NCBI GenBank assembly: GCA_046050355.1
Contig: JBJOPW010000003.1
Coordinates: forward strand, 1 to 64,000
DNA from: Candidatus Parcubacteria bacterium
GTDB taxonomy: Bacteria > Patescibacteriota > Minisyncoccia > Phycocordibacterales > UBA918
DNA length: 64,000 nucleotides
Direction: 5' to 3'
Within the stretch, counting starts at the first letter, position 1. Each line of letters opens with the position of its first letter. The notes below the pieces were generated by a model. It ran no database searches. It saw only the letters and a list, made by a program, of their open reading frames with translations, and was not told where the DNA came from. Positions 1 through 64,000 of the stretch are shown here, in pieces. Position numbers and translations under genes: made by a program.

Positions 1-58
1 AGACGAGGTGGTATTTGCAATCAAAGACGGTATGGCTGGTCTTGCGGTAGAGTTGCAT
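1..58 (-). mobile_element. tnpA: IS200/IS605-family Y1 transposase TnpA, 5' end (runs off window)
   Basis: Hand translation from ATG at 58 gives MQLYRKTSHTVFDCKYHLV, matching the typical IS200 TnpA N-terminus (SHTVxxxxYHxV). Confidence 0.85.
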
Positions 59-85
59 GGAGTGTAGTGTACCACCTTAAAAGAA

Positions 86-99
86 TCGCCTGAAGGCGA
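86..99. mobile_element. IS200-type subterminal hairpin (element end)
   Basis: TCGCC-TGAA-GGCGA just upstream of tnpA. Confidence 0.6.
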
Positions 100-232
100 G
101 GGGTTTGCTCCCAAAGGTTGATACAAAACTACTCTCCAAAACGAGAGTATTTTTGTTTTATGCCACAGACCATACAGTTCGAGGAGTTGGTTTCGAGAGT
201 ATAAAATGCTAGAGTAGTGTGCAATTGAATAT

Positions 233-305
233 GACCGAGTGGTGAAGCGGTTAACACTGCGGTTTGCAAAACCGCCACGCGCGGGTTCGATTCCCGCCTC
301 GGTCT
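233..305 (+). tRNA. tRNA-Cys(GCA)
   Basis: Acceptor GACCGAG/CTCGGTC; anticodon arm GCGGT-TTGCAAA-ACCGC; T-loop TTCGATT. Confidence 0.95.
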
Positions 306-374
306 CACTATTACAAACATCCACGAGAGTGGCTTTTTGTAATAGTGTGCTAGCGCATTACTTGACAAAGTGAT

Positions 375-458
375 GCCCGGGTGGTGTAATCGGTAGCCAC
401 ACAAGACTTAAAATTTTGGGACCGCAAGGTCGTACGGGTTCAAGTCCCGTCCCGGGCA
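375..458 (+). tRNA. tRNA-Leu(TAA)
   Basis: Acceptor GCCCGGG/CCCGGGC; anticodon loop CTTAAAA; long variable arm; T-loop TTCAAGT. Confidence 0.95.
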
Positions 459-504
459 CTATATAAAATCTTAATGCGCTTTATGGCGCATTTTGATTTT
501 AATA

Positions 505-638
505 GTGACCGGGAGCAAGCAAACTGCTTTGCTTGCGAGCGGGACTTGAAAGCCAGAATATGTCGCTCTGCGACTATGAGGCGGGGTCGCGGAAATTTCT
601 GTAAGAAATTATCTGTGACCAAGTCCCATCCCCGGCAC
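505..638 (+). repeat. tRNA-3'-associated structured element (type I core) after tRNA-Leu(TAA)
   Basis: Inverted tRNA 3' copy (505-514 + 540-550) split by hairpin 515-536; core 551-620; direct copy 620-638 (17/19). Confidence 0.75.
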
Positions 639-647
639 AAAAATAAA

Positions 648-671
648 ACTACTTCATTTAAATGAAGTAGT
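648..671. repeat. 24-bp perfect palindrome ACTACTTCATTTAAATGAAGTAGT, copy 1
   Basis: Identical to 1785-1808; lies between convergent tRNA units. Confidence 0.85.
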
Positions 672-687
672 TTTATTTTTGTATTTA

Positions 688-821
688 GTGCCTCCTCAAG
701 GGCTCGACCGTTACACGGTCAGTACACCTTGTGGCTATATTCTCCTGTCGTCGAATCTAGCTCACATGGTTTTCTCGCCACGCAACGCTTTTCTAATCGA
801 AAAGCTACGTCTTGAGGGGGC
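688..821 (-). repeat. tRNA-3'-associated structured element (type II core) after tRNA-Lys
   Basis: Inverted copy 811-821 plus degenerate 772-779 split by hairpin 780-810; direct copy 688-707 (19/20 to 858-877). Confidence 0.75.
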
Positions 822-858
822 GCAATAATAAAACGCACAGGAGTGCGTTTTATTATTG

Positions 859-932
859 TGCCCCCTCAAGGGCTCGAACCTTGGACCGTCTCCTTAAGAG
901 GGAGCTGCTCTACCAACTGAGCTAAGAGGGCA
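859..932 (-). tRNA. tRNA-Lys(CTT)
   Basis: D-arm GCTC-AGTTGGTA-GAGC; anticodon loop CTCTTAA; T-arm CAAGG-TTCGAGC-CCTTG; acceptor stem has one extra nt. Confidence 0.9.
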
Positions 933-1043
933 TCTGTTATTTATTTGTGGCGAGAGTATACAAGTTTTTCTTCACAAAGGCAAGCGATTGGTAAGCCCCG
1001 TCTGAGTATGCTACACTCGTAATCACATAAAAGTAAGCAGTGT

Positions 1044-1125
1044 GCCCAGGTGGCGAAATTGGTAGACGCACTTGCCTTAGGAGCAAGCGAGGCGACTCAT
1101 GGAGGTTCAAGTCCTCTCCTGGGCA
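1044..1125 (+). tRNA. tRNA-Leu(TAG)
   Basis: Acceptor GCCCAGG/CCTGGGC; anticodon arm CTTGC-CTTAGGA-GCAAG; variable arm. Confidence 0.95.
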
Positions 1126-1157
1126 CACTGTTTGGTTTAAGATGTACGAGAAGGGTT

Positions 1158-1299
1158 ACAAAACACTAAAGAGTAGTGATGTTTTCTGTGAGGACTTGAA
1201 GAGGTTCTGGTATATCGCACGGAACGTTAGTGAGTATGATACGAAACCTGTACCGAACATGTAATATTCAAGTCCTCACTTCCGCACACTGTGTGGTTT
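1158..1299 (+). repeat. tRNA-3'-associated structured element (type II core) after tRNA-Leu(TAG)
   Basis: Inverted GAGGACTTGAA 1190-1200; motif TGTACCGAACATGTAATATTC; direct TTCAAGTCCTC...GCACACTGT.TGGTTT 1267-1299. Confidence 0.7.
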
Positions 1300-1362
1300 T
1301 ACAAAAAGAGTCAGCTTGGGCTGACTCTTTTTGTAAACTCATAAATCACTTATAATTCCCCT

Positions 1363-1779
1363 ATGAACACCCCTGCCTTTGCCCTCGGAGACGGTATCAC
1401 CCCACCCACTCCATTTGTCCTCCTCCCCCACATCATTGAAGACCGTGGGAGTCGCTATAGCGTGAGCTATGGGCAGGTACAGAGTCGCGAAGACATCAAA
1501 ACCTTCCTCAAAACCCTCAAAAAGGACAAGGGCTATGTGCGCGCTGACCACAACAGCTTTGCTGCACGGATTGAGCATGAAGGGGTTATTTATGAAACAA
1601 AGAGCGATGATGGCGAGACTGGCGCGGGCCAGGTGATACTCCGAATGCTCGAGAAGCATGATGTCCGCAATAGTGTCGTCTGCGTCACCCGCTGGTTTGG
1701 CGGTATCAAACTCATGGGTGACCGCTTCAAACATATCCAAGACGCTACGGTTACTGCAATCCACCACATGAAAGAATAA
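1363..1779 (+). CDS. YigZ/IMPACT family protein (N-terminal domain only)
   Basis: HNSFAAR, DDGETGAG, VTRWFGGIKLMG motifs. Confidence 0.9.
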   Translation: MNTPAFALGDGITPPTPFVLLPHIIEDRGSRYSVSYGQVQSREDIKTFLKTLKKDKGYVRADHNSFAARIEHEGVIYETKSDDGETGAGQVILRMLEKHDVRNSVVCVTRWFGGIKLMGDRFKHIQDATVTAIHHMKE

Positions 1780-1784
1780 ACTCC

Positions 1785-1808
1785 ACTACTTCATTTAAAT
1801 GAAGTAGT
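1785..1808. repeat. 24-bp perfect palindrome, copy 2
   Basis: Identical to 648-671; between convergent genes. Confidence 0.85.
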
Positions 1809-1864
1809 GGACCAGCGACTCACAAAAGACCCTCAAGGATGAGAGTCTTTTGTGAGTCTTATGA

Positions 1865-2914
1865 CTAAGCATGACGGAGTGGTGCCTTCTTGAATTGAGC
1901 CGGACGGAAGAAGCGATTGTAGTAGCGAGCCAGGACTTTTTTGGTGCGGGTCGGGAGCTTGTCAATGAACTCACACTTACGGGAGCAGTAGCCATGATAC
2001 TTTGCGGTACAGTCTGCACAGCCGAGGAAGAGCACATGACAAATCTGATTCTTGCAGTGGTAGTGGGTATCACTCTTGTTCACGCGGCAGAGGTGGCAGT
2101 GTGAGATGACTTCGTCACTAATCCGTTCGGCAAGACGTTCATCAAATACAAAATTAGTCCCGTGGAATTTGTTCGGCAGCTCCTCTTCTTTCACCTGCCG
2201 CGCGTAGTCGATGATACCGCCCTTGAGGTGTCGGACATCCTTGAAACCATTGTGCTTCAACCACGCACTCGCCTTCTCACAGCGAATCCCACCGGTGCAG
2301 TAGAGGGCAATCTTTTTGTTCTGGTGGACCTTAAGGAGTTCTGGCGCAATCGCGAGCTCTTCGCGGAAGGTGTCTACTTGGGGCAAAATGGCCTTCTCAA
2401 AGCGCCCCACTTCACTCTCATACGCATTACGCATATCAACCACGACAGCGTCAGGATCATCGATATAGGCATTCATCTCAGCCGCGGTGAGGTAAGCACC
2501 AGTATCAGTAACATCAAAGGTACTATCATCAAGTCCGTCCGCCACAATCTTCTTGCGGACTTTAATGGTCAGTTTGTAAAACGAAGAGAAATCTTTTTCT
2601 TCGACCGCTAGCTTATACGGTACGCCGGTGAGTTCTGGCAATGACTGGAGGAACGCATCAAGTGCGTCGAAGTTATCAGTCGGTACATTCATCTGGGCAT
2701 TAATCCCCTCACTCGCCACGTAGATACGTCCAAGACAATCAAGCTCATGCATCTTGGCATACAAGGTAGCTCGAAAGGCCGTAGGGTCCGCGAGACGTAC
2801 ATACCGATAAAAAGACAAGGTGGTCCGTTCACGCGTATCAGCAGCAATCGCTTGTTTCTTTTCGGCCCGTGATCGTAAATCAGGCTGTGGTTGAGTATGG
2901 GTAGCGGTTTGCAT
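1865..2914 (-). CDS. trhO: Rhodanese-domain tRNA U34 hydroxylase (UPF0176/YceA)
   Basis: GRIYVASEGINAQ, DMRNAYESEVGRF, YCTGGIRCEKAS, NFVFDER; start chosen at second Met. Confidence 0.9.
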   Translation of the reverse strand: MQTATHTQPQPDLRSRAEKKQAIAADTRERTTLSFYRYVRLADPTAFRATLYAKMHELDCLGRIYVASEGINAQMNVPTDNFDALDAFLQSLPELTGVPYKLAVEEKDFSSFYKLTIKVRKKIVADGLDDSTFDVTDTGAYLTAAEMNAYIDDPDAVVVDMRNAYESEVGRFEKAILPQVDTFREELAIAPELLKVHQNKKIALYCTGGIRCEKASAWLKHNGFKDVRHLKGGIIDYARQVKEEELPNKFHGTNFVFDERLAERISDEVISHCHLCRVNKSDTHYHCKNQICHVLFLGCADCTAKYHGYCSRKCEFIDKLPTRTKKVLARYYNRFFRPAQFKKAPLRHA

Positions 2915-2960
2915 GATGTGGCCTAGCATAGCAAATTACAAAACTTCTTTCCACCTATAT

Positions 2961-3299
2961 CTACGATAGAATAAGTGCTTTCACTTTCTCTTGCACATCT
3001 GCGAGAACCGTCTTCGTGACTTCCTGAATAAAACTAACGTAGCGCGCTTGCCAATCTAATGTTCGTAGTTGGTCAGTCAAAATCACACCAGCTTTACCAT
3101 CAAGCATGATTTTCACTTCAAACGGATAACCTTTGATCTTTGAAGTTACGGGACAACAAACCAGTAAACCTGTTTTTTGGTTATAGTTTTGTGGTGACAA
3201 AACTAACGCTGGTCGTAGGTTCTTTTGCTCGTGACCAAGCGCTGGATTAAAATTAACCCATACTATATCTCCGCGTTTTGGGATATATGAAGCTACCAT
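2961..3299 (-). CDS. mazF: MazF/PemK toxin
   Basis: YIPKRGDIVWVNFNPALGHEQ..RPALVLS..YN, CPVTSKIKGYPFEV, DQLRTLD. Confidence 0.95.
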   Translation of the reverse strand: MVASYIPKRGDIVWVNFNPALGHEQKNLRPALVLSPQNYNQKTGLLVCCPVTSKIKGYPFEVKIMLDGKAGVILTDQLRTLDWQARYVSFIQEVTKTVLADVQEKVKALILS

Positions 3300-3535
3300 A
3301 CTTCTTTACCAATATCTGAACCCCACGATACTTCATCATGCTTATTTTTGTTGGTAATCTTTTTTACCAAAGTATCAATATGAGCGCTTGCGGTTTCGAT
3401 CGGTTCAATCAAAATACCGGTCTCTGTTTCGGTGAGACGAACCGGCTTACCATCTGTGAGCGCTTTACGCGCAGCAAGTGTACGAGGCAAACGTACCCCC
3501 AAGCTATTGCCCCATTTTTGCAAGTTTGTTTCCAT
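3293..3535 (-). CDS. mazE: MazE/AbrB antitoxin
   Basis: KWGNSLGVRLP, C-terminal GKEVW; overlaps toxin start. Confidence 0.92.
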   Translation of the reverse strand: METNLQKWGNSLGVRLPRTLAARKALTDGKPVRLTETETGILIEPIETASAHIDTLVKKITNKNKHDEVSWGSDIGKEVW

Positions 3536-3545
3536 ATCTGTCCAT

Positions 3546-3566
3546 TGTATATACATTGTATATACA
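3546..3566. promoter_or_regulatory. Probable mazEF operator
   Basis: Two tandem TGTATATACA palindromes immediately upstream of mazE. Confidence 0.65.
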
Positions 3567-3852
3567 TGTCAAACTATACAATGCAACAACCCAAATGCCG
3601 GTCATATTTCGAGCGTATGCATTTTATTTGGCAAAATCACCAAACAAACCTTATCTAGAGCCATATCATACCTTCCCTATAACTTGACTTTTTGCACTAA
3701 ATATGCTATTATATAACCAGAACGGGGGCATACTACCCAGTTACCCAAGCCTACCTATTTTGGTCGGTTACGGTAACTGGGCAGTCCTTGCCCTAACAGC
3801 AACCTCAGTGCCCAGCATGTGCTGGACTGACAACAGAAATAAAGGAAACAAG

Positions 3853-4644
3853 ATGGCTAACGGTTGGCTATGGGCGCTTCTTCATGGAGCGTCGGCTGGA
3901 GAGAATTTCATTGAAGTCCTCCAGCGAATTCGTGGCGGATCTAAACCCTCCGCCGAAGAAGATGCCGCGAAGTTCGGCGCTGGTTTCGGCGATGAACATG
4001 ACTATGCCCGAATCATGATGAAACTCAGTGACACTGAACTGGCACACTGGGTGGGAATCGTGGATCGTGGATGGCCGATGGGCGATGACCTCAACTTCGC
4101 CCAGAAACGACGGAACGGCAGCGATCGGGCTCGCATGATGCAGATCATTGCAAGCATGGATAGGGTGTCCGAAGTCGGCACCCGAACCAAGAAGATCGAG
4201 GTGACCGACGGCCAGAAAAAGACGATGGTCGAAGAAGCCAAGAAAATCCTCAGCGGTTCGAACACCAAAGACGCAGTAACTTTCATCAAACACACCGTGA
4301 AGATGTTGGATGATGATATGAAACGCGCGGGTTATGGGACACAGAACCAGCTGACCCAAGCAGGTTTCATCAACCCGGCTTGGGAAGAGACCCGCAACTA
4401 TGCCATCGATGGCGTACTCCGCTATTTGAAGCAGATCCGTTTCATGAGCGACAAGATGCCTTTGCCTGGCGAAAAAGACAAACTCATCAACATCAACCAC
4501 GCTATGAGCTGGGTAGGTGGAATTGCTGAAAAACTGTCGACCGAAGAAGGTCGCCAGAACTTCATCATCGCCACTGAGCAAAGGGCCCAACAGCCCGAAT
4601 CCTTCTCGAGGCGTATCATCCGCCGAATCATGTTCGGCAAGTGA
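3853..4644 (+). CDS. Hypothetical protein
   Basis: Long ORF; AAAGGAAAC RBS before ATG 3853; TTGACT-17-TATTAT promoter near 3685-3713. Confidence 0.75.
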   Translation: MANGWLWALLHGASAGENFIEVLQRIRGGSKPSAEEDAAKFGAGFGDEHDYARIMMKLSDTELAHWVGIVDRGWPMGDDLNFAQKRRNGSDRARMMQIIASMDRVSEVGTRTKKIEVTDGQKKTMVEEAKKILSGSNTKDAVTFIKHTVKMLDDDMKRAGYGTQNQLTQAGFINPAWEETRNYAIDGVLRYLKQIRFMSDKMPLPGEKDKLININHAMSWVGGIAEKLSTEEGRQNFIIATEQRAQQPESFSRRIIRRIMFGK

Positions 4645-4655
4645 AAGGAAACGAC

Positions 4656-5579
4656 ATGGACTTTTTCCAAGCTTTGGGACGGCGAGCAGAAGACGCTGCC
4701 GTCAACTGGACCAACACGATCTTCAGGATCATGAAGTTCGCCGGGATTGTCATCATGGTCATGTTTGCCCTGAACGGGTTTGGCGTGACCGGCATGACGA
4801 TCAACCTCGTCATCTTTCTTCTGGGGACAGCGGCCATCTTGCTGGTGGGGTCTTCCCTGCCGGCTGTGGGCGCCGCTTTTCTGGCAGGAGGTCTTTTCGA
4901 AGCCCTCCAGGATCAAGATGCCAGTCAAGGGACCGTCAAGGGACTGAATGCTCTCGGACGACTTGTTCTCTTGGTCTCGATTGTCTGGATCCTGATCGCC
5001 GGAATCCTTTCAACCATCCCCTTCGCCTGGAATATCTGGTCGTTCCTGGTCATCTCGGCAGCTGCTGTGACAGGTGTTGCCGTGAACCAGTACTTCAAGA
5101 TTCTCGAAGGGAAATGGTTGGCCTGGGGAATGCTCATCTACGCGGCCGTTTTCGCAGTCATTGCCCTTCTCAACCTCTGGGGCACGGGCCGCATGGTTCT
5201 GCAAAGTGGGCAAGAAGCAGTGTCAGACGGTGTCGAATGGACTCTGAACAAGAACGGAGAAAGGCTGTCGACGCAAGCCGCGGAAACCGCAGCGCCGGTC
5301 AAGGCCACGGCCTCGAACGGCGCACCGGGCTACCTCGACCCGATCGTGGTGTCTCCGGGAACCACTTCGCCTGAGGTGGCCAACTCCTCGACCCAGCTCC
5401 AAGTCTGCCATAACACTCGCCCGGACTATGTAGACCGGGAAGTCAAACTCCAAACCGGAGAATGGATTGACAGCTCAGAGCAGGCCGGACGGACGGTGAT
5501 CGCGGTCCGGGTCAAAAACAACGGCACCACGCCGTTCACCTGGGACGTCCGGCGACAGTCGCCGCAGCTGCCTTGCTAG
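4656..5579 (+). CDS. Hypothetical membrane protein (about 6 TM plus C-terminal extracytoplasmic domain)
   Basis: Same AAAGGAAAC RBS; hydrophobic N-half, Ala/Pro/Thr linker, two Cys in C-domain. Confidence 0.8.
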   Translation: MDFFQALGRRAEDAAVNWTNTIFRIMKFAGIVIMVMFALNGFGVTGMTINLVIFLLGTAAILLVGSSLPAVGAAFLAGGLFEALQDQDASQGTVKGLNALGRLVLLVSIVWILIAGILSTIPFAWNIWSFLVISAAAVTGVAVNQYFKILEGKWLAWGMLIYAAVFAVIALLNLWGTGRMVLQSGQEAVSDGVEWTLNKNGERLSTQAAETAAPVKATASNGAPGYLDPIVVSPGTTSPEVANSSTQLQVCHNTRPDYVDREVKLQTGEWIDSSEQAGRTVIAVRVKNNGTTPFTWDVRRQSPQLPC

Positions 5580-5678
5580 GCTGCTGAAATCAGTTCCTTG
5601 CGCCTCAAAGGCGCACCACGCAACGAACTCCTCCGCCAGTCTATCGGCGGTGGGGTTCTTTTTTATATTATATAGTCG

Positions 5679-6068
5679 TTAGCAGCGGCCTGAGCCAGTG
5701 CAAGTAGGCGGTACATACAGTGACGAATCTATACAGTTAGCATTTAGTGGGTCATTCGCACAATCAAGCTCATCACTAAGGCCAAAGGTGTTCGCTGCAA
5801 TCCCTAAGATGCCATACGCTACGAGCATAATAAACATACCCACAATCCCCCAAATAATATGCATCTGACCGGTCTCACGTGCACTACTTTCAGCACTGTG
5901 GCTGATATATTCATAACAACCCCAGAGGAAAATCAAGAGTGCCAAGCCCATCAAAAGCGCAATGAGTGGATATAATATAACTTCGTTTAATTTTTGTACA
6001 AAATCATAAGCCTCTCTCTGACCTGGAGTCACTTGTGCGTATGCAACCGATATAATAAAACCAAACAT
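5679..6068 (-). CDS. TrbC/VirB2-like pilin
   Basis: AYAQ signal end; two TM helices around a polar loop (..ARETGQMHIIWGIVG). Confidence 0.75.
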   Translation of the reverse strand: MFGFIISVAYAQVTPGQREAYDFVQKLNEVILYPLIALLMGLALLIFLWGCYEYISHSAESSARETGQMHIIWGIVGMFIMLVAYGILGIAANTFGLSDELDCANDPLNANCIDSSLYVPPTCTGSGRC

Positions 6069-6143
6069 AAATATAGACAGTATAACACAAACCCCTCTCA
6101 ACTGAGAGGGGTTTGTGTTATACAAAATAAGTGTCTAAAGCAC

Positions 6144-6518
6144 CTAATTTGTCTTTACGTTTGGTGTACTGTCAAGTGTATCTTCAAGACCTAAACCATT
6201 TGAAAGAATATTTACAATTCCCCAGAAGGCGAGAATAACTACATACCCAGCGATGGCATACATGATGAGACTCTTGCCACTTTCTTTGGCTTCATCATTA
6301 GCTCCGCCCTGAATAAAGTACTTGAACATCCCCCACACGAAGATAAGGAAGCCGATTGAAAGAATGAATGGAATGACAATGCCCTCAATAAAATTGAGAA
6401 TAGTTGTCATGGCCGTACCAATTTCTCCACCTTGACCTCCACCTAAAAAAGTACCGGCTGAGGCTGGGTACGCCACGGCAAGTCCTGCCAAAATAACAAA
6501 AGAAAGTAATGATTTCAT
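6144..6518 (-). CDS. TrbC/VirB2-like pilin
   Basis: Signal peptide; FVWGMFKYF..DEAKESGKSLIMYAIAG. Confidence 0.8.
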   Translation of the reverse strand: MKSLLSFVILAGLAVAYPASAGTFLGGGQGGEIGTAMTTILNFIEGIVIPFILSIGFLIFVWGMFKYFIQGGANDEAKESGKSLIMYAIAGYVVILAFWGIVNILSNGLGLEDTLDSTPNVKTN

Positions 6519-6694
6519 AAAATACTAACTACTATAAAGGAAGCGGATATGTATGCTTCATTAGCAATTATACACGAAAACTCATATTTTTAAAGGGTTT
6601 CTGTCTGGGGTGTGCACAAGTGTTCTAGAATCTAGTGATTGGAGAAAATCGATTCTGACGAGACACTCAAAAGCTTAGGTTTAATTAAGCCTTG

Positions 6695-6820
6695 TAGTCA
6701 TTCAAAAACAAACTAAAACAAGGCGTGCAAACGAAGAAATATGAGCCGTACTTTCTGTACGGTAAATGTTTCTGATGTGCTGCGCAACACAGTTTTAGAA
6801 AGTTTTTGGATGGACGGTTA
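6695..6820. repeat. ERIC-like long hairpin, copy 1
   Basis: AAGGCG...GAG-CCGTAC/GTACGG...CAACACAG inside arms GTCATTCAAAAAC/GTTTTTGGATGGAC; abuts pilin stop. Confidence 0.7.
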
Positions 6821-7066
6821 GTTGCCGGTCAGTAGTGCAAGTATCCCCCAAATACTCACCATGACGATCATCACCATGACCGCAGTAATTGCCATTGTCG
6901 TACCTTCCTCACGTTTACTCGGATCATCGGCATGAATAATCCACGAATCAACCATCCTCCACAACACCACGAGAAAGGCTATGGCAAAAATAAATACAAT
7001 CGCCAAATTCACAAATTGGAGAAAGAAATTTACGAGGCCAGCAAAATCTGTCGGGGTAGTATTCAT
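6818..7066 (-). CDS. TrbC/VirB2-like pilin
   Basis: Two TM helices, loop DDPSKREEG, C-terminal VSIWGI. Confidence 0.75.
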   Translation of the reverse strand: MNTTPTDFAGLVNFFLQFVNLAIVFIFAIAFLVVLWRMVDSWIIHADDPSKREEGTTMAITAVMVMIVMVSIWGILALLTGN

Positions 7067-7075
7067 AGACTCTAG

Positions 7076-7513
7076 CTAGGCAGCAAAACTGGCTACCGTG
7101 TTTTTGATAATCTCGGCTATTGCTACCGCAGCGAGAATCAGCACCGCTCCAATAATAGCGTAGGTGAAGGTAGTGGTCGCTTCTTCGATCTGACCGGAGT
7201 TACCACGAGCGGTGACATACTTGAACCCGGCCAGAATGATAAAGAAGACAATGATCGGAATCATGAGGACCATGATGATGTTGAGGATGGCGACGAGGAG
7301 CTCTTCGATGGAGTTGACCTTAAGGGGGTTATTGAGGGTTACTTGTTGAATCTGTTGCCCTCCAGCCCCAGTTCCTTCCCCTGCACCAGCACCAGTACCT
7401 TCCCCTGCACCTGCTCCTGTACCTTCCAGAGCAAAAACAGATGTAGCAACAAACCCAAGGAGCAACGCTGGCAGACACATCACGAAGAAACCAATTTTCT
7501 GAAGAAGACTCAT
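7076..7513 (-). CDS. TrbC/VirB2-like pilin with (EGTGAGAG)n linker
   Basis: LNNPL, AGFKYVTARGN..A..TFTYAIIG. Confidence 0.8.
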   Translation of the reverse strand: MSLLQKIGFFVMCLPALLLGFVATSVFALEGTGAGAGEGTGAGAGEGTGAGGQQIQQVTLNNPLKVNSIEELLVAILNIIMVLMIPIIVFFIILAGFKYVTARGNSGQIEEATTTFTYAIIGAVLILAAVAIAEIIKNTVASFAA

Positions 7514-7535
7514 ACTGACTCAAAACTAACCATGA

Positions 7536-8837
7536 TTAATATTCCTGACTCAAACGTCCAACGGCGTCCCCAGCAGCATCTCCGGGCCGACGGCGGTTAG
7601 CGAGAATATCTTCTACCATCTGCGTAAAGATATTGTCAACCGACGACCGGGTAGGCGACAGCCAGCCACGAGCAGCGACCGCTGCAGTGTAGATAATTCT
7701 ACCATAGGTATCAGAAGAACCTGAAGCGAGGGTTGCGCGATGGGCTGGTGCCATACCAAGACGGTCAGCCATCCCTTGACTAAAGTTCGCCCCACCAATA
7801 AATTGCATCGCGAGATACGCACCGTTCTTGTTATCAGAGGAGCGCAAAAGAGACAGGCCATAGAAGGTGCCGTACGTGCGCCGTATCGTTGCTGCCGCTC
7901 CTTGCGGAACCTCCGCAAGGTCAAAGTTGAGGTTCGGGTTTTGGGCAGCTATCTCACGAGCTTCATTTCCCTTCCCAAAGTAGAGAATAAGGTCCTCAGA
8001 GAGGAAGGCGTCACGATCGATTGGCCTCGCCCGGTTCCAGCTGTAAAGTGGGTTGCTTGGACTGGCAAAATTGGTATAGAAGGTTGCGGCTGATTCAAGT
8101 GGCATCCGACTGCGATCTGGCGTTTGATTGAGTCCTACGATATAGCGCCCGTCACTGCCTTCGGTCACTAGCTGACTACCACCTTGGATAGTGAGCATTG
8201 AGAGAATGGCGTTGGCATTGGTGACGTTACGGTACTCACCAAAAGCCAACGGGCTAAGTGTAATATTGCGATTAAAATCACGTTCAACAAAGGTCGGTAC
8301 GATATCATTGACCACCGCTTCCCAGGTTTTTGGCGCACTGAGCACATTTTTGCTCGAAAGGATATCTCGATTCCAGTACATCACGAGGGGGTCAATCATG
8401 AGTGGGTAGCCATAGATGCCATCAGTCATAGCCCACAGTTCGGCTCCGTCTACATACAGATTCTTAAAATCTCGTTCCGGAAAGTTATCGTATGGAATCG
8501 GTTGAATTTTGCTTCGATACGAAACTAATTCTTCATGAGGGAGGAGGAGTAGGTCTGGCCCGCGATCTTCGGCCAAAGCATTCAAAACCTCACTCGCAAA
8601 GGTCGATTCCGACTTTTGTGTATATCTGATGGCGGCGTACGCCGGGTCGGTTTCGAGTATCGGCTTGAGGGTGGCATAAAAAGCGTCTTCTTGGAGCGTT
8701 CCCCAGATATCTACCGTTCCTAACGCTACTTTGGTGGTATCTGCTGGTGGTTTGTATGTCGCTAACAGTCCCAATGCTAACAAGCCGAGTAGTCCAAAAC
8801 CAAGCACAAGAAATAATTCAAACGGGCGTAAATTCAT
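7536..8837 (-). CDS. Extracellular solute-binding protein, family 1
   Basis: N-terminal anchor, ALAEDRGPDL, DPLVMYWNRD, PKTWE. Confidence 0.85.
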   Translation of the reverse strand: MNLRPFELFLVLGFGLLGLLALGLLATYKPPADTTKVALGTVDIWGTLQEDAFYATLKPILETDPAYAAIRYTQKSESTFASEVLNALAEDRGPDLLLLPHEELVSYRSKIQPIPYDNFPERDFKNLYVDGAELWAMTDGIYGYPLMIDPLVMYWNRDILSSKNVLSAPKTWEAVVNDIVPTFVERDFNRNITLSPLAFGEYRNVTNANAILSMLTIQGGSQLVTEGSDGRYIVGLNQTPDRSRMPLESAATFYTNFASPSNPLYSWNRARPIDRDAFLSEDLILYFGKGNEAREIAAQNPNLNFDLAEVPQGAAATIRRTYGTFYGLSLLRSSDNKNGAYLAMQFIGGANFSQGMADRLGMAPAHRATLASGSSDTYGRIIYTAAVAARGWLSPTRSSVDNIFTQMVEDILANRRRPGDAAGDAVGRLSQEY

Positions 8838-8839
8838 AG

Positions 8840-9388
8840 TTATAGTTTGCGAAATGATACCCCATAGTGGTAACTACCAGCCGGATACTCACGTTCGTAG
8901 ATAAAATAGTTAGCCTCAAAAACGTCTATAGTCATGTCTCTCGGACGAACCATGTGTGGTGCTGGACCAAGTCCATCGAAACTATCAATCCAATCAACAA
9001 CGTATACAATACCATGTGGACGGAGTGTACGGTATACCTCGGCAATAGCAGCTTCAAGATCTTCAATCTGGTACAACGTATTGATAATCACAACAAAATC
9101 TACTGATACATCAGGTAATTTGGTCCCGCGCGGTTTGGCAACATCACCCCAAACCACCTCAATATTGTTATAACCTGTGGCCTGTGCTTGCTTGTGGAGC
9201 ACATCAACAAGCGGGCGCTGAATTTCGCAGGCTACCACTTTACCAGCACTACCGACTTTTTTAGCGAGATACGGCAAGTAGACTCCTTGACCGGCGCCAT
9301 AATCAACCACCACCGAGCCGGGCTCGATGTGAAAGTGTGAAGACACCAAACGGGGTTCCAAAAAACGCGGCAAGGTGACGGTTTCCAT
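8840..9388 (-). CDS. Class I SAM-dependent methyltransferase
   Basis: VVDYGAGQG motif I, LRPHG, VDW. Confidence 0.85.
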   Translation of the reverse strand: METVTLPRFLEPRLVSSHFHIEPGSVVVDYGAGQGVYLPYLAKKVGSAGKVVACEIQRPLVDVLHKQAQATGYNNIEVVWGDVAKPRGTKLPDVSVDFVVIINTLYQIEDLEAAIAEVYRTLRPHGIVYVVDWIDSFDGLGPAPHMVRPRDMTIDVFEANYFIYEREYPAGSYHYGVSFRKL

Positions 9389-9452
9389 TACTTCTAGTAT
9401 ACCGCCTCCGTGATCACACTTTTTGCCACTCTGGGGAGTACATACGCCTCGG

Positions 9453-9794
9453 CTAATCGGTCACGTATTTCACGTATTCTATTTGAATTCGTAGCACATC
9501 TGAAACCTCCAAACTCCCAATCTTGTGAGTCAATAATGAAACATCACTTGCAAAAGATTGTGCAATAAGCACTGTTGAAGGTGTCGTTAGTCCATTGGTC
9601 GCAGTTGGTTGGATAATAACACTGTAAGGCCGCGATTTTTTAGTAGTTGTGCAAGGTGCGATCATTACCGTTTGACCAGCTACCTGTGTCACTACCACAT
9701 GTGGTCGCACACCTTTTTGGACATGCCCAATTGCGCCAATATTATCCAAAACAAACACATCACCCTTCTTGATTTTAGGTACGATTTTTCGCAT
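9453..9794 (-). CDS. PemK/MazF-family toxin
   Basis: KKGDVF, GHVQKGVRPHVVV, APCTT, NGLTTPS, KIGSL. Confidence 0.85.
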   Translation of the reverse strand: MRKIVPKIKKGDVFVLDNIGAIGHVQKGVRPHVVVTQVAGQTVMIAPCTTTKKSRPYSVIIQPTATNGLTTPSTVLIAQSFASDVSLLTHKIGSLEVSDVLRIQIEYVKYVTD

Positions 9795-9885
9795 GAATGA
9801 TTCGTTGCTGTTCCAAAGCAATAGTAGTCCAGTCAATTGGCTTAGAAGCAACTTTTTTTGCTGGCTTTTTGACTACTGTTTTCAT
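9775..9885 (-). CDS. 36-aa ORF, candidate antitoxin
   Basis: Hand translation MKTVVKKPAKKVASKPIDWTTIALEQQRIIHAKNRT; overlaps toxin start by 20 nt. Confidence 0.55.
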   Translation of the reverse strand: MKTVVKKPAKKVASKPIDWTTIALEQQRIIHAKNRT

Positions 9886-10104
9886 ACTCACAGTATGCCA
9901 TACGAATACAGTTTTGAAAACAAAAACGACCTGATGTACTGATTTGTATTCTGAGTCGCTTTTTTGCTCCTCTCTACAAACATCTTTTCAAAACAGATGT
10001 ATAGCAATTGGAGAAAATCGATTCTGACGAGGTTCACTAGAAAGTCAGAAATTGCTTCAAGAGCAAGGCGACAAACAAAAAGCGCCAGGGAGGCGCTTTT
10101 TGTT

Positions 10105-10226
10105 CATTCTTTTCAAAATAGATGCATAGCGAGGCGTGAGAAAAAATTATGAGGAGGTGTACTTTGCGGTACATTGACGATTAATTTTTTCTTACAACAA
10201 AGCTAGGCGCTGTTTTGGAAAGAATG
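10105..10226. repeat. ERIC-like long hairpin, copy 2
   Basis: GAGGCG...GGAG-GTGTAC/GTACAT-TGAC...CAACAAAG; abuts gyrA stop. Confidence 0.8.
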
Positions 10227-10227
10227 T

Positions 10228-12699
10228 CTAGACGAAGACGATGGATGCGATGGAATCACCGGTACGCATCTTCATCACCCGTACCCCCTGCGTATCACGT
10301 CCTAAGGTCGGCACATCCTTCAATGGCAACTTAATCACTTGCCCCTTCTTACTCATGATGACAAGCTCACCGTCGACGCGTTCTTCGGGATTAAGTACGA
10401 TTGCCCCGACGACGAGACCGGTCTTATCAGTCACCTTGGCAGTCTTGATACCCGAGCCACCGCGATTTTGGACTTTGTACTCCTTAATTGAGGTAGTCTT
10501 GCCGTAGCCATCTTCGGTCACGACAAGAATCTCCGCTTTGTTGTCACCTTTTTTCACCACGTCCGCCGAGACAATGACGTCACCCTTGCCGAGTTTCATA
10601 CCAGCCACACCGGCGGCGATACGTCCCATCTCACGGACATCACTTTCCTTGAAGCGGATTGATTGTCCCTTCTTCGTCACGAGTGAAATATCGTCACCCT
10701 TGCCGACGAACTTGGCAGCAATCAGTGAATCATCTTCTTTCAGGTTAATCGCAATGAGACCACTGCGACGGACATCCTTGAAGGCGGCGGCGTCTGATTT
10801 CTTTGCGACACCATTTTTGGTAATCATCATGAGGCTCCAGTCTCCCGCCCACTCTTCTTTGCGGACCGCGAGGACCGAGGTCACTCGTTCCTCTTGCGTC
10901 ATGGCGAGGAAGTTCATGATGGACTTACCCTTGGTGGCCCGACGACCCTCTGGGATTTCGTACATCTTACTCTGGTAGACCTTACCCTTGTCGGTAAAGA
11001 AGAGGAGGTCACTATGAGCGGAAGTCGTGATGAGGTTCGTCACCACATCTTCCTCTTTGGTACTGAGGTCGATCACCCCAACACCACCACGTTTTTGAGT
11101 GCGGTATTCTTCGGGGTTGGTGCGCTTTACGTAGCCACCAGCGGTGAGTACGAGCACGCTCTCATCGTCAGCAATGAGGTCTTCCTGACTCATCATCTTG
11201 ACCCCACCTTTGACAATCTTCGTGCGACGATCGTCACCATACTTGGCTGCGACCTCAAGGAGCTCACTCTTCACGAGCGCAAGCATCTTGGCCTTGCTCT
11301 TCAGGATCGCTTCAAGTTCCTTGATGAGCTTCTGGACTTCCTTGAGTTCGTCTTCGATCTTCTTGCGTTCAAGGCCGGCGAGCTTCTGGAGGCGCATATC
11401 AAGAATCGCCTGCGCCTGGATGGCCGAGAACTTGAACTCCTTCATAAGGCCAGCATGGGCAGTTGGCACATCTTTGGCTGCGCGAATGAGCTTGATAATG
11501 GCATCGATATGATCAAGCGCCTTCTTAAGACCAAGGAGGATGTGTTCGCGATCTTGCGCTTTGCCGAGGTCGTACTGCGTGCGACGACGAACCACCTCAG
11601 CACGGTGCTTCACATACTCTTCGAGGATGAGCTTAAGGGATACTGTCTGGGGGATACCATCAACGAGCGCTACCATGTTGTAGTGGAAGGTTTCTTCAAG
11701 CTGGGTGTGCTTGTAGAGCTTATTGAGGACGGTCTGTGGCTGAGCGCCACTCTTGAGTTCAATCACTACCCGAATATCACTGGTTGACTCATCACGCATT
11801 TCCCGGATGCCTTCGATTTTCTTTTCACGCACGAGATCAGCGATCTTCTCTTGCATATCGGCTTTGTTCACGCGGAATGGGATTGAAGTAATAATGATAC
11901 TAAAATTGCCTTTCTTATCTTCAACAATTTCCGCTTCACCACGCACCACCACACCACCCTTACCGTGCGTGTAGGCATGAGAAATATCTTTTTGGTTAAA
12001 AGCGACCGCTCCCATCGGGAAGTCTGGGCCTTTGACGAACTTAAGAAGATCATCGGTGGTAGCGTCTGGGTTATCAACGAGATGTTCGACCGCAGCGGCA
12101 ATTTCGCGGAGGTTGTGTGGCGGAATGTTTGTCGCCATACCAACGGCAATACCGAGAGATCCCATCAGCAAGAGGTTTGGGACGGCCGCTGGCAATACTA
12201 CTGGTTCTTTTTTGGTGCCGTCGTAGTTCGGTCGCCAATCAACCGTATCTTTTTCCAAATCCCGCAACATCTCCTCGGCGAGACGAGACATTTTGGCTTC
12301 GGTGTAGCGGTAGGCCGCAGCACCGTCACCATCGATTGAACCAAAGTTACCTTGACCAAGCACGAGTGGGTAGCGCGTGGCAAATGGTTGCGCCAGCTTC
12401 ACCATTGCTTCATACACTGATGCATCTCCGTGTGGATGAAAGCTACCAAGCACATCTCCCACTACCGTCGCCGACTTTTTAAATTTGGCACTAGCTGTCA
12501 GTCCATTAAGACGCATTGAGTAGAGGATACGGCGGTGTACGGGTTTGAGACCATCACGAATATCCGGCAGGGCCCGTGAAGTAATCACCGACATCGCGTA
12601 GTCGAGATATGCCCGCTCCATCTCGGAGGTAATCCCCTGGGTGACAATGCCACGCTCAGGCAATGGCATCGTCTCAGCGACTTCGGTCTTTTTTGGCAT
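10228..12699 (-). CDS. gyrA: DNA gyrase subunit A
   Basis: [21 protein letters not shown], GyrA-box QKRGGVG, C-terminal pinwheel repeats. Confidence 0.98.
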
Positions 12700-12773
12700 A
12701 ACAGGATATCGTTCGTCTACTTAGCTAAATAACAGGCACTAGTATACCACAAAGCGCTACGGCCATGGAATAG

Positions 12774-13184
12774 CTAGTTGGTCGAGGAGGCAGTCACGGT
12801 AGCACTCGTGGTACCGATGAGTACTGGCGCTGGGGTAGGTGTGGGTGTGGTACTCGTACCAACAAGCGTACGGATATCAATCATCTCTGATGTAGTTGCG
12901 GCCGCCGGAGTAGTTGAAGCAGCGGTTGTACTAGAGAAAGCTCCTGCCACCACACTCGCTTGCTGTCGCAATGACGAAAATTGATCACGAAAACCAGCCC
13001 ACATCCCGGCAAACGGTGCCGTGCCTTCATTTGAGGCGAGGGTATCAGGAGAAAACCGCGCCGGCAGTGTCAACGCCCAAATACCACCGACAAGTAAGGT
13101 GAACGAGAGAGCGGTCGCAAAAGCCACCCGCTGACGTACGGCTTTTGGTTTGGTTCGCAGATTGTCTAAAGTTTTAAAGAGCAT
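12774..13184 (-). CDS. Hypothetical single-TM protein with Thr/Ser-rich tail
   Basis: LRTKPKAVRQRVAF then TM helix. Confidence 0.75.
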   Translation of the reverse strand: MLFKTLDNLRTKPKAVRQRVAFATALSFTLLVGGIWALTLPARFSPDTLASNEGTAPFAGMWAGFRDQFSSLRQQASVVAGAFSSTTAASTTPAAATTSEMIDIRTLVGTSTTPTPTPAPVLIGTTSATVTASSTN

Positions 13185-13200
13185 TACTGATAGTTACTGA

Positions 13201-13821
13201 CTATATTGAGAGCACCGCTATGTCCCCCTCCATCTCATTCACATCCTTCTTTTTCAACGTGAGTTTGTCGACAGCTTTCACGTCATCAGCACCCGCTTCC
13301 TTAAGGAAGGCCTTGAGGGCCACCGCATCGTAGTGCATCGGGATAATGAGGCGTGCCTCAAGCTTGAGGCCGAGCTTCGCCGCCTGCGGTACCTCAAGCA
13401 CATCCCCGCCACCTATTGGGATAAAGAGGATATCAATATCGCCAAACTCCGCGAGAATCTTGGGGTCAATCTCTGGATCACCGAGCGCGCCGAGGAATAC
13501 TATGTTCATTTCTTCGAGACGCACTTGGTAAATGGTGTTGTAGTGTTCACCTCCAGCATACTTGGTCTTGACCCCGTAGCCACGGGCGGTCACCGTACCA
13601 ATCTCGTATTCACCCGGACCTTGCACCACAAATGGTTCTTTGCTGCCATGTGAGGCATTTTCCACCCCATTAAAGTTTGGATGATTGAGTGAGACAAAAG
13701 CAACATCAGCGCCAAACTTAACCGGACTCAACTTCGATGACTTTGCAATTGGGTCAAAGGCCAGTGTCGTGTCGCCAAACGACACCTTGAAGCACTGCCC
13801 ACCGTGATATGTGATAACCAT
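13201..13821 (-). CDS. MBL-fold metallo-hydrolase-like protein (degenerate)
   Basis: ITYHGGQCFK, DP, GPGEYEI, IPMHY; HxDH eroded to HPNF. Confidence 0.85.
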   Translation of the reverse strand: MVITYHGGQCFKVSFGDTTLAFDPIAKSSKLSPVKFGADVAFVSLNHPNFNGVENASHGSKEPFVVQGPGEYEIGTVTARGYGVKTKYAGGEHYNTIYQVRLEEMNIVFLGALGDPEIDPKILAEFGDIDILFIPIGGGDVLEVPQAAKLGLKLEARLIIPMHYDAVALKAFLKEAGADDVKAVDKLTLKKKDVNEMEGDIAVLSI

Positions 13822-13872
13822 AGTGGCAGTAGTATACAAGAGGAAATAGAATATAGGAAATTGAATATAGAA

Positions 13873-13928
13873 AATTTTAGGGGTCCAACCCCGAAATTTC
13901 ACAATCTCGGGGTTGGACCCCTAAAATT
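13873..13928. repeat. REP-like inverted doublet
   Basis: AATTTTAGGGGTCCAACCCCGA and its exact reverse complement, 12 nt apart. Confidence 0.8.
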
Positions 13929-14569
13929 ACCCCTAACATATGTCCGACACAGCCCCCCTTGCATAAATAAAAAGTTGGGAGTATCGTAATCCGTACCGCC
14001 GATCTTAAGCGCCGTAGCGAGTAGGGGTGACGAGCCCCATATAATCGCGGACGAACCAATCGTCTCTCTGGCGCCGAGTTTCTGGCGGTGTTTGCGAAAC
14101 GGGAGCGAGGAGACAATCCATGCCCGATTCGATCGACCGCGGCCATATCCGCGGTTCGCCTGCTGGCGGCCATGCCAGCACCCACGGCCACATCGGTTCC
14201 TTCGCGTCGCCTTCGACGATGGACCAGGCCGAGACCGCGCCCCGGATGTGGGGTCACGGACACTGACGCAACGTTCATGTCAAAGGAGGTGAAAGACATG
14301 AAACCGCCGGAGCAGTAGCTCAAATACCAAGTTCTTCACAGGCTCTAGCTGGTGTGACGCCAGCCTGCCAAAAACCAATCAAAAAGCTCCGACTTCCAAA
14401 CATCCTTGCCATCACGCTTTTAAAGCTTTGATGGAAACAACAAGCCTACAAAGAAGGGTTCCGATTTCGAGCAAATAACAGGGAGGGTGAGGTGTTGGCT
14501 TCGGCCACACCCCCTCCGCACAACCGCCCCAGCCTCCGGCTGCGGGTTTTTCATTTTATCTTTAACGTT

Positions 14570-14670
14570 CGTCATTGCGAGGAATGGAGCCGAAGCGACA
14601 TGACGAAGCAATCTAGAGTCACATCACAGATTCCTGGATTGCTTCGTCGCTATCACTTCTCGCAATGACG
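14570..14670. repeat. CGTC-tagged palindromic repeat (REP/RPE-like)
   Basis: CGTCATTGCGAG..GACGAAGCAATC...GATTGCTTCGTC..CTCGCAATGACG. Confidence 0.8.
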
Positions 14671-14857
14671 GGTGGAGTTTCCGACCGCTTTTCCCTAGGC
14701 AAGGCCTCGGGAACCGTATCCTATTTACAGTTTTACCCTTTTCTGGTATATTCCCCGCACCGAAAGGTATTAATAGTTTCCTAGCGGCACACGTTAACCC
14801 TGGGCTCAAGCACACGGCTATGAGATATGGTTGCCCAGACGCGTGTCGTCGGAAGTC

Positions 14858-14978
14858 GGACAAACACACGAAGCAAGCTTCGGCGTTACGACAGCAATTT
14901 TGGTCGTCAATGTACAAATAAGTACATCTCCTCTCAAAATCTTGTCGCGCCTTGAATCTTATCTCCGTGAGTTCGTCC
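14858..14978. repeat. ERIC-like long hairpin, copy 3 (rpsA leader)
   Basis: Minus strand AAGGCG...GGAG-ATGTAC/GTACAT-TGAC...TAACGCCG; arms GGACAAACACACG/CGTGAGTTCGTCC. Confidence 0.75.
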
Positions 14979-14997
14979 TTTAACGCATATTAAAAGT

Positions 14998-16083
14998 ATG
15001 TCAGAAGAAGTAGTAAACAGTGTAATGCATACACTCGCCGCCAACATTCCTGATTCTCCAAAAGAGGGTCAATTAGTAGAAGGTACAGTATCAGCCATCG
15101 GCCGCGCTCGTGTCTATGTCGACCTCCCACCATTTGGTACTGGTCTCATCTTTGGTCGTGAGTACATGAACGCTCGCGACATCCTCCGCAAAGTCTCAGT
15201 TGGAGACACCATTGCGGCGAAGGTTGTTGACGTAAACAACAAGGATGGGTACATCGAGCTCTCACTCAAGGAAGCCCGTCAGGCCCTCATCTGGGCTGAT
15301 GCCGAAGAAGCCGTGAAGAAGGGTACGGTTATGAGTCTTGAAGTGAAGGAGGCCAACAAGGGTGGTCTTATCATGGAATGGCAAGGTATCCAGGGCTTCC
15401 TCCCAGCTTCACAGCTTGGACCAGACAATTACCCACGCGTTGATAACGGCGACAAGGACAAGATCCTTATGGCCCTTAACTCACTCGTTGGTAAGCATCT
15501 CGGTGTCGTCATGATCACCGCTGACCAGAAGGAGCACAAGCTCATCTTCTCAGAAAAGGGTCACCAGGAACGTGAAGAGAAGGGCGAAAAGGTTGGTAAG
15601 TACGAAGTGGGTGACGTCCTCTCGGGCGAAGTGACTGGTGCTGTTGACTTTGGCGTCTTTGTGAAGATTGAACAGGGTCTTGAAGGCCTCGTTCACATCT
15701 CTGAACTTGATTGGGGTCTTGTTGAAAATACTCGCGCCCTCTACAAGGTTGGCGACAAGGTGAAGGTCAAGGTGATTGAAGTGAAGGATGACAAGATTTC
15801 TCTCTCAATCAAGCAGCTCCGTGAAAACCCATGGACTGATGCCGCTCAAAAGTTCGCCAAGGATCAGGTCGTACCAGGTGTTGTTATCAAGTACAACAAG
15901 CACGGTGCGCTTGCGTCTATCCAAGAAGGTGTTGCTGGTCTCGTCCATATCTCTGAATTCGAATCAGAAGAAAAGATGAAGGCTACCCTCTCACTTGGTG
16001 GTGTCTACAAGTTCAAGATTTCTCTCTTTGAGCCATCTGAACAGCGTATGACGTTGACCTTCAAAGATGTAGCTCAGAGTTAG
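14998..16083 (+). CDS. rpsA: 30S ribosomal protein S1 (4 S1 domains)
   Basis: GFLPASQL, FGVFV..EGLVHISEL, GLVHISE. Confidence 0.93.
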   Translation: MSEEVVNSVMHTLAANIPDSPKEGQLVEGTVSAIGRARVYVDLPPFGTGLIFGREYMNARDILRKVSVGDTIAAKVVDVNNKDGYIELSLKEARQALIWADAEEAVKKGTVMSLEVKEANKGGLIMEWQGIQGFLPASQLGPDNYPRVDNGDKDKILMALNSLVGKHLGVVMITADQKEHKLIFSEKGHQEREEKGEKVGKYEVGDVLSGEVTGAVDFGVFVKIEQGLEGLVHISELDWGLVENTRALYKVGDKVKVKVIEVKDDKISLSIKQLRENPWTDAAQKFAKDQVVPGVVIKYNKHGALASIQEGVAGLVHISEFESEEKMKATLSLGGVYKFKISLFEPSEQRMTLTFKDVAQS

Positions 16084-16136
16084 GTACTAACTCTCGCACA
16101 ACAAACCCCCGCGCCACAGGCGCGGGGGTTTGTTTG

Positions 16137-16721
16137 TTAGTTAAAACGGTTCATCGCGCGCTCCTTCCCTTCGGTCACCAAGGAGACAATCGCCTCAACC
16201 ACCACCGGATACAGTGCTGTGTAGATTTCGTTTTCTTCGAGACTAATTTTACCAAGGACATATTGGGCCAGTTCCTCGCTCGTTGGTCGTATCGCCTGCC
16301 CCGTCTCACTACCGCGCGCTGCCACCCCAATCCGTACCCGGACGAAGTCTTTTGTCCCCAAGGTATCGATAATCGACGTCACGCCATTGTGACCACCAGC
16401 TCCATTACCAAACGAGATCTTAAAATCCCCCGCTGGTAGATCAACATCGTCATAGATAACGATGAGTTGGTTGTGTTCCCCTTTTTTGACGAGCTTTTTG
16501 ACCGCATCCCCCGACTTATTCATAAAGGTCTCTGGGTAGAGGACCGTGATAGCATACTCGCCAATGGTGCCTTCACTCACGCGCCCAAGATATTTTTTGC
16601 TTGGCATAGCCTCCGGCATATCAAAGGCGGTCAGAAGCACGTCACATACGAGCCAACCGATATTGTGCCGCGTGTACTGGTATTTTGCTCCTGGATTCCC
16701 GAGCCCGACGATGTAGAACAT
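16137..16721 (-). CDS. pth: Peptidyl-tRNA hydrolase
   Basis: GLGNPG..Y..TRHNIG, TFMNKSG, GGHNG. Confidence 0.97.
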   Translation of the reverse strand: MFYIVGLGNPGAKYQYTRHNIGWLVCDVLLTAFDMPEAMPSKKYLGRVSEGTIGEYAITVLYPETFMNKSGDAVKKLVKKGEHNQLIVIYDDVDLPAGDFKISFGNGAGGHNGVTSIIDTLGTKDFVRVRIGVAARGSETGQAIRPTSEELAQYVLGKISLEENEIYTALYPVVVEAIVSLVTEGKERAMNRFN

Positions 16722-16743
16722 GATGAGAATATTGTATCACGCA

Positions 16744-17325
16744 CTATTTCTTGCGAGCGATGATTTCAAATTCATGCCAGTGTTTTGGTGCTCCGAGTGC
16801 TGTTGTATCATCCCGCTCCACTTCATTAAAATAGAGTATCTCCCAATCAGCAAAAAGTGCCTGGCATTCGTCTTGAGTACAAAAGGTTTTGATACCATCA
16901 CCGTTATTCCACCCATCTCGGTCACCAAAGATGTTACCAACAAAAATCCCTCCAACCCGGACGGACCGTAATATTTGATTAAACACCGTCGGGAACTCAA
17001 CTGGAGGAATAAATGAGAAGGCATATTGCCCAGTTACAAGATCGAAACGTTCTTGACCATAGTCATATGTCCCAAAACCAACACATTCGAACTGAAATCG
17101 ACTATCCGTGATAGTGCTCGCAATTTCCTGACTGGCTTCATCAGCATCAAAGGCATAAACTCTGTCAAAGCCCGCTTGTAACAAGTATTGCGAATCGACC
17201 AAAGCACCCGCGCCAACATCAAGTGCCACACCACGTTCATTAACAAACGGGAGTGCCTGCACGAGCAGCGGTCGTGGTGGGTTAGTCTTCGTTTTTTCGT
17301 AATATTTGCGCCAAGAATATTGCAT
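16744..17325 (-). CDS. Class I SAM-dependent methyltransferase
   Basis: ALDVGAG, C-terminal KHWH..IIARK. Confidence 0.85.
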   Translation of the reverse strand: MQYSWRKYYEKTKTNPPRPLLVQALPFVNERGVALDVGAGALVDSQYLLQAGFDRVYAFDADEASQEIASTITDSRFQFECVGFGTYDYGQERFDLVTGQYAFSFIPPVEFPTVFNQILRSVRVGGIFVGNIFGDRDGWNNGDGIKTFCTQDECQALFADWEILYFNEVERDDTTALGAPKHWHEFEIIARKK

Positions 17326-17452
17326 AGATACGCAGTCTATCACCCACAAAAAAGTTTTACCATCCTGACCCACTCATGCACACTAGTCACTCAAAATGAA
17401 AAATTTGTTTTTCATTTTGTATCGAGTATAATGATGATAATCATTCACCACT

Positions 17453-18088
17453 ATGTCTTTGTTCTCTCGTACACCAGCACCAGAAATTATTACAACTGCT
17501 GACGATGCGGTGGTAATACCACCACAGAGTGAGCATCCACTCATCGAAATCTTCCGCTTCACACTTATTGCCCTCGTCATCGTTATACCAATCCGCTTAT
17601 TTGTCGCCCAACCATTCATCGTTTCTGGTGCCTCAATGGATGACACCTTTGAGAGTGGTCAATACCTTATCGTTGATCAAGTCAGCTACAAACTTCACGA
17701 ACCTAAGCGTGGCGACGTCATCATCTTCCGCTACCCGAAGGACCCGTCAAAATTCTTTATTAAGCGGGTCATTGGCCTCCCAGGCGATACAGTCACAATC
17801 GAAAGTAGTACGGTCACCATCAAAAACGAAGCGAACCCTGAAGGCTTCACGCTCGACGAACCCTATATCAAGAGTATGCGCAACCGTAGCGATATGACCG
17901 AAACCTTAGGCGAACGCGAATACTTTGTCATGGGTGACAATCGCGACCAAAGCTCAGACTCCCGTGTTTGGGGAGTCCTCCAGGAAGAACGCATCATCGG
18001 CCGTGCTTTTGTCCGCCTCTTCCCACCAAATACCTTTGATTACCTACCTGGTGAAGCCCGGTACGACGTTATTACAAGCACACCATAA
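17453..18088 (+). CDS. lepB: Signal peptidase I
   Basis: VSGASM, FIKRVIGLPGD, MGDNR..SSDSR. Confidence 0.97.
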   Translation: MSLFSRTPAPEIITTADDAVVIPPQSEHPLIEIFRFTLIALVIVIPIRLFVAQPFIVSGASMDDTFESGQYLIVDQVSYKLHEPKRGDVIIFRYPKDPSKFFIKRVIGLPGDTVTIESSTVTIKNEANPEGFTLDEPYIKSMRNRSDMTETLGEREYFVMGDNRDQSSDSRVWGVLQEERIIGRAFVRLFPPNTFDYLPGEARYDVITSTP

Positions 18089-18099
18089 CAAAGATACGT

Positions 18100-19269
18100 A
18101 TGCGCATCACTCATAGTCCAACCGAATTTTTGAAAATTGCAGCCGAAACCGCTGAACATTTTGGATTCAAAACTATCGAAGCGCTCCGTCAGGATCCAGC
18201 CTGTATCAACTGTACTGTCCCACTCTCGCATACGGTATCTGAAGCTGATCACGGACTTGATGCGGTAAACGGCCACCTCTCACGCGCGGTATTAACCTAT
18301 TGCGAAGCGGGTCTCCATGCCTATGGCAAACCAGTCTTCCTCTATACAGTAGATGTCACACAAGACAGTAATGAGACTGCCGTTTCATTCCACATCTTCA
18401 ATGTTGAAAAAAGTATTGCTGAAGCAATCCTCATTCATACGACAAAAGCGCTCGCGAGTGAACTTGGACATAATGACCACGTAGTCCGTATCAATAGCCT
18501 TGGAGACACCGAATCAGTTACTCGGTATAGTCGTGAACTAACAAACTTCCTGCGCAAGCGACTTGATCTCCTACCCCCAAACGCCCGAGAGCAGATGAAA
18601 GTCCATGCAATGTTAGCACTTCAAAGCCTGGTAGCAGAAAATCACGACCTGGCATACAAAACCCCAAATCCCCTTGAATACCTCAGTGACCAGAGCCGCA
18701 AACACTTCCGCGATATCATCGAGTATCTCGATATGAGTGGCACCGCTTACGAGATTGACCCTAAAATGCTCGGACACCACGAATACTACAGTGATGCACT
18801 CTTCTCGATTGATAGCGACCAAGACAGTGATGGCGCCCCACTTATCATTCAGGGTGGACGTTTTGACACCTTCCTCGAACGGAAGACCAAGCGGAAGACC
18901 GGCGGCGTTGGTGCGGTGGCTATCCTCCGCGAACGACCAGCTCCGAGTCGTATTCCTAGGGCAAAGGTAGAAACCCCAAACACCTACATTATCCAACTTG
19001 GCTTTGGACCAAAAGTCCGTAGTCTTATGATTATTGATGAGCTCCGTCGTGCCGGTATTAGCATCATGCAAGATCTCGCAAATGATTCTCTATCCGCTCA
19101 GCTTCGCGATGCTGAGACTCGTGGCGTCAAGCACGTTATCATTATTGGCCAGAAGGAGTTTGTCGATGGTACAGTCATTCTCCGCGATATGGACGCCCGC
19201 AAGCAGGAGGCTATCGCAATGGACAGCCTCGTGAAGCGCCTGAAGCGCGCCGCAATGGTGAACGTCTAA
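18100..19269 (+). CDS. Degenerate histidyl-tRNA synthetase-like protein
   Basis: INSLGD, HF..IEYL, GGRFD and HGTP anticodon-binding C-domain; class II motif 2 not recognisable. Confidence 0.8.
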   Translation: MRITHSPTEFLKIAAETAEHFGFKTIEALRQDPACINCTVPLSHTVSEADHGLDAVNGHLSRAVLTYCEAGLHAYGKPVFLYTVDVTQDSNETAVSFHIFNVEKSIAEAILIHTTKALASELGHNDHVVRINSLGDTESVTRYSRELTNFLRKRLDLLPPNAREQMKVHAMLALQSLVAENHDLAYKTPNPLEYLSDQSRKHFRDIIEYLDMSGTAYEIDPKMLGHHEYYSDALFSIDSDQDSDGAPLIIQGGRFDTFLERKTKRKTGGVGAVAILRERPAPSRIPRAKVETPNTYIIQLGFGPKVRSLMIIDELRRAGISIMQDLANDSLSAQLRDAETRGVKHVIIIGQKEFVDGTVILRDMDARKQEAIAMDSLVKRLKRAAMVNV

Positions 19270-19373
19270 CATCCATTCCAGCTAACAGACAAAAGTCGGG
19301 GCAACGCTCCGGCTTTTTGTCTGTTCTACCACCTTGCAGTTACTCGCGCCCTATGGTATTCTATCGCCCACAT

Positions 19374-19622
19374 ATGGCAACAAACGTAGCAGTCGCTAAG
19401 AATAACAACGAAAGTAGCGCAAACGTCATCCGACGCTTCCAAAAGCGTGTTCAGGGTGCAGGTATTATCCAGAAAGTTCGTGGTGGTCGTTACCATACAC
19501 GCATAAAGAGTCGCAACGTACAGAAATTTGGTCGTTTGAAGAAGCTGGCCAAAAAAGAAACCTACGAGGAGCTCTTGAAGCTTGGTAAGGTCCAAGAACG
19601 TACTCGCGGACGCCGCGGTTAA
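19374..19622 (+). CDS. rpsU: 30S ribosomal protein S21-like
   Basis: NESSANVIRRFQKRVQ.AG; basic. Confidence 0.75.
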   Translation: MATNVAVAKNNNESSANVIRRFQKRVQGAGIIQKVRGGRYHTRIKSRNVQKFGRLKKLAKKETYEELLKLGKVQERTRGRRG

Positions 19623-19766
19623 GCATCAAAAACACCACCTCCCTACAGGAGGTGGTGTTTTTAGAATCAAGGGTTCTTTCTTTTGCGGTTCTAAGTGAGC
19701 TGGGTTCTGCGACTCACAGGACTGGCCTTATAAAAGTGTGCGGAAAATGGCATACTACTTGTATCT

Positions 19767-20147
19767 ATGTCTACTTTTGCGATTGCAAGCACGGTAAAGT
19801 CGTACCCAACGTTTCAATACGAAACGATGAAAAACGATATCCTTGGAAAACGCTATAATCTCTCGCTCCAATTTGTCGGGCCAACCCGCGCAGCGCAGCT
19901 AAATACAACCTACCGCCAAAAAACCTACACCCCAAACGTTCTCTCCTTCCCCTTGACCCCCGACACCGGCGAAATCTTCATCTGCCCGCAGGTAGCGGTC
20001 AAAGAAGCTGCGAAGTACAATCTCTCACAAAGTGGCTATGTGGCCTACCTCTTCATCCATGGCCTCCTCCACCTCAAAGGACTTGATCATGGAGACGAAA
20101 TGGACAAGCAAGAGAAGCGTTACCTCCGTAAGTACGACATCGCCTAA
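19767..20147 (+). CDS. ybeY: rRNA maturation endonuclease YbeY
   Basis: LN..YR.K...NVLSF, HGLLHLKGLDH. Confidence 0.95.
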   Translation: MSTFAIASTVKSYPTFQYETMKNDILGKRYNLSLQFVGPTRAAQLNTTYRQKTYTPNVLSFPLTPDTGEIFICPQVAVKEAAKYNLSQSGYVAYLFIHGLLHLKGLDHGDEMDKQEKRYLRKYDIA

Positions 20148-20150
20148 TCT

Positions 20151-21320
20151 ATGTCAGAACACATTATCACCGGCATTGATGTAGGCACCTTCCAAGTGAA
20201 GGTGGCGATTGTACGTGTCCCAAAACTCAAAGGTGAACGTGGATTACCGCAGATTATTGGCACTGGTTTTGCCGAGAGTCGCGGACTCCGCAATGGCTAC
20301 ATCATTAGTGAAGCTGACGTCGTACGCAGCATCAGAAGTGCTGTCGCCCAAGCCGAGAAAGCCGCCGGAGTAGATGTGAAGCGGGCCTACGTTTCAATTG
20401 GCTCAATTGGCCTTGACGAAGTAATCTCAACCGGTGAAGTGATTACTTCTCGCGCTGACTCAGAAATTACCAATATTGATATTGAAAAAGCCCAGCAAGA
20501 CAGTGAGGATCGCATCATCGACCATATCCCGAACCGTAAGATCATCCACGCTATTCCCCTACGTTATCGTGTCGATGGTGAGCTCGTCCTTGGTAAGCCC
20601 CAGGGCATGCGCGGGACGAAGCTTGAGGTAGACACCCTTTTCATCACCACCTTCGAGCAGCATCTGAATGATCTCATTGGTGCGGTCGAGCGTACCGGTA
20701 TCTATGTCGAAGATGTGATGGCTTCTCCACTGGCCGCCTCCTTTGTCATCCTCTCAAAGGCTCAACGTCGCGCTGGTTGTATCCTCGCGAACATCGGCGC
20801 TGAAACAGTCTCAACCGTCGTTTTTGAGGACATGACACCCGTCTCACTGAAGGTCTTTCCGGTTGGTGCCAACGATATCACCAACGACATCGCGCTTGGA
20901 CTTCGCATTCCACTTGAAGAAGCCGAAAAAGTAAAGCGCGGTGGTATGACCACGACCACCATCCCGAAAAAGAAACTTGAGGAGATTATTAATGCGCGCC
21001 TTAATGACATCTTTGAACTCATTAGTCTTCATTTGAAGAAAATCAAAAAAGACGGACTCCTCCCCGCTGGCATCATCCTCACTGGTGGTGGCGCCACTAC
21101 GCTTGGTATCCAAGAGCTCGCCCGCAACACCCTCAATCTCCCTGCTCGTATTGCCACCCTTGAGTTCGGTAAGAACACCAAAGTCCGCGACGCCTCCTGG
21201 GCAGTCGCCTACGGCCTCTGTATGCTCGGTGCTAGTGATGGTGAGGAGACGACCGCAATTGGGGTAGTGAAGCAGACGAAACGAACTATTCTAGACTGGC
21301 TCTCCCAATTCCTCCCCTAG
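20151..21320 (+). CDS. ftsA: Cell division protein FtsA
   Basis: GIDVGT, ITNDIA, AEKVK, LTGGG; upstream of ftsZ. Confidence 0.96.
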   Translation: MSEHIITGIDVGTFQVKVAIVRVPKLKGERGLPQIIGTGFAESRGLRNGYIISEADVVRSIRSAVAQAEKAAGVDVKRAYVSIGSIGLDEVISTGEVITSRADSEITNIDIEKAQQDSEDRIIDHIPNRKIIHAIPLRYRVDGELVLGKPQGMRGTKLEVDTLFITTFEQHLNDLIGAVERTGIYVEDVMASPLAASFVILSKAQRRAGCILANIGAETVSTVVFEDMTPVSLKVFPVGANDITNDIALGLRIPLEEAEKVKRGGMTTTTIPKKKLEEIINARLNDIFELISLHLKKIKKDGLLPAGIILTGGGATTLGIQELARNTLNLPARIATLEFGKNTKVRDASWAVAYGLCMLGASDGEETTAIGVVKQTKRTILDWLSQFLP

Positions 21321-21443
21321 AACCAATGAATCGACCTCATCTTCTTTGTTGTCTTCAACTTTGAAGTATTCGTCGTAGCAATAAGTACGTCTCACACTTC
21401 AAAGTCTCGACGTCGCGAATCTGAGGCCGCTCATTGATTCTAG
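21317..21443. repeat. ERIC-like long hairpin, copy 4
   Basis: 127 bp bounded by CTAG at both ends (left one contains ftsA TAG); minus strand GCGACG...CAACAAAG. Confidence 0.8.
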
Positions 21444-21680
21444 TTTTCAATACCGAGTGCTTTGATATTTTTATTTAGTAAGAAACACAGTCTCAAAAAA
21501 ACCGTTTTAAAATAACATTTTTTATATTAGTCAAAAACACGAAAGTCAGGATAGTCAATATAGTGACAGGTAGTTTTATTCCCTGTATGATGGTGACACC
21601 TAGAGGCAACGTGCGTTAGACACTGGTCCTTCTGCGGTATCGTTTGGTTATTATTATTTGGAGGTTAGTCGCAACTTATT

Positions 21681-22937
21681 ATGGAACAGATTAAAACAGA
21701 CGTTGAGTCATTCGCCCGCATTCGTGTTGTGGGTGTTGGTGGTTCAGGCAACAACGCCGTGAACTACATGGTCGGCGCCAAAGTTAAAGGTGTTGAATTT
21801 ATCGCAATCAATAGTGATGCCCAAGATCTCCATCACTCACTGGCGAAACGTAAGATCCATGTCGGCAAGAATCTCACTCGTGGTCTTGGTGCTGGCGGTA
21901 ACCCAGACATGGGCCGACGTGCCGCTGAAGAAACACGCGAAGAAATTGCCAATGCCATCAAGGGTTCAGATATGATCTTTGTCACCTGTGGTATGGGAGG
22001 AGGAACCGGTACCGGTGCCGCTCCAGTCGTGGCGAAGATTGCTCGTGAGAGTGGTGCGCTCACCGTGGGTGTCGTCACGAAGCCCTTCCTCTTTGAAGGG
22101 CAGGAACGAATGCGCCTCGCTCTCCAAGGCATCGAGGAATTGAAAAAAGAAGTCGACGCACTCATCACCATTCCAAACGACCGCCTCCTTGCCATTGTTG
22201 ACAAAGAGACTACTGTCAAAAGCGCCTTTGAGCAGTGCGACAATGTCCTCAAGCAAGCCGTTGAAGGTATCTCTGACCTTATCACTATGCCTGGTATCAT
22301 TAACGTCGACTTCGCTGATATTCGTAGCGTCATGGAGAACGCCGGTTCAGCCCTCATGGGTGTCGGCGTCTCAGCTGGCGAAAAGCGCGCTGAGGAAGCC
22401 GCCCGCGCCGCTATCAACTCACCACTCCTTGAAGTATCAATCACCGGGGCGAAGGGTGTCCTCTTTGCGATTGCCGGTGGTGACGACCTTGGTATGCTCG
22501 AAATCCAGGACTCAGCACGAGTGATTACCGAATCAATTGATCCACACGCCAAGGTTATCTTTGGTGCGATCAAGGACGACAAACTCAAAAAGAACGAGGT
22601 GAAGGTGACGGTAATTGCGACCGGCTTCCCTGAAGAATCAAGTGGACACCACAGCGCACCAATTGCTCGTCGTGCCCCCATAGCTGAACCATCACCAATT
22701 ATGGCCGAAACCGAGGAGCCAGTAGCTGAACCAGTTCGTGGCCGTATCTTCAATTCACTCACGAACCCACGCCGCCAAGAAGTCGACGAAGCACCAGCAC
22801 CAAAGGTAGACATGATGCCAGAGCCAAAGCCTGAACTCCCTCGCCGTGAACCCAAGCCAGTCGATCCCGTCGACGAAGACGATGAGGACGATTGGGGCGC
22901 CGTGCCGGCCTTCTTGCGTCGTTCAAAACTTAAATAA
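21681..22937 (+). CDS. ftsZ: Cell division protein FtsZ
   Basis: [16 protein letters not shown]-terminal VPAFLRR. Confidence 0.99.
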
Positions 22938-22949
22938 AGTTTTGACGAG

Positions 22950-23280
22950 CAAGGGCCGGCGCGGCGCGGCGGACCGATGTGAGTCGCCCCTTCCTAGGGC
23001 GACGAAGCAGGCCGCCGGGGTCGGAAGTACTTAGATTTTTATGAACGTAGTGAAATAAAAAGCTTAGTAACTTCTGACCTGTTCCTGCATTTCTCCGAAG
23101 GAGCCGAACCAGCAAGCCGCAGCGATACGAACCGCTCCTTCCTAGAGCGGTGAGGCAGCGAGCCGGGTGAGAAATGGGACGGGACCCATTTCGCAAGACC
23201 TTGCCAGCTATCTTTTGAGTGAAAGCGAAAAAGTAGCGACAAGGTGTACTGAACCTGTAAGGTTCGACGGCATTCTCATA
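22950..23280 (+). ncRNA. Tandem type I + type II structured cores in the ftsZ 3' region
   Basis: GGGGTCGG...CTGACC (23017-23079) resembles the Arg/Phe/Leu elements; 23234-23267 is 29/34 identical to the Lys element with compensatory changes. Confidence 0.6.
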
Positions 23281-23342
23281 ATTTAATTTCAAAACCCGAT
23301 TCATGACAAACCCCGTACTCTTGAGTACGGGGTTTTGTTTCC

Positions 23343-23579
23343 CTACAACTTCTTCACAATCGTCTCCAAGAGCATCGTCGTCTCCTCATTAGACCGCTTC
23401 CCACCACACTCCTTGAGCGATAGCAACAGATACTCCTTCACACAGGCATCAAGCGCACCCTTGGCAGCCAAGAATTGCGGCACTGCATTCGTGCATGATG
23501 GCTGGCAGGTCTCGAGGTCAGTGCGGATTTTTTGCAGCTGCCCTTCAACCCGCTTCAGTCGGTTGACGATTGGTTTCAT
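23343..23579 (-). CDS. CsoR/RcnR-family repressor
   Basis: NRLKRVEGQL, C29, Q..AAKGAL, C58. Confidence 0.9.
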   Translation of the reverse strand: MKPIVNRLKRVEGQLQKIRTDLETCQPSCTNAVPQFLAAKGALDACVKEYLLLSLKECGGKRSNEETTMLLETIVKKL

Positions 23580-23584
23580 ATGTG

Positions 23585-23615
23585 GACGAGTATACCCCCT
23601 GTGGGTATACTCGTC
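23585..23615. promoter_or_regulatory. CsoR-type operator
   Basis: GACGAGTATACCC-N5-GGGTATACTCGTC; TAC/GTA around C/G tracts; overlaps TATACT -10. Confidence 0.8.
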
Positions 23616-23663
23616 AACGCAAGCGTGGTACACTATGGGCCTAATTAAATTGATTGTTTTTGT

Positions 23664-24578
23664 ATGTTCGATCTCGTCATTATCGGCGGAGGACCAGCTG
23701 GCGTATCAGCTGGCGTCTATGCTGCTCGCAAGCGTTTGACCACGTGCTTCATCACCAAGGATTGGGGTGGCCAGAGTATTGTCTCAACCGATATCCAAAA
23801 CTGGATTGGTACCCCTTCAATTAGCGGCGACAAACTCGCTTCAGACCTCAAGGCCCACCTCCTCTCCTACGCCGGCGAATATGTGACGGTAAAGAACAAC
23901 CTCGTCACCAACCTCACAAAGGGTACAGACACCCACACAGTAACTCTCGACAACGGCGAGACCATCGAAGCCCGTGCCATCCTCATTGCGTCAGGTTCAG
24001 CGCGACGTCGCCTCTCTATCCCTGGCGCTGATACCTACGAACACAAAGGGCTCACCTACTGTGCTTCGTGTGATGGTCCACTGTTTGCTGGACAGGACGT
24101 CGTTGTCGTAGGTGGCGGGAACGCCGGTTTTGAAACCGCCGCCCAGCTCCTCGCTTACACAAAAAGTGTCATCCTCCTCTCTCGCAGTGAGTTTAAGGCC
24201 GACGCCATCACGGTCGAGAAGGTGCTCGCCCATCCGAACATGACTGCCCTCACCCACGCCGAACCAACTGCAGTCTTGGGCGAACAGTTCGTCACCGGTC
24301 TCACGTACAAGACTGCTGATGGTGAAGAAAAGACCATCGCGGTTGTTGGTATCTTTGTCGAAGCGGGTATGCTCCCGAATACCACCTACGCCAAAGACGC
24401 CGTCACCCTCGATGCTTTTGGTCGGGTCGAAATTGATCCGTGGACACAGCGCACTACCACCCCTGGTATCTGGGCCGCTGGTGACTGTACGAATGTGAAG
24501 TACCACCAGAACAACATCGCCGCTGGCGACGCTGTCCGCGCGCTTGAGGACATCTATGTCACATTGAAGGCAAGATAA
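23664..24578 (+). CDS. trxB: Thioredoxin reductase/AhpF-like FAD oxidoreductase
   Basis: GGGPAG, YCASCDG, GGGNAG, AAGD. Confidence 0.9.
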   Translation: MFDLVIIGGGPAGVSAGVYAARKRLTTCFITKDWGGQSIVSTDIQNWIGTPSISGDKLASDLKAHLLSYAGEYVTVKNNLVTNLTKGTDTHTVTLDNGETIEARAILIASGSARRRLSIPGADTYEHKGLTYCASCDGPLFAGQDVVVVGGGNAGFETAAQLLAYTKSVILLSRSEFKADAITVEKVLAHPNMTALTHAEPTAVLGEQFVTGLTYKTADGEEKTIAVVGIFVEAGMLPNTTYAKDAVTLDAFGRVEIDPWTQRTTTPGIWAAGDCTNVKYHQNNIAAGDAVRALEDIYVTLKAR

Positions 24579-24627
24579 CAGTGACTTGAAAACAAAAACG
24601 CACTCCCGTCGGGAGTGCGTTTTTGTT

Positions 24628-25356
24628 TTAGGTAGTATAGTCCTGGAAAGTGGCCGGTGTCACCACCCGTGGGAAGTGTTCACGGTATTCCGGATTGGCC
24701 TCGAGCCAGCGACTAATATCCGTCCACCTGAGGCCATGAAAGCCAAAGGAGTCCACGTAGTGATAATGATCCTTTGAACGCCCTTCATAGGAGAAGGCTT
24801 CGGCCACTGGCACCGGTGCAAAGCGGATCCCTTTCGCTTCAAGCTTCGCCTTTTCAGTATAACATTGTGCCCAGTCTTCTGGTTCGGTCAAGGTGAAGTC
24901 GCCAGCGGCAGCGAGCTTTGCGGTAAGGGCGAGGAGCTTCTGGCTCCGCCACGAGAAGCCACCGTTACCGACCACGAGCTGCCCAATCGATTCGACCGGT
25001 ACGTCGTGTCGCTCGACCGTCCACTGCCCGATCTCAATCGGTGCGCCGATATAGTCGTACTCACGCCAGCTATCCTGCCAGGCACTGGGATTGAGAACAA
25101 AACCATCATATTGAATAATCAATGCATATGGTGTATCGATATATTTATGAAGCTCGGTCAAGCAAAACTGCGAGTAAGCTTCAATGGAGAGAATGGGCTT
25201 AATAGCCACTTGTCGTTCGTCACTAGTAGGAATAGAGGTGAGAAGCTTCACTGCTCCAAACTCTACTTCTTTCGTTGATATATCAGCTGCTAAAGCGAGT
25301 CGCTTGAAATTAAGACAATCAATACCAACAAGGGTCACGTCCGACAATTCAATCAT
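24628..25356 (-). CDS. DUF5672-like (glycosyltransferase-like) protein
   Basis: LIIQYDG, YDYIGAP, VGNGGFSWRS, PED, FGFH. Confidence 0.8.
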   Translation of the reverse strand: MIELSDVTLVGIDCLNFKRLALAADISTKEVEFGAVKLLTSIPTSDERQVAIKPILSIEAYSQFCLTELHKYIDTPYALIIQYDGFVLNPSAWQDSWREYDYIGAPIEIGQWTVERHDVPVESIGQLVVGNGGFSWRSQKLLALTAKLAAAGDFTLTEPEDWAQCYTEKAKLEAKGIRFAPVPVAEAFSYEGRSKDHYHYVDSFGFHGLRWTDISRWLEANPEYREHFPRVVTPATFQDYTT

Positions 25357-25793
25357 TGGAAAAATTATATCACGACACGCAAAACGCGCCCCAGCCGGGC
25401 GCGTTTTGCTTTGTACAACGTAGAGTTTGGTCGGCATGCTCCGGCTCCTCGAGGGAACCATAGTATGGAGAATCACCACCATGTCGACCTAGATATATGG
25501 TCTCATGCTCCCAGAATTGGTCAATACACAAATACATCCCTAATCGAGCCTTATATTGCAACACTCTGTGTATAACGAGGGGAAAACCCCGTGGGAAACT
25601 TCGGTATAACTGTGTCAGTAAATGGGTGTGTTACTCAATTGACAGCTGTGGTACTGCTGTTACCTTAAAAGTAACCCGTGATGTAGTGACAGCCAGAACC
25701 ACTACTACCAGTTGCCCAGGAGTCTGTCGGCAACCTCTCAAACTACTCTGGAACGAAGTACATATTATTAGTGTTCCTTAAGTACACAAACCT

Positions 25794-26171
25794 ATGGAAA
25801 AGATTTATTCATTGTTGATTGCGAGTGACGAATTATTCACCTGTAGTGCCATCTATCGCTACAGTCATAAACACGATTTCAAGCTTCGTCTTGGACGTGA
25901 CGAAGAGATCAAAATCGCGCTGCCGATGCACCTAAAATCGGTGCCGCTCGAAGATATCAACTTAATCTACAATCCTCAGATGATTGATATTTTCTACGCC
26001 AAGATTCTACAGACCCAACAAAAGTTCACTACCCTCAGACACATTATTTTACGAATGCGTCCCTACGAAATCGGCTCCACTCATATCGGCATCGCCACGA
26101 GTACAGATGCTCACGACTATGCCGCTGAAAGTCATGCTATTCCACTCGGATGGGAACCAATGGTTGCCTAA
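25794..26171 (+). CDS. Hypothetical protein
   Basis: 125-aa ORF with TTGACA-17-TACCTT upstream. Confidence 0.6.
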   Translation: MEKIYSLLIASDELFTCSAIYRYSHKHDFKLRLGRDEEIKIALPMHLKSVPLEDINLIYNPQMIDIFYAKILQTQQKFTTLRHIILRMRPYEIGSTHIGIATSTDAHDYAAESHAIPLGWEPMVA

Positions 26172-26209
26172 GTTTTTATCTTTTCTCTACCACAGAGCAA
26201 AACTACTAT

Positions 26210-28135
26210 CTACACCATTTTTTCTTTCATGAATAAAAGCCGCAAACCGTTACCAACTACAAGGAGTGTCCCACCCTCGTGCCCGATGACACCGAGTGGC
26301 AGTGGCAGGTAAAAGAATACGGTAGTAACGACCATAAGGACCATAATCCCGCAGGCAAAGATGAGGTTCTGTCTGATAATGCGGTTCGCACTCCGTGAGA
26401 GTGTGTACGCATAGACGAGCTTCCGGAGGTCATCAGACAGGAGTGCCACATCAGCTGCCTCAATCGCGGCATCAGTGCCAGCGACACCCATGGCAATACC
26501 GACCCGGGCAGTCGCAAGCGCGGCCGCATCATTCACGCCATCCCCCACAAACGCCACCTTGCCTTTCGAAGCGAGGGCCGAGACCGCGTCCACCTTATCC
26601 TCTGGTAGGAGTCCTCCCTGTATCTCACTCTCACTGAGGCCGAGCTTCGCTCCGATAGCAGCCGCCACCACGCGCGAGTCACCGGTCAGCATCACGATAT
26701 CCCGCACGCCAACCGCCTTCAGTTCTCGTAGGGCACCGACCGCTGTCTCGCGGATAGTGTCTGCGAGTGTTATATATCCGAGGACCGTCTCCCCTTCACC
26801 AATGATAATTGGCGTCTCACCAAGTGCCTCGCGCGCCGCGAGTGCTGTCTCTTCGGCCTCAGGGAGCATGGCGCGGTAGTCGGCCATCATGGCGCGGTTC
26901 CCGGCCCAGTAGGTCGAGGCGCCAAGGGTGGCCGTCACGCCTTTGCCTGGTACGGCAGTTGCCTCACCCTCGTGCCCGACTTGCACCCCACGACTCGTCA
27001 CGTACGCCACAATACTCTCAGCGAGTGGGTGTGTTGAATGGGCCTCAAGCTGCCCCGCGATCTTGAGAAACACCTCCTCCTCACCAAAGGCCACTACCTG
27101 GGTCACCTCCATCACCCCGTGGGTGAGGGTGCCGGTCTTATCAAGCGCGAGCACTGTCGTATTACCAAAGTCCTCAAGTGCTGCCCCACCTTTAAAGAGC
27201 ACGCCATGCCGGGCTGCCGCAGCCAAGGCCGAGAGTACCGCCGCCGGTACACTAATCACGATAGCGCAGGGACTCGCCACTACGAGTAAGGTCGCCGCCT
27301 TATAAAACGCTTCGCCTGATGGTATCCCGAGGAGCAAAAATGCCCCGAGTGCGAGGATGCTTCCAACCAGTACCACAATCGTGTACCGCTGCCCGAACCA
27401 ATCGCCGAAGCGTTCACTTGGCGAGCGCTTCGCCTGGGCTTCGGTCACCAGTGCAATCATTCGCGCGAGGGTTGACTGCGACGCGAGGGCGGTCACCTCG
27501 ATGGTGAGCATAGCGTTTTCGTTTACCGATCCGGCAAAGACCTTATCTCCCGCTGCCTTATCGACCGGCACCGACTCACCGGTGATACTGGCTTGATTGA
27601 CCGCCCCACTACCCGATACCACTACCCCATCAATCGGTACGCGCTCCGCTGGCCGCACCACCACCACGTCCCCTAGGGCAAGCATTTCTACCGCCACCCG
27701 TTCAGTGGAGCCATCAGCTTTCTTGCGGTTTGCTTCGTCTGGCCGCATGTCCATCAGCGCTGCGACCGAGCGCTTCGTGTTCCCCATCGCGTAGTGTTCA
27801 AGCGTCCCGGCGAGACTAAAGAGGAAGAGGAGGATAGCACCATCACGTACTTCCCCGACGCCAGCGGCTGCAAGCGCGGCGAGTACCATGAGGAGGTCTA
27901 TATTGAGCTCCTTTTCAAGAAGCGAGGCAAAGGCCTCTTTTGCGGCCGGTAGTCCACCCGCCAGGTACGCCATGATGTAGAGTCCGGCTGTGACATACAT
28001 CGGCCATTCGAGCCAGGTACCAAGTACCCCACCGACGAGGCCGATACCCGTGAGTGCGGTGAGGATACTCTGTATCCAGAGATCACGCCTGTCCGCCGCT
28101 ATTTCTGCTAAAATCTTTGCTTTAGTTTTGTCCAT
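26210..28135 (-). CDS. Heavy-metal P1B-type ATPase (P1B-4-like)
   Basis: TGES, SPC, DKTGT, HP, GDGVND, HEGGT; no N-terminal HMA domain. Confidence 0.95.
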   Translation of the reverse strand: MDKTKAKILAEIAADRRDLWIQSILTALTGIGLVGGVLGTWLEWPMYVTAGLYIMAYLAGGLPAAKEAFASLLEKELNIDLLMVLAALAAAGVGEVRDGAILLFLFSLAGTLEHYAMGNTKRSVAALMDMRPDEANRKKADGSTERVAVEMLALGDVVVVRPAERVPIDGVVVSGSGAVNQASITGESVPVDKAAGDKVFAGSVNENAMLTIEVTALASQSTLARMIALVTEAQAKRSPSERFGDWFGQRYTIVVLVGSILALGAFLLLGIPSGEAFYKAATLLVVASPCAIVISVPAAVLSALAAAARHGVLFKGGAALEDFGNTTVLALDKTGTLTHGVMEVTQVVAFGEEEVFLKIAGQLEAHSTHPLAESIVAYVTSRGVQVGHEGEATAVPGKGVTATLGASTYWAGNRAMMADYRAMLPEAEETALAAREALGETPIIIGEGETVLGYITLADTIRETAVGALRELKAVGVRDIVMLTGDSRVVAAAIGAKLGLSESEIQGGLLPEDKVDAVSALASKGKVAFVGDGVNDAAALATARVGIAMGVAGTDAAIEAADVALLSDDLRKLVYAYTLSRSANRIIRQNLIFACGIMVLMVVTTVFFYLPLPLGVIGHEGGTLLVVGNGLRLLFMKEKMV

Positions 28136-28196
28136 AATGGGACTAGTATAGCAAGGAAGTACCCATCAGACGACAAAGACTAATATCTCACCGTAA

Positions 28197-28220
28197 ACTA
28201 GACCACTATGCGACTCTTCC
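28197..28220 (-). pseudogene. 5' fragment of a tRNA-Ser-like gene
   Basis: GGAAGAGTCGCATAGTGGTCTAGT behind a TGGTATACT promoter; no anticodon or T arm follows. Confidence 0.5.
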
Positions 28221-28325
28221 AAACGCCCGACAGTATACCACCAGGCAGTAATTTCAAGCTAGCATTTTGCCAATTTTTTGGTATGATGTCGCCACATTAA
28301 TGTCCGTTTCGCTACAGACATTTTT

Positions 28326-28400
28326 GGCCCTATCGTCTAGCGGCTAGGACACAGGATTCTCATTCCTGTAACCGGGGTTCGATTCCCCGTAGGGTCACCA
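28326..28400 (+). tRNA. tRNA-Glu(CTC)
   Basis: Anticodon arm CAGGA-TTCTCAT-TCCTG; T-loop TTCGATT; encoded CCA. Confidence 0.95.
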
Positions 28401-28437
28401 AAGAGTGCATCGGTTCAAGCGTCCGAGAAAGATTATC

Positions 28438-29292
28438 ATGGACAACAAATTCCCAAGTTTAAATATAAAAAAGTTTTCGCATAGCTACAGCACATTTTTT
28501 GATGCAGCAAAACATGTATTAAAAACTGCATACACAAACGGCACTCTACTTCACATTCTGCCTGAAAAGATCTGTAAGCAATATCGATATAGTGAACATA
28601 ACCGTAATCATCTTGGGTTGATGAATTTTTTAGAAAGTTCGTATATTTTAAAAGAAGATAAAGATGGGTTTATCTCATTTTTGAATGAAGTAATTCCTGA
28701 AGTATTAAAACTTTACCAACGATCGTCATATGAACTTGATGGGATAAATAAAAAACTTAGCGAAACACTTTTAGATTTTATTGATCTAGTAATTAGCACT
28801 AATGAAGTAGAGGTTTTCGATCTGGACTTTTTCTATGACAAAAAAGATAGATCATTCAAAAGAAAACTTGATGATGTAACAATTGAAGTTATAAATCGAA
28901 ACACTTCTAACCTTGATGAAGATGATACTAACAAATTACGTTACGATGAGTGTGTCGCGGAGTTTTTAGCATTCAGACATGACGGACAATCAAATAAGCA
29001 TCTTTTTTACAACCAATCTCTAGATAAGTTAAAGAGGATTATAGAAAATACACTTGAAAAACTTTACACTAAAGAAGATGGTACCTTTCCTAAACTAAGT
29101 AACAAGAAGCAAATCTCAAATATTCTCTTTGATGATCAAAATCCTGATTTTGAAAATCGTATTGGATACGTTGTGTCAAATATTCATCATGAGCAAGGTG
29201 GTCAGCCAAAGAAATTTACTGAGAAAGAATATGTATACCTTTGGCTAGAACTAAACCAAATTCTATACTTACTTAATAGGTATAAAAAATAA
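28438..29292 (+). CDS. AT-rich hypothetical protein
   Basis: 284-aa ORF, visibly much lower GC than neighbours, directly after tRNA-Glu. Confidence 0.8.
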   Translation: MDNKFPSLNIKKFSHSYSTFFDAAKHVLKTAYTNGTLLHILPEKICKQYRYSEHNRNHLGLMNFLESSYILKEDKDGFISFLNEVIPEVLKLYQRSSYELDGINKKLSETLLDFIDLVISTNEVEVFDLDFFYDKKDRSFKRKLDDVTIEVINRNTSNLDEDDTNKLRYDECVAEFLAFRHDGQSNKHLFYNQSLDKLKRIIENTLEKLYTKEDGTFPKLSNKKQISNILFDDQNPDFENRIGYVVSNIHHEQGGQPKKFTEKEYVYLWLELNQILYLLNRYKK

Positions 29293-29477
29293 ATTGCAAA
29301 TCCTATCACTTGAGCAAAAGGTACACGAGCTTAATACCCTGGTACATAAATGTCTAAAAGAAGAAGATCGACTTGAGCAAGACTTCAAAGGCTATGATTA
29401 AAACAGCAACTTAAATCTAAAGCTAACGACTATACATAAGAAGTGACACTCTCCCCTAACAGGAGTATTATAGGGAT

Positions 29478-30149
29478 ATGAAAAACAACACAATTTTGAT
29501 CGCTCTTGGAGCGCTGGTACTCGGTGGACTTGGCGGTTATGGCCTCGCGTCCGGACATGGTGATTGGTCACGTGGTGGCTATAAGGACCGTGACCGCGAC
29601 GACGCTACCCCGATGGGTATGCACCGGATGCCGGACGGCTCGATGATGGGTAATACTACCAATACACCAAACAATACCGGTATGGGGATGATGGGTGGTA
29701 TGGGGATGGGTATGATGATGGTCAGTAGTGAAAAAGAATTCCTCACGGAGATGATTCCCCACCACGAAGAAGCGGTAGTCACTGCGAAAGAAGTGCTCAC
29801 TCGTGGCGCCACCACCCCAGAGATCAAGACGCTCGCTGAAGGGATCATCACCGCCCAGGAAAAAGAAATTGCGAGTATGAAGACCTGGTATGCCGCCTGG
29901 TACGGTACTCCATACACACCGTCTGGCAAGTACGAACCGATGATGCGCGACCTCAGTAAGCTCAGTGGGAAAGACCTCGACAAGACCTTCCTCGAAGACA
30001 TGGTCATGCACCATATGGGTGCTATCATGATGGCCCATAGTGTACAGGGTGTCATCGAACACAAGGAGGTGGAAGATTTGAGCAAAGCAATTATCGAATC
30101 ACAATCAAAGGAAATTCGGCTGATGCGCCAACTTCGAGTAGGGTTATAA
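29478..30149 (+). CDS. DUF305/CopM-like exported protein
   Basis: MIPHHEEAV, MVMHHMGAIMMA, Met-rich linker. Confidence 0.9.
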   Translation: MKNNTILIALGALVLGGLGGYGLASGHGDWSRGGYKDRDRDDATPMGMHRMPDGSMMGNTTNTPNNTGMGMMGGMGMGMMMVSSEKEFLTEMIPHHEEAVVTAKEVLTRGATTPEIKTLAEGIITAQEKEIASMKTWYAAWYGTPYTPSGKYEPMMRDLSKLSGKDLDKTFLEDMVMHHMGAIMMAHSVQGVIEHKEVEDLSKAIIESQSKEIRLMRQLRVGL

Positions 30150-30297
30150 GAGTAAAAGAGGAAAGATTCACAAGACCGCAGGCGAGTGCCTGCGGTCTTG
30201 TGCTTAGACATTACCGCGCACTATTGATTTTTAGACAAAAGTATTGTATTATCAAATAAGTTAGTGCTGCACACCGCCACCAAAATGGAGTTTTAAA

Positions 30298-30756
30298 TTG
30301 AAGGTAACCGTCACTTCTGTCCTACCCACAAACGGTGCTGTCGTCTGGAAGCTCTTGAAACAGACTTCAACCCTCATCTATGTGGCTGGCGGTTGGATGA
30401 CCTACGACGGTGCTACTGATCTACCACCGACATGGCAAACAGGGGCCACCATGAACCTCAAGCCGAAACTTTGGGGTCAGCCACAAGGCGATCACATCGT
30501 GCAGGTAGTTGCCGTCAATGATGCCGACCGGATCATTGAGACACGTGAACATGGGGCCAGCATCACCAAGTGGGACCATACCATGCGGGTAATGGGCAAT
30601 TCATCCAACACCTGCCTACTCGTCGACACCATCGAGATCGAAGCGGGCTGGCGAACCTTGGCAATCGCGACTTTTGCGTGGTTCTTCTATCGCCATCGTC
30701 ATAGACGGTGGCTACAGCTTATCGCACATGAAACGAAACTGATGACCGCCAGCTAA
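30298..30756 (+). CDS. Hypothetical protein (SRPBCC-like)
   Basis: TREHG...WDHTM, D.IEIEAG, FFYRHRHRRW; TTG start. Confidence 0.65.
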   Translation: MKVTVTSVLPTNGAVVWKLLKQTSTLIYVAGGWMTYDGATDLPPTWQTGATMNLKPKLWGQPQGDHIVQVVAVNDADRIIETREHGASITKWDHTMRVMGNSSNTCLLVDTIEIEAGWRTLAIATFAWFFYRHRHRRWLQLIAHETKLMTAS

Positions 30757-30826
30757 AACGCCGAGAGACGAGGACTATCGAGTCTTCGTCTCTCGACACC
30801 CCTCCCCCCGCCCTGACCAGCGGTTT

Positions 30827-31303
30827 TTACTTTTCTGCTTTTAATATGGCTTTGAGATCTTTCAGTAGGTCAAGCGCATGGGTAGCTGGATCAACTTCAG
30901 GATAGACTTTGGCTACTTTACCGTCTCGCCCAATAAGGTACGAAATACGGTTAGTACCACGAACTTCTTTACCGTACATCTTTTTTACGACAAAGGCGCC
31001 GTACTTGTCCATCATCTCCATAGTAGGATCAGAGAGGAGCGTAAATGGTAGTGCGTATTTCTCGGCAAACTTCTTGTGGGACTTTGCGGTGTCTTTGCTA
31101 ACTCCAAAAACATTCACCTTCATCCGTTTGAAGTCTTTGTAGACATCGGCAATCATGCAGGCTTCTTTGGTACAGCCAGGCGTATCATCCTTGGGATAAA
31201 AGTAGATAATCGTCCACTGCCCCATTAATTCCTTGTGGGTATGGGTAACTCCATCTTGATCAACGAGTGAAAACGCTGAGGCTTTTTTACCAATTTTTAG
31301 CAT
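30827..31303 (-). CDS. bcp: Peroxiredoxin Bcp
   Basis: YFYPKDDTPGCTKEAC. Confidence 0.95.
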   Translation of the reverse strand: MLKIGKKASAFSLVDQDGVTHTHKELMGQWTIIYFYPKDDTPGCTKEACMIADVYKDFKRMKVNVFGVSKDTAKSHKKFAEKYALPFTLLSDPTMEMMDKYGAFVVKKMYGKEVRGTNRISYLIGRDGKVAKVYPEVDPATHALDLLKDLKAILKAEK

Positions 31304-31385
31304 ATCTTCGAGTATAACAAATTCTCTTTTGATACTGCCAGAGACACTTACGGCCCGCGTGGGAGAGGCGGGCCGGTGACTTTGG

Positions 31386-31598
31386 TTAGCGGGCGGTGAC
31401 CTGAAGTCGGGTTTCGGCGAGGCGACGCGTGAGCACTGCTGTCCTCACCAAAACGTGACGGTCTGTCTGATCACATTGACGACACTCGCTAAGGACAACC
31501 TCGTATTGACTGGCATCAAAGCGCGAAACGAATTCCAGCTCCTGCTCGTAGGTCTCATCAAAGTCCGCGAAAGGGTCAGCGACGGGGTCGGGCTGCAT
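31386..31598 (-). CDS. Small hypothetical protein
   Basis: 70 aa, GAGG RBS, CxxC, downstream hairpin. Confidence 0.5.
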   Translation of the reverse strand: MQPDPVADPFADFDETYEQELEFVSRFDASQYEVVLSECRQCDQTDRHVLVRTAVLTRRLAETRLQVTAR

Positions 31599-31724
31599 GG
31601 TTACCTCGCTAGATAAGAAGAGCTTATGTTTTTAATTTATGCTACCGTGCCGCACTTGGCAAGACTTTAGTCATTAACATGATTGCCAAAAGACTAGGCC
31701 TGCCTCATGTATAATTTCCATATT

Positions 31725-32558
31725 ATGGAGAGACTCAGATCGACCGAATCTACCGATTTGGAAATGTTTAGTCAGCCAGTATTTAACCAGTTGACTATGA
31801 AAGCAACACAGGTCAATCGCTCTGCCTCGTTGGATATGGAGCCATTTATTGATCTGTATGGTTTAGCTAAAGTAAAAGAAGATTATAGTAAAATCGCGGG
31901 GAAAATACTTAGCTATGATAAACCCATTTCAAAGGCTGAGGCGATGGGTCCAATTTTTGAAGCGGCATTTTTGGATATAGGACAGAGAGGTCAGTGGTTT
32001 GGGGAAAATAGTGAACTAGTCCGAGCCTCTAAGTTTGACGACATTGAAAATGGCATTGATACCATAGCGACGATGGTGGCACCAGACACTAGCGCTAGAC
32101 ATTTGGCAATTGCGTCAGATCTAACATTTAGTTACCCCAAAGTGAGTGCGAAGTTCAATCGAATAGTCACTGACGCATTTCGAGGTAAATTAGCGGAAAT
32201 AAAATATTTTCATTCAGAATTACTCCATTTTACCGGGAAACAGTCAAATGTCCCTCGTACCGTCATAGGTCTCGAATCAAAAAATCTTAACCAGATGTTA
32301 CTCCGTTGGCTCAAAGAACCAGAACTGACACAATTACAGTATGGTTCAATAATCATGCAACAAATCGCTGCTCAGTGTGAAACGCTGTCCTTAGTAGCTT
32401 ACTCAAAACATAAAGATGCTTTTGGTGCTTACCGTCGCGTTGCTGACACTGCTCACATCCTACTTCGGACACACTATAAAGATATTGAACCGCCTGAAGA
32501 TAAGATCCTTGATGCGATTAAAGGTCAAAGTGCTCGCTTAAAATCTGAATTTTCATAA
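31725..32558 (+). CDS. Hypothetical protein
   Basis: 277-aa ORF with FE, ASKFDDIENGID, DLTFS motifs. Confidence 0.8.
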   Translation: MERLRSTESTDLEMFSQPVFNQLTMKATQVNRSASLDMEPFIDLYGLAKVKEDYSKIAGKILSYDKPISKAEAMGPIFEAAFLDIGQRGQWFGENSELVRASKFDDIENGIDTIATMVAPDTSARHLAIASDLTFSYPKVSAKFNRIVTDAFRGKLAEIKYFHSELLHFTGKQSNVPRTVIGLESKNLNQMLLRWLKEPELTQLQYGSIIMQQIAAQCETLSLVAYSKHKDAFGAYRRVADTAHILLRTHYKDIEPPEDKILDAIKGQSARLKSEFS

Positions 32559-32608
32559 GACTTGTTGTCATTGCATATCGAGTATATTTCAGTATACTAA
32601 TCCCACCC

Positions 32609-32680
32609 GACCGATTAGCTCAGTGGTAGAGCGCTTCGTTGACATCGAAGAGGCCACAAGTTCAATCCTTGTATCGGTCA
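32609..32680 (+). tRNA. tRNA-Val(GAC)
   Basis: Acceptor GACCGAT/ATCGGTC; anticodon arm CTTCG-TTGACAT-CGAAG. Confidence 0.95.
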
Positions 32681-32684
32681 CAGT

Positions 32685-33548
32685 ATGGATGCCATTTTAA
32701 AAGACACCGTTATCATCTACCACGGCGACTGTCCCGATGGCTTTGGGGCCGCCTACGCCGCCTGGAAGAAGTTTGGTGATACCGCCACCTACCTCCCGTG
32801 GAAAGATCATGGGGTCCTTCCAAGCGGACTCGTAGATAAAAGTATCTTTATTGTCGACTTCTCTTTTCATACCCCTCTGCTGAAGCAACTGAACGACACG
32901 AACACAAGTGTCGTCGTCATCGACCATCACGTCTCGGCTGAAGCTGATGTGCGCATATACCCGCAGAACATCTTTGATAACAATCACTCTGGTTGTGTAC
33001 TGGCCTGGCAGTACTTCCACCCTGGGGTACCAGTACCTAATGTACTGCTATATGTTGAGGATCACGACCTGTGGCGTTTTGCACTCATCGAACATCGTGA
33101 GTTTAATGTCGCGTTGCACGAAGAAGTATCGTTTGATTTTGTAGCATGGGACAATCTCATCGAGCGATTGAAAGACGAAAACAATCTCATCAACTTTATA
33201 GCCAAAGGTGCCCTCCTCGCGAAGTTTGAAGACAAAATTGTAAACAAGATATTTTCTTACCGAGAGAAAGTCATCTTTGAAGGTATCGAATGTTATGCGA
33301 TTAACGCCAGTCGGTATTATCGGAGTATCCTTGGCAACATGCTCGCCGAATTAAACGAGAATGAGGGTCGTCTACCACTTGGAATCGTATACTATCGCAG
33401 TCATGGTCGAGTGAACATATCACTTAGAAGTAAAGGTAGGGTAGATGTCGCTAGCATAGCGGCCAAGTTTGGTGGCGGCGGACACAAGCATGCTGCTGGG
33501 ATTGAGGTCAAAAACTTCCGCGACTTACCGTTTGCATTTGTAGAATAA
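32685..33548 (+). CDS. DHH/DHHA1 phosphoesterase
   Basis: YHGDCPDG, VDF, IDHH, SLRS, GGGGHKHAAG. Confidence 0.92.
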   Translation: MDAILKDTVIIYHGDCPDGFGAAYAAWKKFGDTATYLPWKDHGVLPSGLVDKSIFIVDFSFHTPLLKQLNDTNTSVVVIDHHVSAEADVRIYPQNIFDNNHSGCVLAWQYFHPGVPVPNVLLYVEDHDLWRFALIEHREFNVALHEEVSFDFVAWDNLIERLKDENNLINFIAKGALLAKFEDKIVNKIFSYREKVIFEGIECYAINASRYYRSILGNMLAELNENEGRLPLGIVYYRSHGRVNISLRSKGRVDVASIAAKFGGGGHKHAAGIEVKNFRDLPFAFVE

Positions 33549-33597
33549 TCTTATAACCATTCCATTTCTTCCATTTCGTGGTATAACTGGTCACGTT

Positions 33598-34767
33598 ATG
33601 CGTATTCTCTCGATTGAAACTAGCTGCGACGAAACCGCCATCAGCATTGTTGATGTTGAGAGTGAATTCCCGACCGCTACCTACACCGTCCTTGGTAATG
33701 CACTGTTTTCACAAGTCGACCTCCACAAAGAGTATGGGGGTGTCTTCCCGATGATCGCAAAGCGTGAACACGCGAAGACCCTTGTTCCCATGCTTGAAAA
33801 AGCCCTCAAGGAAGCCGAACTCTACGAAGCGGGCGAAACCGTAGTGGAAGATATGGCCAAGCTCCGTGAGACCCTCAGTCGCGAAGACGGTCTCGCTGAT
33901 GACTTTATCGCCTTCCTCGCTCACACCCATCTCCCAGAAATAGACATGATTGCGGTCACCAGTGGTCCTGGCCTCGAGCCAGCGCTCTGGGTCGGCGTGA
34001 GTTTCGGGAAAGCGCTGGCGGCAGTGCTTGGCTGCCCCGTCATTCCGGTCAATCATATGGAAGGACATATCCTTGCCTCACTCTACGATGTCGAGGTCGA
34101 TGACGCACTGGCACCAATACAGTTCCCAGCGCTCGCCCTCCTCGTCTCGGGTGGACACACCGAACTCATCCTCATGAAGAACTGGGGCCAGTACAAAAAA
34201 ATTGGTCAGACCCGTGACGATGCGGTGGGTGAAGCTTTTGATAAAGTCGCACGCCTGATGGGGCTCCCCTACCCGGGGGGACCCGAAATTGGTCGCCGGG
34301 CCGCGATAGCGCGCACCGCGAACCTTCCCCACTACGGCGACAAGGTACTGCCCCGTCCAATGATACACAGTGATGATTTTGATTTCTCGTATGCAGGACT
34401 CAAGACCGCGGTACGCAATCTCGTTGGCGACAAGACACTCTCAGAAGACGAAAAGAACGCTCTCTCCCGCGACTTTGAAGACGCGGCTATTGAGTCACTC
34501 TACACAAAGACGGTAAAAGCGATTGACCACTACGGTATCAATACCCTCATCATCGGCGGCGGGGTCTCAGCGAACAGCTTCCTCCGTCAGACCTTTACCG
34601 AAAAGCTCCTTGCGACCCATCCTCATATCGAGGTCTACCTCCCCCACCGCCACCTCTCAACTGACAATAGTGTCATGATTGCGCTCGCTGGCCACGCACA
34701 ACTCGCTACCGCTCGCTCTGCCGGAGCCATAGCCTATATCCGCGCCGACGGCAACCGCTCGCTTTAA
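33598..34767 (+). CDS. tsaD: tRNA t6A synthase TsaD
   Basis: IETSCDET, NHMEGH, SGGHT, DDAVGEAFDK, TDN. Confidence 0.97.
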   Translation: MRILSIETSCDETAISIVDVESEFPTATYTVLGNALFSQVDLHKEYGGVFPMIAKREHAKTLVPMLEKALKEAELYEAGETVVEDMAKLRETLSREDGLADDFIAFLAHTHLPEIDMIAVTSGPGLEPALWVGVSFGKALAAVLGCPVIPVNHMEGHILASLYDVEVDDALAPIQFPALALLVSGGHTELILMKNWGQYKKIGQTRDDAVGEAFDKVARLMGLPYPGGPEIGRRAAIARTANLPHYGDKVLPRPMIHSDDFDFSYAGLKTAVRNLVGDKTLSEDEKNALSRDFEDAAIESLYTKTVKAIDHYGINTLIIGGGVSANSFLRQTFTEKLLATHPHIEVYLPHRHLSTDNSVMIALAGHAQLATARSAGAIAYIRADGNRSL

Positions 34768-34771
34768 AGAT

Positions 34772-35275
34772 ATGACCAATAATATTGAGCGGCTGGGTCA
34801 CAGTAAAGACAATAAGGTTTTATACCTTGATCTTGACTCCTCACATGCAATCACCCATTTTGCCAAACATAAAAACTTAAAAGCTCTCATAAGTGAGCAC
34901 ATCAGCAACATAGTACTTGATACACCGATAGTTCGTGTTGAAATCGACACAGGGAGTGAAGTAGGTCTCTGTGACTTGGTTACTACCAACGAAACAGACG
35001 AGATAGTGTATGCGAAGCGCCCGCTCCGACATACCTACTCTAGGTTTGCTAAAAACCGCCAGAGCGAACCAACGACCTGGTTTGTACTAGATATTCGTAA
35101 ACAGCAAAGTGGCAATTATTTTCTGTACACAGCTTTTATTGGTCGTCTAACCCCTTCGTTTCCAGGTGGAGACTTTCTTCCTGAGCAGAGTCGAGACTTC
35201 TGGAGTAATCATGCTCTCGTTTGGGGTTCACAAGATGTTCTTCCAGATAGCGAAACCACCAACTGTCCTTGGTAA
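34772..35275 (+). CDS. Hypothetical protein
   Basis: IVYAKR..R, LYTAFIG...P, FWSNHALV. Confidence 0.75.
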   Translation: MTNNIERLGHSKDNKVLYLDLDSSHAITHFAKHKNLKALISEHISNIVLDTPIVRVEIDTGSEVGLCDLVTTNETDEIVYAKRPLRHTYSRFAKNRQSEPTTWFVLDIRKQQSGNYFLYTAFIGRLTPSFPGGDFLPEQSRDFWSNHALVWGSQDVLPDSETTNCPW

Positions 35276-35326
35276 GGTTACGTACTTGCACAACAATACG
35301 TCTGTGCTATATTCAAACTATAACCC

Positions 35327-35466
35327 ATGAAGCACACATTTGTAACCTATTTCTATTTTTGGTTTACGAAGCGGGAACACCGTGGTGCTTTTGTGATGAA
35401 ATAGAAATAGAAAGATAATCACAAAACAGTGCGGGGTTCCCTACGGGAACCCCGCACTGTTTTGTG
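35327..35466 (+). promoter_or_regulatory. Candidate attenuator with aromatic-rich leader peptide
   Basis: ORF 35327-35404 MKHTFVTYFYFWFTKREHRGAFVMK; terminator 35420-35466; antiterminator strand 35373-35397. Confidence 0.7.
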
Positions 35467-35562
35467 TAGGCCGCTCCTCTTGACCTAGGGTACCCCTAGG
35501 TCAAGAGGAGCGACCGGCAACCACGCCGGAAGCGCAAAAATGTTCCAACACGGAGACGATAC

Positions 35563-35754
35563 ATGACGTTTGTTCCAACTGGTAACCAAGGTCCATTTCC
35601 GCCCAAACCTGGGAAGAGGCTGGGACCAAGTCGCGAACGTGGCGAGCACCTCAACCGCACCCATGACGGGGCCGATAAACTTGGTACAACCGAACCGCAA
35701 CAGCCATCACCTGAGGATGACATCGTGGGGTGGCCTCGGGCAGATCAATTGTAG
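35563..35754 (+). CDS. Small hypothetical protein downstream of attenuator
   Basis: GGAG RBS, 63 aa, followed by GCCCGCGCA/TGCGCGGGC + T-tract terminator. Confidence 0.5.
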   Translation: MTFVPTGNQGPFPPKPGKRLGPSRERGEHLNRTHDGADKLGTTEPQQPSPEDDIVGWPRADQL

Positions 35755-35807
35755 GTCTATAAGCAGTACTCATTCGCCCGCGCACCTGCGCGGGCTTTCT
35801 TTTTGGT

Positions 35808-35858
35808 CGAGGTCTTGCCTCGTCTCAGCATATGTACCACGTACGAGGCAAGACCTCG
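35808..35858. repeat. REP-like inverted doublet
   Basis: CGAGGTCTTGCCTCGT ... ACGAGGCAAGACCTCG. Confidence 0.8.
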
Positions 35859-35973
35859 TACTTGATATTTCCGGTTTAATTTTCAATATTCAATGTTCTC
35901 TATTCTATATTTTTGTGCTACGATGCGACTACTATGAGTGAGTTTATTCCGTTAGAAATCAACGTTTATTATT

Positions 35974-38190
35974 ATGGAAAACAATACAAATAACATGAAT
36001 GGGGCTTCTCAAAGCCCAATTTCTAACGGGACGAGTCAAGGTCAAAGTACCACCCCAGCCCTCTTTACCAGTCCCTATAATCCGGCCGACCACGAAGCCC
36101 GTATCTATGAGCTATGGGAGCAGTCAGGTTATTTCAATCCAGACAATTTGCCCGGGGACCGGACTGAGCCTTTTGCTGTGGTGATGCCACCACCAAACGC
36201 CAATGCCTCACTCCATGCTGGCCATGCCCTGTTTGTGACCATTGAAGACATCATGATTCGCTACGAGCGTATGAGGGGTAAGAAGGCTGTGTGGTTCCCA
36301 GGCTCAGACCATGCTGGTTTTGAGACCCAAGTGGTGTACGAAAAGCATCTTGAGAAAGAGGGTCGTTCACGTTTCCAGATGACTCGCGAAGAACTGTATG
36401 GTGAAATCTACGATTTCGTACAAAAGAATAAAAGCATGATGCAGAACCAGGTACGCTCACTTGGTGCATCCTGCGACTGGTCACGCCAGCTTTTTACCCT
36501 TGATGATCGCGTGAAGCGCATCGTCTATGAGACCTTCAAACAGCTCGAAACCGACGAACTCCTCTATCGTGGTGCTCGTTCGAGTAACTGGTGCCCGAAG
36601 CATCAGACCTCATTCTCGAATCTTGAAGTAGAACACGAGGAACGAACCGAACCATTTTATTACTTTCAATACGGACCATTTGTGATTGGTACGGCTCGTC
36701 CGGAGACCAAGTTCGGTGACAAGTATGTCGTCATGCACCCAGATGATGCGCGGTACGCACAGTACACCCACGGACAACAAATCGAGATGGAGTGGATCAA
36801 TGGGCCGATTACCGCCACTGTCATCAAAGACGAAGCCGGTGACCCGGAGCTCGGTACCGGTGTAATGACTATCACCCCCTGGCATTCTGGTATCGACTTT
36901 GAAATCGCGAAGCGTCACAATCTAGACTACGAACAGATCATCGACTGGCGCGGGAAGCTCCTCCCGATTGCCGGTGAGTTCGCTGGCCAGGATATTCGTG
37001 AAGCCCGTAAGTTGATTGTCGAGAAGCTCAAAGAAAAGGGACTCCTTGTCAAAATTGATGAAGGGTACCACCACGCGGTCCCCTGCTGCTACAAGTGTGG
37101 TCGTGAGATTGAACCACAGATTAAAGAGCAGTGGTTCGTCAACATGAAGCCACTGGCTGCCAAAGCTATTGAAGCTCTTGATGCTGGTCGCTACAGCTTC
37201 GTCACAGAACGTGATGAGCGCGTGTTCCGTCATTGGCTCTCAAATATCGAAGACTGGCCAATCGCCCGCCAGATTGCCTGGGGTATTCCCATTCCTGCCA
37301 AGGTCTGTACCGTATGTCATCACGGCATGGTCGACCTCGACAATACCATCACTGCCTGCACCAAGTGCGGTGGTACAGTCGAGCAGGAACAAGATACCTT
37401 TGATACTTGGTTCTCCTCTGGCCAGTGGCCACTGTGTGTGACCGACTTTGGTGGTGAGGGTAGCGACTTCAAAACTTTCTACCCCACCGCAGTGATGGAA
37501 ACGGGCAAAGACATAGTCTTCTTTTGGGTGGCGCGGATGGTGATGCTCGGTCTCTACCGCACCGGTGAAGTACCATTTAAGAAAATCTACCTCCACGGTA
37601 TGGTGCGGGACAAGCACGGCAAAAAGATGAGTAAGAGTAAAGGCAACGTGATAGCACCGAGCGAGATTCAAGAAAAGTACGGGACTGATGCACTCCGCAT
37701 GGGTCTCATGATGAACAATGTGCCCGGGACCGATATGAACCTCGATCCAGACAAGGTCAATGCGCACAAGAAGTTCGCCAACAAACTCTGGAACATCACC
37801 CGCTTTGTGCTTGATAACACCGCCGACTACACACCACAGCCACCGCATACCGCCGCTGACCAAGCCTTCGAGGACGCAAATCTCCACCCGATGGTTGCGG
37901 AGATTAACAAAGACATGGCCGCTGACCGTTTTGACCTCGCTGCCGAAAAGATCTACCACTTCGTTTGGGACCACTTCGCGAGTCAGGTAATCGAAGAGAG
38001 TAAGATACTTCTCGCTGGTTCACCCGCAGAACGTGCATCCCGCCAGCGCATGCTCACCCATTACCTCGTAACGTCACTCAAACTCCTCCACCCATTTATG
38101 CCGTTTGTGACCGAGGCCATCTGGCAGGAGCTACCAGCACACATGAAAGATGCAGAGATACTGATGATTGCATCTTGGCCAAAGGCATAA
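35974..38190 (+). CDS. valS: Valyl-tRNA synthetase (short form)
   Basis: PPPNA..LHAGHA, DHAG, DTWFSSG, KMSKS, LLHPFMPFVTE. Confidence 0.96.
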   Translation: MENNTNNMNGASQSPISNGTSQGQSTTPALFTSPYNPADHEARIYELWEQSGYFNPDNLPGDRTEPFAVVMPPPNANASLHAGHALFVTIEDIMIRYERMRGKKAVWFPGSDHAGFETQVVYEKHLEKEGRSRFQMTREELYGEIYDFVQKNKSMMQNQVRSLGASCDWSRQLFTLDDRVKRIVYETFKQLETDELLYRGARSSNWCPKHQTSFSNLEVEHEERTEPFYYFQYGPFVIGTARPETKFGDKYVVMHPDDARYAQYTHGQQIEMEWINGPITATVIKDEAGDPELGTGVMTITPWHSGIDFEIAKRHNLDYEQIIDWRGKLLPIAGEFAGQDIREARKLIVEKLKEKGLLVKIDEGYHHAVPCCYKCGREIEPQIKEQWFVNMKPLAAKAIEALDAGRYSFVTERDERVFRHWLSNIEDWPIARQIAWGIPIPAKVCTVCHHGMVDLDNTITACTKCGGTVEQEQDTFDTWFSSGQWPLCVTDFGGEGSDFKTFYPTAVMETGKDIVFFWVARMVMLGLYRTGEVPFKKIYLHGMVRDKHGKKMSKSKGNVIAPSEIQEKYGTDALRMGLMMNNVPGTDMNLDPDKVNAHKKFANKLWNITRFVLDNTADYTPQPPHTAADQAFEDANLHPMVAEINKDMAADRFDLAAEKIYHFVWDHFASQVIEESKILLAGSPAERASRQRMLTHYLVTSLKLLHPFMPFVTEAIWQELPAHMKDAEILMIASWPKA

Positions 38191-38305
38191 CGTGGTACGA
38201 TCGACTATTTTGGAAATCGCCTCAAATGAGGCGATTTCCTTTTCCCCGTATCGGGCTTTCTCGCCACTATTCGCAAGACTACGCCTGCTACAATGTTAAG
38301 ACACT

Positions 38306-39004
38306 ATGGACATTACTCCAGCAGCCTTCGCTATCGCTGCCGTCTCAGGACTGGTACCGGCGCTATTTTGGCTTTGGTTCTGGCTTCGCGAAGATAAGGT
38401 AAAACCTGAACCAATCCTCCTTATCGTCATCACCTTTATTGCCGGCATGGCAGTAGTACCACTTGCCCTTCCACTCCAGAAGCTTGCTATTGAATTATAT
38501 ATTGGCACCAGTCTGGTGGTAGCGTGGGTCATTATTGAAGAAACCCTCAAATATGCGCTCGCTGTCCTCATTATCCTTTGGAACCGAGCCGTTGATGAGC
38601 CGATCGATATGATTATCTACATGATCACCATCGCGCTTGGGTTTGCGGCGCTTGAAAATACCCTCTTTCTTCTCTCACCAGTCTCGGGTGGCGATTACAT
38701 GAATTCGACCCTCACCGGTTCCTTCCGCTTTTTAGGCGCATCACTTCTCCATATCCTCGCCTCGGGGACTGTCGGAGTCTTCCTCGCTTTTGCCTTTTAT
38801 AAGAGCAAACTCACACAAATCCTCTTTGGCATGCTGGGGTTATGCCTGGCTATTGTATTGCATGCTCTCTTTAACTTTTTTATAATTGATGCAAGTGGAG
38901 AAACTATCCTCGGTGTGTTTCTCTTCGTCTGGATAGGAATTATTATCCTGTTCTTCTTATTCGAAAAAGTCAAAGCTACCGAACGGAAGCAATTAGTACC
39001 TTAG
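38306..39004 (+). CDS. PrsW-family intramembrane protease
   Basis: EP, EETLK, GFAALEN, LHALFN. Confidence 0.92.
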   Translation: MDITPAAFAIAAVSGLVPALFWLWFWLREDKVKPEPILLIVITFIAGMAVVPLALPLQKLAIELYIGTSLVVAWVIIEETLKYALAVLIILWNRAVDEPIDMIIYMITIALGFAALENTLFLLSPVSGGDYMNSTLTGSFRFLGASLLHILASGTVGVFLAFAFYKSKLTQILFGMLGLCLAIVLHALFNFFIIDASGETILGVFLFVWIGIIILFFLFEKVKATERKQLVP

Positions 39005-39014
39005 TTCCCTCTTT

Positions 39015-39530
39015 ATGAAAAAACCATCATTCCTCGACCGCCTCACTGGCAATGTACAACACGAAGACTACGATCGTGTTTTAGCTGACGACCACCATTT
39101 TGGCGACGACGAGGCTGAAGCAGTGGATGAATACGGGGAAGACGAAGACACCTGGCAAGACGGCAACACCCACGATCATACCCCCCAAGAAGGCGAACTA
39201 CCGGTAGATATGTACCAAACAGCTGACGCTATTGTGATTCGTGCCTTGGTAGCAGGTGTCAGTCCAAACGATCTTGATATCGCCATCACGCGCGATATGG
39301 TCACTATTAAAGGTATGCGAGAAGAATACCAAGAATCATCAGACGACAACTACTTCCACCGCGAGCTCTTCTGGGGTTCATTCTCGCGGACCCTTCTCCT
39401 TCCTGAAGAAGTTGTTATCGATGAAGCAGATGCCCAAGAAAAGCACGGCCTCCTTGAAATCCGTTTGCCAAAGCTTGATAAAAATCGCAGTACACAGCTG
39501 AGGGTTAAATCACAAGTTCATAAGGCATAA
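39015..39530 (+). CDS. Hsp20/alpha-crystallin protein
   Basis: VDMYQT, ELFWGSFSRTLLLP, GLLEIRLPK. Confidence 0.93.
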   Translation: MKKPSFLDRLTGNVQHEDYDRVLADDHHFGDDEAEAVDEYGEDEDTWQDGNTHDHTPQEGELPVDMYQTADAIVIRALVAGVSPNDLDIAITRDMVTIKGMREEYQESSDDNYFHRELFWGSFSRTLLLPEEVVIDEADAQEKHGLLEIRLPKLDKNRSTQLRVKSQVHKA

Positions 39531-39565
39531 GAAAAGGCGGTCCCACGGGACCGCCTTTTTCATTT

Positions 39566-39856
39566 TCACCAGCCATCGCGCGCCGCAAGATACTCCTTGC
39601 AGAACGACATTTGCTGCGAAGTCGTGAGCGGAATGTAATGCTGACGGCAACCGTAGTTCACCTCCGCATGCTCTTCATCATGATACGAAATGATGAGTTG
39701 CTTTTCCGTCACGATCGTCGTGCATGGCTGGAGACGAAACATTGTCGCCCAGTCGCGAATGATTTGTCGCGCGACCTGAAACTCCGCCACCGGCTGGAGC
39801 AATCGCTCGAGAGTCAGACATCGAGAATCAGTACTCATCTGCAAAGAACCATCCAT
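39566..39856 (-). CDS. Small hypothetical protein
   Basis: GGAGG RBS; 96-aa ORF; downstream bidirectional terminator. Confidence 0.6.
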   Translation of the reverse strand: MDGSLQMSTDSRCLTLERLLQPVAEFQVARQIIRDWATMFRLQPCTTIVTEKQLIISYHDEEHAEVNYGCRQHYIPLTTSQQMSFCKEYLAARDGW

Positions 39857-39924
39857 CTTGCTTTCCTCCATCTGTTGGGCACATACCCTGTTTGAACATT
39901 TCCGAGCCTCGTCATTTCACAACC

Positions 39925-40057
39925 GAAAATCCGCCTCGGACGGCGGATTTTGAATGTCATCGGAGGAGATGCTCAAAAGCTACCGTCTGGTGCGGATAGT
40001 AGATACACAGGATGAGGAGAAACTACTCCAGGTGGCGATGTGGTGGGTGAGCTTCAT
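39925..40057 (-). promoter_or_regulatory. Candidate leader-peptide attenuator
   Basis: ORF 40057-39980 MKLTHHIATWSSFSSSCVSTIRTRR; hairpin AAAATCCGCC/GGCGGATTTT 39926-39951. Confidence 0.5.
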
Positions 40058-40103
40058 AGTGGTTTTATGATACTCCTTCAAATATTATTTGTCTAGATAC
40101 TAC

Positions 40104-40430
40104 TCACAGCCCCAGTACTACAGCAACTGTCTGGTCAACTTTTGATTGCACTTCCGACTCTAAACGACCAAGCTGTCCTAATACAATTTTTCGATCGAGG
40201 GTCGCAATTTTGTCACAGATTATGTATGAAGCAATTTTAATCCCATTTTGTTGTGATGGCGTGATGGGTACTACAGCTACAGCTGGCGATTTATGTTTTG
40301 AGGAAATGAAGACGACAATAACATCACTACCCTTAGCCTGCTTTGATAATACTAACGCCGGTCTCACTTTCTGTCCTGAAAGGTCGGTAAACGGAAACGG
40401 AATAAGAACAATATCACCACGCTTAGGCAT
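40104..40430 (-). CDS. PemK/MazF-family toxin
   Basis: RGDIVLIPFPFTDLSGQKVRPALVLS, DKIATL. Confidence 0.93.
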   Translation of the reverse strand: MPKRGDIVLIPFPFTDLSGQKVRPALVLSKQAKGSDVIVVFISSKHKSPAVAVVPITPSQQNGIKIASYIICDKIATLDRKIVLGQLGRLESEVQSKVDQTVAVVLGL

Positions 40431-40674
40431 ATTTTTGTTTAATATCAGCCAGAGTATATGTATCTGGTTCGTCGTTCAAAAAATCAAAACTGTTCGAGTA
40501 GGCATTTATATTCGTGATATCACTAATATCTGCACGATACTGGGTTGGAAATTTAATAAGCACTGCTTCAGGTTTATCATGGCGCCCAATCACAAAATTC
40601 GCACCCTCAGTGGCTACGAGGTCTACCAAATCAGCGATTTTTTTGCGTGCTGTAGTGGTTGAAATGATTTTCAT
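40423..40674 (-). CDS. Phd/YefM-like antitoxin
   Basis: ISTTTARKKIADLVD, IGRHDKPEAVLI, C-terminal SFDFLNDEPDTYT; TGTACA palindromes at 40683-40700. Confidence 0.85.
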   Translation of the reverse strand: MKIISTTTARKKIADLVDLVATEGANFVIGRHDKPEAVLIKFPTQYRADISDITNINAYSNSFDFLNDEPDTYTLADIKQKYA

Positions 40675-40714
40675 ATCAATATTGTACATTTTGTACAAAA
40701 TACTGCAAGTCAAA

Positions 40715-41002
40715 CAAACATGTTCAGTAAACACTGCCCAACTCGGATTGTTCCGGCCCTAAAGGGAACCCCGGAACAGTCTTTCGAGCCCGCCCCCAAG
40801 CTACAAATAGCAACGACCATGAAACATGCGTTTCGTACAAACGGGCTCGACCCAGAATCGCGGTTATTTATTTCACTGCGTTCATAAACAGACTCGCGTT
40901 CTTGGTCGGCTCCTCCTCGTTTTGCTCGCCCCAGCTCACAAAACATCGTCCGGAGCTTCGAGCCCGCCCCGGACGACATACTCATGTCGTCCTCCCAAGC
41001 AC
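40715..41002 (-). repeat. tRNA-3'-associated structured elements (two units) after tRNA-Phe
   Basis: Inverted copy 40957-41002 split by hairpin 40971-40992; partial direct copy 40842-40850; second perfect 19-nt inverted copy 40783-40801. Confidence 0.75.
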
Positions 41003-41039
41003 ATATGAAAAAACTCCCAACTAGGAGTTTTTTCATATG

Positions 41040-41112
41040 TGCTTGGGGGCGGGCTCGAACCGCCGACCCCTTCCTCTTCAGGGAAATGCTCTACCAACTG
41101 AGCTACCCAAGC
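41040..41112 (-). tRNA. tRNA-Phe(GAA)
   Basis: Acceptor GCTTGGG/CCCAAGC; anticodon loop CTGAAGA; T-loop TTCGAGC. Confidence 0.95.
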
Positions 41113-41156
41113 AGTGAGGCACATTGTACCTGAATTTAAGTTTTTTTCAACTTTAA

Positions 41157-41612
41157 TTACTGCCCCTCCCCACTAGGAAATCGAACGCTTTCAACAAGAT
41201 AAGAAGTCTTCCCTCTCCATGGCCGAATCCCATATCTTTGCGAATATTTTATCTCTATGATGTCGCCTGTCCTTGCCGCTTCTTCAAGCATAGAAATTAG
41301 CAAATAGTTATCGGCACTTTTCTCATCAATAGAAAAATCCCAACTTTCTACGTATGCACCACTTTGTGTTACCCCAAGACTACCCTCATATGTTTTCCAT
41401 AGCAAACCTTTATCACTCAATTTTACAACCTGTCCTATTCGTATTCCCTCACTATATTCAAAATCATAGGCAACTAAACCAATTGCAATTGGAATGAGGG
41501 TCGTAAATAGAATCACTGACAACGGTATACATAATACCAACAACCATGTCCACATTGTAGATTTTGATTTTCTACGTTTCTTTTTTTCACTTATAACTTC
41601 TGGAGTTTCCAT
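41157..41612 (-). CDS. Hypothetical membrane-anchored protein
   Basis: TM then YSEGIRIGQVVKLSDKGLLWKTYEG. Confidence 0.8.
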   Translation of the reverse strand: METPEVISEKKKRRKSKSTMWTWLLVLCIPLSVILFTTLIPIAIGLVAYDFEYSEGIRIGQVVKLSDKGLLWKTYEGSLGVTQSGAYVESWDFSIDEKSADNYLLISMLEEAARTGDIIEIKYSQRYGIRPWRGKTSYLVESVRFPSGEGQ

Positions 41613-41620
41613 AATTATTT

Positions 41621-41920
41621 TTATTGGCCCATATACGTCTCAATCAGGCTTTCTATGACGGTTGTGGGAACAGTAACACCATTTACCTCAATACCTGTCC
41701 CGGTACCCGTTGTGACGCCAATAAAGGCATTGTACAAGTAGTAATAGGCAAGCAGTGGAATACCGAGAAGTATCGTGTACCAAATCACCTTAAAGATGAA
41801 GCGGCGGCGCTCACGCCGTTCTTGGCGAATCAAGAGCTCATTGTTCTGTCGCACCAGTTCTTGATTCTCCCGCAACAGCTTAATAATAAGCTCGTGTTGA
41901 TCAGTTGGCATTGGGTCCAT
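41621..41920 (-). CDS. Hypothetical single-TM protein
   Basis: Coiled coil ENQELVRQNNELL followed by TM helix. Confidence 0.75.
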   Translation of the reverse strand: MDPMPTDQHELIIKLLRENQELVRQNNELLIRQERRERRRFIFKVIWYTILLGIPLLAYYYLYNAFIGVTTGTGTGIEVNGVTVPTTVIESLIETYMGQ

Positions 41921-41929
41921 ATGCTCTCA

Positions 41930-43108
41930 TTATACATCCCTTTGCTGGTGCGCGATGGATTGATGTAGAAAGACAAACGCGAGCATTGCGAGGGTACCGG
42001 CGACTAGACCTGAAGCCAAAAAGGCAGTCTCGAGCGACCAGACGTCAGCTACCCAACCGATAACCGGTGACACAATAGCAAAAAATAATCGTGTGTAGAG
42101 TGAGTTTAGAGAAATGACGGTAGCCCGAATATCAGATGGTGTTTGTTTGTGAAGGAAGTCGAGCATAATTGGATGCAAAATTCCACGAAGTAACCACGCG
42201 AGAGACATCACCGCCACCGCGGCCAGACCAATCCCAAAACTAAGGAGTATAAATACCATTCCCACTACCCCACCGCTGAGGCCAAACAATAGTGAAAAGC
42301 CAAGACGTCGCTGCAAACGATGCGCAATATACGAACCAAATGCAGTTATTGCATTATAAGAAGCCCAGAGCACTCCAAATAACACCAAAGGAACACCTAT
42401 CTCTTGCCAATATGGTTGTGCCATCCAGACGAGCAATAAACCCGACGAAAATAATATGCCCGTAAAGATATTCATATGAAGAATAGTTTTGTTCTCATAC
42501 AGCGCATACCGGAGTGCTCCCAATAAATCTTTCCGTTGACGATGTCCAATCTCCATCTTTGGTTCTTTAAGCAAAAAAGTAAGCGGTATCGAACAAAGCA
42601 TCACAAAAAACTGTATATATAAAACCACCGTAACTGAGTACCAGCTAGCCAAGAGACCCCCTAAGATTGCTGCTGAAGCTTCTGAGAGCCGTGCAATACT
42701 GAGCATGCGACCTTCAATCTTGGTGTGTTTATCAGTAGCGTTGTATTGCTTAAGGGTGTCATACAACAAAGCTGAGTCGGCTCCAGATATAAACGATATC
42801 GAAACAGCTAACAATAACTCTGCGGTAGCAAAACCCCAAAAGTCACCCGATAACGCATACGCGAGGTACCCGAGACTGCCGAATACCATACCAATGACTA
42901 GCGAATATTTGCGCCCGAAACGATCAGCGAAATAACCCGATGGCACTTCCAGTGCAACGATAGCTACCGAAAAAAGTACTTGGAGCAAGAAGACATCTTG
43001 CATCGATAATCCCACATCGAGCCAATAGAGCGTAATGATGGGAATCATCAATAAAAAGGCTCGAATTGCTCGAACTATGAGAAGAAGTGTAATTTGTCGT
43101 TGCATCAA
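41930..43108 (-). CDS. MFS transporter
   Basis: EVPSGYFADRFGRK, SGADSALLYD, RATVIS. Confidence 0.93.
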   Translation of the reverse strand: MMQRQITLLLIVRAIRAFLLMIPIITLYWLDVGLSMQDVFLLQVLFSVAIVALEVPSGYFADRFGRKYSLVIGMVFGSLGYLAYALSGDFWGFATAELLLAVSISFISGADSALLYDTLKQYNATDKHTKIEGRMLSIARLSEASAAILGGLLASWYSVTVVLYIQFFVMLCSIPLTFLLKEPKMEIGHRQRKDLLGALRYALYENKTILHMNIFTGILFSSGLLLVWMAQPYWQEIGVPLVLFGVLWASYNAITAFGSYIAHRLQRRLGFSLLFGLSGGVVGMVFILLSFGIGLAAVAVMSLAWLLRGILHPIMLDFLHKQTPSDIRATVISLNSLYTRLFFAIVSPVIGWVADVWSLETAFLASGLVAGTLAMLAFVFLHQSIAHQQRDV

Positions 43109-43167
43109 ACAATCGTATCACAAACCCTCACTTCCCGACTATTTTTGTGCTACGATACCCCGTACAA

Positions 43168-43239
43168 GCCCCCGTAGCACAACGGATAGTGCAGTCCCGT
43201 CCTAAGGGAACGATCTGGGTTCGATTCCTGGCGAGGGCA
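43168..43239 (+). tRNA. tRNA-Arg(CCT)
   Basis: D-arm GCAC/GTGC; anticodon loop GTCCTAA; T-loop TTCGATT. Confidence 0.9.
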
Positions 43240-43289
43240 CACAAACGTAAAAGAAAAGCACTCTTTATCTAAAGAGTGCTTTTCTTTTA

Positions 43290-43433
43290 GTAAGCAATCA
43301 GTATTGCTTACGTACACTTGTGTGAGACGGAACGATGTTTTCGCTATTCCTAATGCCAAAACGAGTGAGTCGGGGTCGAGAACACTTAGTAGTTTAGAAG
43401 CGTAGCGAACTAATATACTTAGTGATTCGTGAC
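43290..43433 (+). repeat. Type I structured element after tRNA-Arg (arms not recognisable)
   Basis: GTAAGCAA/TTGCTTAC hairpin; ACGATGTTTT..AAAACGAG; GGGGTCGAGAA...TTCGTGAC. Confidence 0.7.
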
Positions 43434-43494
43434 TATTGTTAAACAACAAAACCTTTCTGTTAACAGAAAGGTTTTGTTTATGGTTGCTCAAAAC

Positions 43495-43731
43495 TTACAC
43501 TCCCAGGAGTTCCTTCACCTTGGCTTCATCAAATCCCACAATCACATCGTCTTCGATACGAATTACGGGCACACCCATCTGACCGGTCATATCTACCATC
43601 TCCTTACGCTTTTCAAGATCACTCGCCACGTCGTGTTCAGTAAAGGCGATGTTATGCTCAGCAAAAAAATCCTTGGCCATGTGGCAGTAGTGGCAAACCG
43701 GAGTACTATAAATGGTGACAGTTTTACTCAT
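43495..43731 (-). CDS. Glutaredoxin-like (YruB/NrdH) protein
   Basis: YSTPVCHYC, GQMGVPVI, GFD. Confidence 0.93.
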   Translation of the reverse strand: MSKTVTIYSTPVCHYCHMAKDFFAEHNIAFTEHDVASDLEKRKEMVDMTGQMGVPVIRIEDDVIVGFDEAKVKELLGV

Positions 43732-43766
43732 ATACAATTTCTTATGTTTATGACAATAAGTATACC

Positions 43767-44144
43767 TTACCGCCAAAAAATATACCAGGGAGGGGTATCC
43801 GGCGTTGGTGGTAGTGGTGTCACATCACTGTCACTTTTCTCTTCATCTACAATGATCACCACCTGCTCGCCTGGTTGCGCAACATCAAAGTTGCGACGCA
43901 TTTCAGCCTCCATTCCCCGCTCACTGCTTAGGTATTCAACTTTATCTTTGATATGTTCCTTGCGTCCGACTAACTCAGATACCCGTACTTCCGCTTCAGC
44001 TCGGCGGTTAGCCATGTCTCGCTCAATAGTATACCGATCAATTACCACCCACAACAAAAAAATACACACGGTACCGAGTATACCCACCACCCACCAGGAT
44101 TTGAGCACGCCGCGCCAACTGCGCTTTTCGTAAAACTGCAACAT
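43767..44144 (-). CDS. FtsB/DivIC-like septum formation initiator
   Basis: TM + coiled coil, E..R......PGE; TTG start. Confidence 0.75.
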   Translation of the reverse strand: MLQFYEKRSWRGVLKSWWVVGILGTVCIFLLWVVIDRYTIERDMANRRAEAEVRVSELVGRKEHIKDKVEYLSSERGMEAEMRRNFDVAQPGEQVVIIVDEEKSDSDVTPLPPTPDTPPWYIFWR

Positions 44145-44179
44145 ATGGTACTATTCTAGCATTAAATTGTTAGTCGCCT

Positions 44180-44293
44180 ATGAGTTTTCTCTACCACAAA
44201 AACACCAAGAAAATTATCAAATGGATTTGGATTGTCATCGCCAGCCTCATCGTAGCCAGTATGGTCGCCAGCCTCTTCGCCGGCTACATGTAA
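44180..44293 (+). CDS. 37-aa membrane peptide
   Basis: Hand translation MSFLYHKNTKKIIKWIWIVIASLIVASMVASLFAGYM; stop 1 nt before next ATG. Confidence 0.7.
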   Translation: MSFLYHKNTKKIIKWIWIVIASLIVASMVASLFAGYM

Positions 44294-44294
44294 T

Positions 44295-44936
44295 ATGATC
44301 GACACCGAAGCAACACCTAAGACCCCCGAATCACTGTATCGTGAAGCGGCTATACTCCTCCGAAAGCTAACCGAACAAATGCCTGACATGACTTTGCCTG
44401 ATGAGCCGTGGACTCTTGATGATATGGGCAAGCCTGTACTAAGTGAAATTTTTACTGACATGGAATTTTTACTTGCTACCGATGATGATCCTGTCGCAGA
44501 TCGTCTATATGCTGAAATGTATAAATTATTCCAAGAAGCCGAAAGATTGCCTCGCGAGTCTACACCCAACGAAAGCGAACAATTACGGACGGAAGTCAGT
44601 GAGTTTCTGAAAGTGTACGACGATGAGACACTACATCATCTCACTTTAGCTACAACCTGGGAATTAGCGAAGTCAGATGAACTAAGAACGTTGTTGCGCG
44701 ACACTACTTTTAGAGACTTCCACGCAAAAATGACTGAAATGGTCATGACTCCAGAAATTCGAGACCCCGAGTCAAGAACAAACCCTGAATATGATTGGTT
44801 CTGGAAAGAAATGCTCCCGCAGTTTTTGAAAATTCGTAGTGCTCATGGTCGATATATGCATGATGTCCTCACCCACGACATGCCAAATTGGACACCGCTA
44901 CTTGATTATTGCAAGGTAGCCAGCAATGAATTATAA
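44295..44936 (+). CDS. Hypothetical protein
   Basis: 213-aa acidic ORF with downstream terminator. Confidence 0.7.
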   Translation: MIDTEATPKTPESLYREAAILLRKLTEQMPDMTLPDEPWTLDDMGKPVLSEIFTDMEFLLATDDDPVADRLYAEMYKLFQEAERLPRESTPNESEQLRTEVSEFLKVYDDETLHHLTLATTWELAKSDELRTLLRDTTFRDFHAKMTEMVMTPEIRDPESRTNPEYDWFWKEMLPQFLKIRSAHGRYMHDVLTHDMPNWTPLLDYCKVASNEL

Positions 44937-45012
44937 TCGTCATCCTATCACGCAACACTTGCACCAAAAGACCGCCCTGAAGGCGGTCTTTTTGTTTATA
45001 CTTCGTTTCGTG

Positions 45013-45135
45013 AAAGTGACTTATTTCGAGATGGATGCGAGGCGGATGAGCAAAAATATGAGGAGGTGTACTCGTTGTACATTGACTCATATTTTTGCTC
45101 ATCCAACAAAGCAGACGCTCAAAATTAGTCACTTT
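45013..45135. repeat. ERIC-like long hairpin, copy 5
   Basis: GAGGCG-GATGAGCAAAAATATGAG-GAG-GTGTAC/GTACAT-TGA-CTCATATTTTTGCTCATC-CAACAAAG; contains lepA stop. Confidence 0.85.
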
Positions 45136-46918
45136 TGACCATTTTCATGAAAACGTCTTGGGGGATGTTTACCCGATTCTTGCCCAACTCGAGCGCCTTC
45201 TTCTTCCCTTTCTTCTGCTTCTCAAGCAGCTTCATCTTGCGGGTGATGTCGCCACCGTAGAGGTAGCCGGTCACGTCTTTACGAAACGCTGAAAGCGACC
45301 GAGAGGCGATAATTTTACCGCGCACCTTCGCTTGGAGCTTCGTCACAAACTGCTGGCGAGGCATGTTGTCGTAGAGCTTGTCGACGACAGCGCGCGCATC
45401 AAATTCGGCACGTCGTTCGCCGACGACACGCGAAAATGCCGTGATAAGCTCCTCAGCCACGAGCACATCCATGCGTACCACGGTCGCTGGGCGCATCTCA
45501 GCAATCTCGTAGGAGAGCGATGCGTAGCCACTACTGGCGTTTTTGAGTTTATCAAAGAAGTTCCGCATCAGTTCACGTAGTGGCATCTCAATCGTGATCA
45601 AGTTACGGCCGTCTTTGAGGACCTCGGTATCAATGATACTGCCTTCGTGGTCAAAGAGGAGGGTCATGATGTTACCAAGGTGATCAACTGGCGTAATAAT
45701 CTGCCCCAAGAGCCACGGTTCGCGCACTGATACTTTCTCCCCATGATCAGGAAAACGTGAAGCAGCATAAATAGACTCAATATGCCCATCATCAAACGTT
45801 ACTTCGTATGCAATCGAAGGTGAGGTAATAATAATCTCAATATCAAATTCACGGCGCAGGCGCTCGGTTACAATTTCGAGATGAAGCATGCCGAGGAAAC
45901 CGCAGCGGAAGCCGCGACCAAGCACACCTGACGATTCTTCTTCGTACGAAAGCGAGGAATCAGAGAGTTTTAGCCGGTCAAGAGCCTGCCTCAGCATGGT
46001 GAAATCATCCTGGCTATCCGGGAAGATAGAGGCCCAGACTACCGGCCGCGCTGGCGCATAGCCTGGCAGTGGTGGAGCAGGTTTTTTCTCAAGCGTGAGG
46101 GTGTCACCGACGGTGGCTACCCCCGGCTCTTTGATGCCGGTAACGATGTAACCAATTTCACCCTCGGAAATCTTCTCACACGGCACTTCGCTTGGCGTCA
46201 CCATACCAACTTCAAGGGCGGTGAAGCTTTTACCTCCAGCCACAAAACAGAGCTGATCACCTTTCTTTACTTCCCCGTCAAACACGCGCATAAAGACAAT
46301 GACGCCCCGGTGGTTTGAGTACGTGAAGTCAAAGATGAGTCCGCGGTACGCATCAAGCTCACTCGGCTTTGGCGCGGGAATACGATCACAGATAGCCGCG
46401 AGGAGTTCAGGTACCCCGGCGCCAGTCTTCCCTGATACGAGGAGAATATCCGACCGCTCACACCCCAAGAGTTCCATCACTGATTCGGCGATTTCATCCG
46501 GTCGGGAGTGGGCCATGTCGGTCTTGGTGAGCACCGGAATGATGGTGAGGCCTTGCTCACGAGCCATCGAGAGTGTCGTCAGTGTCTGGGCCTGAATCCC
46601 TTGTGTGCTATCAACAAGGAGAAGCACACCCTCCACCGCCTTCAGGGCACGCGATACCTCATACGAGAAGTCAATGTGGCCTGGGGTATCGATGAGGTTA
46701 AGCTGGTGCTCGACACCATTGTGTACAAACTTCATGCGTACCGGCTGCATCTTGATCGTAATCCCCCGCTCCCGCTCGAGCTCCATGGAGTCGAGGACCT
46801 GCTCTTTCATCTTGCGGGCTTCGACCGTCCGGGTCGTCTCGAGCATACGGTCAGCCAAGGTCGACTTGCCGTGGTCGATGTGGGCAATGATGCTGAAATT
46901 TCTAATATGGGTGGTCAT
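45125..46918 (-). CDS. lepA: Elongation factor 4
   Basis: AHIDHGKSTLADR, ERGITIK, GFRCGFLGMLH, YGGDITRKMKLL. Confidence 0.98.
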   Translation of the reverse strand: MTTHIRNFSIIAHIDHGKSTLADRMLETTRTVEARKMKEQVLDSMELERERGITIKMQPVRMKFVHNGVEHQLNLIDTPGHIDFSYEVSRALKAVEGVLLLVDSTQGIQAQTLTTLSMAREQGLTIIPVLTKTDMAHSRPDEIAESVMELLGCERSDILLVSGKTGAGVPELLAAICDRIPAPKPSELDAYRGLIFDFTYSNHRGVIVFMRVFDGEVKKGDQLCFVAGGKSFTALEVGMVTPSEVPCEKISEGEIGYIVTGIKEPGVATVGDTLTLEKKPAPPLPGYAPARPVVWASIFPDSQDDFTMLRQALDRLKLSDSSLSYEEESSGVLGRGFRCGFLGMLHLEIVTERLRREFDIEIIITSPSIAYEVTFDDGHIESIYAASRFPDHGEKVSVREPWLLGQIITPVDHLGNIMTLLFDHEGSIIDTEVLKDGRNLITIEMPLRELMRNFFDKLKNASSGYASLSYEIAEMRPATVVRMDVLVAEELITAFSRVVGERRAEFDARAVVDKLYDNMPRQQFVTKLQAKVRGKIIASRSLSAFRKDVTGYLYGGDITRKMKLLEKQKKGKKKALELGKNRVNIPQDVFMKMVKSD

Positions 46919-47056
46919 AAATTGTTCCTACAGTACCGCAAAATAGCAATAAATACCAGTCGAGACAACTTACGACGAATTCATCGAGCATGGTCAAAAG
47001 TTCCTTAGACGACAAGTAAAAGTGTAAATTGAAAACAAGCATAGGTCACTTTGTTA

Positions 47057-47182
47057 CTAAAACTTTTCAAATTACTTCAGATGCGCGGCGTCAAGGATTG
47101 AGAATTGGAGGCGAATTTTTTATACGATGACAATTCGAAGGACGCAGACAACAAAGCAGCTGAACAATTTGGGAAGTTTTAG
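47057..47182. repeat. ERIC-like long hairpin, copy 6
   Basis: Arms CTAAAACTTTTCAAATT/AATTTGGGAAGTTTTAG; GCGGCG...GGAG..TGAC...CAACAAAG; contains murJ stop. Confidence 0.75.
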
Positions 47183-48858
47183 AGGATGTCTGGTTGAGGA
47201 GCAACAACATCAGTCTTCCAGATTCGCATCTTAAAGGACTTGGTGATTTCTGTCAGCTCTGGCGAACGGAGCACATAATACGTAGCTACGACGCCAGCCA
47301 CACCAAATAGAGCTCCCGTCAAACCTTGAATAAAGATACCAATAAATTTGTCTTGATTGACACCTTCAACGACAAACGCGAGCGCTAGATACGCTACGAG
47401 ACTACCGAGAATTCCCGCAAGCAACGCTCTTGCAAAGGACATAAACAAGTTCTTCCACGGTAATGAGAATCGCCAAGAAAACAAACAAAACATGACAATC
47501 AACTCAATGATAATACCAAGCAAAAATCCAAGCGGTATCATCAGTACCTCGACTCCAACCACGCCATTAAGACGCAAGGCCTCAGTCACCAAGGTAGCAA
47601 AACTGGCCGTCTCCGCAAAAAGCCTTGTACAAACATATGCCCCCACTGCTCCAACTCCAGTACCCAAAGCGGTCACGAGAAGGGGCGTACGAGTCAAGCC
47701 GCCAGCGTAAAAAGCCCGCACCAAGAGCAATAGTATCGCCTGCCCCACCAACGTGAGGACAAACAAGGCCAACGCCGCCGCCACCAGTCTTGTATCATCC
47801 CAATTAAATGATCCACTCCCGAGCAGTACGCGAACAATCTGGGCACGCAGTACAATCACGAGCGCAGTGATGGGAATCGCCCAAAAGATAATATGTCGTA
47901 AGGCAGTTGTCACATACGCCACAAACTTTTTTTCTTCCTTTTTTGCGAGCAAATCTGCTAGCACCGGAAAGGCTGCTACCGAATAACTCATGCCAACAAT
48001 GGCGAGCGGGACTGATTGTAAATTGTAAGCAAATTGCAAAACCGCTACGGAACCAACAGCCAAACTACTCGCAATCATCACAAATACAATCATCTGTAGT
48101 TGCCCAAAAGACAAAGTTAATGCCCGTGGTAATGCTACCTGCGCCACCGACCAAACAAGACGCCAGTCAATTTTCCATACCAAACCAAAGGCCAAACGTG
48201 TCCTCATAACAAGTGGCCACTGCACTACCATATGACCAGCCGCCCCGAGCACAACACCGAAAGCCAAGCCCGGAAGGCCCCAAAGAGGAAAGAACACCAG
48301 CGCCCCAATAATAATACCCACATTGTATAAAAGTGGAGACAGTGCGTATAAAACAAAGCGGTGATGTATCTGTGTAACCACCCCGAATAAACTTGAAATA
48401 CCGAGTAAAAACGGCTGCACCAGCAAGATACGGAGTATCGTTACAATCTGTGTGTATGCTTCAGGCGAAAAACCTGGGAAAAGTTTTGGTACGATAAACG
48501 GCGCACAAATCGCCGCCACAACAGCGACGGTTATATAAAAGAACAAAAAGAGCGAGAACATCTGTGCCAAGACGGCTCGACCACCCGCACCATCGTCTTC
48601 TACCTCAGCTCTGGTCACAAACGGCAACAATACATAGACAGATAACACCGACGCAAATAACACAAATAAGAGATCGGGAATACGAAAAGCAGCATAGTAG
48701 AGATCAAGTTCATAACCAGCCCCAAATTGATGGGCCAGTATGCGGTCGCGAACAATGGCGAGCAGTTGTGAAGCGAGCGTAAAGAGGGCAAGGACATAGG
48801 CTGCCTGATGCAGGCCGCGCACCTCACGGTACAGAAGATTAAAGACACGTGTTACCAT
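47179..48858 (-). CDS. murJ: Lipid II flippase MurJ
   Basis: RD..LA..FG, AFRIPD, SPLLYN, AAFP. Confidence 0.93.
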   Translation of the reverse strand: MVTRVFNLLYREVRGLHQAAYVLALFTLASQLLAIVRDRILAHQFGAGYELDLYYAAFRIPDLLFVLFASVLSVYVLLPFVTRAEVEDDGAGGRAVLAQMFSLFLFFYITVAVVAAICAPFIVPKLFPGFSPEAYTQIVTILRILLVQPFLLGISSLFGVVTQIHHRFVLYALSPLLYNVGIIIGALVFFPLWGLPGLAFGVVLGAAGHMVVQWPLVMRTRLAFGLVWKIDWRLVWSVAQVALPRALTLSFGQLQMIVFVMIASSLAVGSVAVLQFAYNLQSVPLAIVGMSYSVAAFPVLADLLAKKEEKKFVAYVTTALRHIIFWAIPITALVIVLRAQIVRVLLGSGSFNWDDTRLVAAALALFVLTLVGQAILLLLVRAFYAGGLTRTPLLVTALGTGVGAVGAYVCTRLFAETASFATLVTEALRLNGVVGVEVLMIPLGFLLGIIIELIVMFCLFSWRFSLPWKNLFMSFARALLAGILGSLVAYLALAFVVEGVNQDKFIGIFIQGLTGALFGVAGVVATYYVLRSPELTEITKSFKMRIWKTDVVAPQPDIL

Positions 48859-48860
48859 AT

Positions 48861-51329
48861 CTATTCTGTTGGTGCGGGGTCACTCGCTGCTGGTACCGTA
48901 TTGACTGGCACCAACAAATCACTCTCGGGGACTGTCACCGTTGGATCGACAGTACTGTCAGTGTCATTGGGCTCAGGTTCAGTGATGGGAGTGTTTTGCT
49001 GGCCCAGTACCGCCGTGGCTGATTCCCCGCCTTCGAGGCGGGCAATAGTATCACCAAGCACCTCATTGGCTGGATTTAGTTCCCGGACAATCCGCAATTG
49101 TTCGAGCGCGGCCGGAACGTTGTCTTCTTTTAGTAATAACAATGCGAGTAAATATCGTGCGTTTGCATACTGTGGATCGCGGGTGATCGCTTCTATAAAC
49201 GCAGCTTTCGCAGCTCCATCATCACCTTTCGCTTGGAGGAGTACTCCGAGTTGGTAATAGCGACCAGCATTATTCGCTTCAAGCGCTAATATTGATTGAG
49301 TTGTCTTTATTGCCTCATCAATGTTACCAGAAGCAACATCAAGTTCAGCGAGCACACTCAAGGCATCAGTATAATTTGGCTTCTTCTGTAATGACTGCAG
49401 TAATAGAGATCTGGTGCCCTCGACGTTATTTTTTGTTAGCTCAAGGAGAGCTAACTTGAAGTCATAATACGGATTTTGCGGATCGCGGCGGACGGCTTCA
49501 CTGTAGTCTCCTTTTGCTCGATCATAGGCTCCTTCAATTTTTAGTCGGGCGAGCAACTCATAGATATCGCCACGAATTGCCCAATTACGCGCATCACTTG
49601 CTCGTTCTTTAATGGCGATATTACCGGCCTCGAGGGCGGCGGTCGTAACCGCATTAAATTTTTCTACCTCCGTAGGAGATGATGCTCCGGCAGCGATAAT
49701 CGTTGCGAGCGCCTCTAGGTAGTACTGTGCCAAATCTCTCACGTAGCCATCATGAGCATCAAGTGTATGGGCTTTGGCAACCAACCGAGTGATAGTATCA
49801 AGTTGTGCGTCACCAGGCGGAACCTCAAGGGCGGCATTAAATGTGCGTATACTCAGCACTTGACGGAGTAAGTAGTATTCCACCGCTACTGATAGAACCA
49901 CAACAATCATCACACCAGCGATGAGAACAAACCCCGTACGTGAATCACGAAAGAGATTAAACGTAGCCATTGGCTTGTCCATGAGGATCTCATACGCCAC
50001 GACAAATAGTCCCGTGGCAGTAAAGCCAAGCATCAGTATGACCGAACCGGGTACATAGAAAAGTGCAACCAGCCATACAAAGACAGCCACGGTAAAACTG
50101 ATGGTAGCGATAAAATACCAAAAATAATCAGTCACCCGCGGACGAAGAAGTACGCGTGCTCCTTGCCATAGCAACAGACTCAAGAAAACCACCCACGCGA
50201 CAATTGCGAATAAACCGCTCGTCACAAACCAGGTCATGAGGTAACTGCTGCCGGCGTAAAATGGTGTATTCCAAAATAATGTCGTGTTGAGTGATTGATC
50301 TTTGTATAGTTGCCAGGCCTCATGGAAGTGATTTGGTCCAGCCCCCATTATCATCCGATCATTAAAAACACCTTTGAGGATATCCAGTGTCGCCCCTAAG
50401 GAAGGGCGGACCTCAAGGTAACTAATACCGGTCTTACTATTGATGTATGCACCGAGAGTGGTACCTCCGATGACGAACAAGATAGCCATGAGACAAGAGA
50501 TTGCCAAGGCACCAACAACAACGAGTGAGGCCGGTTGACCAGAAGAAGCGACTTTTCCGATACGACCTTTGGTCAGGGTAAACATCAAAAGGAGCAAGCT
50601 AAAAAAGCCAACTACGTACCAGGTCATGGTGAAATTTATCACACCGAGCATGACCAGCGACGAAACAATGGTCAGGAGTACAAATACTTCTAAATATCGT
50701 GGCAAATTGAGCTGAATGAGTGAAATCAGTCCAACAATAATGACTAACGTAAAGAAGATTGCTAGATCATTGAAGCTCCCAATAAGGGTAGCCACCGGCG
50801 AATTAACCAGCCCAAATGATAATATATCAGCGCCGAAGAGTAACCGCGCCACATGGATCAAAGCCAGTATCACCGCTGAGACACACAAGCTACCATACAA
50901 GAAAATCACCCCCGACTTAGCATCTTTAAACACTCCCATCATCAGCATGATGACCAAACCAACCAGCAAAAAACCAACTGTATGAATCTCAAGCTGACCA
51001 CCCCAAAAAGCGACGGATGATTGTGGCGCTAACAAACCAGCCCCGATACTGATGAACACCACACTACCCCAGGCCAGTAAGAGTGTTGGCACGCGTAGCG
51101 CAATTGACCCACGACGTAATATGGCAAGACTGTAGGTCATAACCGCTGCCGTGATCATAGCGGCCATAAAGTGTGTCTTTATCGACGGCGTTAGCGCGGG
51201 TATTCCCGGCACAAAAAGAAGCGGTAGTAGTGACACGGCAACGATCAGTAACCCCCGCGTCAGCTTCATAAAAAACCTATACAATCGATCAACATTTGTT
51301 GTTTGGGGGGCAAATTGCACAAAATTCAT
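48861..51329 (-). CDS. O-antigen-ligase-like polytopic membrane protein with C-terminal TPRs
   Basis: About 12 TM, GAGPNHF..W, TPRs (DPQNP, PNYTDA, DPQYANARY). Confidence 0.8.
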   Translation of the reverse strand: MNFVQFAPQTTNVDRLYRFFMKLTRGLLIVAVSLLPLLFVPGIPALTPSIKTHFMAAMITAAVMTYSLAILRRGSIALRVPTLLLAWGSVVFISIGAGLLAPQSSVAFWGGQLEIHTVGFLLVGLVIMLMMGVFKDAKSGVIFLYGSLCVSAVILALIHVARLLFGADILSFGLVNSPVATLIGSFNDLAIFFTLVIIVGLISLIQLNLPRYLEVFVLLTIVSSLVMLGVINFTMTWYVVGFFSLLLLMFTLTKGRIGKVASSGQPASLVVVGALAISCLMAILFVIGGTTLGAYINSKTGISYLEVRPSLGATLDILKGVFNDRMIMGAGPNHFHEAWQLYKDQSLNTTLFWNTPFYAGSSYLMTWFVTSGLFAIVAWVVFLSLLLWQGARVLLRPRVTDYFWYFIATISFTVAVFVWLVALFYVPGSVILMLGFTATGLFVVAYEILMDKPMATFNLFRDSRTGFVLIAGVMIVVVLSVAVEYYLLRQVLSIRTFNAALEVPPGDAQLDTITRLVAKAHTLDAHDGYVRDLAQYYLEALATIIAAGASSPTEVEKFNAVTTAALEAGNIAIKERASDARNWAIRGDIYELLARLKIEGAYDRAKGDYSEAVRRDPQNPYYDFKLALLELTKNNVEGTRSLLLQSLQKKPNYTDALSVLAELDVASGNIDEAIKTTQSILALEANNAGRYYQLGVLLQAKGDDGAAKAAFIEAITRDPQYANARYLLALLLLKEDNVPAALEQLRIVRELNPANEVLGDTIARLEGGESATAVLGQQNTPITEPEPNDTDSTVDPTVTVPESDLLVPVNTVPAASDPAPTE

Positions 51330-51468
51330 ATGACAAAAAAGACTACCATTACCTCAGGCATACGCTAATCATAGCATAAAAAATGCCTTATCTTTATTAC
51401 TACGGATAAGATTTGTACATAAATGAAAGCAGTGTGTACTGGTTTTTGTGCTGTGCTCCGTAGTAACT

Positions 51469-51987
51469 CTAATTTGATTGGTTGAAAATCGACATATCTA
51501 GTGAGTCACCAGCACTAATCCCAGCTAGCGCAAATAGTCCAGGAATAGTCTCGATAACATACCGGGCTGGTGCTGAGGGACTAAACGACGCGGGGTAGGT
51601 ATCGGGCGAAATATTGGCTGCAATATGGGTAACGGTACCAGAAGCCGTTACCCAGATAATATCAATTGGATAGGCCATATCCTTCATCCAAAATGACCAC
51701 CGCTCGTCAGTCGAAAAGACAAACACCTTGACGATATCTGGCGGCAACGCTGAAGTGTTCGACAAACCTAGTGAACGTTCAGTCTCGGTGGTGGCGAGCG
51801 ATGCATACACCACCTTATCCCCGAGTGTCCATGGTACCAGTGGTTCGAAGTAGCTTCGAGTGGTCGTGGTCGCTATCGGTTTTGGCATCGGCTCTGAAAC
51901 TGCTGGCGGGGCATTACGTACTATAAGCAAGAGTACCAATCCACCACACACGAAGGTGAGGAGCAATAGCTTAAAAGAAGCGGACAT
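51469..51987 (-). CDS. DUF192 protein
   Basis: FWMKDMAYPIDIIW, ARYVIE. Confidence 0.9.
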   Translation of the reverse strand: MSASFKLLLLTFVCGGLVLLLIVRNAPPAVSEPMPKPIATTTTRSYFEPLVPWTLGDKVVYASLATTETERSLGLSNTSALPPDIVKVFVFSTDERWSFWMKDMAYPIDIIWVTASGTVTHIAANISPDTYPASFSPSAPARYVIETIPGLFALAGISAGDSLDMSIFNQSN

Positions 51988-52375
51988 ACAAGAGATATGT
52001 CACTACCGATACTGACATACCAAGGATTGTCCCCCACGCCATATCGACGAGCGTTATCGATAGCGGCCAACCACGTAAGGTAGCGAGGTTAGTGAGATCA
52101 TACGTCGCGTACGTAAAGAAACCGAAGAGAGCACCGTAGATGAACGCGTATTGCCACTCGCCTTTTACTGCCGCTGGGTAAATAGCGAAGATAACGAGAC
52201 CAACGAGAAACACCAGATAAAAGATAATGGCGGCCGTCCAATTGATATCCCCCATGATGTAGCCAAGTTTTTCTCTATAGAAGTTACTGGCTATGAAGCC
52301 GAGCCAGACCATATCAATCGCAAAAAAGATTGGTACTGAGATGAGGTACAACGTCACAAATTGGCTGATATTCAT
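51971..52375 (-). CDS. DUF2177 membrane protein
   Basis: D.VWL, YATYDLTNLATL..W...VDMAWG. Confidence 0.9.
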   Translation of the reverse strand: MNISQFVTLYLISVPIFFAIDMVWLGFIASNFYREKLGYIMGDINWTAAIIFYLVFLVGLVIFAIYPAAVKGEWQYAFIYGALFGFFTYATYDLTNLATLRGWPLSITLVDMAWGTILGMSVSVVTYLLYVRFF

Positions 52376-52454
52376 ATACCCCAAGTATATCACGCGCCAT
52401 ACACAAAAACCGCCCACTACTTCGGACGGTTTTCGCGAAAACACGGTAAAGGCT

Positions 52455-53327
52455 TTACGGTTTTTTGATTGACTCAAGCATTGCCGCCACCCCAGCTAAA
52501 TCTTTGTTGGTACCAGCATCAAGAATGATGGTATTGCCGTGAGCGGCCGCACTGGTGATGGTATCAAGGCGATTGGTATCAGAAAGGAGTTGAATCGATT
52601 GTTCAGTTGAAAGTCCAGCATTTTGCATCGTCCGCATCGCTTCCTCAAGACCACGAGCAATCGCTTCACGCATCTCTGCCATACCCTCACCTTGGAGCTT
52701 CTTACTCTCCGCCTCAGCCTGCGCTGCGCCGACGAGCTTGATACGCTGTGCTTCAGCTTCGTTGCGAGCAGCTTCCATGAGACGCTTACTCGCAATCACT
52801 TGATTGAAGGCATCGCGCACTTCAGCACTGGGCTGTGGTTCGTCTACCAGTACATTTTCGATGATGTACCCAAAGCGAGCAAACTGCGCTGAGAGTGCCG
52901 ACTGGACTTCTTGCTCGACCGCATCGCGGTTGGCGTAGAGGTCGGTCATCTCCATCCCCGAAGCCGTCTGACGGACATTATTGAGGACGTAAGACGCAAT
53001 CTGCTTTTCTGGGGCCTCCAGTTCGTAGTGGGCCTTCACTGCTCCCACACCATCATCACTCGCTCGATACTGTACCTTGACGGGCAAGGTCATAAACGCG
53101 TTGTCACTGGTCTTCACCGACACATCAGCATGGATTTCTTGAATCTGTAAGTTAACCCGCGCCACAATAGCGGTAATAGGCCACGGGGCTTTGACATGGA
53201 GGCCCGGAAAAACCGCCTGCGGATGTGGTCGACCAAAGGTTTCGAGAATCGCGGCCGTCTTCCCTCGCACCACATAGAGCATGGACGGGAGGAGTAAGAG
53301 CACCAGAACGAGAATAATCCAAAACAT
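52455..53327 (-). CDS. SPFH/band-7 protein
   Basis: E.FGR, PGLH, KTSDN, AEAESKKLQGEG. Confidence 0.92.
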   Translation of the reverse strand: MFWIILVLVLLLLPSMLYVVRGKTAAILETFGRPHPQAVFPGLHVKAPWPITAIVARVNLQIQEIHADVSVKTSDNAFMTLPVKVQYRASDDGVGAVKAHYELEAPEKQIASYVLNNVRQTASGMEMTDLYANRDAVEQEVQSALSAQFARFGYIIENVLVDEPQPSAEVRDAFNQVIASKRLMEAARNEAEAQRIKLVGAAQAEAESKKLQGEGMAEMREAIARGLEEAMRTMQNAGLSTEQSIQLLSDTNRLDTITSAAAHGNTIILDAGTNKDLAGVAAMLESIKKP

Positions 53328-53396
53328 ACAATTATTGGTTACTAATTAATACTACCAGCATAACGGAAATCTGCCCGGGTGGCTAGGACGACCCCA

Positions 53397-54203
53397 TTAC
53401 TCGTGAGGTAACTCATCATCATCATGGGCACCGGCCCCGTGAGCATGTTCATCAGTAACTGCAAACGCCACCAGTGACATCACCGCTAATCCAATGAGAA
53501 GGACCAACACGTGCTTGAGAAAGCCAACCCGATCACCATGGTGATGGGGCTTTGGTATGAGGTCATGGAGTACCACGTGGAGGAAAAATCCAGCCGCAAT
53601 AGCGAGGAGCAACACCTCCAGGTCGTGACTGACAACAGCGAGGTAACTCAGTCCTATACCAATAAAGATGGTGCTTGATACCAGGAAGTTGACGAGGAGT
53701 GCTCGCTTTGTGCTATACCCCGCTTGCCTCAAGACAAAGAATTCTGACACTTCTTGCAAGGCTTCGTGAATAAGAATTGATACCGTCACTGCCATACCAA
53801 GCGCTGGCGAGACGAGAAAGGCCGGTACCAAGATAATACCGTCGCCAATATTATGGACGGCGTCCCCCACAATCAGCTTTCGTGCACTCGTGCGATGGCC
53901 ATGGTGGTCATGCTCACACTCGGGCTCATGGTGCTGGTGGGCTTCCGGTAGTAGATACTCGAGTCCCCACGCCAAGACATACCCCGCACCGATAAGGAGG
54001 ACGGCCAGGAGTGCAGTGTCCGTGAGCGCAAACACCTCAAGAGCCAAGGCGCCTGAGGTTACAAGGAAGACTCCGGCCGAAAACGACACAAGGTACGACA
54101 GTCGCTCCTCAAGAAACTTGGCTGCTACTTTGTGGGTAAATAAAATACCCGTGAGTGACGTCACCATCACAAGGAGTCCGGCACCAATAATTTGTAGTTC
54201 CAT
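53397..54203 (-). CDS. ZIP-family zinc transporter
   Basis: His-rich loop, GDAVHNIGDG, HEALQEVSEF, DLIP. Confidence 0.92.
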   Translation of the reverse strand: MELQIIGAGLLVMVTSLTGILFTHKVAAKFLEERLSYLVSFSAGVFLVTSGALALEVFALTDTALLAVLLIGAGYVLAWGLEYLLPEAHQHHEPECEHDHHGHRTSARKLIVGDAVHNIGDGIILVPAFLVSPALGMAVTVSILIHEALQEVSEFFVLRQAGYSTKRALLVNFLVSSTIFIGIGLSYLAVVSHDLEVLLLAIAAGFFLHVVLHDLIPKPHHHGDRVGFLKHVLVLLIGLAVMSLVAFAVTDEHAHGAGAHDDDELPHE

Positions 54204-54253
54204 ACAAAAATTAAACGCAAGTAATTTGCATTTAGCATCATACCAAAACCACA

Positions 54254-54282
54254 CAGCTATTGCAAGTGACTTGCAATAGCTG
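54254..54282. promoter_or_regulatory. Fur/Zur-type operator
   Basis: Perfect 14-1-14 CAGCTATTGCAAGT-G-ACTTGCAATAGCTG; weaker related site 54212-54234. Confidence 0.75.
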
Positions 54283-54305
54283 CCACGTCACGGTATAATT
54301 TTTAA

Positions 54306-54662
54306 ATGCAAAAGCGCTTTAGTCAAAAACGTGAAGATATACGCCAATTCCTCGCCGAAGCGAAAGAAGCGCTATCGGCAGCTCAGATAGTAGCTGCTCT
54401 TCCCCATATTGACCTCACGACGGTGTACCGGAACCTCGACCAGTTCGTGGCTGATGGCGACGTCAAAAAAATCACGCTCGGAGGCGAAGCGCTCTACGAA
54501 TACCAACCGCACCCGCATCACCACGCAGTCTGTGATACTTGTCAGCGGATTATCCACTTCACAGCGCCGGACGAAAAAATAAAACTACTGCTCGGTCTAC
54601 GAGACTTTACCATTAGCAGTCTCGAGCTCACCGTTCATGGTCTCTGCGACCACCAAAAGTAG
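54306..54662 (+). CDS. Fur-family regulator (probably Zur)
   Basis: TVYRNL, HHHAVCDTC, GLCDH; divergent from ZIP. Confidence 0.92.
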   Translation: MQKRFSQKREDIRQFLAEAKEALSAAQIVAALPHIDLTTVYRNLDQFVADGDVKKITLGGEALYEYQPHPHHHAVCDTCQRIIHFTAPDEKIKLLLGLRDFTISSLELTVHGLCDHQK

Positions 54663-54671
54663 CAGTGGCCC

Positions 54672-55922
54672 CTACAACAAGAAGAATGCCCCTAATCCCA
54701 ATAAAAAGAGTAGTCCAAATACATCGGTAGTGGTTGAAATAAAAATCATTGAGGTAGCAGCAGGATCAAAGCCGAATCGCTTCAAGATTAAAGGAGTAAT
54801 CGTACCAAAAAAGCCAGCTACCATATGCACACCGAGGATACTTAAAGCGACCACGAGCCCCAACCAAAGCGATTGACCCATTATGAGTGATAAGAGGGCA
54901 ACGATACACCCAATCAAACCCCCTGTCATCACGGCAGCAGCCACTTCATGCTTGAGTACGCCAAAGCTATCCGCCAGCGACACCGATCCTAAGGTAATGC
55001 CGCGTACCGTCACCGCAAAGGTCTGACTGGCTGCGTTCCCTCCCATACCAGCGACTACCGGTATATAAATCGACAAAAATGTCAGCGCTTCCATCGTATC
55101 CTGAAACAAAAGAATGACCCCAGCCGCCAAAAAGCAAGTAGCGAGATTGAGAACCAACCACGGGCTGCGGTTTTTGAACTTCTTCCACGCGCTATCATGA
55201 GGGCGTTCACTACTATCGACCCCAGCGATACTATACAGTGATTCAGCGGGTAGGTGTCCAAACAGATCAAGGGCGTCGTCGGCATAGATAACACCGAGCA
55301 CGCTACTATCATTATCAAGCACAATCACCTTACGTCTACCTGAACTAGTGATAGTCTCTATAATCTCCCCAACTTCCGCCTGGTACGTGATGGTAGTGAC
55401 TGGTTGCGCAAATTTGGCTAGCGAGACATTACTGCGTTCTCTCACCAGTACCCCGATTGGGACTTCGCCAAGCAATTGACCCGCTTCATGAACGAGTATC
55501 TCGGGAAACTTACCAGTTTCTTCATAATGGGCTTCAATGATGTCACCAGCCTCACCAACAGTTGTAGTGGCCGGAATAAACACGTAATTAAAATGAACCA
55601 ATGCAAACGTTGCTTTGGGATGAAAGCGAAGGAAATACTCAACTTTATCCTTGATATCAGCTTTTAAGGCCGAGACAATTTTCCCACGACGATGCGGATC
55701 TTTGATGCGAGTGACCAGCCGCTCGGCCGCCTGCAAATCCATGTGATCAAGAATATCAATAATCTCACGATCGGAAAGCTCCCGTAATATCTGTTGTTGC
55801 ACATAGGCTGAGACAGATTGCAAGATAGTGCTCTGCTCACCAATGGAAAGCCCACGCAACAAAGCTACTCGCTCTTGCGGATGATAGGTGACTTGCTTAG
55901 CTACTGCGTCGACATCATTCAT
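54672..55922 (-). CDS. mgtE: Magnesium transporter MgtE
   Basis: R.PWL, MGGNAASQT, DPA, TTTD. Confidence 0.92.
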   Translation of the reverse strand: MNDVDAVAKQVTYHPQERVALLRGLSIGEQSTILQSVSAYVQQQILRELSDREIIDILDHMDLQAAERLVTRIKDPHRRGKIVSALKADIKDKVEYFLRFHPKATFALVHFNYVFIPATTTVGEAGDIIEAHYEETGKFPEILVHEAGQLLGEVPIGVLVRERSNVSLAKFAQPVTTITYQAEVGEIIETITSSGRRKVIVLDNDSSVLGVIYADDALDLFGHLPAESLYSIAGVDSSERPHDSAWKKFKNRSPWLVLNLATCFLAAGVILLFQDTMEALTFLSIYIPVVAGMGGNAASQTFAVTVRGITLGSVSLADSFGVLKHEVAAAVMTGGLIGCIVALLSLIMGQSLWLGLVVALSILGVHMVAGFFGTITPLILKRFGFDPAATSMIFISTTTDVFGLLFLLGLGAFFLL

Positions 55923-55936
55923 AGAGTCGAGAGTGA

Positions 55937-56881
55937 TTAAATGAGCACTTCAATTTTGGCGTCTTTTTTGAGCGTATCAATGTATGCACTGATCAATTCC
56001 TGTTCTTTGCCAAAGCGGATTTCTTGTTCGATTTGCGGTCGCACTTCTTCGAGTGGCGGGACCTTAACTTCAGGATTGGCAGTGACACTCTTATAGAGAG
56101 CAGCCACCTCCTCGTCAGTCACAGTGATATCGTCGGTCTTCACTGCACTATCAAGATGTGTCTGAATGAGAATCTCATCTTCAATGTCCTGCATGAGACC
56201 GTCTTTGGTAATTTTGAGCTCTACCATCCGCGCCATTAAAGCCTCTTCCCCACCTTGTGAAGCAACAATTCCTTGGTAACGCTCAGTAATCTGCTCTTCA
56301 GTTACTACGACACCAGCATTGCGAGCAGCTTGCTTCAACAGAGTGCTATTTACAAGCACATCAATCGCTTGTTTTTTGATTTGTTCAGCTACCGCTGGGT
56401 CACTCGCATCGGCTCCTTGTGTGGCCGCTTGAAGTGAGAGCTGCTCAACGTTCTTGTCATAGAGTGACTGTGGGATCTTTTCACCGTTCACTTTTGCTAC
56501 TGCCGCTTCAGGCATAATGAGTGCACTTACCTGATCAAAAATACCCGTGTTGACACGACCTTGTTTTTCAAGGAGATAGAGCAGGGCTCCGCCCATCAGT
56601 ACTACTATGAGAGCTGCAATACCGTATTGTTTCAATACTTGCCGGCGAGCCGATGGATTACCAACTGTAGGTGTGGACGTCATCGTGGCAGCGATAGCTG
56701 TCGCTCCCAAGTCAGTAGAGACAGTAACCGGCGCCACACTCTCTGATGAGGTAGCAGCTACGTTTGTCACCGCGTTAACCTCCCCATCAGTGTGTACCGT
56801 GGTACTTGTCGTTGTAGTTTCTGGCACCTGAGTTCCTGTTGACTCTGGAGTTGTTGTAGTGGTAGTGGTTGGTTCTTGCAT
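55937..56881 (-). CDS. SurA N-terminal-domain (PrsA-like) foldase
   Basis: Thr-rich N-terminus, TM, VAKVNGEKI, LKKDAKIEVL. Confidence 0.85.
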   Translation of the reverse strand: MQEPTTTTTTTPESTGTQVPETTTTSTTVHTDGEVNAVTNVAATSSESVAPVTVSTDLGATAIAATMTSTPTVGNPSARRQVLKQYGIAALIVVLMGGALLYLLEKQGRVNTGIFDQVSALIMPEAAVAKVNGEKIPQSLYDKNVEQLSLQAATQGADASDPAVAEQIKKQAIDVLVNSTLLKQAARNAGVVVTEEQITERYQGIVASQGGEEALMARMVELKITKDGLMQDIEDEILIQTHLDSAVKTDDITVTDEEVAALYKSVTANPEVKVPPLEEVRPQIEQEIRFGKEQELISAYIDTLKKDAKIEVLI

Positions 56882-56966
56882 AGTCAATAACAATCAAATC
56901 AATAAGAGCGTAATCGCACCAAAAAACAGCGCAATAACGGTGTTAGTATACCATGCTCTTTTATGA

Positions 56967-57719
56967 TTATTCTAGCGCACCCCCATGTTCAGTACTCCAC
57001 GCGTACATTACAATGGCAGCCGAAGCGGCAGCATTAAGCGATTCGCAGCGCGGATGCATCGGAATAGAAAGTAGTGTATCACAGGCTTCGCGTGTCTTTT
57101 CGCGGAGACCATGCCCTTCGTTACCAAGTACAAAGACCGCCGGCTTGGTAAAGCGCTCTTGGGGCAATGGGACCGCCCCCGCTTCACCAGCCAGTCCATA
57201 CACCCAAGCCCCACGTTTCTTTAAATCACTGAGGGTGGCGTTGACATTTCGTATTTCGACAATTGGTATCCGAAACGCCATGCCGGCCGATACTTTGACC
57301 ACCGTTCCGGTCAGCGGTGCCTGATTGTGTGGCGGGATCATGACCGCTGCAAACCCACAGGCCGCAGCCGAACGAATGACAGCCCCAACATTATGGGGAT
57401 CTTGTACCTCACCGAGCACTAAGATTGCTGTGTCCGGCGTTAGAGTAATAGTTTCGATAAAACGCTTGTATTCCGTCAAAAGTCCGGCCACATACACACC
57501 AGCCACCACTCCTTGGTGTACCGCATCACTCCGGAGGCCACCCGGGAGACGTTTTTCGTTTAAAAGTTTGGGTGCCACTTTAGCTCGTTCAAATTTGGCC
57601 AATAATTTGGCGTCACGAAAATCAGCCGCAACGTATAGTTCACGGACCAAGTCAGGGCGAAAACTTAACGCTTCATCAATAGCGTGTTTGCCAAATACGT
57701 AGACAAGTTCTTTTTGCAT
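56967..57719 (-). CDS. rlmB: TrmH/RlmB-family 23S rRNA methyltransferase
   Basis: HQGV, QDPHNVGAVIRS, GNEGHG, ESLNAAAS. Confidence 0.9.
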   Translation of the reverse strand: MQKELVYVFGKHAIDEALSFRPDLVRELYVAADFRDAKLLAKFERAKVAPKLLNEKRLPGGLRSDAVHQGVVAGVYVAGLLTEYKRFIETITLTPDTAILVLGEVQDPHNVGAVIRSAAACGFAAVMIPPHNQAPLTGTVVKVSAGMAFRIPIVEIRNVNATLSDLKKRGAWVYGLAGEAGAVPLPQERFTKPAVFVLGNEGHGLREKTREACDTLLSIPMHPRCESLNAAASAAIVMYAWSTEHGGALE

Positions 57720-57744
57720 GCAGGGTAGACTACCACAGCAATAA

Positions 57745-58212
57745 TTATAAACAAGTCATTGCTTTCATACCTTCAACAACTGTTGGCGCGTCTCCCGCTT
57801 TGATCGCAGCTACTCGATCTTTACCAATAGTCTCAATAAAGCAAGCTTCGAGTTCTGGGGTGAGGGTTTTTGGCAACTTGGCTTCATCAATACCAAGTTT
57901 TGACAACAGCCGTCGCTGTTCGGGAGACAACCAATCGGCGGTAAGAGAAGCAGCTGGAGTTGGATCTGATGACTCCTCATTACTCGATACGGTATCGGTT
58001 ACTGGTGAGTCTGGCACGAGAGATCCACTAAAATCAATCCCACTTTCAGTTACTTCACCACGAATATTATTGGCAAAATTAATTACCTCATCCTTTGACG
58101 GCATGTCGGTATAGACTCGAATCAAACTAATAACCACAAAAGCCGCCGCAAAAATACCAACAAATACTAAGACTCCAGCTGTCCATGAACGTTTACCTGG
58201 CTGCATATACAT
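57745..58212 (-). CDS. Hypothetical membrane-anchored protein
   Basis: TM, Q..L...GID, Cys pair. Confidence 0.75.
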   Translation of the reverse strand: MYMQPGKRSWTAGVLVFVGIFAAAFVVISLIRVYTDMPSKDEVINFANNIRGEVTESGIDFSGSLVPDSPVTDTVSSNEESSDPTPAASLTADWLSPEQRRLLSKLGIDEAKLPKTLTPELEACFIETIGKDRVAAIKAGDAPTVVEGMKAMTCL

Positions 58213-58281
58213 GACAGTATATCAGACCCCAGGAGGATGTCTTCATATATCTATCTGGTATGATATGCATGATACTCCACT

Positions 58282-59322
58282 ATGCCAATTGTTACCCCCC
58301 GCCCACCTCGCCGCCTCACTGGGTTGCGATTCATTATTTGGACTAGTACGTTTTTGATTATCATGGTTGGTATTGGGTTTTTGAGTCTTATTCATCTCAA
58401 ATCACTCGCACTCACTACGCCAATAACTAGCGAGGTTGGAGCCCCTACAGACGGACTACCGCCACTTCCGATTGGCGTTGATCCAGTGGCTAAAGTAATA
58501 GAAGAAAATCCAGCTGTTGACGCTTACATGGCGGACTTTGTCGCGAGCAACCATACAGAACCAAGCCTCACCGACAACTGGCTTAACCGAGCCCTCGCTC
58601 GCCTGAGTGAACTTGATTGGTACCAAAATCTCGCTACCCCCGCCACTCGTATTTTGATTATTCAATCTGGTGAACGACACGAAGAAATAGCAAAAAATTT
58701 CGCTCGCATTCTCCACTGGACTGACGAAGAAAAGGTCGCCTTCACCGATCGACTCATGGACGAGGTACCGGCTGTGCGCGACGGAAAACTATACCCTGGT
58801 CGCTATGTGGTGCCAAATGACGCTGGCCCCGAAGAAGTCGCCATCGCCGTGGCTGAGCGGTTTAACGCTGAAGTACGTACTCGTTATACCGATGACGTAG
58901 CCAAAAAAATTCCCCTCAAAGACGCACTCATCATTGCTTCTCTCATCGAACGTGAGGCCTATGATTTTACCGATATGCGCTACATCTCCGGCGTCATTTG
59001 GAACCGACTCTTTATTGATATGAAATTACAAATTGATGCTACCTTACAGTACGCCCGGGGTGAACAGAGTGCAGCCGCTGGTGGTCGGTACTGGCCGGTG
59101 CCGCGACCACAAGACAAGTTCATTAAGTCTCCCTTTAATACCTATCAGAACACCGGTCTCCCGCCAGCTCCAATCGCCAACCCATCAATTGACGCCATCA
59201 TCGCTGCCCTCAATCCCCGCGAGACCGACTGTCTTTTCTACTACCACACCGACGACGGTACCTTCTACTGCAATGCGACGTACGAGGAACATGTCGCTGG
59301 TATCAAGCAGCACCTCAAATAA
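58282..59322 (+). CDS. mltG: Endolytic transglycosylase MltG
   Basis: ASLIERE, LQIDAT..Y, SPFNTY..GLPP.PIANP. Confidence 0.93.
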   Translation: MPIVTPRPPRRLTGLRFIIWTSTFLIIMVGIGFLSLIHLKSLALTTPITSEVGAPTDGLPPLPIGVDPVAKVIEENPAVDAYMADFVASNHTEPSLTDNWLNRALARLSELDWYQNLATPATRILIIQSGERHEEIAKNFARILHWTDEEKVAFTDRLMDEVPAVRDGKLYPGRYVVPNDAGPEEVAIAVAERFNAEVRTRYTDDVAKKIPLKDALIIASLIEREAYDFTDMRYISGVIWNRLFIDMKLQIDATLQYARGEQSAAAGGRYWPVPRPQDKFIKSPFNTYQNTGLPPAPIANPSIDAIIAALNPRETDCLFYYHTDDGTFYCNATYEEHVAGIKQHLK

Positions 59323-59346
59323 AAGAACGGCCAGGAGGCCGTTCTT

Positions 59347-59790
59347 TTATGTATGCAACCCTTCAAAGAGATACCGTAATACTCCATCACCAAGCTTGCT
59401 GGACAAAAAGTCTTGTCCTAATCCTGTCGGTCGTATCGTACGGCTTTCGTCGGTCGTCACCCAATTCACACGAGCCAGTTCGTGTGCATGGGTCGGGGTG
59501 TCCCCTAGGGTACGATAGTCAGCCGCATTATCGATAGCAAAGAAAAACTCCACTGCATGTTTTCCATTGTCTTGTGTGTAGTTGTGAATATACAGGAGTG
59601 AGCCAACCACCGGTATCACTCCGAGTTCTTCTTCAAGCTCGCGAATCAGTCCGGCTTTAATATCCTCACCCCACTCCAAGTGACCACCAGGTAACACGAG
59701 CACGCCCTCCTTGCCGACATGCTCCACAAGGAGTAACTCGCCCTTATCCAGAATAATGCCACGGCAGCGGACAACAAACTTTTTTTCCAT
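59347..59790 (-). CDS. NUDIX hydrolase
   Basis: PGGHLEWGE...RELEEELG. Confidence 0.9.
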   Translation of the reverse strand: MEKKFVVRCRGIILDKGELLLVEHVGKEGVLVLPGGHLEWGEDIKAGLIRELEEELGVIPVVGSLLYIHNYTQDNGKHAVEFFFAIDNAADYRTLGDTPTHAHELARVNWVTTDESRTIRPTGLGQDFLSSKLGDGVLRYLFEGLHT

Positions 59791-59804
59791 ACTCTCTGGG
59801 TTAC

Positions 59805-60167
59805 TTACTTCCATAATGCCAACCACACACCAATGTAGTGAACCACAACATAGAGGAAGAAGATGTACCCAAGCACACCAACAATCAGGGTGAGGGCGAG
59901 GTAATTAATAATTTCATTGCGACGACGCTTCGCTTCATCGATAGTACAGATACCTTTCTTTCGCGTTAGATAGTAGTAGAGAGAACCCATAAGGGCGAGG
60001 AGACCGGTGCCACGAAACAACCACTTATAGTCACCGTAAAGGGTGTCAGCCAATGATGACGCAAAGCTTGCGCTCGCGACACCAAGAAGTACCAAAATCA
60101 CCGGTGAGAGACAGCAAAGTGACGCCAAGAGTACCGGCAGACTCGAAATCTTAAATATATCTTTCAT
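59805..60167 (-). CDS. MerT-like 3-TM protein
   Basis: ASLCCLSP in TM1, GICT loop. Confidence 0.6.
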   Translation of the reverse strand: MKDIFKISSLPVLLASLCCLSPVILVLLGVASASFASSLADTLYGDYKWLFRGTGLLALMGSLYYYLTRKKGICTIDEAKRRRNEIINYLALTLIVGVLGYIFFLYVVVHYIGVWLALWK

Positions 60168-60176
60168 ATGTAGCTA

Positions 60177-61364
60177 TTATACGGCAGACAGCCACAACCC
60201 ATACCCAGCAGCTTCCATCTCGGCCTGCGGGATAAAGCGAAGCGCCGCCCCATTCATACAGTACCGTTGACCACCCCGGTCGGCTGGACCGTCTGGAAAG
60301 ACGTGTCCAAGATGCGAGTCAGCAAAGCGTGAACGAACCTCCGTACGGGTAGAAAAGAGTTTTTTGTCTTCATGGAGCGTGACTACCTCGTCGCTGATGG
60401 GACGTACAAACGACGGCCAGCCAGTTCCCGAATCATACTTGTCTCGTGAAGAAAACAGTGGTTCGCCGGAAACAATATCAACATAAATACCGGCCTCGTA
60501 ATTTTTATCAAGCTCGCTGGTACTCGAGCGCTCGGTGCTATCTTCCTGCGTCACACGGTACGATACGTCAGATAAAATTTGTCGTAACTCCGCTTCCCCA
60601 GGCTTTACAAAATTGTTCCAACTCTCAGCAGTAAACGGTGTTTGCATAGTATTTTTATTTACGTTACTAACTTCAGGCCCAGTCGAGAATTCAAATGTAT
60701 CTGCACTACTGCCCCAAACACTTTGATAAAACTTAGTTCGTCCTGATGCAGCTCGATAATAATTGTAGCGAACCGGATTTTTGACTGCATAGTCTTGATG
60801 GTAATCCTCGGCAGCAAAAAATGCTGGCCTTGGTAACAGTGCTATCGTCACTGGTTCGCTATATTTGCCGGCGGCATTAACCGCCTCTATCACTTGTTTA
60901 GCCGCCTCCTGTTCTTCGTCTGTTTCGTAGTACACCGCCGGTGCATACTGTACCCCGCGATCATAAAACGATCCTTCGGCATCAGTGGGGTCGCCGTGTT
61001 TCAATATATGTTCAACGAGGTTTTTGTATGATACCACCGTCGGATCATAGGTGACTTCGACTACCTCACGATGTCCTCCCGCCGCATAGTTTTCGTAGGT
61101 AGGACTATCGGTAGTACCGCCAGCATACCCCGAGACCACAGCAACGACACCAGCCACTGCCTCCAAATCATGCTCAACACACCAGAAACAACCATTGGCG
61201 AGGATTGCACTGGCGGTATTGGTGGCTACGATGTTCACATGCGGCGTAACGACAGGTTCACGCAGGATTGGCGTTGAAACGTTTTCCGGCAACCACAACA
61301 TCACTCCTAAAACGAGAAAGGTTCCCATCACCGCAAATCCAACCAAGAGTTTAGGAAGCGGCAT
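60177..61364 (-). CDS. msrAB: Membrane-anchored MsrA-MsrB fusion
   Basis: [33 protein letters not shown]. Confidence 0.96.
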
Positions 61365-61381
61365 AGCAGTCAAAGTACACA

Positions 61382-62127
61382 CTATTCGAGACTAAAGGTG
61401 GCGCGTGTTGTCACCATTACTTCTTTGTTCAGTGAACCGGTATCGTATGAGCCGTAGTCACTAATATCTACCCCACCCTGTGGCAATACCTGGACCACGC
61501 CACCCACCGCATTACGCAACATCCCAACCTCTCGTCCTGATTCAGAGGCAATGGCTTCGGCTCGAGCAGTGGCGTCTTTGATGGCTTCAGAGAGGAGCGA
61601 GACCCGCATTTCATCAAGCTTACTGTAGGTGAGTTCAAGTCCTCCGGTAGTCACCACATACCCATCGCCATTGAGGGGACTGAGGTCGTTTGCGAGCGCA
61701 GTCAATTTTGCCACGTCACTGCCGCGGACAATCACGCTCCGGTTAATGGTATACCCAGTCTGTACCGCCTCGGCGTTTTGTGGGTAGTAGTACGTCGCAC
61801 TAATGTTGCCGGCCGGTGTTTCAAAGTCAGTATGACCTTCTTTAGTCAAATACGACGTGACTTTTTCGACCGCTCGACCGAGTCGCTCCACCCCTGCCTG
61901 CTGATCACCCAAACCAGTCTTTGTTTCGAGATTGATAATGAGTCGACCAGTATCTGCTACTACCGCCTCTTTGGCTGAGCCAGTCACCTCAATGGTATCG
62001 CTCGCCAGTTTGATATCGTAAAGTACCTGACCACCGTACCAAACCATAAGTCCCAGTGCCAGTGACAGAATCGTAACGGCGGCTACCCGCGGTTCACTAT
62101 ATAATCAAACAATTTATTAAAATGCAT
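61382..62127 (-). CDS. SIMPL/DUF541 protein, apparently frameshifted near the 5' end
   Basis: IEVTGSA, A..DA..RAEAIA; in-frame TGA at 62105-62107, ATG at 62127 in another frame. Confidence 0.75.
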
Positions 62128-62152
62128 ATACCACAGTATAGCACTGGCGGTA

Positions 62153-63715
62153 TTACCTGTCTGCCGCTACCTCGATATCTACTACTTCTTTTGTGATAAG
62201 TGATTCACTCACGGCAATATTGTCTTGCAGACGCTTGAGGATTTTTATTTCTTCCCGAGTGAGCTTGCGCTTTTTACTCGCTTTTTCAAGGGATTCTATA
62301 TCAACCTCAAGATCTGCTTTAAGCAGGGTAAATGACTTATGCACCATCATCCGAGCTTCGGTGATTTCGGTATGGAGTCTCTTTTTGAAGCCTGTAAACG
62401 TGCGCCAACTCCAGAGCAACATCAGTCCCGTGAGTACAAGGAGTATGAGACTTGGCACCACAATCGCCAACACCGTTGCTGCTACGACACCAGTATTCAA
62501 CGTCATCGTCTCGCCAAAGAGTGATCGGATTGGTGTTTCTTGGGGTGTCGATGTTGTCACTGCCGAAGAGACGTCAGCAATAGTGATTGTCTCAGTGCGA
62601 GACAAAATATTACCAGCCTGGTCGATAGCCCGTATGGTGACACTATGCTCACCGACGGTAAGCCCACTAAACTTGTATATAGGTCTATTACCGTCAATCA
62701 AAATTGGTTCGCTGTCACCGACAACTACTTCATAGCGCATAATCCCAGAAATGCCATCAAAGGCGGTGAAACCAAACACATTATCGCCGAGATTGGTTAC
62801 TGCCATTTTTTCTGGTGGCGTTGTATCAACTTGGAGCTTGTAGTGTTCTATAGCTCCCCAACCGGATGCCGTTTTGTACTGTACATGGAGGTATGAAATG
62901 CCCTCAGCCAAATCCTCAATCGTGCGGCTGGTAATTGGTGGCGTGTAGACTACAGTCGGCACTGAATCTGGTTGTTCGTCTACCAAGAGTCGCATCGCTA
63001 CCACATCATCAGTCAGGGCAAAATTAAATGTACCAGTCGTTTCTTTTGACCAACTATCTGGAGCATGGCTCAAGGACTCGACTTTTGATACCGGCTGATT
63101 ATTTACGCCATCATCAGTCACCAAGGTAACAGGCTGTATCCCTGTCCCTGACGGCTTTGTTTCCACCACTGGTGCAGATGGCGTATCAACTACCGGAGCT
63201 GGTTCAGTCAGCTGGTACGTCGCGCTACCGCGGCTTTGTAATATTTCGGTACCCAGTCCATCATTGGCGAGCACTGACGCAGTACTGTAACTGAGTACCG
63301 CGGTCCCCACCGCTTTTACTCTAAAGGTTACCGTCAAAATCGCACCGCCCTGACCGGTATAACCTGGATTGAGGCTAATACCTTCAAAATTGATAGTGCC
63401 GGCACTATTTGAAAACGATGGTTCTACGACCCAGAGTGAAATGAGGGAGTGACTTTTTGACACCGACACCACCTCGAGTTGATTTGATGGAAACGACACT
63501 GTACCCGATACTGCATTCACTGCCTTGTCGCTACTCCCCACCGTGATAGTTGTAACAATCGTCGACCCAACAGCATACGAACCGCTCGTTCGATCAAAGG
63601 ATAAACTTGCCGCCGCAGTTATCGCCGGCATAGCAAATACAACGAGGAAGCCACTAAGGATTACACCAAGCGAGTACGGTAATAAGTACGAGCAAAATAA
63701 AGACCGAGTAGACAC
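62153..63715 (-). CDS. Cohesin-domain/Ig-like surface protein with C-terminal TM and coiled coil
   Basis: NAVSGTVSF, LWVVEP, VLANDGLGT, DTTPP, AFDGISGI..YEV, AIDQAGN. Confidence 0.8.
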   Translation of the reverse strand: MSTRSLFCSYLLPYSLGVILSGFLVVFAMPAITAAASLSFDRTSGSYAVGSTIVTTITVGSSDKAVNAVSGTVSFPSNQLEVVSVSKSHSLISLWVVEPSFSNSAGTINFEGISLNPGYTGQGGAILTVTFRVKAVGTAVLSYSTASVLANDGLGTEILQSRGSATYQLTEPAPVVDTPSAPVVETKPSGTGIQPVTLVTDDGVNNQPVSKVESLSHAPDSWSKETTGTFNFALTDDVVAMRLLVDEQPDSVPTVVYTPPITSRTIEDLAEGISYLHVQYKTASGWGAIEHYKLQVDTTPPEKMAVTNLGDNVFGFTAFDGISGIMRYEVVVGDSEPILIDGNRPIYKFSGLTVGEHSVTIRAIDQAGNILSRTETITIADVSSAVTTSTPQETPIRSLFGETMTLNTGVVAATVLAIVVPSLILLVLTGLMLLWSWRTFTGFKKRLHTEITEARMMVHKSFTLLKADLEVDIESLEKASKKRKLTREEIKILKRLQDNIAVSESLITKEVVDIEVAADR

Positions 63716-64000
63716 AATACTAGTATACCGATAATGCGGAGAGACTGTTCATACTGACCAACCCCATTTTGGGGATAGAGTACGGCGGTGCGCGTGTTAC
63801 CATTTTTATCAACGGCCTTTACATAAATCTTTTTATCAAGATTTTGATGCTGTAACTCGTACGGACTTTCTGTTTGCTGGTAGGTACCAAACCAACCTTC
63901 TTTCACCGCCATGTAATCAAGGCCAGAGCCTTTGTCTTCGGTAGCAAATATAAGCGTCCACGCTCCCCCAAACATATCCGGGTCGCGAACAATTTGTGGT
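63661..64000 (-). CDS. C-terminal part of a related Ig-like surface protein (runs off window)
   Basis: FATEDKGSGLDY, SPY.L..Q, VKAVDKNGN, terminal TM. Confidence 0.8.
   Translation of the reverse strand, partial: PQIVRDPDMFGGAWTLIFATEDKGSGLDYMAVKEGWFGTYQQTESPYELQHQNLDKKIYVKAVDKNGNTRTAVLYPQNGVGQYEQSLRIIGILVLCLLGLYFARTYYRTRLV

Follow-up and report, generated by a model that had tools for sequence, protein, structure and literature searches.

Structured elements 3' of tRNA genes in a Candidatus Parcubacteria genome, with ends copied in both orientations from the adjoining tRNA

The window (the whole stretch of 64,000 nucleotides that was analysed, from a Candidatus Parcubacteria bacterium) carries several structured elements of about 150 bases, which in this genome lie 3' of most tRNA genes and whose ends are a sense and an antisense copy of the last ~20 bases of their own tRNA. 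A full copy consists of a terminator-like palindrome (T1), an antisense arm (INV, from T54 to the discriminator), at least one conserved module (type I, II, III and so on), and a direct copy of the tRNA 3' end (DIR). The antisense arm may be split by a hairpin (hp1) into an acceptor part (INV-acc) and a T-arm part (INV-T), and the type II and type I cores are described by two covariance models, R1 and R2, respectively. The features of the window are as follows.

375-458, forward strand: tRNA-Leu(TAA), host of element 1, the arms of which are templated by its last 20 nt (T54-N73)
460-504, forward strand: T1 of element 1, palindromic and resembling a bidirectional terminator, with both strands terminator-like at 473-492
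505-514, forward strand: INV-acc of element 1, antisense to the acceptor 3' strand and discriminator, prolonging the T1 palindrome
515-536, forward strand: hp1 of element 1, a hairpin splitting the antisense arm
537-550, forward strand: INV-T of element 1, antisense to the T loop and the 3' strand of the T stem
551-618, forward strand: type I core of element 1 (model R2)
619-638, forward strand: DIR of element 1, 17/20 to the tRNA-Leu(TAA) 3' end
638-681, no strand assigned: T2, a terminator-like hairpin between the convergent elements 1 and 2
688-707, reverse strand: DIR of element 2, 19/20 to the tRNA-Lys(CTT) 3' end
708-784, reverse strand: type II core of element 2 (R1 match 705-795), with a long hairpin P2, GTACTG and a hairpin hp3 with a TGTAA loop
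785-810, reverse strand: hp1 of element 2, a hairpin
811-823, reverse strand: antisense arm of element 2, contiguous
824-857, reverse strand: T1 of element 2, a palindrome
859-931, reverse strand: tRNA-Lys(CTT), host of element 2
1044-1125, forward strand: tRNA-Leu(TAG), host of element 3
1188-1200, forward strand: INV-T of element 3, a short form antisense to the T arm only
1201-1267, forward strand: core of element 3, a divergent type II (weak R1 match 1177-1270)
1268-1287, forward strand: DIR of element 3, 16/20
1288-1300, forward strand: trailer copy of element 3, 12/13 to the 13-nt trailer of tRNA-Leu(TAG)
22966-23266, forward strand: cores away from any tRNA and without tRNA arms, type I (R2, 22966-23079) and type II (R1, 23173-23266)
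40739-41038, reverse strand: two elements 3' of tRNA-Phe, the second one shortened
40957-41038, reverse strand: first tRNA-Phe element, with T1 41003-41038, INV-acc 40994-41002, hp1 40971-40993 and INV-T 40957-40970
40842-40851, reverse strand: cut DIR of the first tRNA-Phe element
40739-40804, reverse strand: second tRNA-Phe element, with a contiguous antisense arm 40783-40804 and a type III core 40739-40782
43249-43434, forward strand: armless element of tRNA-Arg(CCT), with T1 43249-43288, hp1 43290-43311 and a type I core (R2 match 43324-43434)

The layouts that an earlier note on this DNA had described at tRNA-Leu(TAA), tRNA-Lys and tRNA-Leu(TAG) all lie where it had placed them, and the direct copies it had claimed there are those listed above; the three elements have folding z-scores of -7.5, -6.5 and -2.8. 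Its view that the arms are specific to each tRNA and the cores are shared is borne out by the elements behind tRNA-Leu(TAA) and tRNA-Leu(CAA), which are identical at 43/44 positions of T1 and 66/68 of the core, and each INV nevertheless fits its own tRNA; DIR 619-638 is nearer to the DIR behind tRNA-Leu(CAA) (18/20). At tRNA-Phe, where the same architecture had been reported, the arms are present, but the DIR is cut and a second, truncated element follows. The element at tRNA-Arg(CCT) is armless, as the earlier note had stated, and consists of T1, hp1 and a type I core. The 24-mer 514-537 in the hp1 region is identical in several genera and present in 2/401 genomes of a phylum sample. Going beyond the claims of the earlier note, cores of these types are also present at sites far from tRNAs, where they have no tRNA arms.

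These loci are a minor fraction of a family that extends through the whole genome and the order. The core motif was found within 400 nt downstream of, and on the same strand as, 26 of the 42 tRNA genes in this genome, compared with 19 of 2000 random windows; it lies on the opposite strand at 3 tRNAs and upstream at 1, and 16 do without it. A DIR (at least 15/20 to the tRNA's own 3' end) stands downstream of 16/42 tRNAs, compared with 0/42 in upstream controls, and a tRNA-specific 13-mer recurs downstream at 11/13 or better for 15/42 tRNAs, compared with 11 of 1722 pairs of a tRNA and a foreign flank, the best upstream match being 10/13. At every tRNA of this genome with an antisense match of at least 15/20, cores are present as well. 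More than 20 different tRNAs are occupied in a single 0.94-Mb genome, the tmRNA of which has no such element. Contigs from four sequencing runs span the region, and the stretch 430-649 is also found in two runs of other sample types with 8 differences; contig joints over the region are ambiguous in the read-contig comparison, probably owing to paralogous copies of 85% likeness. The same layout recurs in dozens of other genomes, which together with the four-run coverage indicates that the layout and its arms are not assembly artefacts.

Among the 101 genomes of the order searched with the two covariance models, R1 had matches in 61 and R2 in 82, and outside the order type II matches occurred in 1/149 genomes. 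Covariation is strong in both cores, and each is biased towards the tRNA-sense strand. In R1, 96.9% of cells are paired (61% when shuffled, at most 50.5% when slid), each of the 19 pairs has double changes, and G.T outnumbers A.C by 31 to 3; in R2, 97.3% are paired (76.9% shuffled, at most 41.3% slid), and one pair is G.U in 32/36 sequences. The covariation expected of a genuine structured core is therefore present, and the conserved fold, compensatory changes and strand bias are those of a generic structured non-coding RNA motif, with conserved loop motifs in the cores. By folding energy, the asymmetry among the genome's own copies is modest, the sense strand being more stable in 21/33. With Rfam 15 at the gathering threshold, only the 8 tRNAs of the window were matched, with neither a T-box match nor one to any tRNA-like family apart from the tRNAs themselves; under permissive settings, 200-1400 and 22900-23420 yielded chance-level matches only, mostly to miRNA models. 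A description of such elements was not found in a literature search covering the opening parts of abstracts, nor by term searches in the main texts of 2026 preprints on intergenic features, which agrees, as far as these parts of the literature go, with the earlier statement that no described family fits. Units without a tRNA also lie at gene 3' ends; their contexts vary, many being between convergent genes, so we rejected the idea that they are the 5' leader of one gene family. The suggestion that hp3, with its CUGUAAG loops, is a copy of an anticodon arm was unsupported by the intron-containing tRNA.

The arms match whichever tRNA adjoins, distant families included. In 29 loci from other families, chosen by R1 score alone, 20 of 29 tRNAs had a unit 3' of them, and 12 of those 20 had a DIR of at least 14/18; for R2, a tRNA followed by the core was seen in 23/29 loci, and 11 of 26 such tRNAs had a DIR of at least 13/17, several being 17/17. 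The expectation that arms always match the adjacent tRNA fails at the elements of tRNA-Arg(CCT) and tRNA-Arg(GCG), which lack arms entirely, and where the DIR belongs to another tRNA (C5, behind tRNA-Leu(CAG), and L024). As far as sequence can tell, INV and DIR are Watson-Crick, that is, nucleic-acid-templated, copies of the tRNA 3' strand. At stem positions that are not Watson-Crick pairs in the tRNA, INV matches the 3'-strand complement in 33 cases, the tRNA 5' strand in one and neither of them in 10; in acceptor stems alone it is the complement of the 3' strand in 9/10, including an A opposite U70 in tRNA-Ala, and at the U5.G68 pair of tRNA-Lys(CTT) it likewise carries the complement of the 3' strand. 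The count of 33 to 1 rejects INV as a relic of a tRNA 5' half, and with it a degenerate tRNA gene or tRNA-derived SINE, since INV does not come from that half; neither ARAGORN nor the Rfam tRNA model called the elements as tRNAs. INV runs on into the complement of the genomic trailer, contiguous with T1, and not into CCA. DIR is 17-22 nt long and ends at the discriminator, although at times the trailer or terminator is repeated too, making it 13, 22 or ~46 nt longer.

The two arms follow the tRNA and not each other. INV and DIR agree against the tRNA at 4 positions, whereas the tRNA agrees with INV alone at 23 and with DIR alone at 27, so that an INV:DIR helix kept by compensatory change is unsupported (4 versus 50 positions), and INV forms more Watson-Crick pairs with the tRNA 3' end (287/320) than with DIR (268/320). 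The DIRs of 58 elements hold 65 substitutions at stem positions, 44 of which disrupt pairing with the tRNA 5' strand; selection holding DIR paired with that strand is therefore unsupported. The pairing-retaining substitutions number 21 against 10.7 expected under uniform substitution, an excess that could stem from transition bias.

Folds were predicted as minimum-energy structures with nearest-neighbour parameters, a model that leaves tRNA tertiary structure, modifications and co-transcriptional folding outside. In 10 of 12 elements, 18-20 of the 20 nt at the tRNA 3' end are predicted to pair with INV, and in 10 of 12, DIR is predicted to take 5-7 of the 7 pairs of the acceptor 5' strand; where the swap is predicted, forcing the native acceptor would cost 3-17 kcal/mol. 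Together, the tRNA end, T1 and INV make up a single long palindrome. The model thus predicts a strand swap in read-through RNA, by which the tRNA 3' end is captured by INV and its place is taken by DIR. Of the RNA switch proposed in the earlier note, the sequestering of the tRNA 3' end by the antisense copy agrees with these folds, but in them DIR does not act as the releasing strand and is instead predicted to pair with the 5' acceptor strand.

The reading we favour, at a probability of roughly 35%, is that these are modular structured RNA elements, a family confined to the order, in the read-through zone 3' of tRNA genes. T1 would be a leaky bidirectional terminator, at which most transcripts would end and give a normal pre-tRNA. 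When polymerase reads through, INV would zip onto the tRNA's own 3' strand, prolonging the T1 hairpin, and DIR would then fill the vacated place opposite the 5' acceptor strand, sometimes also opposite the T-stem strand. Because INV would capture the 3' strand and DIR replace it, the module would become a large T-loop insertion in an RNA that is shaped like a tRNA and has a tRNA-like 3' end. We infer that such a swapped RNA might serve in the cell as a natural tRNA scaffold, open to trimming and stabilisation by RNase P, RNase Z and CCA-adding enzymes, perhaps with some benefit. Copies may be born by duplication of tRNA 3' ends, recombination between the repeated ends may cause amplification and loss, and old copies may decay. 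Several facts count against the scaffold: T1 resembles a good terminator, DIR is weakly kept, some elements are armless or have a foreign DIR, and the same cores occur elsewhere without tRNA arms. The patchy sites, decaying DIRs and armless copies resemble the birth and decay of selfish insertions no less than a maintained function.

Compared by description rather than alignment, the elements resemble Correia/NEMIS, Rickettsia palindromic elements, BOX and REP/REPIN in being multicopy, intergenic and ~100-300 nt long, modular and strongly folded, tandem or nested, and present or absent between relatives. However, such MITE-like repeats have terminal repeats of their own, whereas here the ends are a sense and an antisense copy of sequence from the adjoining tRNA, the orientation to the tRNA is fixed, the strand bias is RNA-like, and a link to RAYT or a transposase is missing. 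Two features of MITEs are missing: instead of identical inverted repeats owned by the element, the arms differ among near-identical cores and fit the adjacent tRNA, and instead of a fixed short target duplication there is a direct repeat of 17-22 nt, sometimes longer. A REP/REPIN system with RAYT does not fit either; RAYT-like genes and R1 each occur in 61/101 genomes and coincide in 37, compared with 36.8 expected, and the hairpins that flank the RAYT-like genes of this genome are different ones. An IS200/IS605-derived PATE does not fit an order in which IS200-type TnpA occurs in only 4/101 genomes (R1 in 61, R2 in 82), nor do IS110 bridge-RNA or TnpB omega-RNA elements fit a genome without matches to IS110 DEDD (PF01548) or TnpB (PF07282). 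The sole reverse transcriptase in the genome adjoins bAvd and is therefore that of a diversity-generating retroelement (DGR), and a retroelement with a tRNA primer-binding site does not fit on this ground and because INV complements the genomic trailer and not CCA. The search suggested in the earlier note for a co-occurring gene thus turned up no associated HUH or reverse transcriptase gene, and in this genome neither of the two tyrosine recombinases adjoins an element-bearing tRNA.

The tmRNA tRNA-like domain, viral tRNA-like 3' ends, mascRNA and engineered tRNA scaffolds (again by description) likewise close a foreign RNA with an acceptor/T-type helix, which could recruit tRNA-processing enzymes as the scaffold reading supposes, but here the scaffold would come from the upstream tRNA by strand exchange. 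Integron attC and CTX phage attP (by description) share inverted arms and a structured spacer that rebuild a target duplex in one-orientation arrays, whereas here the arms differ per target and the strand bias is as compatible with RNA as with single-stranded DNA. T-box leaders are also multi-copy RNAs with a conserved core and a short part specific to one tRNA; they lie upstream of the regulated gene and pair with the anticodon and NCCA, whereas the present elements lie downstream of the tRNA and would pair with 20 nt of its 3' strand.

Turnover speaks for a different explanation, namely a non-autonomous MITE- or SINE-like mobile element targeting the tRNA T loop, with DIR as the target duplication, which we regard as possible but tentative. 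INV-T and the 5' strand of hp3 would be guides pairing with the T loop for an unknown host enzyme, the fold would be needed by an RNA or single-stranded DNA intermediate, and the arms would decay after insertion. Orthologous sites are indeed empty or filled, a comparison the earlier note had called for: in the genus, the tRNA-Leu(TAA) site is filled in 7 cases, with differing core types, empty in 8 and cut by a contig end in 1, and tRNA-Cys, tRNA-Val(GAC) and tRNA-Trp, which are empty here, are filled in relatives. Identical tandem copies stand behind tRNA-Cys (two, L018) and tRNA-Leu(TAG) (two, L024), three elements with differing core types and each with its own arms follow tRNA-Ser(ACT), units are nested inside hairpin loops of other units, truncated copies and decayed arms exist, and intragenomic copies (92%) are more alike than the congener orthologue (74%). 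The duplications vary in length from a fixed inner edge at T54-C56 to ends at the discriminator, at +13, at +22 or beyond the whole terminator (66 nt). On the other hand, no enzyme tracks the elements, target duplication does not explain a tRNA-specific INV, two unrelated cores would need one mechanism, and distant families have similar architectures at the same tRNA (Glu(TTC), Ser(TGA)), which suggests long vertical residence. Direct repeats that reach from the T loop to the 3' end of a tRNA and form tandem arrays are also the classic att pattern, and the elements share with tyrosine-integrase att duplications the tandem accretion behind one tRNA and a distal copy that can be an older or foreign 3' end. 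Miniature remnants or cis-mobilisable derivatives of such (P4-type) elements, with DIR as attR, nevertheless seem very improbable: the genome has one P4-like integrase (C4:33549-34760), but it lies 10 kb from the nearest tRNA and would have to account for more than 20 occupied tRNAs, elements of 100-300 nt (typically ~150 nt) contain no integrase, and neither the antisense copy nor the strand-specific folded cores would have a role. Of the features of integrase islands and CIMEs, the flanking direct repeat is present, and an adjacent integrase or one per att specificity is absent.

Two further explanations do without transposition. A cis-acting device in tRNA expression, in which INV traps the 3' half of read-through pre-tRNA, is in our judgement unlikely; it could act in the quality control or decay of read-through transcripts, with RNase III possibly cutting the long perfect duplex, or it could be a regulated switch, and the modules would sense a protein or ligand. 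It would account for the better pairing of INV with the real tRNA 3' end than with DIR, for the palindrome of tRNA end, T1 and INV in the predicted folds, for the conserved loop motifs, and for the leucine pair, in which INV has followed the tRNA where DIR has not. However, such a device does not need DIR, leaves tandem arrays, armless copies and tRNA-distant units unexplained, is missing its core motif at 16 tRNAs, and has no known ligand or protein. We consider it a little less likely still that the elements are a passive by-product of DNA metabolism at terminator palindromes, where fold-back or quasi-palindrome template switching would extend T1 into the tRNA end and create INV, short-repeat gene conversion or unequal exchange would create and renew DIR, and the modules would be common 3'-end repeats located there by chance. 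The exact Watson-Crick complementarity of INV to the 3' strand, its trailer bases contiguous with T1, the independent tracking of the tRNA by each arm and the non-tRNA units at gene 3' ends are all consistent with this; but INV without a module was never seen in this genome, hp1 breaks the palindrome and INV-T matches nonetheless, and the strong tRNA enrichment and fixed orientation would need a cause.

Beyond the favoured reading of structured RNA elements in the tRNA read-through zone, we tentatively suggest a new kind of element that would derive its ends from both strands of the 3' end of the host tRNA and graft itself onto that tRNA by three-strand exchange. It would then be either a natural, self-installing tRNA scaffold for structured RNAs or a target-templated, programmable mobile RNA or DNA element without an enzyme of its own. 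What is unusual in the design is that both ends derive from the adjoining tRNA, one in each orientation, and the cores represent two new RNA motif families, abundant, order-wide and absent from Rfam, in a little-studied lineage with tiny genomes. DIR copies may be mistaken for tRNA fragments or att sites in annotation, and tRNA loci of these genomes stand out, by their elements, as hot spots where sequence is duplicated and rearranged. Should the strand swap prove real, the elements would be a natural counterpart of engineered tRNA scaffolds and a new route to stable RNAs from tRNA operons; should they prove mobile, they would form a system that has target-derived ends and no transposase, which would bear on the tolerance of repeats in small genomes and on programmable insertion.

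Three tRNA-copying elements had been proposed at 459-1299 of the window, which is C3:1-64000 of the 0.94-Mb genome of the Parcubacteria bacterium (G000; 17 contigs, C1 to C17; 42 tRNAs and one tmRNA by ARAGORN), and this layout is present: positions 459-1300 hold elements behind tRNA-Leu(TAA), tRNA-Lys(CTT, minus strand), and tRNA-Leu(TAG). The full form carries an antisense copy (INV) and a direct copy (DIR) of the tRNA end.

Parts of the full-form element, in order
tRNA, then T1, a palindromic terminator-like module
INV-acc, the acceptor 3' strand in antisense, after T1
hp1, a small hairpin between INV-acc and INV-T
INV-T, the T-stem 3' strand and T loop in antisense
Structured core, then DIR, the last 20 nt of the tRNA in sense
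T2, a second terminator, after DIR

DIR matches its own tRNA at 17/20 positions for Leu(TAA), 19/20 for Lys(CTT), and 16/20 for Leu(TAG), where trailer bases are also repeated (12/13). The folding z-scores of the three INV-core-DIR stretches against shuffles were -7.5, -6.5, and -2.8, and both T1 and T2 scored positive as terminators, T1 on both strands. Across the genome, a DIR of at least 15/20 lies within 420 nt downstream of 16/42 tRNAs, with ten copies at +141 to +161, compared with 0/42 in upstream flanks. A tRNA-specific 13-mer (T-stem 3' strand, acceptor 3' strand, and discriminator) is matched at 11/13 or more in the downstream flank of its own tRNA for 15/42 tRNAs, while foreign flanks gave 11/1722 tRNA/flank pairs, several of them neighbouring or sister tRNAs. 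The core motif follows 26/42 tRNAs within 400 nt on the tRNA's strand, against 3 with a core on the opposite strand and 1 with a core upstream, and 19/2000 for random windows. Nor are the arm copies assembly artefacts: contigs of four public runs cover the stretch, and two, from other sample kinds, contain 430-649 with 8 differences.

The tRNA-copying elements are real and widespread. BLAST with the tRNA-Leu(TAA) element found matches in 28/41 relatives (G000 counted), and in 9/9 fetched loci a tRNA stood beside the match and the arms fitted it, in line with the earlier note's view that arms are specific to each tRNA; arm matches were 19/20 for Leu(CAA) and Val(GAC), 18/20 for Trp and Arg(TCG), and 20/20 and 17/20 for Ala(TGC). 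The cores proved to be order-wide when searched with covariance models. R1, the type II core model built from 28 G000 copies, finds 39 places in G000 and 1-40 matches each in 61/101 genomes of the Phycocordibacterales (one per genus, G000 counted), but only 1/149 genomes of a phylum sample outside the order; R2, the type I model from 13 G000 copies, finds 82/101 genomes of the order. In other families, with loci picked by model score alone, one per genome, the R1 set had a unit downstream on the same strand for 20/29 tRNAs and the R2 set had tRNA then core in 23/29 loci, and DIR was often perfect (18/18 or 17/17). No element part matched a family in Rfam 15, and as far as Rfam and a full-text literature search show, the elements are undescribed. 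The tmRNA gene (C14:21563-21989), whose 3' end is also tRNA-like, lacks an element and is followed by a simple terminator only.

At stem positions where the two tRNA strands are not Watson-Crick partners, INV follows the complement of the 3' strand 33 times, the 5' strand once, and neither 10 times; in acceptor stems alone it follows the 3'-strand complement in 9/10, including an A opposite U70 of tRNA-Ala. INV, judged from these positions, is a copy of the tRNA 3' strand and therefore no leftover of the tRNA 5' half. It runs on into the trailer, so that a single long palindrome spans the tRNA end, T1, and INV-acc. Among 20 elements, only 4 positions have INV and DIR alike but different from the tRNA, whereas tRNA and INV agree against DIR at 23 and tRNA and DIR against INV at 27; by this count, the two arms track the tRNA independently of one another. 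Watson-Crick pairing of INV is slightly better with the real tRNA end (287/320) than with DIR (268/320). Arms specific to each tRNA with cores in common, as previously described, are seen behind Leu(TAA) and Leu(CAA): T1 (43/44) and core (66/68) are alike despite much greater divergence between the two tRNA bodies, and each INV fits its own tRNA, while the DIRs, 18/20 alike, are both similar to the 3' end of a congener's Leu(CAA). Arms and cores therefore have separate histories, and INV is renewable where DIR is a fossil. Ser(ACT) shows the reverse among other elements, with a perfect DIR and INV-T off.

Compensatory changes, which the earlier note had proposed to look for in the cores, occur in both types, although the pairing figures overstate significance because the alignments follow the models and consist of related sequences.

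Pairing in R1 (55 sequences from relatives) and R2 (37 sequences)
Cells paired: R1 96.9%, R2 97.3%
After column shuffles: R1 61%, R2 76.9%
Partners slid: R1 at most 50.5%, R2 at most 41.3%
Pairs changed on both sides: R1 19/19, R2 19/24

An own-genome MAFFT alignment already had double changes in 19/19 pairs. R1 holds 31 G.T/T.G cells versus 3 A.C/C.A cells, and one R2 pair is G.U in 32/36 sequences. By these patterns, the cores form structures within a single strand, that of the tRNA; the bias fits an RNA made in the tRNA direction and may also be compatible with single-stranded DNA of that strand. The loops have conserved motifs: GAG...CGAA in hp1 and again at the tip of P2, the long hairpin, and C-UGUAA-G in hp3. 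The 24-nt hp1 hairpin (window 514-537, many loci) is unusually strictly conserved for a hairpin, with the same sequence across several of the order's genera, and was found in only 2/401 genomes of a phylum-wide sample. TGARC-N2-3-AGYGAA, a short motif identical to the P2 tip, is also present immediately behind tRNA or DIR ends in several lineages (C5:47560-47600 and fetched loci L061, L075, L079, and L086).

Filled and empty sites were both found in relatives: at orthologous tRNA-Leu(TAA) loci of the genus, 7 have a core (type I, II, or III) and 8 a terminator only, one further locus being cut by a contig end, and tRNA-Cys, Val(GAC), and Trp lack an element in G000 and have one elsewhere. Classed as young events are identical double tandem units behind tRNA-Cys (locus L018) and tRNA-Leu(TAG) (L024), a 66-nt repeat that extends over the terminator (L023), and, at L079, a trailer repeat of 22 nt. 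Three elements with differing cores, each with arms for tRNA-Ser(ACT), are stacked at that tRNA. The DIR behind Leu(CAG) on C5 has the Leu(TAG) end (13/13), with another mismatch at L024; such DIRs would result if elements at separate tRNA loci recombined. In nearly all genomes of the genus (L017-L033), the Cys/Leu(TAA)/Lys(CTT)/Leu(TAG) tRNA cluster has a different order and orientation, possibly through element-mediated inversions. Decay is seen in DIR, where 44/65 substitutions disrupt its pairing to the 5' strand of the tRNA. The same cores also occur without tRNA arms: other helices close them, and they lie within one another's hp1 loops or in tandem arrays, often between convergent genes.

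Cores without tRNA arms
Window 22966-23079 (+), type I, and 23173-23266 (+), type II: armless pair far from any tRNA
C7:17000-17800; C11:22250-22560; C5:62130-62360: similar arrays or nested units
C7:41990-42240; C6:12800-12980; C17:10300-10470: the same
C8:17340-17510; C1:96680-96970; C2:9000-9160: the same

At C6:37435-37465 (+), AAGGAGG lies in hp3 of a type II unit, 12 nt upstream of the start codon of a gene for a protein with an RNase HII-like beginning, and the unit could mask a ribosome-binding site. Elements also follow a tRNA at C4:68060-68400 (-; L135:440-800), with a 23-nt antisense arm; ARAGORN missed this gene because of a group I intron (RF00028, 79 bits) in the anticodon loop, and its exons read as tRNA-Asn(GUU). 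A tRNA-Ser(CGA), Pro(GGG), Asn(GTT) cluster at C2:124517-125094, which adds a second Pro(GGG) to the genome and has a type II unit behind it, encodes CCA, which most G000 tRNAs lack, and may be foreign DNA.

A mobile element without its own transposase, taking its ends from the target, is a tentative reading, almost as likely as the one we prefer. The candidate enzymes in G000 are one IS200 TnpA, three RAYT-like genes, and two tyrosine recombinases, one P4-like; no IS110 recombinase or TnpB was found. The single RT adjoins bAvd and therefore marks a DGR.

Enzyme genes in G000
C11:360-2393, DGR core: RT (349 aa), bAvd gene, and protein with tRNA_anti-like domain
C2:111287-111994; C1:5850-6263; C1:69074-69499: RAYT-like Y1 genes (215-237 aa), below the NCBIfam cut-off

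A co-occurring HUH gene, which had been suggested, did not emerge: IS200 TnpA occurs in 4/101 genomes of the order, and RAYT-like relatives, in 61/101 with up to 12 copies, overlap R1 at chance level (37 shared versus 36.8 expected). One RAYT-like gene is preceded by its own GC-rich palindromes (C2:111100-111300), unrelated to the tRNA elements. Scars of integrases are very improbable, and a passive by-product of palindromes or gene conversion, for all the palindromic tRNA-T1-INV-acc stretch, is a minor and rather unlikely rival.

The earlier note's cis switch, in which INV sequesters the tRNA 3' half and DIR releases it, stood in part. In minimum-energy folds of tRNA-to-INV and tRNA-to-DIR RNAs from 12 elements, which are calculations only, the last 20 nt of the tRNA lie on INV in 10/12 (18-20 nt paired, native acceptor 0/7), but in full transcripts DIR pairs with the tRNA 5' acceptor strand (5-7/7 in 10/12) and in three with the T-stem 5' strand too; where the swap is predicted, constraining the fold to the native acceptor raises the energy by 3-17 kcal/mol. 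A device for cis switching or quality control is unlikely, though a little less so than the by-product. Under the predicted swap both arms would have a task: as a perfect Watson-Crick partner that directly adjoins T1, INV would take away the original 3' strand, and DIR would rebuild a tRNA-shaped RNA with the module on its T loop and a tRNA-like 3' end. Our best reading, at a probability of roughly 35% and not exclusive of the mobile element, is that templated arms and strand exchange join structured RNA modules to tRNA transcripts, in a family that evolves as copies arise and decay at repeated tRNA ends.

Follow-up and report, generated by a model that had tools for sequence, protein, structure and literature searches.

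A non-coding stretch of about 360 nts separates ftsZ from the next terminator hairpin in this genome (0.94 Mb on 17 contigs, with 42 tRNA genes), and it holds conserved hairpin modules of a kind that also stands behind tRNA genes. What are these modules, and how did they come to lie behind the gene for an essential division protein? A preliminary description of the window (the whole stretch of DNA analysed, 64,000 nts) had reported two core types in tandem after ftsZ, and proposed both that their structure is under selection and that the cores can exist without a tRNA. The best explanation found, held tentatively, is that the stretch after ftsZ is made up of two stacked small non-coding, non-autonomous cassettes that integrate and can fold back on the end of their host gene. 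As read from the sequences, what the ftsZ locus would contribute is a protein-coding host and, with it, silent-site evidence of imported gene ends.

Layout of the region behind ftsZ

The working end of ftsZ is followed by its inverted copy, by cassette 1 and the displaced end, and then by cassette 2; an older displaced end may come next, ahead of the terminator (Table 1). ftsZ, which is present in 39 of 41 related genomes, has ftsA upstream, and a thioredoxin-reductase-like gene lies beyond the convergent repressor gene. The words that flank the leader of cassette 2, GCAGCGAU...GCAGCGAGCC, are those of the outer helix in the aligned type I units. The possible older displaced end (23268–23295) has two short exact matches to the working end, of 9 and 8 nts, which alone are not above the shuffle level; in the minimum-energy fold its 3′ piece pairs with the start of the inverted copy. 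A 403-nt stretch here folds at −159.8 kcal/mol (z = −5.66), and none of 100 shuffles is as good.

A pattern scan for promoters and terminators revealed no promoter-like site on the plus strand within the cassettes, and neither the fold nor the pattern scan gave a terminator between the ftsZ stop codon and 23308; the ftsZ transcript therefore probably includes the cassettes. [The strict terminator pattern missed the evident hairpin at 23308–23340.]

Table 1. Features of the ftsZ locus in window coordinates; scores for R1 and R2 are by construction, the ftsZ copy being in both seed alignments
Feature	Position	Strand	Description
ftsZ coding sequence	21681–22937	+	418 aa; stop codon at 22935–22937; Pfam Tubulin/FtsZ GTPase 173 bits, FtsZ_C 107 bits
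Working ftsZ 3′ end (S)	22899–22937	+	Last 12 codons, stop codon and 3 nts upstream; long palindrome with the next segment
Inverted copy of the ftsZ 3′ end (A)	22938–22965	+	Begins at the first base after the stop codon; matches S of its own genome (allele-specific)
Cassette 1, a type I unit	22956–23082	+	Covariance model R2, 100.9 bits
Cassette 1, fold	22956–23082	+	Outer helix, variable hairpin, long hairpin (consensus fold, pair counts)
Cassette 1, variable hairpin	22983–23003	+	Loop CUUCCUA
Cassette 1, long hairpin	23017–23079	+	Apex GAACGUAGUGA at 23043–23053
Displaced, untranslated copy of the ftsZ end (S′)	23081–23104	+	Translation VPAFLRRS, then breaks off
Cassette 2, leader module	23105–23164	+	Hairpin 23131–23151, loop again CUUCCUA, different stem; read from the sequence
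Cassette 2, body	23165–23268	+	Hairpin 23171–23192, then core-II module 23190–23268
Core-II module	23190–23268	+	Covariance model R1, 89.3 bits, best of 43 matches in the genome
Core-II fold	23190–23268	+	Long hairpin with GA-rich apex, GUACUG linker, 4-bp stem with UGUAA loop at 23252–23264
Possible second, decayed remnant of the ftsZ end	23268–23295	+	CGGCATTCT ... TTCAAAAC; weak
Terminator-like hairpin	23308–23340		Common to ftsZ with its cassettes and the convergent CsoR-like repressor gene; predicted fold
CsoR-like repressor gene	23343–23633	−	Convergent to ftsZ; Pfam Trns_repr_metal

Two related modules with a conserved fold

The similarity first noticed, between 23234–23267 and the reverse complement of 704–737, was re-checked and is as reported: 29 of the 34 positions are identical. 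Four of the five differences (at 23238, 23253, 23255, 23261 and 23263) form two compensatory pairs in a 4-bp stem around an unchanged TGTAA, with A-U changed to C-G at 23253:23263 and C-G to G-C at 23255:23261. The 34 matching nts are no more than the 3′ part of a longer repeat, about 100 nts in length (23165–23267), copies of which, 90–95% identical, were found by BLAST against the genome on other contigs (C17, C2 and C8).

Alignment of 17 core-II copies from this genome, chosen by requiring the short stem to pair, has 96.3% of its cells paired, double changes in 18 of 21 pairs and a covariation score of 0.61, against 0.14 when shuffled (none of 500 reaches it) and 0.05–0.11 when the partners are slid. 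Since these copies had been chosen on short-stem pairing, the test was repeated without that filter. All four flanking pairs are present at 27 of the 33 sites of the form [GAT]TAC[TAG]G-N4-TGTAA-N4 genome-wide, with 13 different stems, as against 67 of 1209 when all TGTAA sites are taken. For type I, an nhmmer search gave 25 matches, 19 of them full-length; three with a differing upstream part were dropped, leaving 16 units (seven ftsZ-linked from seven genomes, and nine others from this genome). In these, 98.8% of cells pair, 14 of 26 pairs have double changes and the covariation score is 0.53 versus 0.17. The structure is thus kept through compensatory change, and the proposal that it is under selection is supported.

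In the paired columns of the two module alignments G:U outnumbers A:C by 14:1 and 24:1, an excess somewhat favoured by fold prediction rules that accept G:U. It implies that the fold is read on the gene-sense strand, either as RNA or as one DNA strand. The covariation is a constraint on a single-stranded fold, and does not tell RNA from single-stranded DNA.

The apex GAACGTAGTGA is where it had been placed, at 23043–23053 on the tip of the long hairpin 23017–23079, within a match to the type I model of 100.9 bits. That score, like the one for core-II, is by construction since the ftsZ copy is in both seed alignments; independent support comes from five ftsZ loci outside the seed (L005, L009, L015, L022 and L023) that match R2. 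A 2-bp stem within the type I apex is G-C in 8 sequences and A-U in 7, a switch that accounts for the apex variants listed in the preliminary description. The division into two separate core types does not survive. The core-II long hairpin bears the same apex motif as type I, so that the two are not independent but are related modules.

Both strands of the 64-kb window taken together, the word CTTCCTAG, reported to recur in both modules, is present at 22990 and 23138 only. In both places it forms the loop of a hairpin with 7 bp, on stems that differ (22983–23003 and 23131–23151). [CUUCCUA-like loops are also present in tRNA-linked units (Arg-CCT and His) and on contig C13; derivation of the loops from the Phe-Leu codons of ftsZ was dropped on that account.]

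Searches of Rfam at gathering score across the 64-kb window gave no match other than to tRNAs, and with E up to 10 for 22850–23400 there were sub-threshold chance matches only. Five other cassette loci yielded only tRNAs and sub-threshold matches to miRNA-like hairpins. No Rfam family fits, those for ribozymes, the tRNA-linked RtT, LOOT and ROOL/GOLLD included, and no description of such elements was found in the literature and Rfam searched. The self-cleavage for which an assay had been suggested has nothing in its support: no ribozyme family in Rfam matched, and a self-cleaving ribozyme of known class was rejected both for this region and for the five other loci.

Distribution, and the plan behind tRNA genes

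The model for core-II (R1) has 43 matches in this genome. It has matches in all 24 congeners, with 2 to 83 copies each, and in 10 of the 16 other families sampled in the order. With stricter filters, an even sampling of the phylum, 150 other genomes, gave just one with a match, so the core-II model as built is restricted to the order. With the type I model (R2), 95 of 120 other genomes, sampled evenly from the whole order, have matches, more than 600 in all. This breadth exceeds that of the usual selfish repeats and is compatible with a cellular function. Further homologues and covariation, the absence of which the preliminary description had named as refuting its proposal, are both at hand.

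Whether the modules can do without a tRNA has two answers. For the family they can: 18 of 38 strong core-II copies are within 800 nts downstream of a tRNA (15 of them on the same strand) and 20 are more than 800 nts from any upstream tRNA, so copies without a tRNA are normal. The copy behind ftsZ, however, is not a free-standing core, because the ftsZ 3′ end there takes the role of a tRNA 3′ end, in inverted form at 22938–22965 and directly at 23081–23104. [Some core-II copies are antisense between genes.]

Behind tRNA genes the plan begins with the tRNA 3′ end and a terminator hairpin whose palindrome reaches into the tRNA. There follow an inverted copy of the 3′ strand of the acceptor and T-arm, often split by an extra hairpin, then one or two conserved hairpin modules, and finally the part of the tRNA that begins at the T-loop and runs to the 3′ end, in direct copy, with another terminator after it. 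The ftsZ copy is built in the same way, with ftsZ as host. It belongs to this family of tRNA-tail cassettes by its modules with the consensus fold and by its inverted and direct copies of the host end. The duplication is about 23 nts long at tRNAs and 36 nts at ftsZ. Terminators next to the working ends fall into families common to cassettes at different tRNAs, and are unlike the terminator behind the displaced end. Strong terminators stand between the tRNAs and their cassettes, which a DNA-level element fits better than a co-transcribed RNA.

The closest relative (G007, with FtsZ 95% identical) is without cassettes behind tRNA-Leu(TAA), tRNA-Leu(TAG) and tRNA-Lys(CTT). The displaced tRNA-end copies of the present genome bear the bases of that relative and its working tRNAs bear others, though two genomes do not fix the direction, gain here or loss there. 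Where the working and displaced direct copies disagree, the inverted copy has the base of the working tRNA end at 11 sites and that of the displaced copy at 2.

The same logic of end copies was sought at the 11 other non-tRNA clusters of this genome and none was convincing; of the 12, only ftsZ has a clear inverted copy of the end of the upstream gene. Metagenome contig depth is about 300 over the body of cassette 2 and about 12 in its flanks, and contigs from public runs end inside 23164–23271. One metatranscriptome run gave nothing at the locus.

Copies of the ftsZ end, here and in relatives

Local alignment of the inverted copy with the reverse complement of the working end scores 39, where the maximum in 500 shuffles of the direct comparison is 26. 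The duplex energy of the working end is −55.3 kcal/mol (shuffled mean −39.0, none of 200 shuffles as good). In the duplex test, in which the working end is set against the first 90 nts downstream, 4 of 14 filled loci are clear and a fifth is at 6 of 200; the remaining filled loci have inverted copies of 8–12 nts, which are not separable from noise by duplex energy. The inverted copy follows the synonymous ftsZ allele of each genome and always spans the insertion junction.

When the genome's own working end is aligned directly to the region, the nucleotide match to the displaced copies is not significant (scores 14–16, shuffle mean 16.2). It is from the translation and from relatives that the segment at 23081–23104 is identified as a probable displaced end. 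All FtsZ proteins at the loci compared end in the same peptide. VPAFLRRS, the conserved peptide of the FtsZ C-terminus, is here out of context, untranslated and abutting the type I hairpin.

Thirty ftsZ loci were compared, 28 of them with downstream sequence (up to 1400 nts). ARAGORN found no tRNA behind ftsZ in any of the 28, and a former tRNA at this site, which the preliminary description had singled out as what would make the copy a relic, thus has no trace within that distance. Of the 22 loci from congeners, three with 84 nts or less downstream were set aside and 19 with at least 275 nts were kept. Matches to R1 or R2 lie directly behind ftsZ in 13 of these 19, always on the ftsZ strand; the other 6 are empty, with only a terminator before the next gene. 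Seven loci from outside the genus, but within the order, have no match behind ftsZ. Content varies by genome, with type I only, core-II only or both, and with one to four units.

A second, untranslated VPAF... copy is present in 12 of the 14 element-bearing ftsZ loci (the present genome counted), the first such copy being 112–270 nts past the stop codon; the other two have a run of Ns in one case and a truncated trace in the other. It is present in none of the 13 loci that lack elements. In eight genomes the displaced copy still encodes the intact 11-residue end peptide and its stop codon, and these eight were chosen on that ground, the other four displaced copies being truncated. Between displaced and working ends they have 0, 2, 5, 8, 10, 12, 13 and 13 differences in 36 nts. 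All are silent, an outcome with P < 0.001 under random substitution in six of the eight. Such silent-only divergence implies that both the working and the displaced end were in use as gene ends while they grew apart, and on this comparison of sequences the two would be alleles that arose in different lineages and were joined along with the cassette. The closest relative, G007, provides a direct instance. It has an extra cassette, and its displaced copy is 35/36 identical to the working end of the present genome, whereas its own working end is 24/36 identical to that end and resembles the cassette-linked alleles of other genomes. Evidence for imported ends is not proof of integration driven by the element, because filled alleles could spread by homologous recombination after DNA uptake.

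A proposed integrating fold-back cassette

The anatomy, the family membership, the sense-strand covariation, the filled and empty sites in congeners and the displaced ends with silent differences alone are what is observed, and from them a route of insertion can be proposed. The cassette would carry as its cargo a replacement for the host 3′ end (in the case of ftsZ its final 12 codons with the stop codon), the same end in inverted form and one to three hairpin modules. Entry would be at a fixed point in a conserved gene end, the T-loop for tRNA genes and just before the Val-Pro-Ala codons for ftsZ, through recombination between the gene-end copy of the cassette and the chromosomal copy, so that the gene is left intact and its old end comes to lie behind the cassette. 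In a putative single-stranded intermediate (DNA or, less likely, RNA) the direct and inverted copies would pair and present the attachment sequence as a duplex beside the hairpins, with the conserved hairpins perhaps serving as handles for a host enzyme acting in trans. Once inserted behind ftsZ, the cassettes would be co-transcribed as a structured 3′ trailer, and any effect on ftsZ expression would be a side effect. In support of this explanation there is turnover of cassettes at one locus (13 of 19 sites filled, 6 empty, with varied content) in genomes that have from 2 to 83 copies.

No enzyme was linked to the cassette family. The genome has two tyrosine recombinases, one of 403 aa (island-type, non-Xer) and one of 322 aa with Xer-type domains. 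The island-type integrase was rejected as the cassette enzyme since none of 40 relatives has it; the 322-aa Xer-type recombinase, on contig C8, is a candidate. Several further points count against the integrating cassette. No free, circular or excised form of it was seen in the DNA runs, which consist of contigs. How a matching inverted copy would arise when a new gene becomes the host is left unexplained, and copying by simple fold-back falls short as well, the inverted copy being split by an extra hairpin in many of the tRNA-linked copies. The order-wide breadth of the type I unit, and the restriction of a clear inverted copy to ftsZ among the 12 non-tRNA clusters, also weigh against it. A bolder form of the explanation, and an improbable one, is that the inverted copy is a programmable address, by which an element that lacks a protein or depends on a host enzyme finds conserved gene 3′ ends through base pairing, inserts via a folded single strand and swaps in a foreign, synonymously recoded end.

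Alternative explanations

Several of the observations invite an RNA interpretation, in which the modules are cis-acting 3′ trailers that stabilise, terminate or process ftsZ mRNA and pre-tRNA, with the inverted copy pairing to the gene 3′ end in RNA. The G:U asymmetry on the sense strand, the conserved loops and covarying stems, the probable inclusion of the cassettes in the ftsZ transcript up to 23308, the presence of type I units in 95 of 120 genomes of the order and the tracking of the synonymous ftsZ allele by the inverted copy in each genome are all consistent with it. However, 6 of 19 congeners have no modules behind ftsZ, which speaks against a regulatory RNA conserved at that gene, and the filled loci differ in their modules. 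The range of copy number, the strong terminators ahead of the tRNA-linked cassettes and the positions of the 20 of 38 copies that are not behind tRNAs, some of them antisense between genes, also weigh against it, and it gives the displaced gene ends no role. A cis-acting RNA is accordingly considered unlikely, and a purely RNA-regulatory role less likely than an integrating cassette.

A double template switch yields copies in the order forward, inverted, forward, the order that is seen here. It could be that no dedicated machinery is involved, with template switching at naturally occurring hairpins (terminator, T-arm and the palindrome found at the ftsZ stop codon) making the copies, and gene conversion together with homologous recombination after natural transformation spreading the modules. 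Boundaries of the copies do coincide with natural hairpins, T-loop and terminators, the tandem in G007 is obtainable by a crossover between the displaced copy of a donor and the resident working end, and the failure to link an enzyme is as this explanation would have it. Nevertheless it leaves unexplained both the conserved modules, whose stems covary, in more than 90 genomes from across the order and the fixed junction at the base of the module hairpin, and the working-end terminator families, common to different tRNAs and unlike the displaced-end terminator, are at odds with it. The odds are judged to be well against it.

The genome has three RAYT-like genes and one IS200 transposase, and the structure of the modules is strand-specific, so elements akin to REP or REPIN, moved as single-stranded DNA hairpins by one of the three RAYT-like HUH (Y1) transposases, were considered. 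There is a weak correlation between the number of core-II copies and of RAYT-like genes (Spearman 0.30 over 41 genomes, p = 0.06, and 0.50 within the genus, relatedness being ignored). Yet each RAYT-like gene is flanked by perfect palindromes of its own, which recur at 4–10 loci and are unlike the cassette modules, and no cassette module is beside a RAYT-like gene. Three genomes have RAYT-like genes without core-II (G026, G031 and G034) and two have core-II without a RAYT-like gene (G020 with 22 copies and G029 with 11). Y1 transposition is not known to leave a long target duplication, and long duplications are what the cassettes have. Movement by these transposases is regarded as highly improbable.

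Insertion via RNA, with the inverted copy as guide and with reverse transcription or reverse splicing as the means, would suit the constant coverage of the insertion junction by the inverted copy and the structure on the sense strand, and one reverse transcriptase is encoded in the genome. That sole reverse transcriptase adjoins a LOOT RNA and no cassette, however; no ribozyme or intron family matches, and transcription into most cassettes is blocked by terminators. An element that is retro-mobile or guided by RNA is on these grounds very doubtful. Although 18 of 38 core-II copies are behind tRNAs, that the ftsZ copy is the relic of a tRNA gene once present there can be dismissed with near certainty, since there is no tRNA in the 28 related loci or in this region of the window and the end copies at the site are ftsZ codons and not tRNA sequence.

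Implications

With a protein-coding gene as host, differences at silent sites can be read, and the tRNA-linked copies cannot give such evidence. The model of an integrating cassette that results is testable: a non-coding element of about 150 nts that would insert into essential genes without breaking them and move gene ends between species. If true, it would be a compact and apparently enzyme-less system of target-matched insertion, and a source of cryptic recombination in ftsZ and the tRNA genes of ultra-small bacteria. It would explain why these genomes, when assembled, have 'pseudogene' fragments of gene ends and breaks between contigs, and could provide a natural marker for tracing the exchange of DNA among uncultured lineages. 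Were the inverted copy indeed a programmable address, the cassettes would be a new class of guide-directed integrating element, one by which species would exchange the ends of essential genes such as ftsZ and the tRNAs.

Comparison with known systems

MITEs were considered and rejected, as the paired ends are copies of host genes that differ at each locus, and not terminal inverted repeats of the element's own, and the duplications (about 23 nts at tRNAs, 36 nts at ftsZ) are not of a short fixed length.

In integron attC sites and in the attP(+) site of CTX phage, two inverted segments fold to a duplex-like recombination site and just one strand is used. Structure is kept there while the sequence of the stems varies, the stems bear fixed recombinase-binding words, and integration is at attI or dif. 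The pairing of inverted and direct copies, and the strand asymmetry, may be analogous. The cassette stem differs in copying whichever gene hosts it.

Genomic islands at tRNA genes, and the cis-mobilisable derivatives of them, have a direct repeat of the 3′ part of the gene with the junction in the T-loop; the copy on the element restores the gene and tandem accretion can occur at one site. In the cassettes too a direct repeat of the gene end flanks the insert and the gene is restored, at ftsZ as at tRNAs. In contrast to islands there is no cognate integrase, the sole island-type one being absent from all 40 relatives, each cassette is matched to a different gene, and the inverted copy and conserved hairpins are without island counterpart.

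A parallel in a protein-coding gene is prophage e14 in the E. coli icd gene. According to PMC13626634, which cites Hill et al. 1989, e14 (and phage 21) enters the 3′ end of icd and brings an alternative 3′ end that leaves icd intact, with the original C-terminal fragment, icdC, left at the far side of e14; the two ends differ largely by synonymous changes and recombine on excision. The e14 prophage is 15 kb long and encodes its own integrase. The cassettes are like e14 in replacing a gene 3′ end, in having the displaced end beyond the element and in the silent differences. They are unlike it in being 120–200 nts long and non-coding, in the extra inverted copy and in being at dozens of different genes per genome.

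REP, BIME and REPIN elements, with their RAYT transposases (see PMC3733652), are like the cassettes small extragenic hairpin repeats present in many copies, often at gene 3′ ends, and the genome has genuine RAYT-like genes with flanking palindromes. The modules stand apart, being 60–125 nts long with stems that covary and are not identical, having no terminal GTAG or CGTC tag, flanking no RAYT gene and having long duplications of the host end.

Insertion with long target duplication (Nobusato 2000; Furuta, Abe and Kobayashi 2010) leaves a direct target duplication of more than 30 bp that sometimes overlaps a gene 3′ end, with no mobility gene (PMC2853133); the inserts are kilobase-sized restriction-modification genes and the duplications near-identical. 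The cassettes resemble such inserts in the flanking direct target duplication and in having no mobility gene. They differ in their non-coding hairpin modules, in the added inverted copy and in the silent differences between the members of most duplicate pairs, which point to imported ends.

Cassettes at tRNA genes and at ftsZ

The small non-coding hairpin-module elements (cassettes) that lie behind five tRNA genes of the window belong to the same family as the two stacked behind ftsZ. In the closest relative (G007, with an FtsZ 95% identical to that studied here), tRNA-Leu(TAA), tRNA-Lys(CTT) and tRNA-Leu(TAG) all lack a cassette, and its tRNA cluster (L078) has a rearranged order and one additional ORF.

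The cassette family breaks assemblies. Public metagenome contigs terminate within the repeat at 23164-23271 of the window, across which the summed depth in public metagenome runs is ~300, as against ~12 in its flanks.

Features of the window and of other contigs of the genome
Feature	Location	Strand	Remark
Cassette behind tRNA-Leu(TAA)	window 500-640	+	ftsZ cassette family
Cassette behind tRNA-Lys(CTT)	window 688-830	-	ftsZ cassette family
Cassette behind tRNA-Leu(TAG)	window 1160-1290	+	ftsZ cassette family
Cassette behind tRNA-Phe(GAA)	window 40760-41000	-	ftsZ cassette family
Cassette behind tRNA-Arg(CCT)	window 43314-43437	+	ftsZ cassette family
LOOT RNA	contig C11, 286-404	+	RF03000, 89.6 bits (L055)
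Reverse transcriptase gene	contig C11, 987-2036	-	349 aa (L055)
Tyrosine integrase	contig C4, 33549-34757		403 aa

Related and neighboring elements elsewhere in the genome

A further pair of look-alike elements, on contigs C13 (~15274-15326) and C2 (~102299), shares the apex motif, the conserved tip of the long hairpin, with the cassettes. The former also has a hairpin with the CUUCCUAG loop, as behind ftsZ. Neither is close to ftsZ or to any tRNA.

On the minus strand of contig C4 (L042, ~68,000-68,300), group I intron core sequence is followed by a tRNA-like 3′ end, at which ARAGORN called no tRNA, with a cassette downstream; Rfam's Intron_gpI model matches there in part (E = 0.35), and the match runs into the end of the locus. 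The tyrosine integrase of the same contig was found in none of 40 relatives and therefore probably marks a strain-specific island.

The LOOT RNA adjoins the sole reverse transcriptase gene of the genome, for which the top NCBIfam match, below cut-off, is group II intron reverse transcriptase/maturase.

A 16-nt palindromic repeat, present as an inverted pair at 13878-13923 of the window, matches the genome 17 times; these matches are spread over ~10 loci and include both strands. On contig C1 the repeat also flanks a RAYT-like HUH transposase gene, one of three in the genome, and together repeat and gene look like a separate, classical REP/RAYT system.
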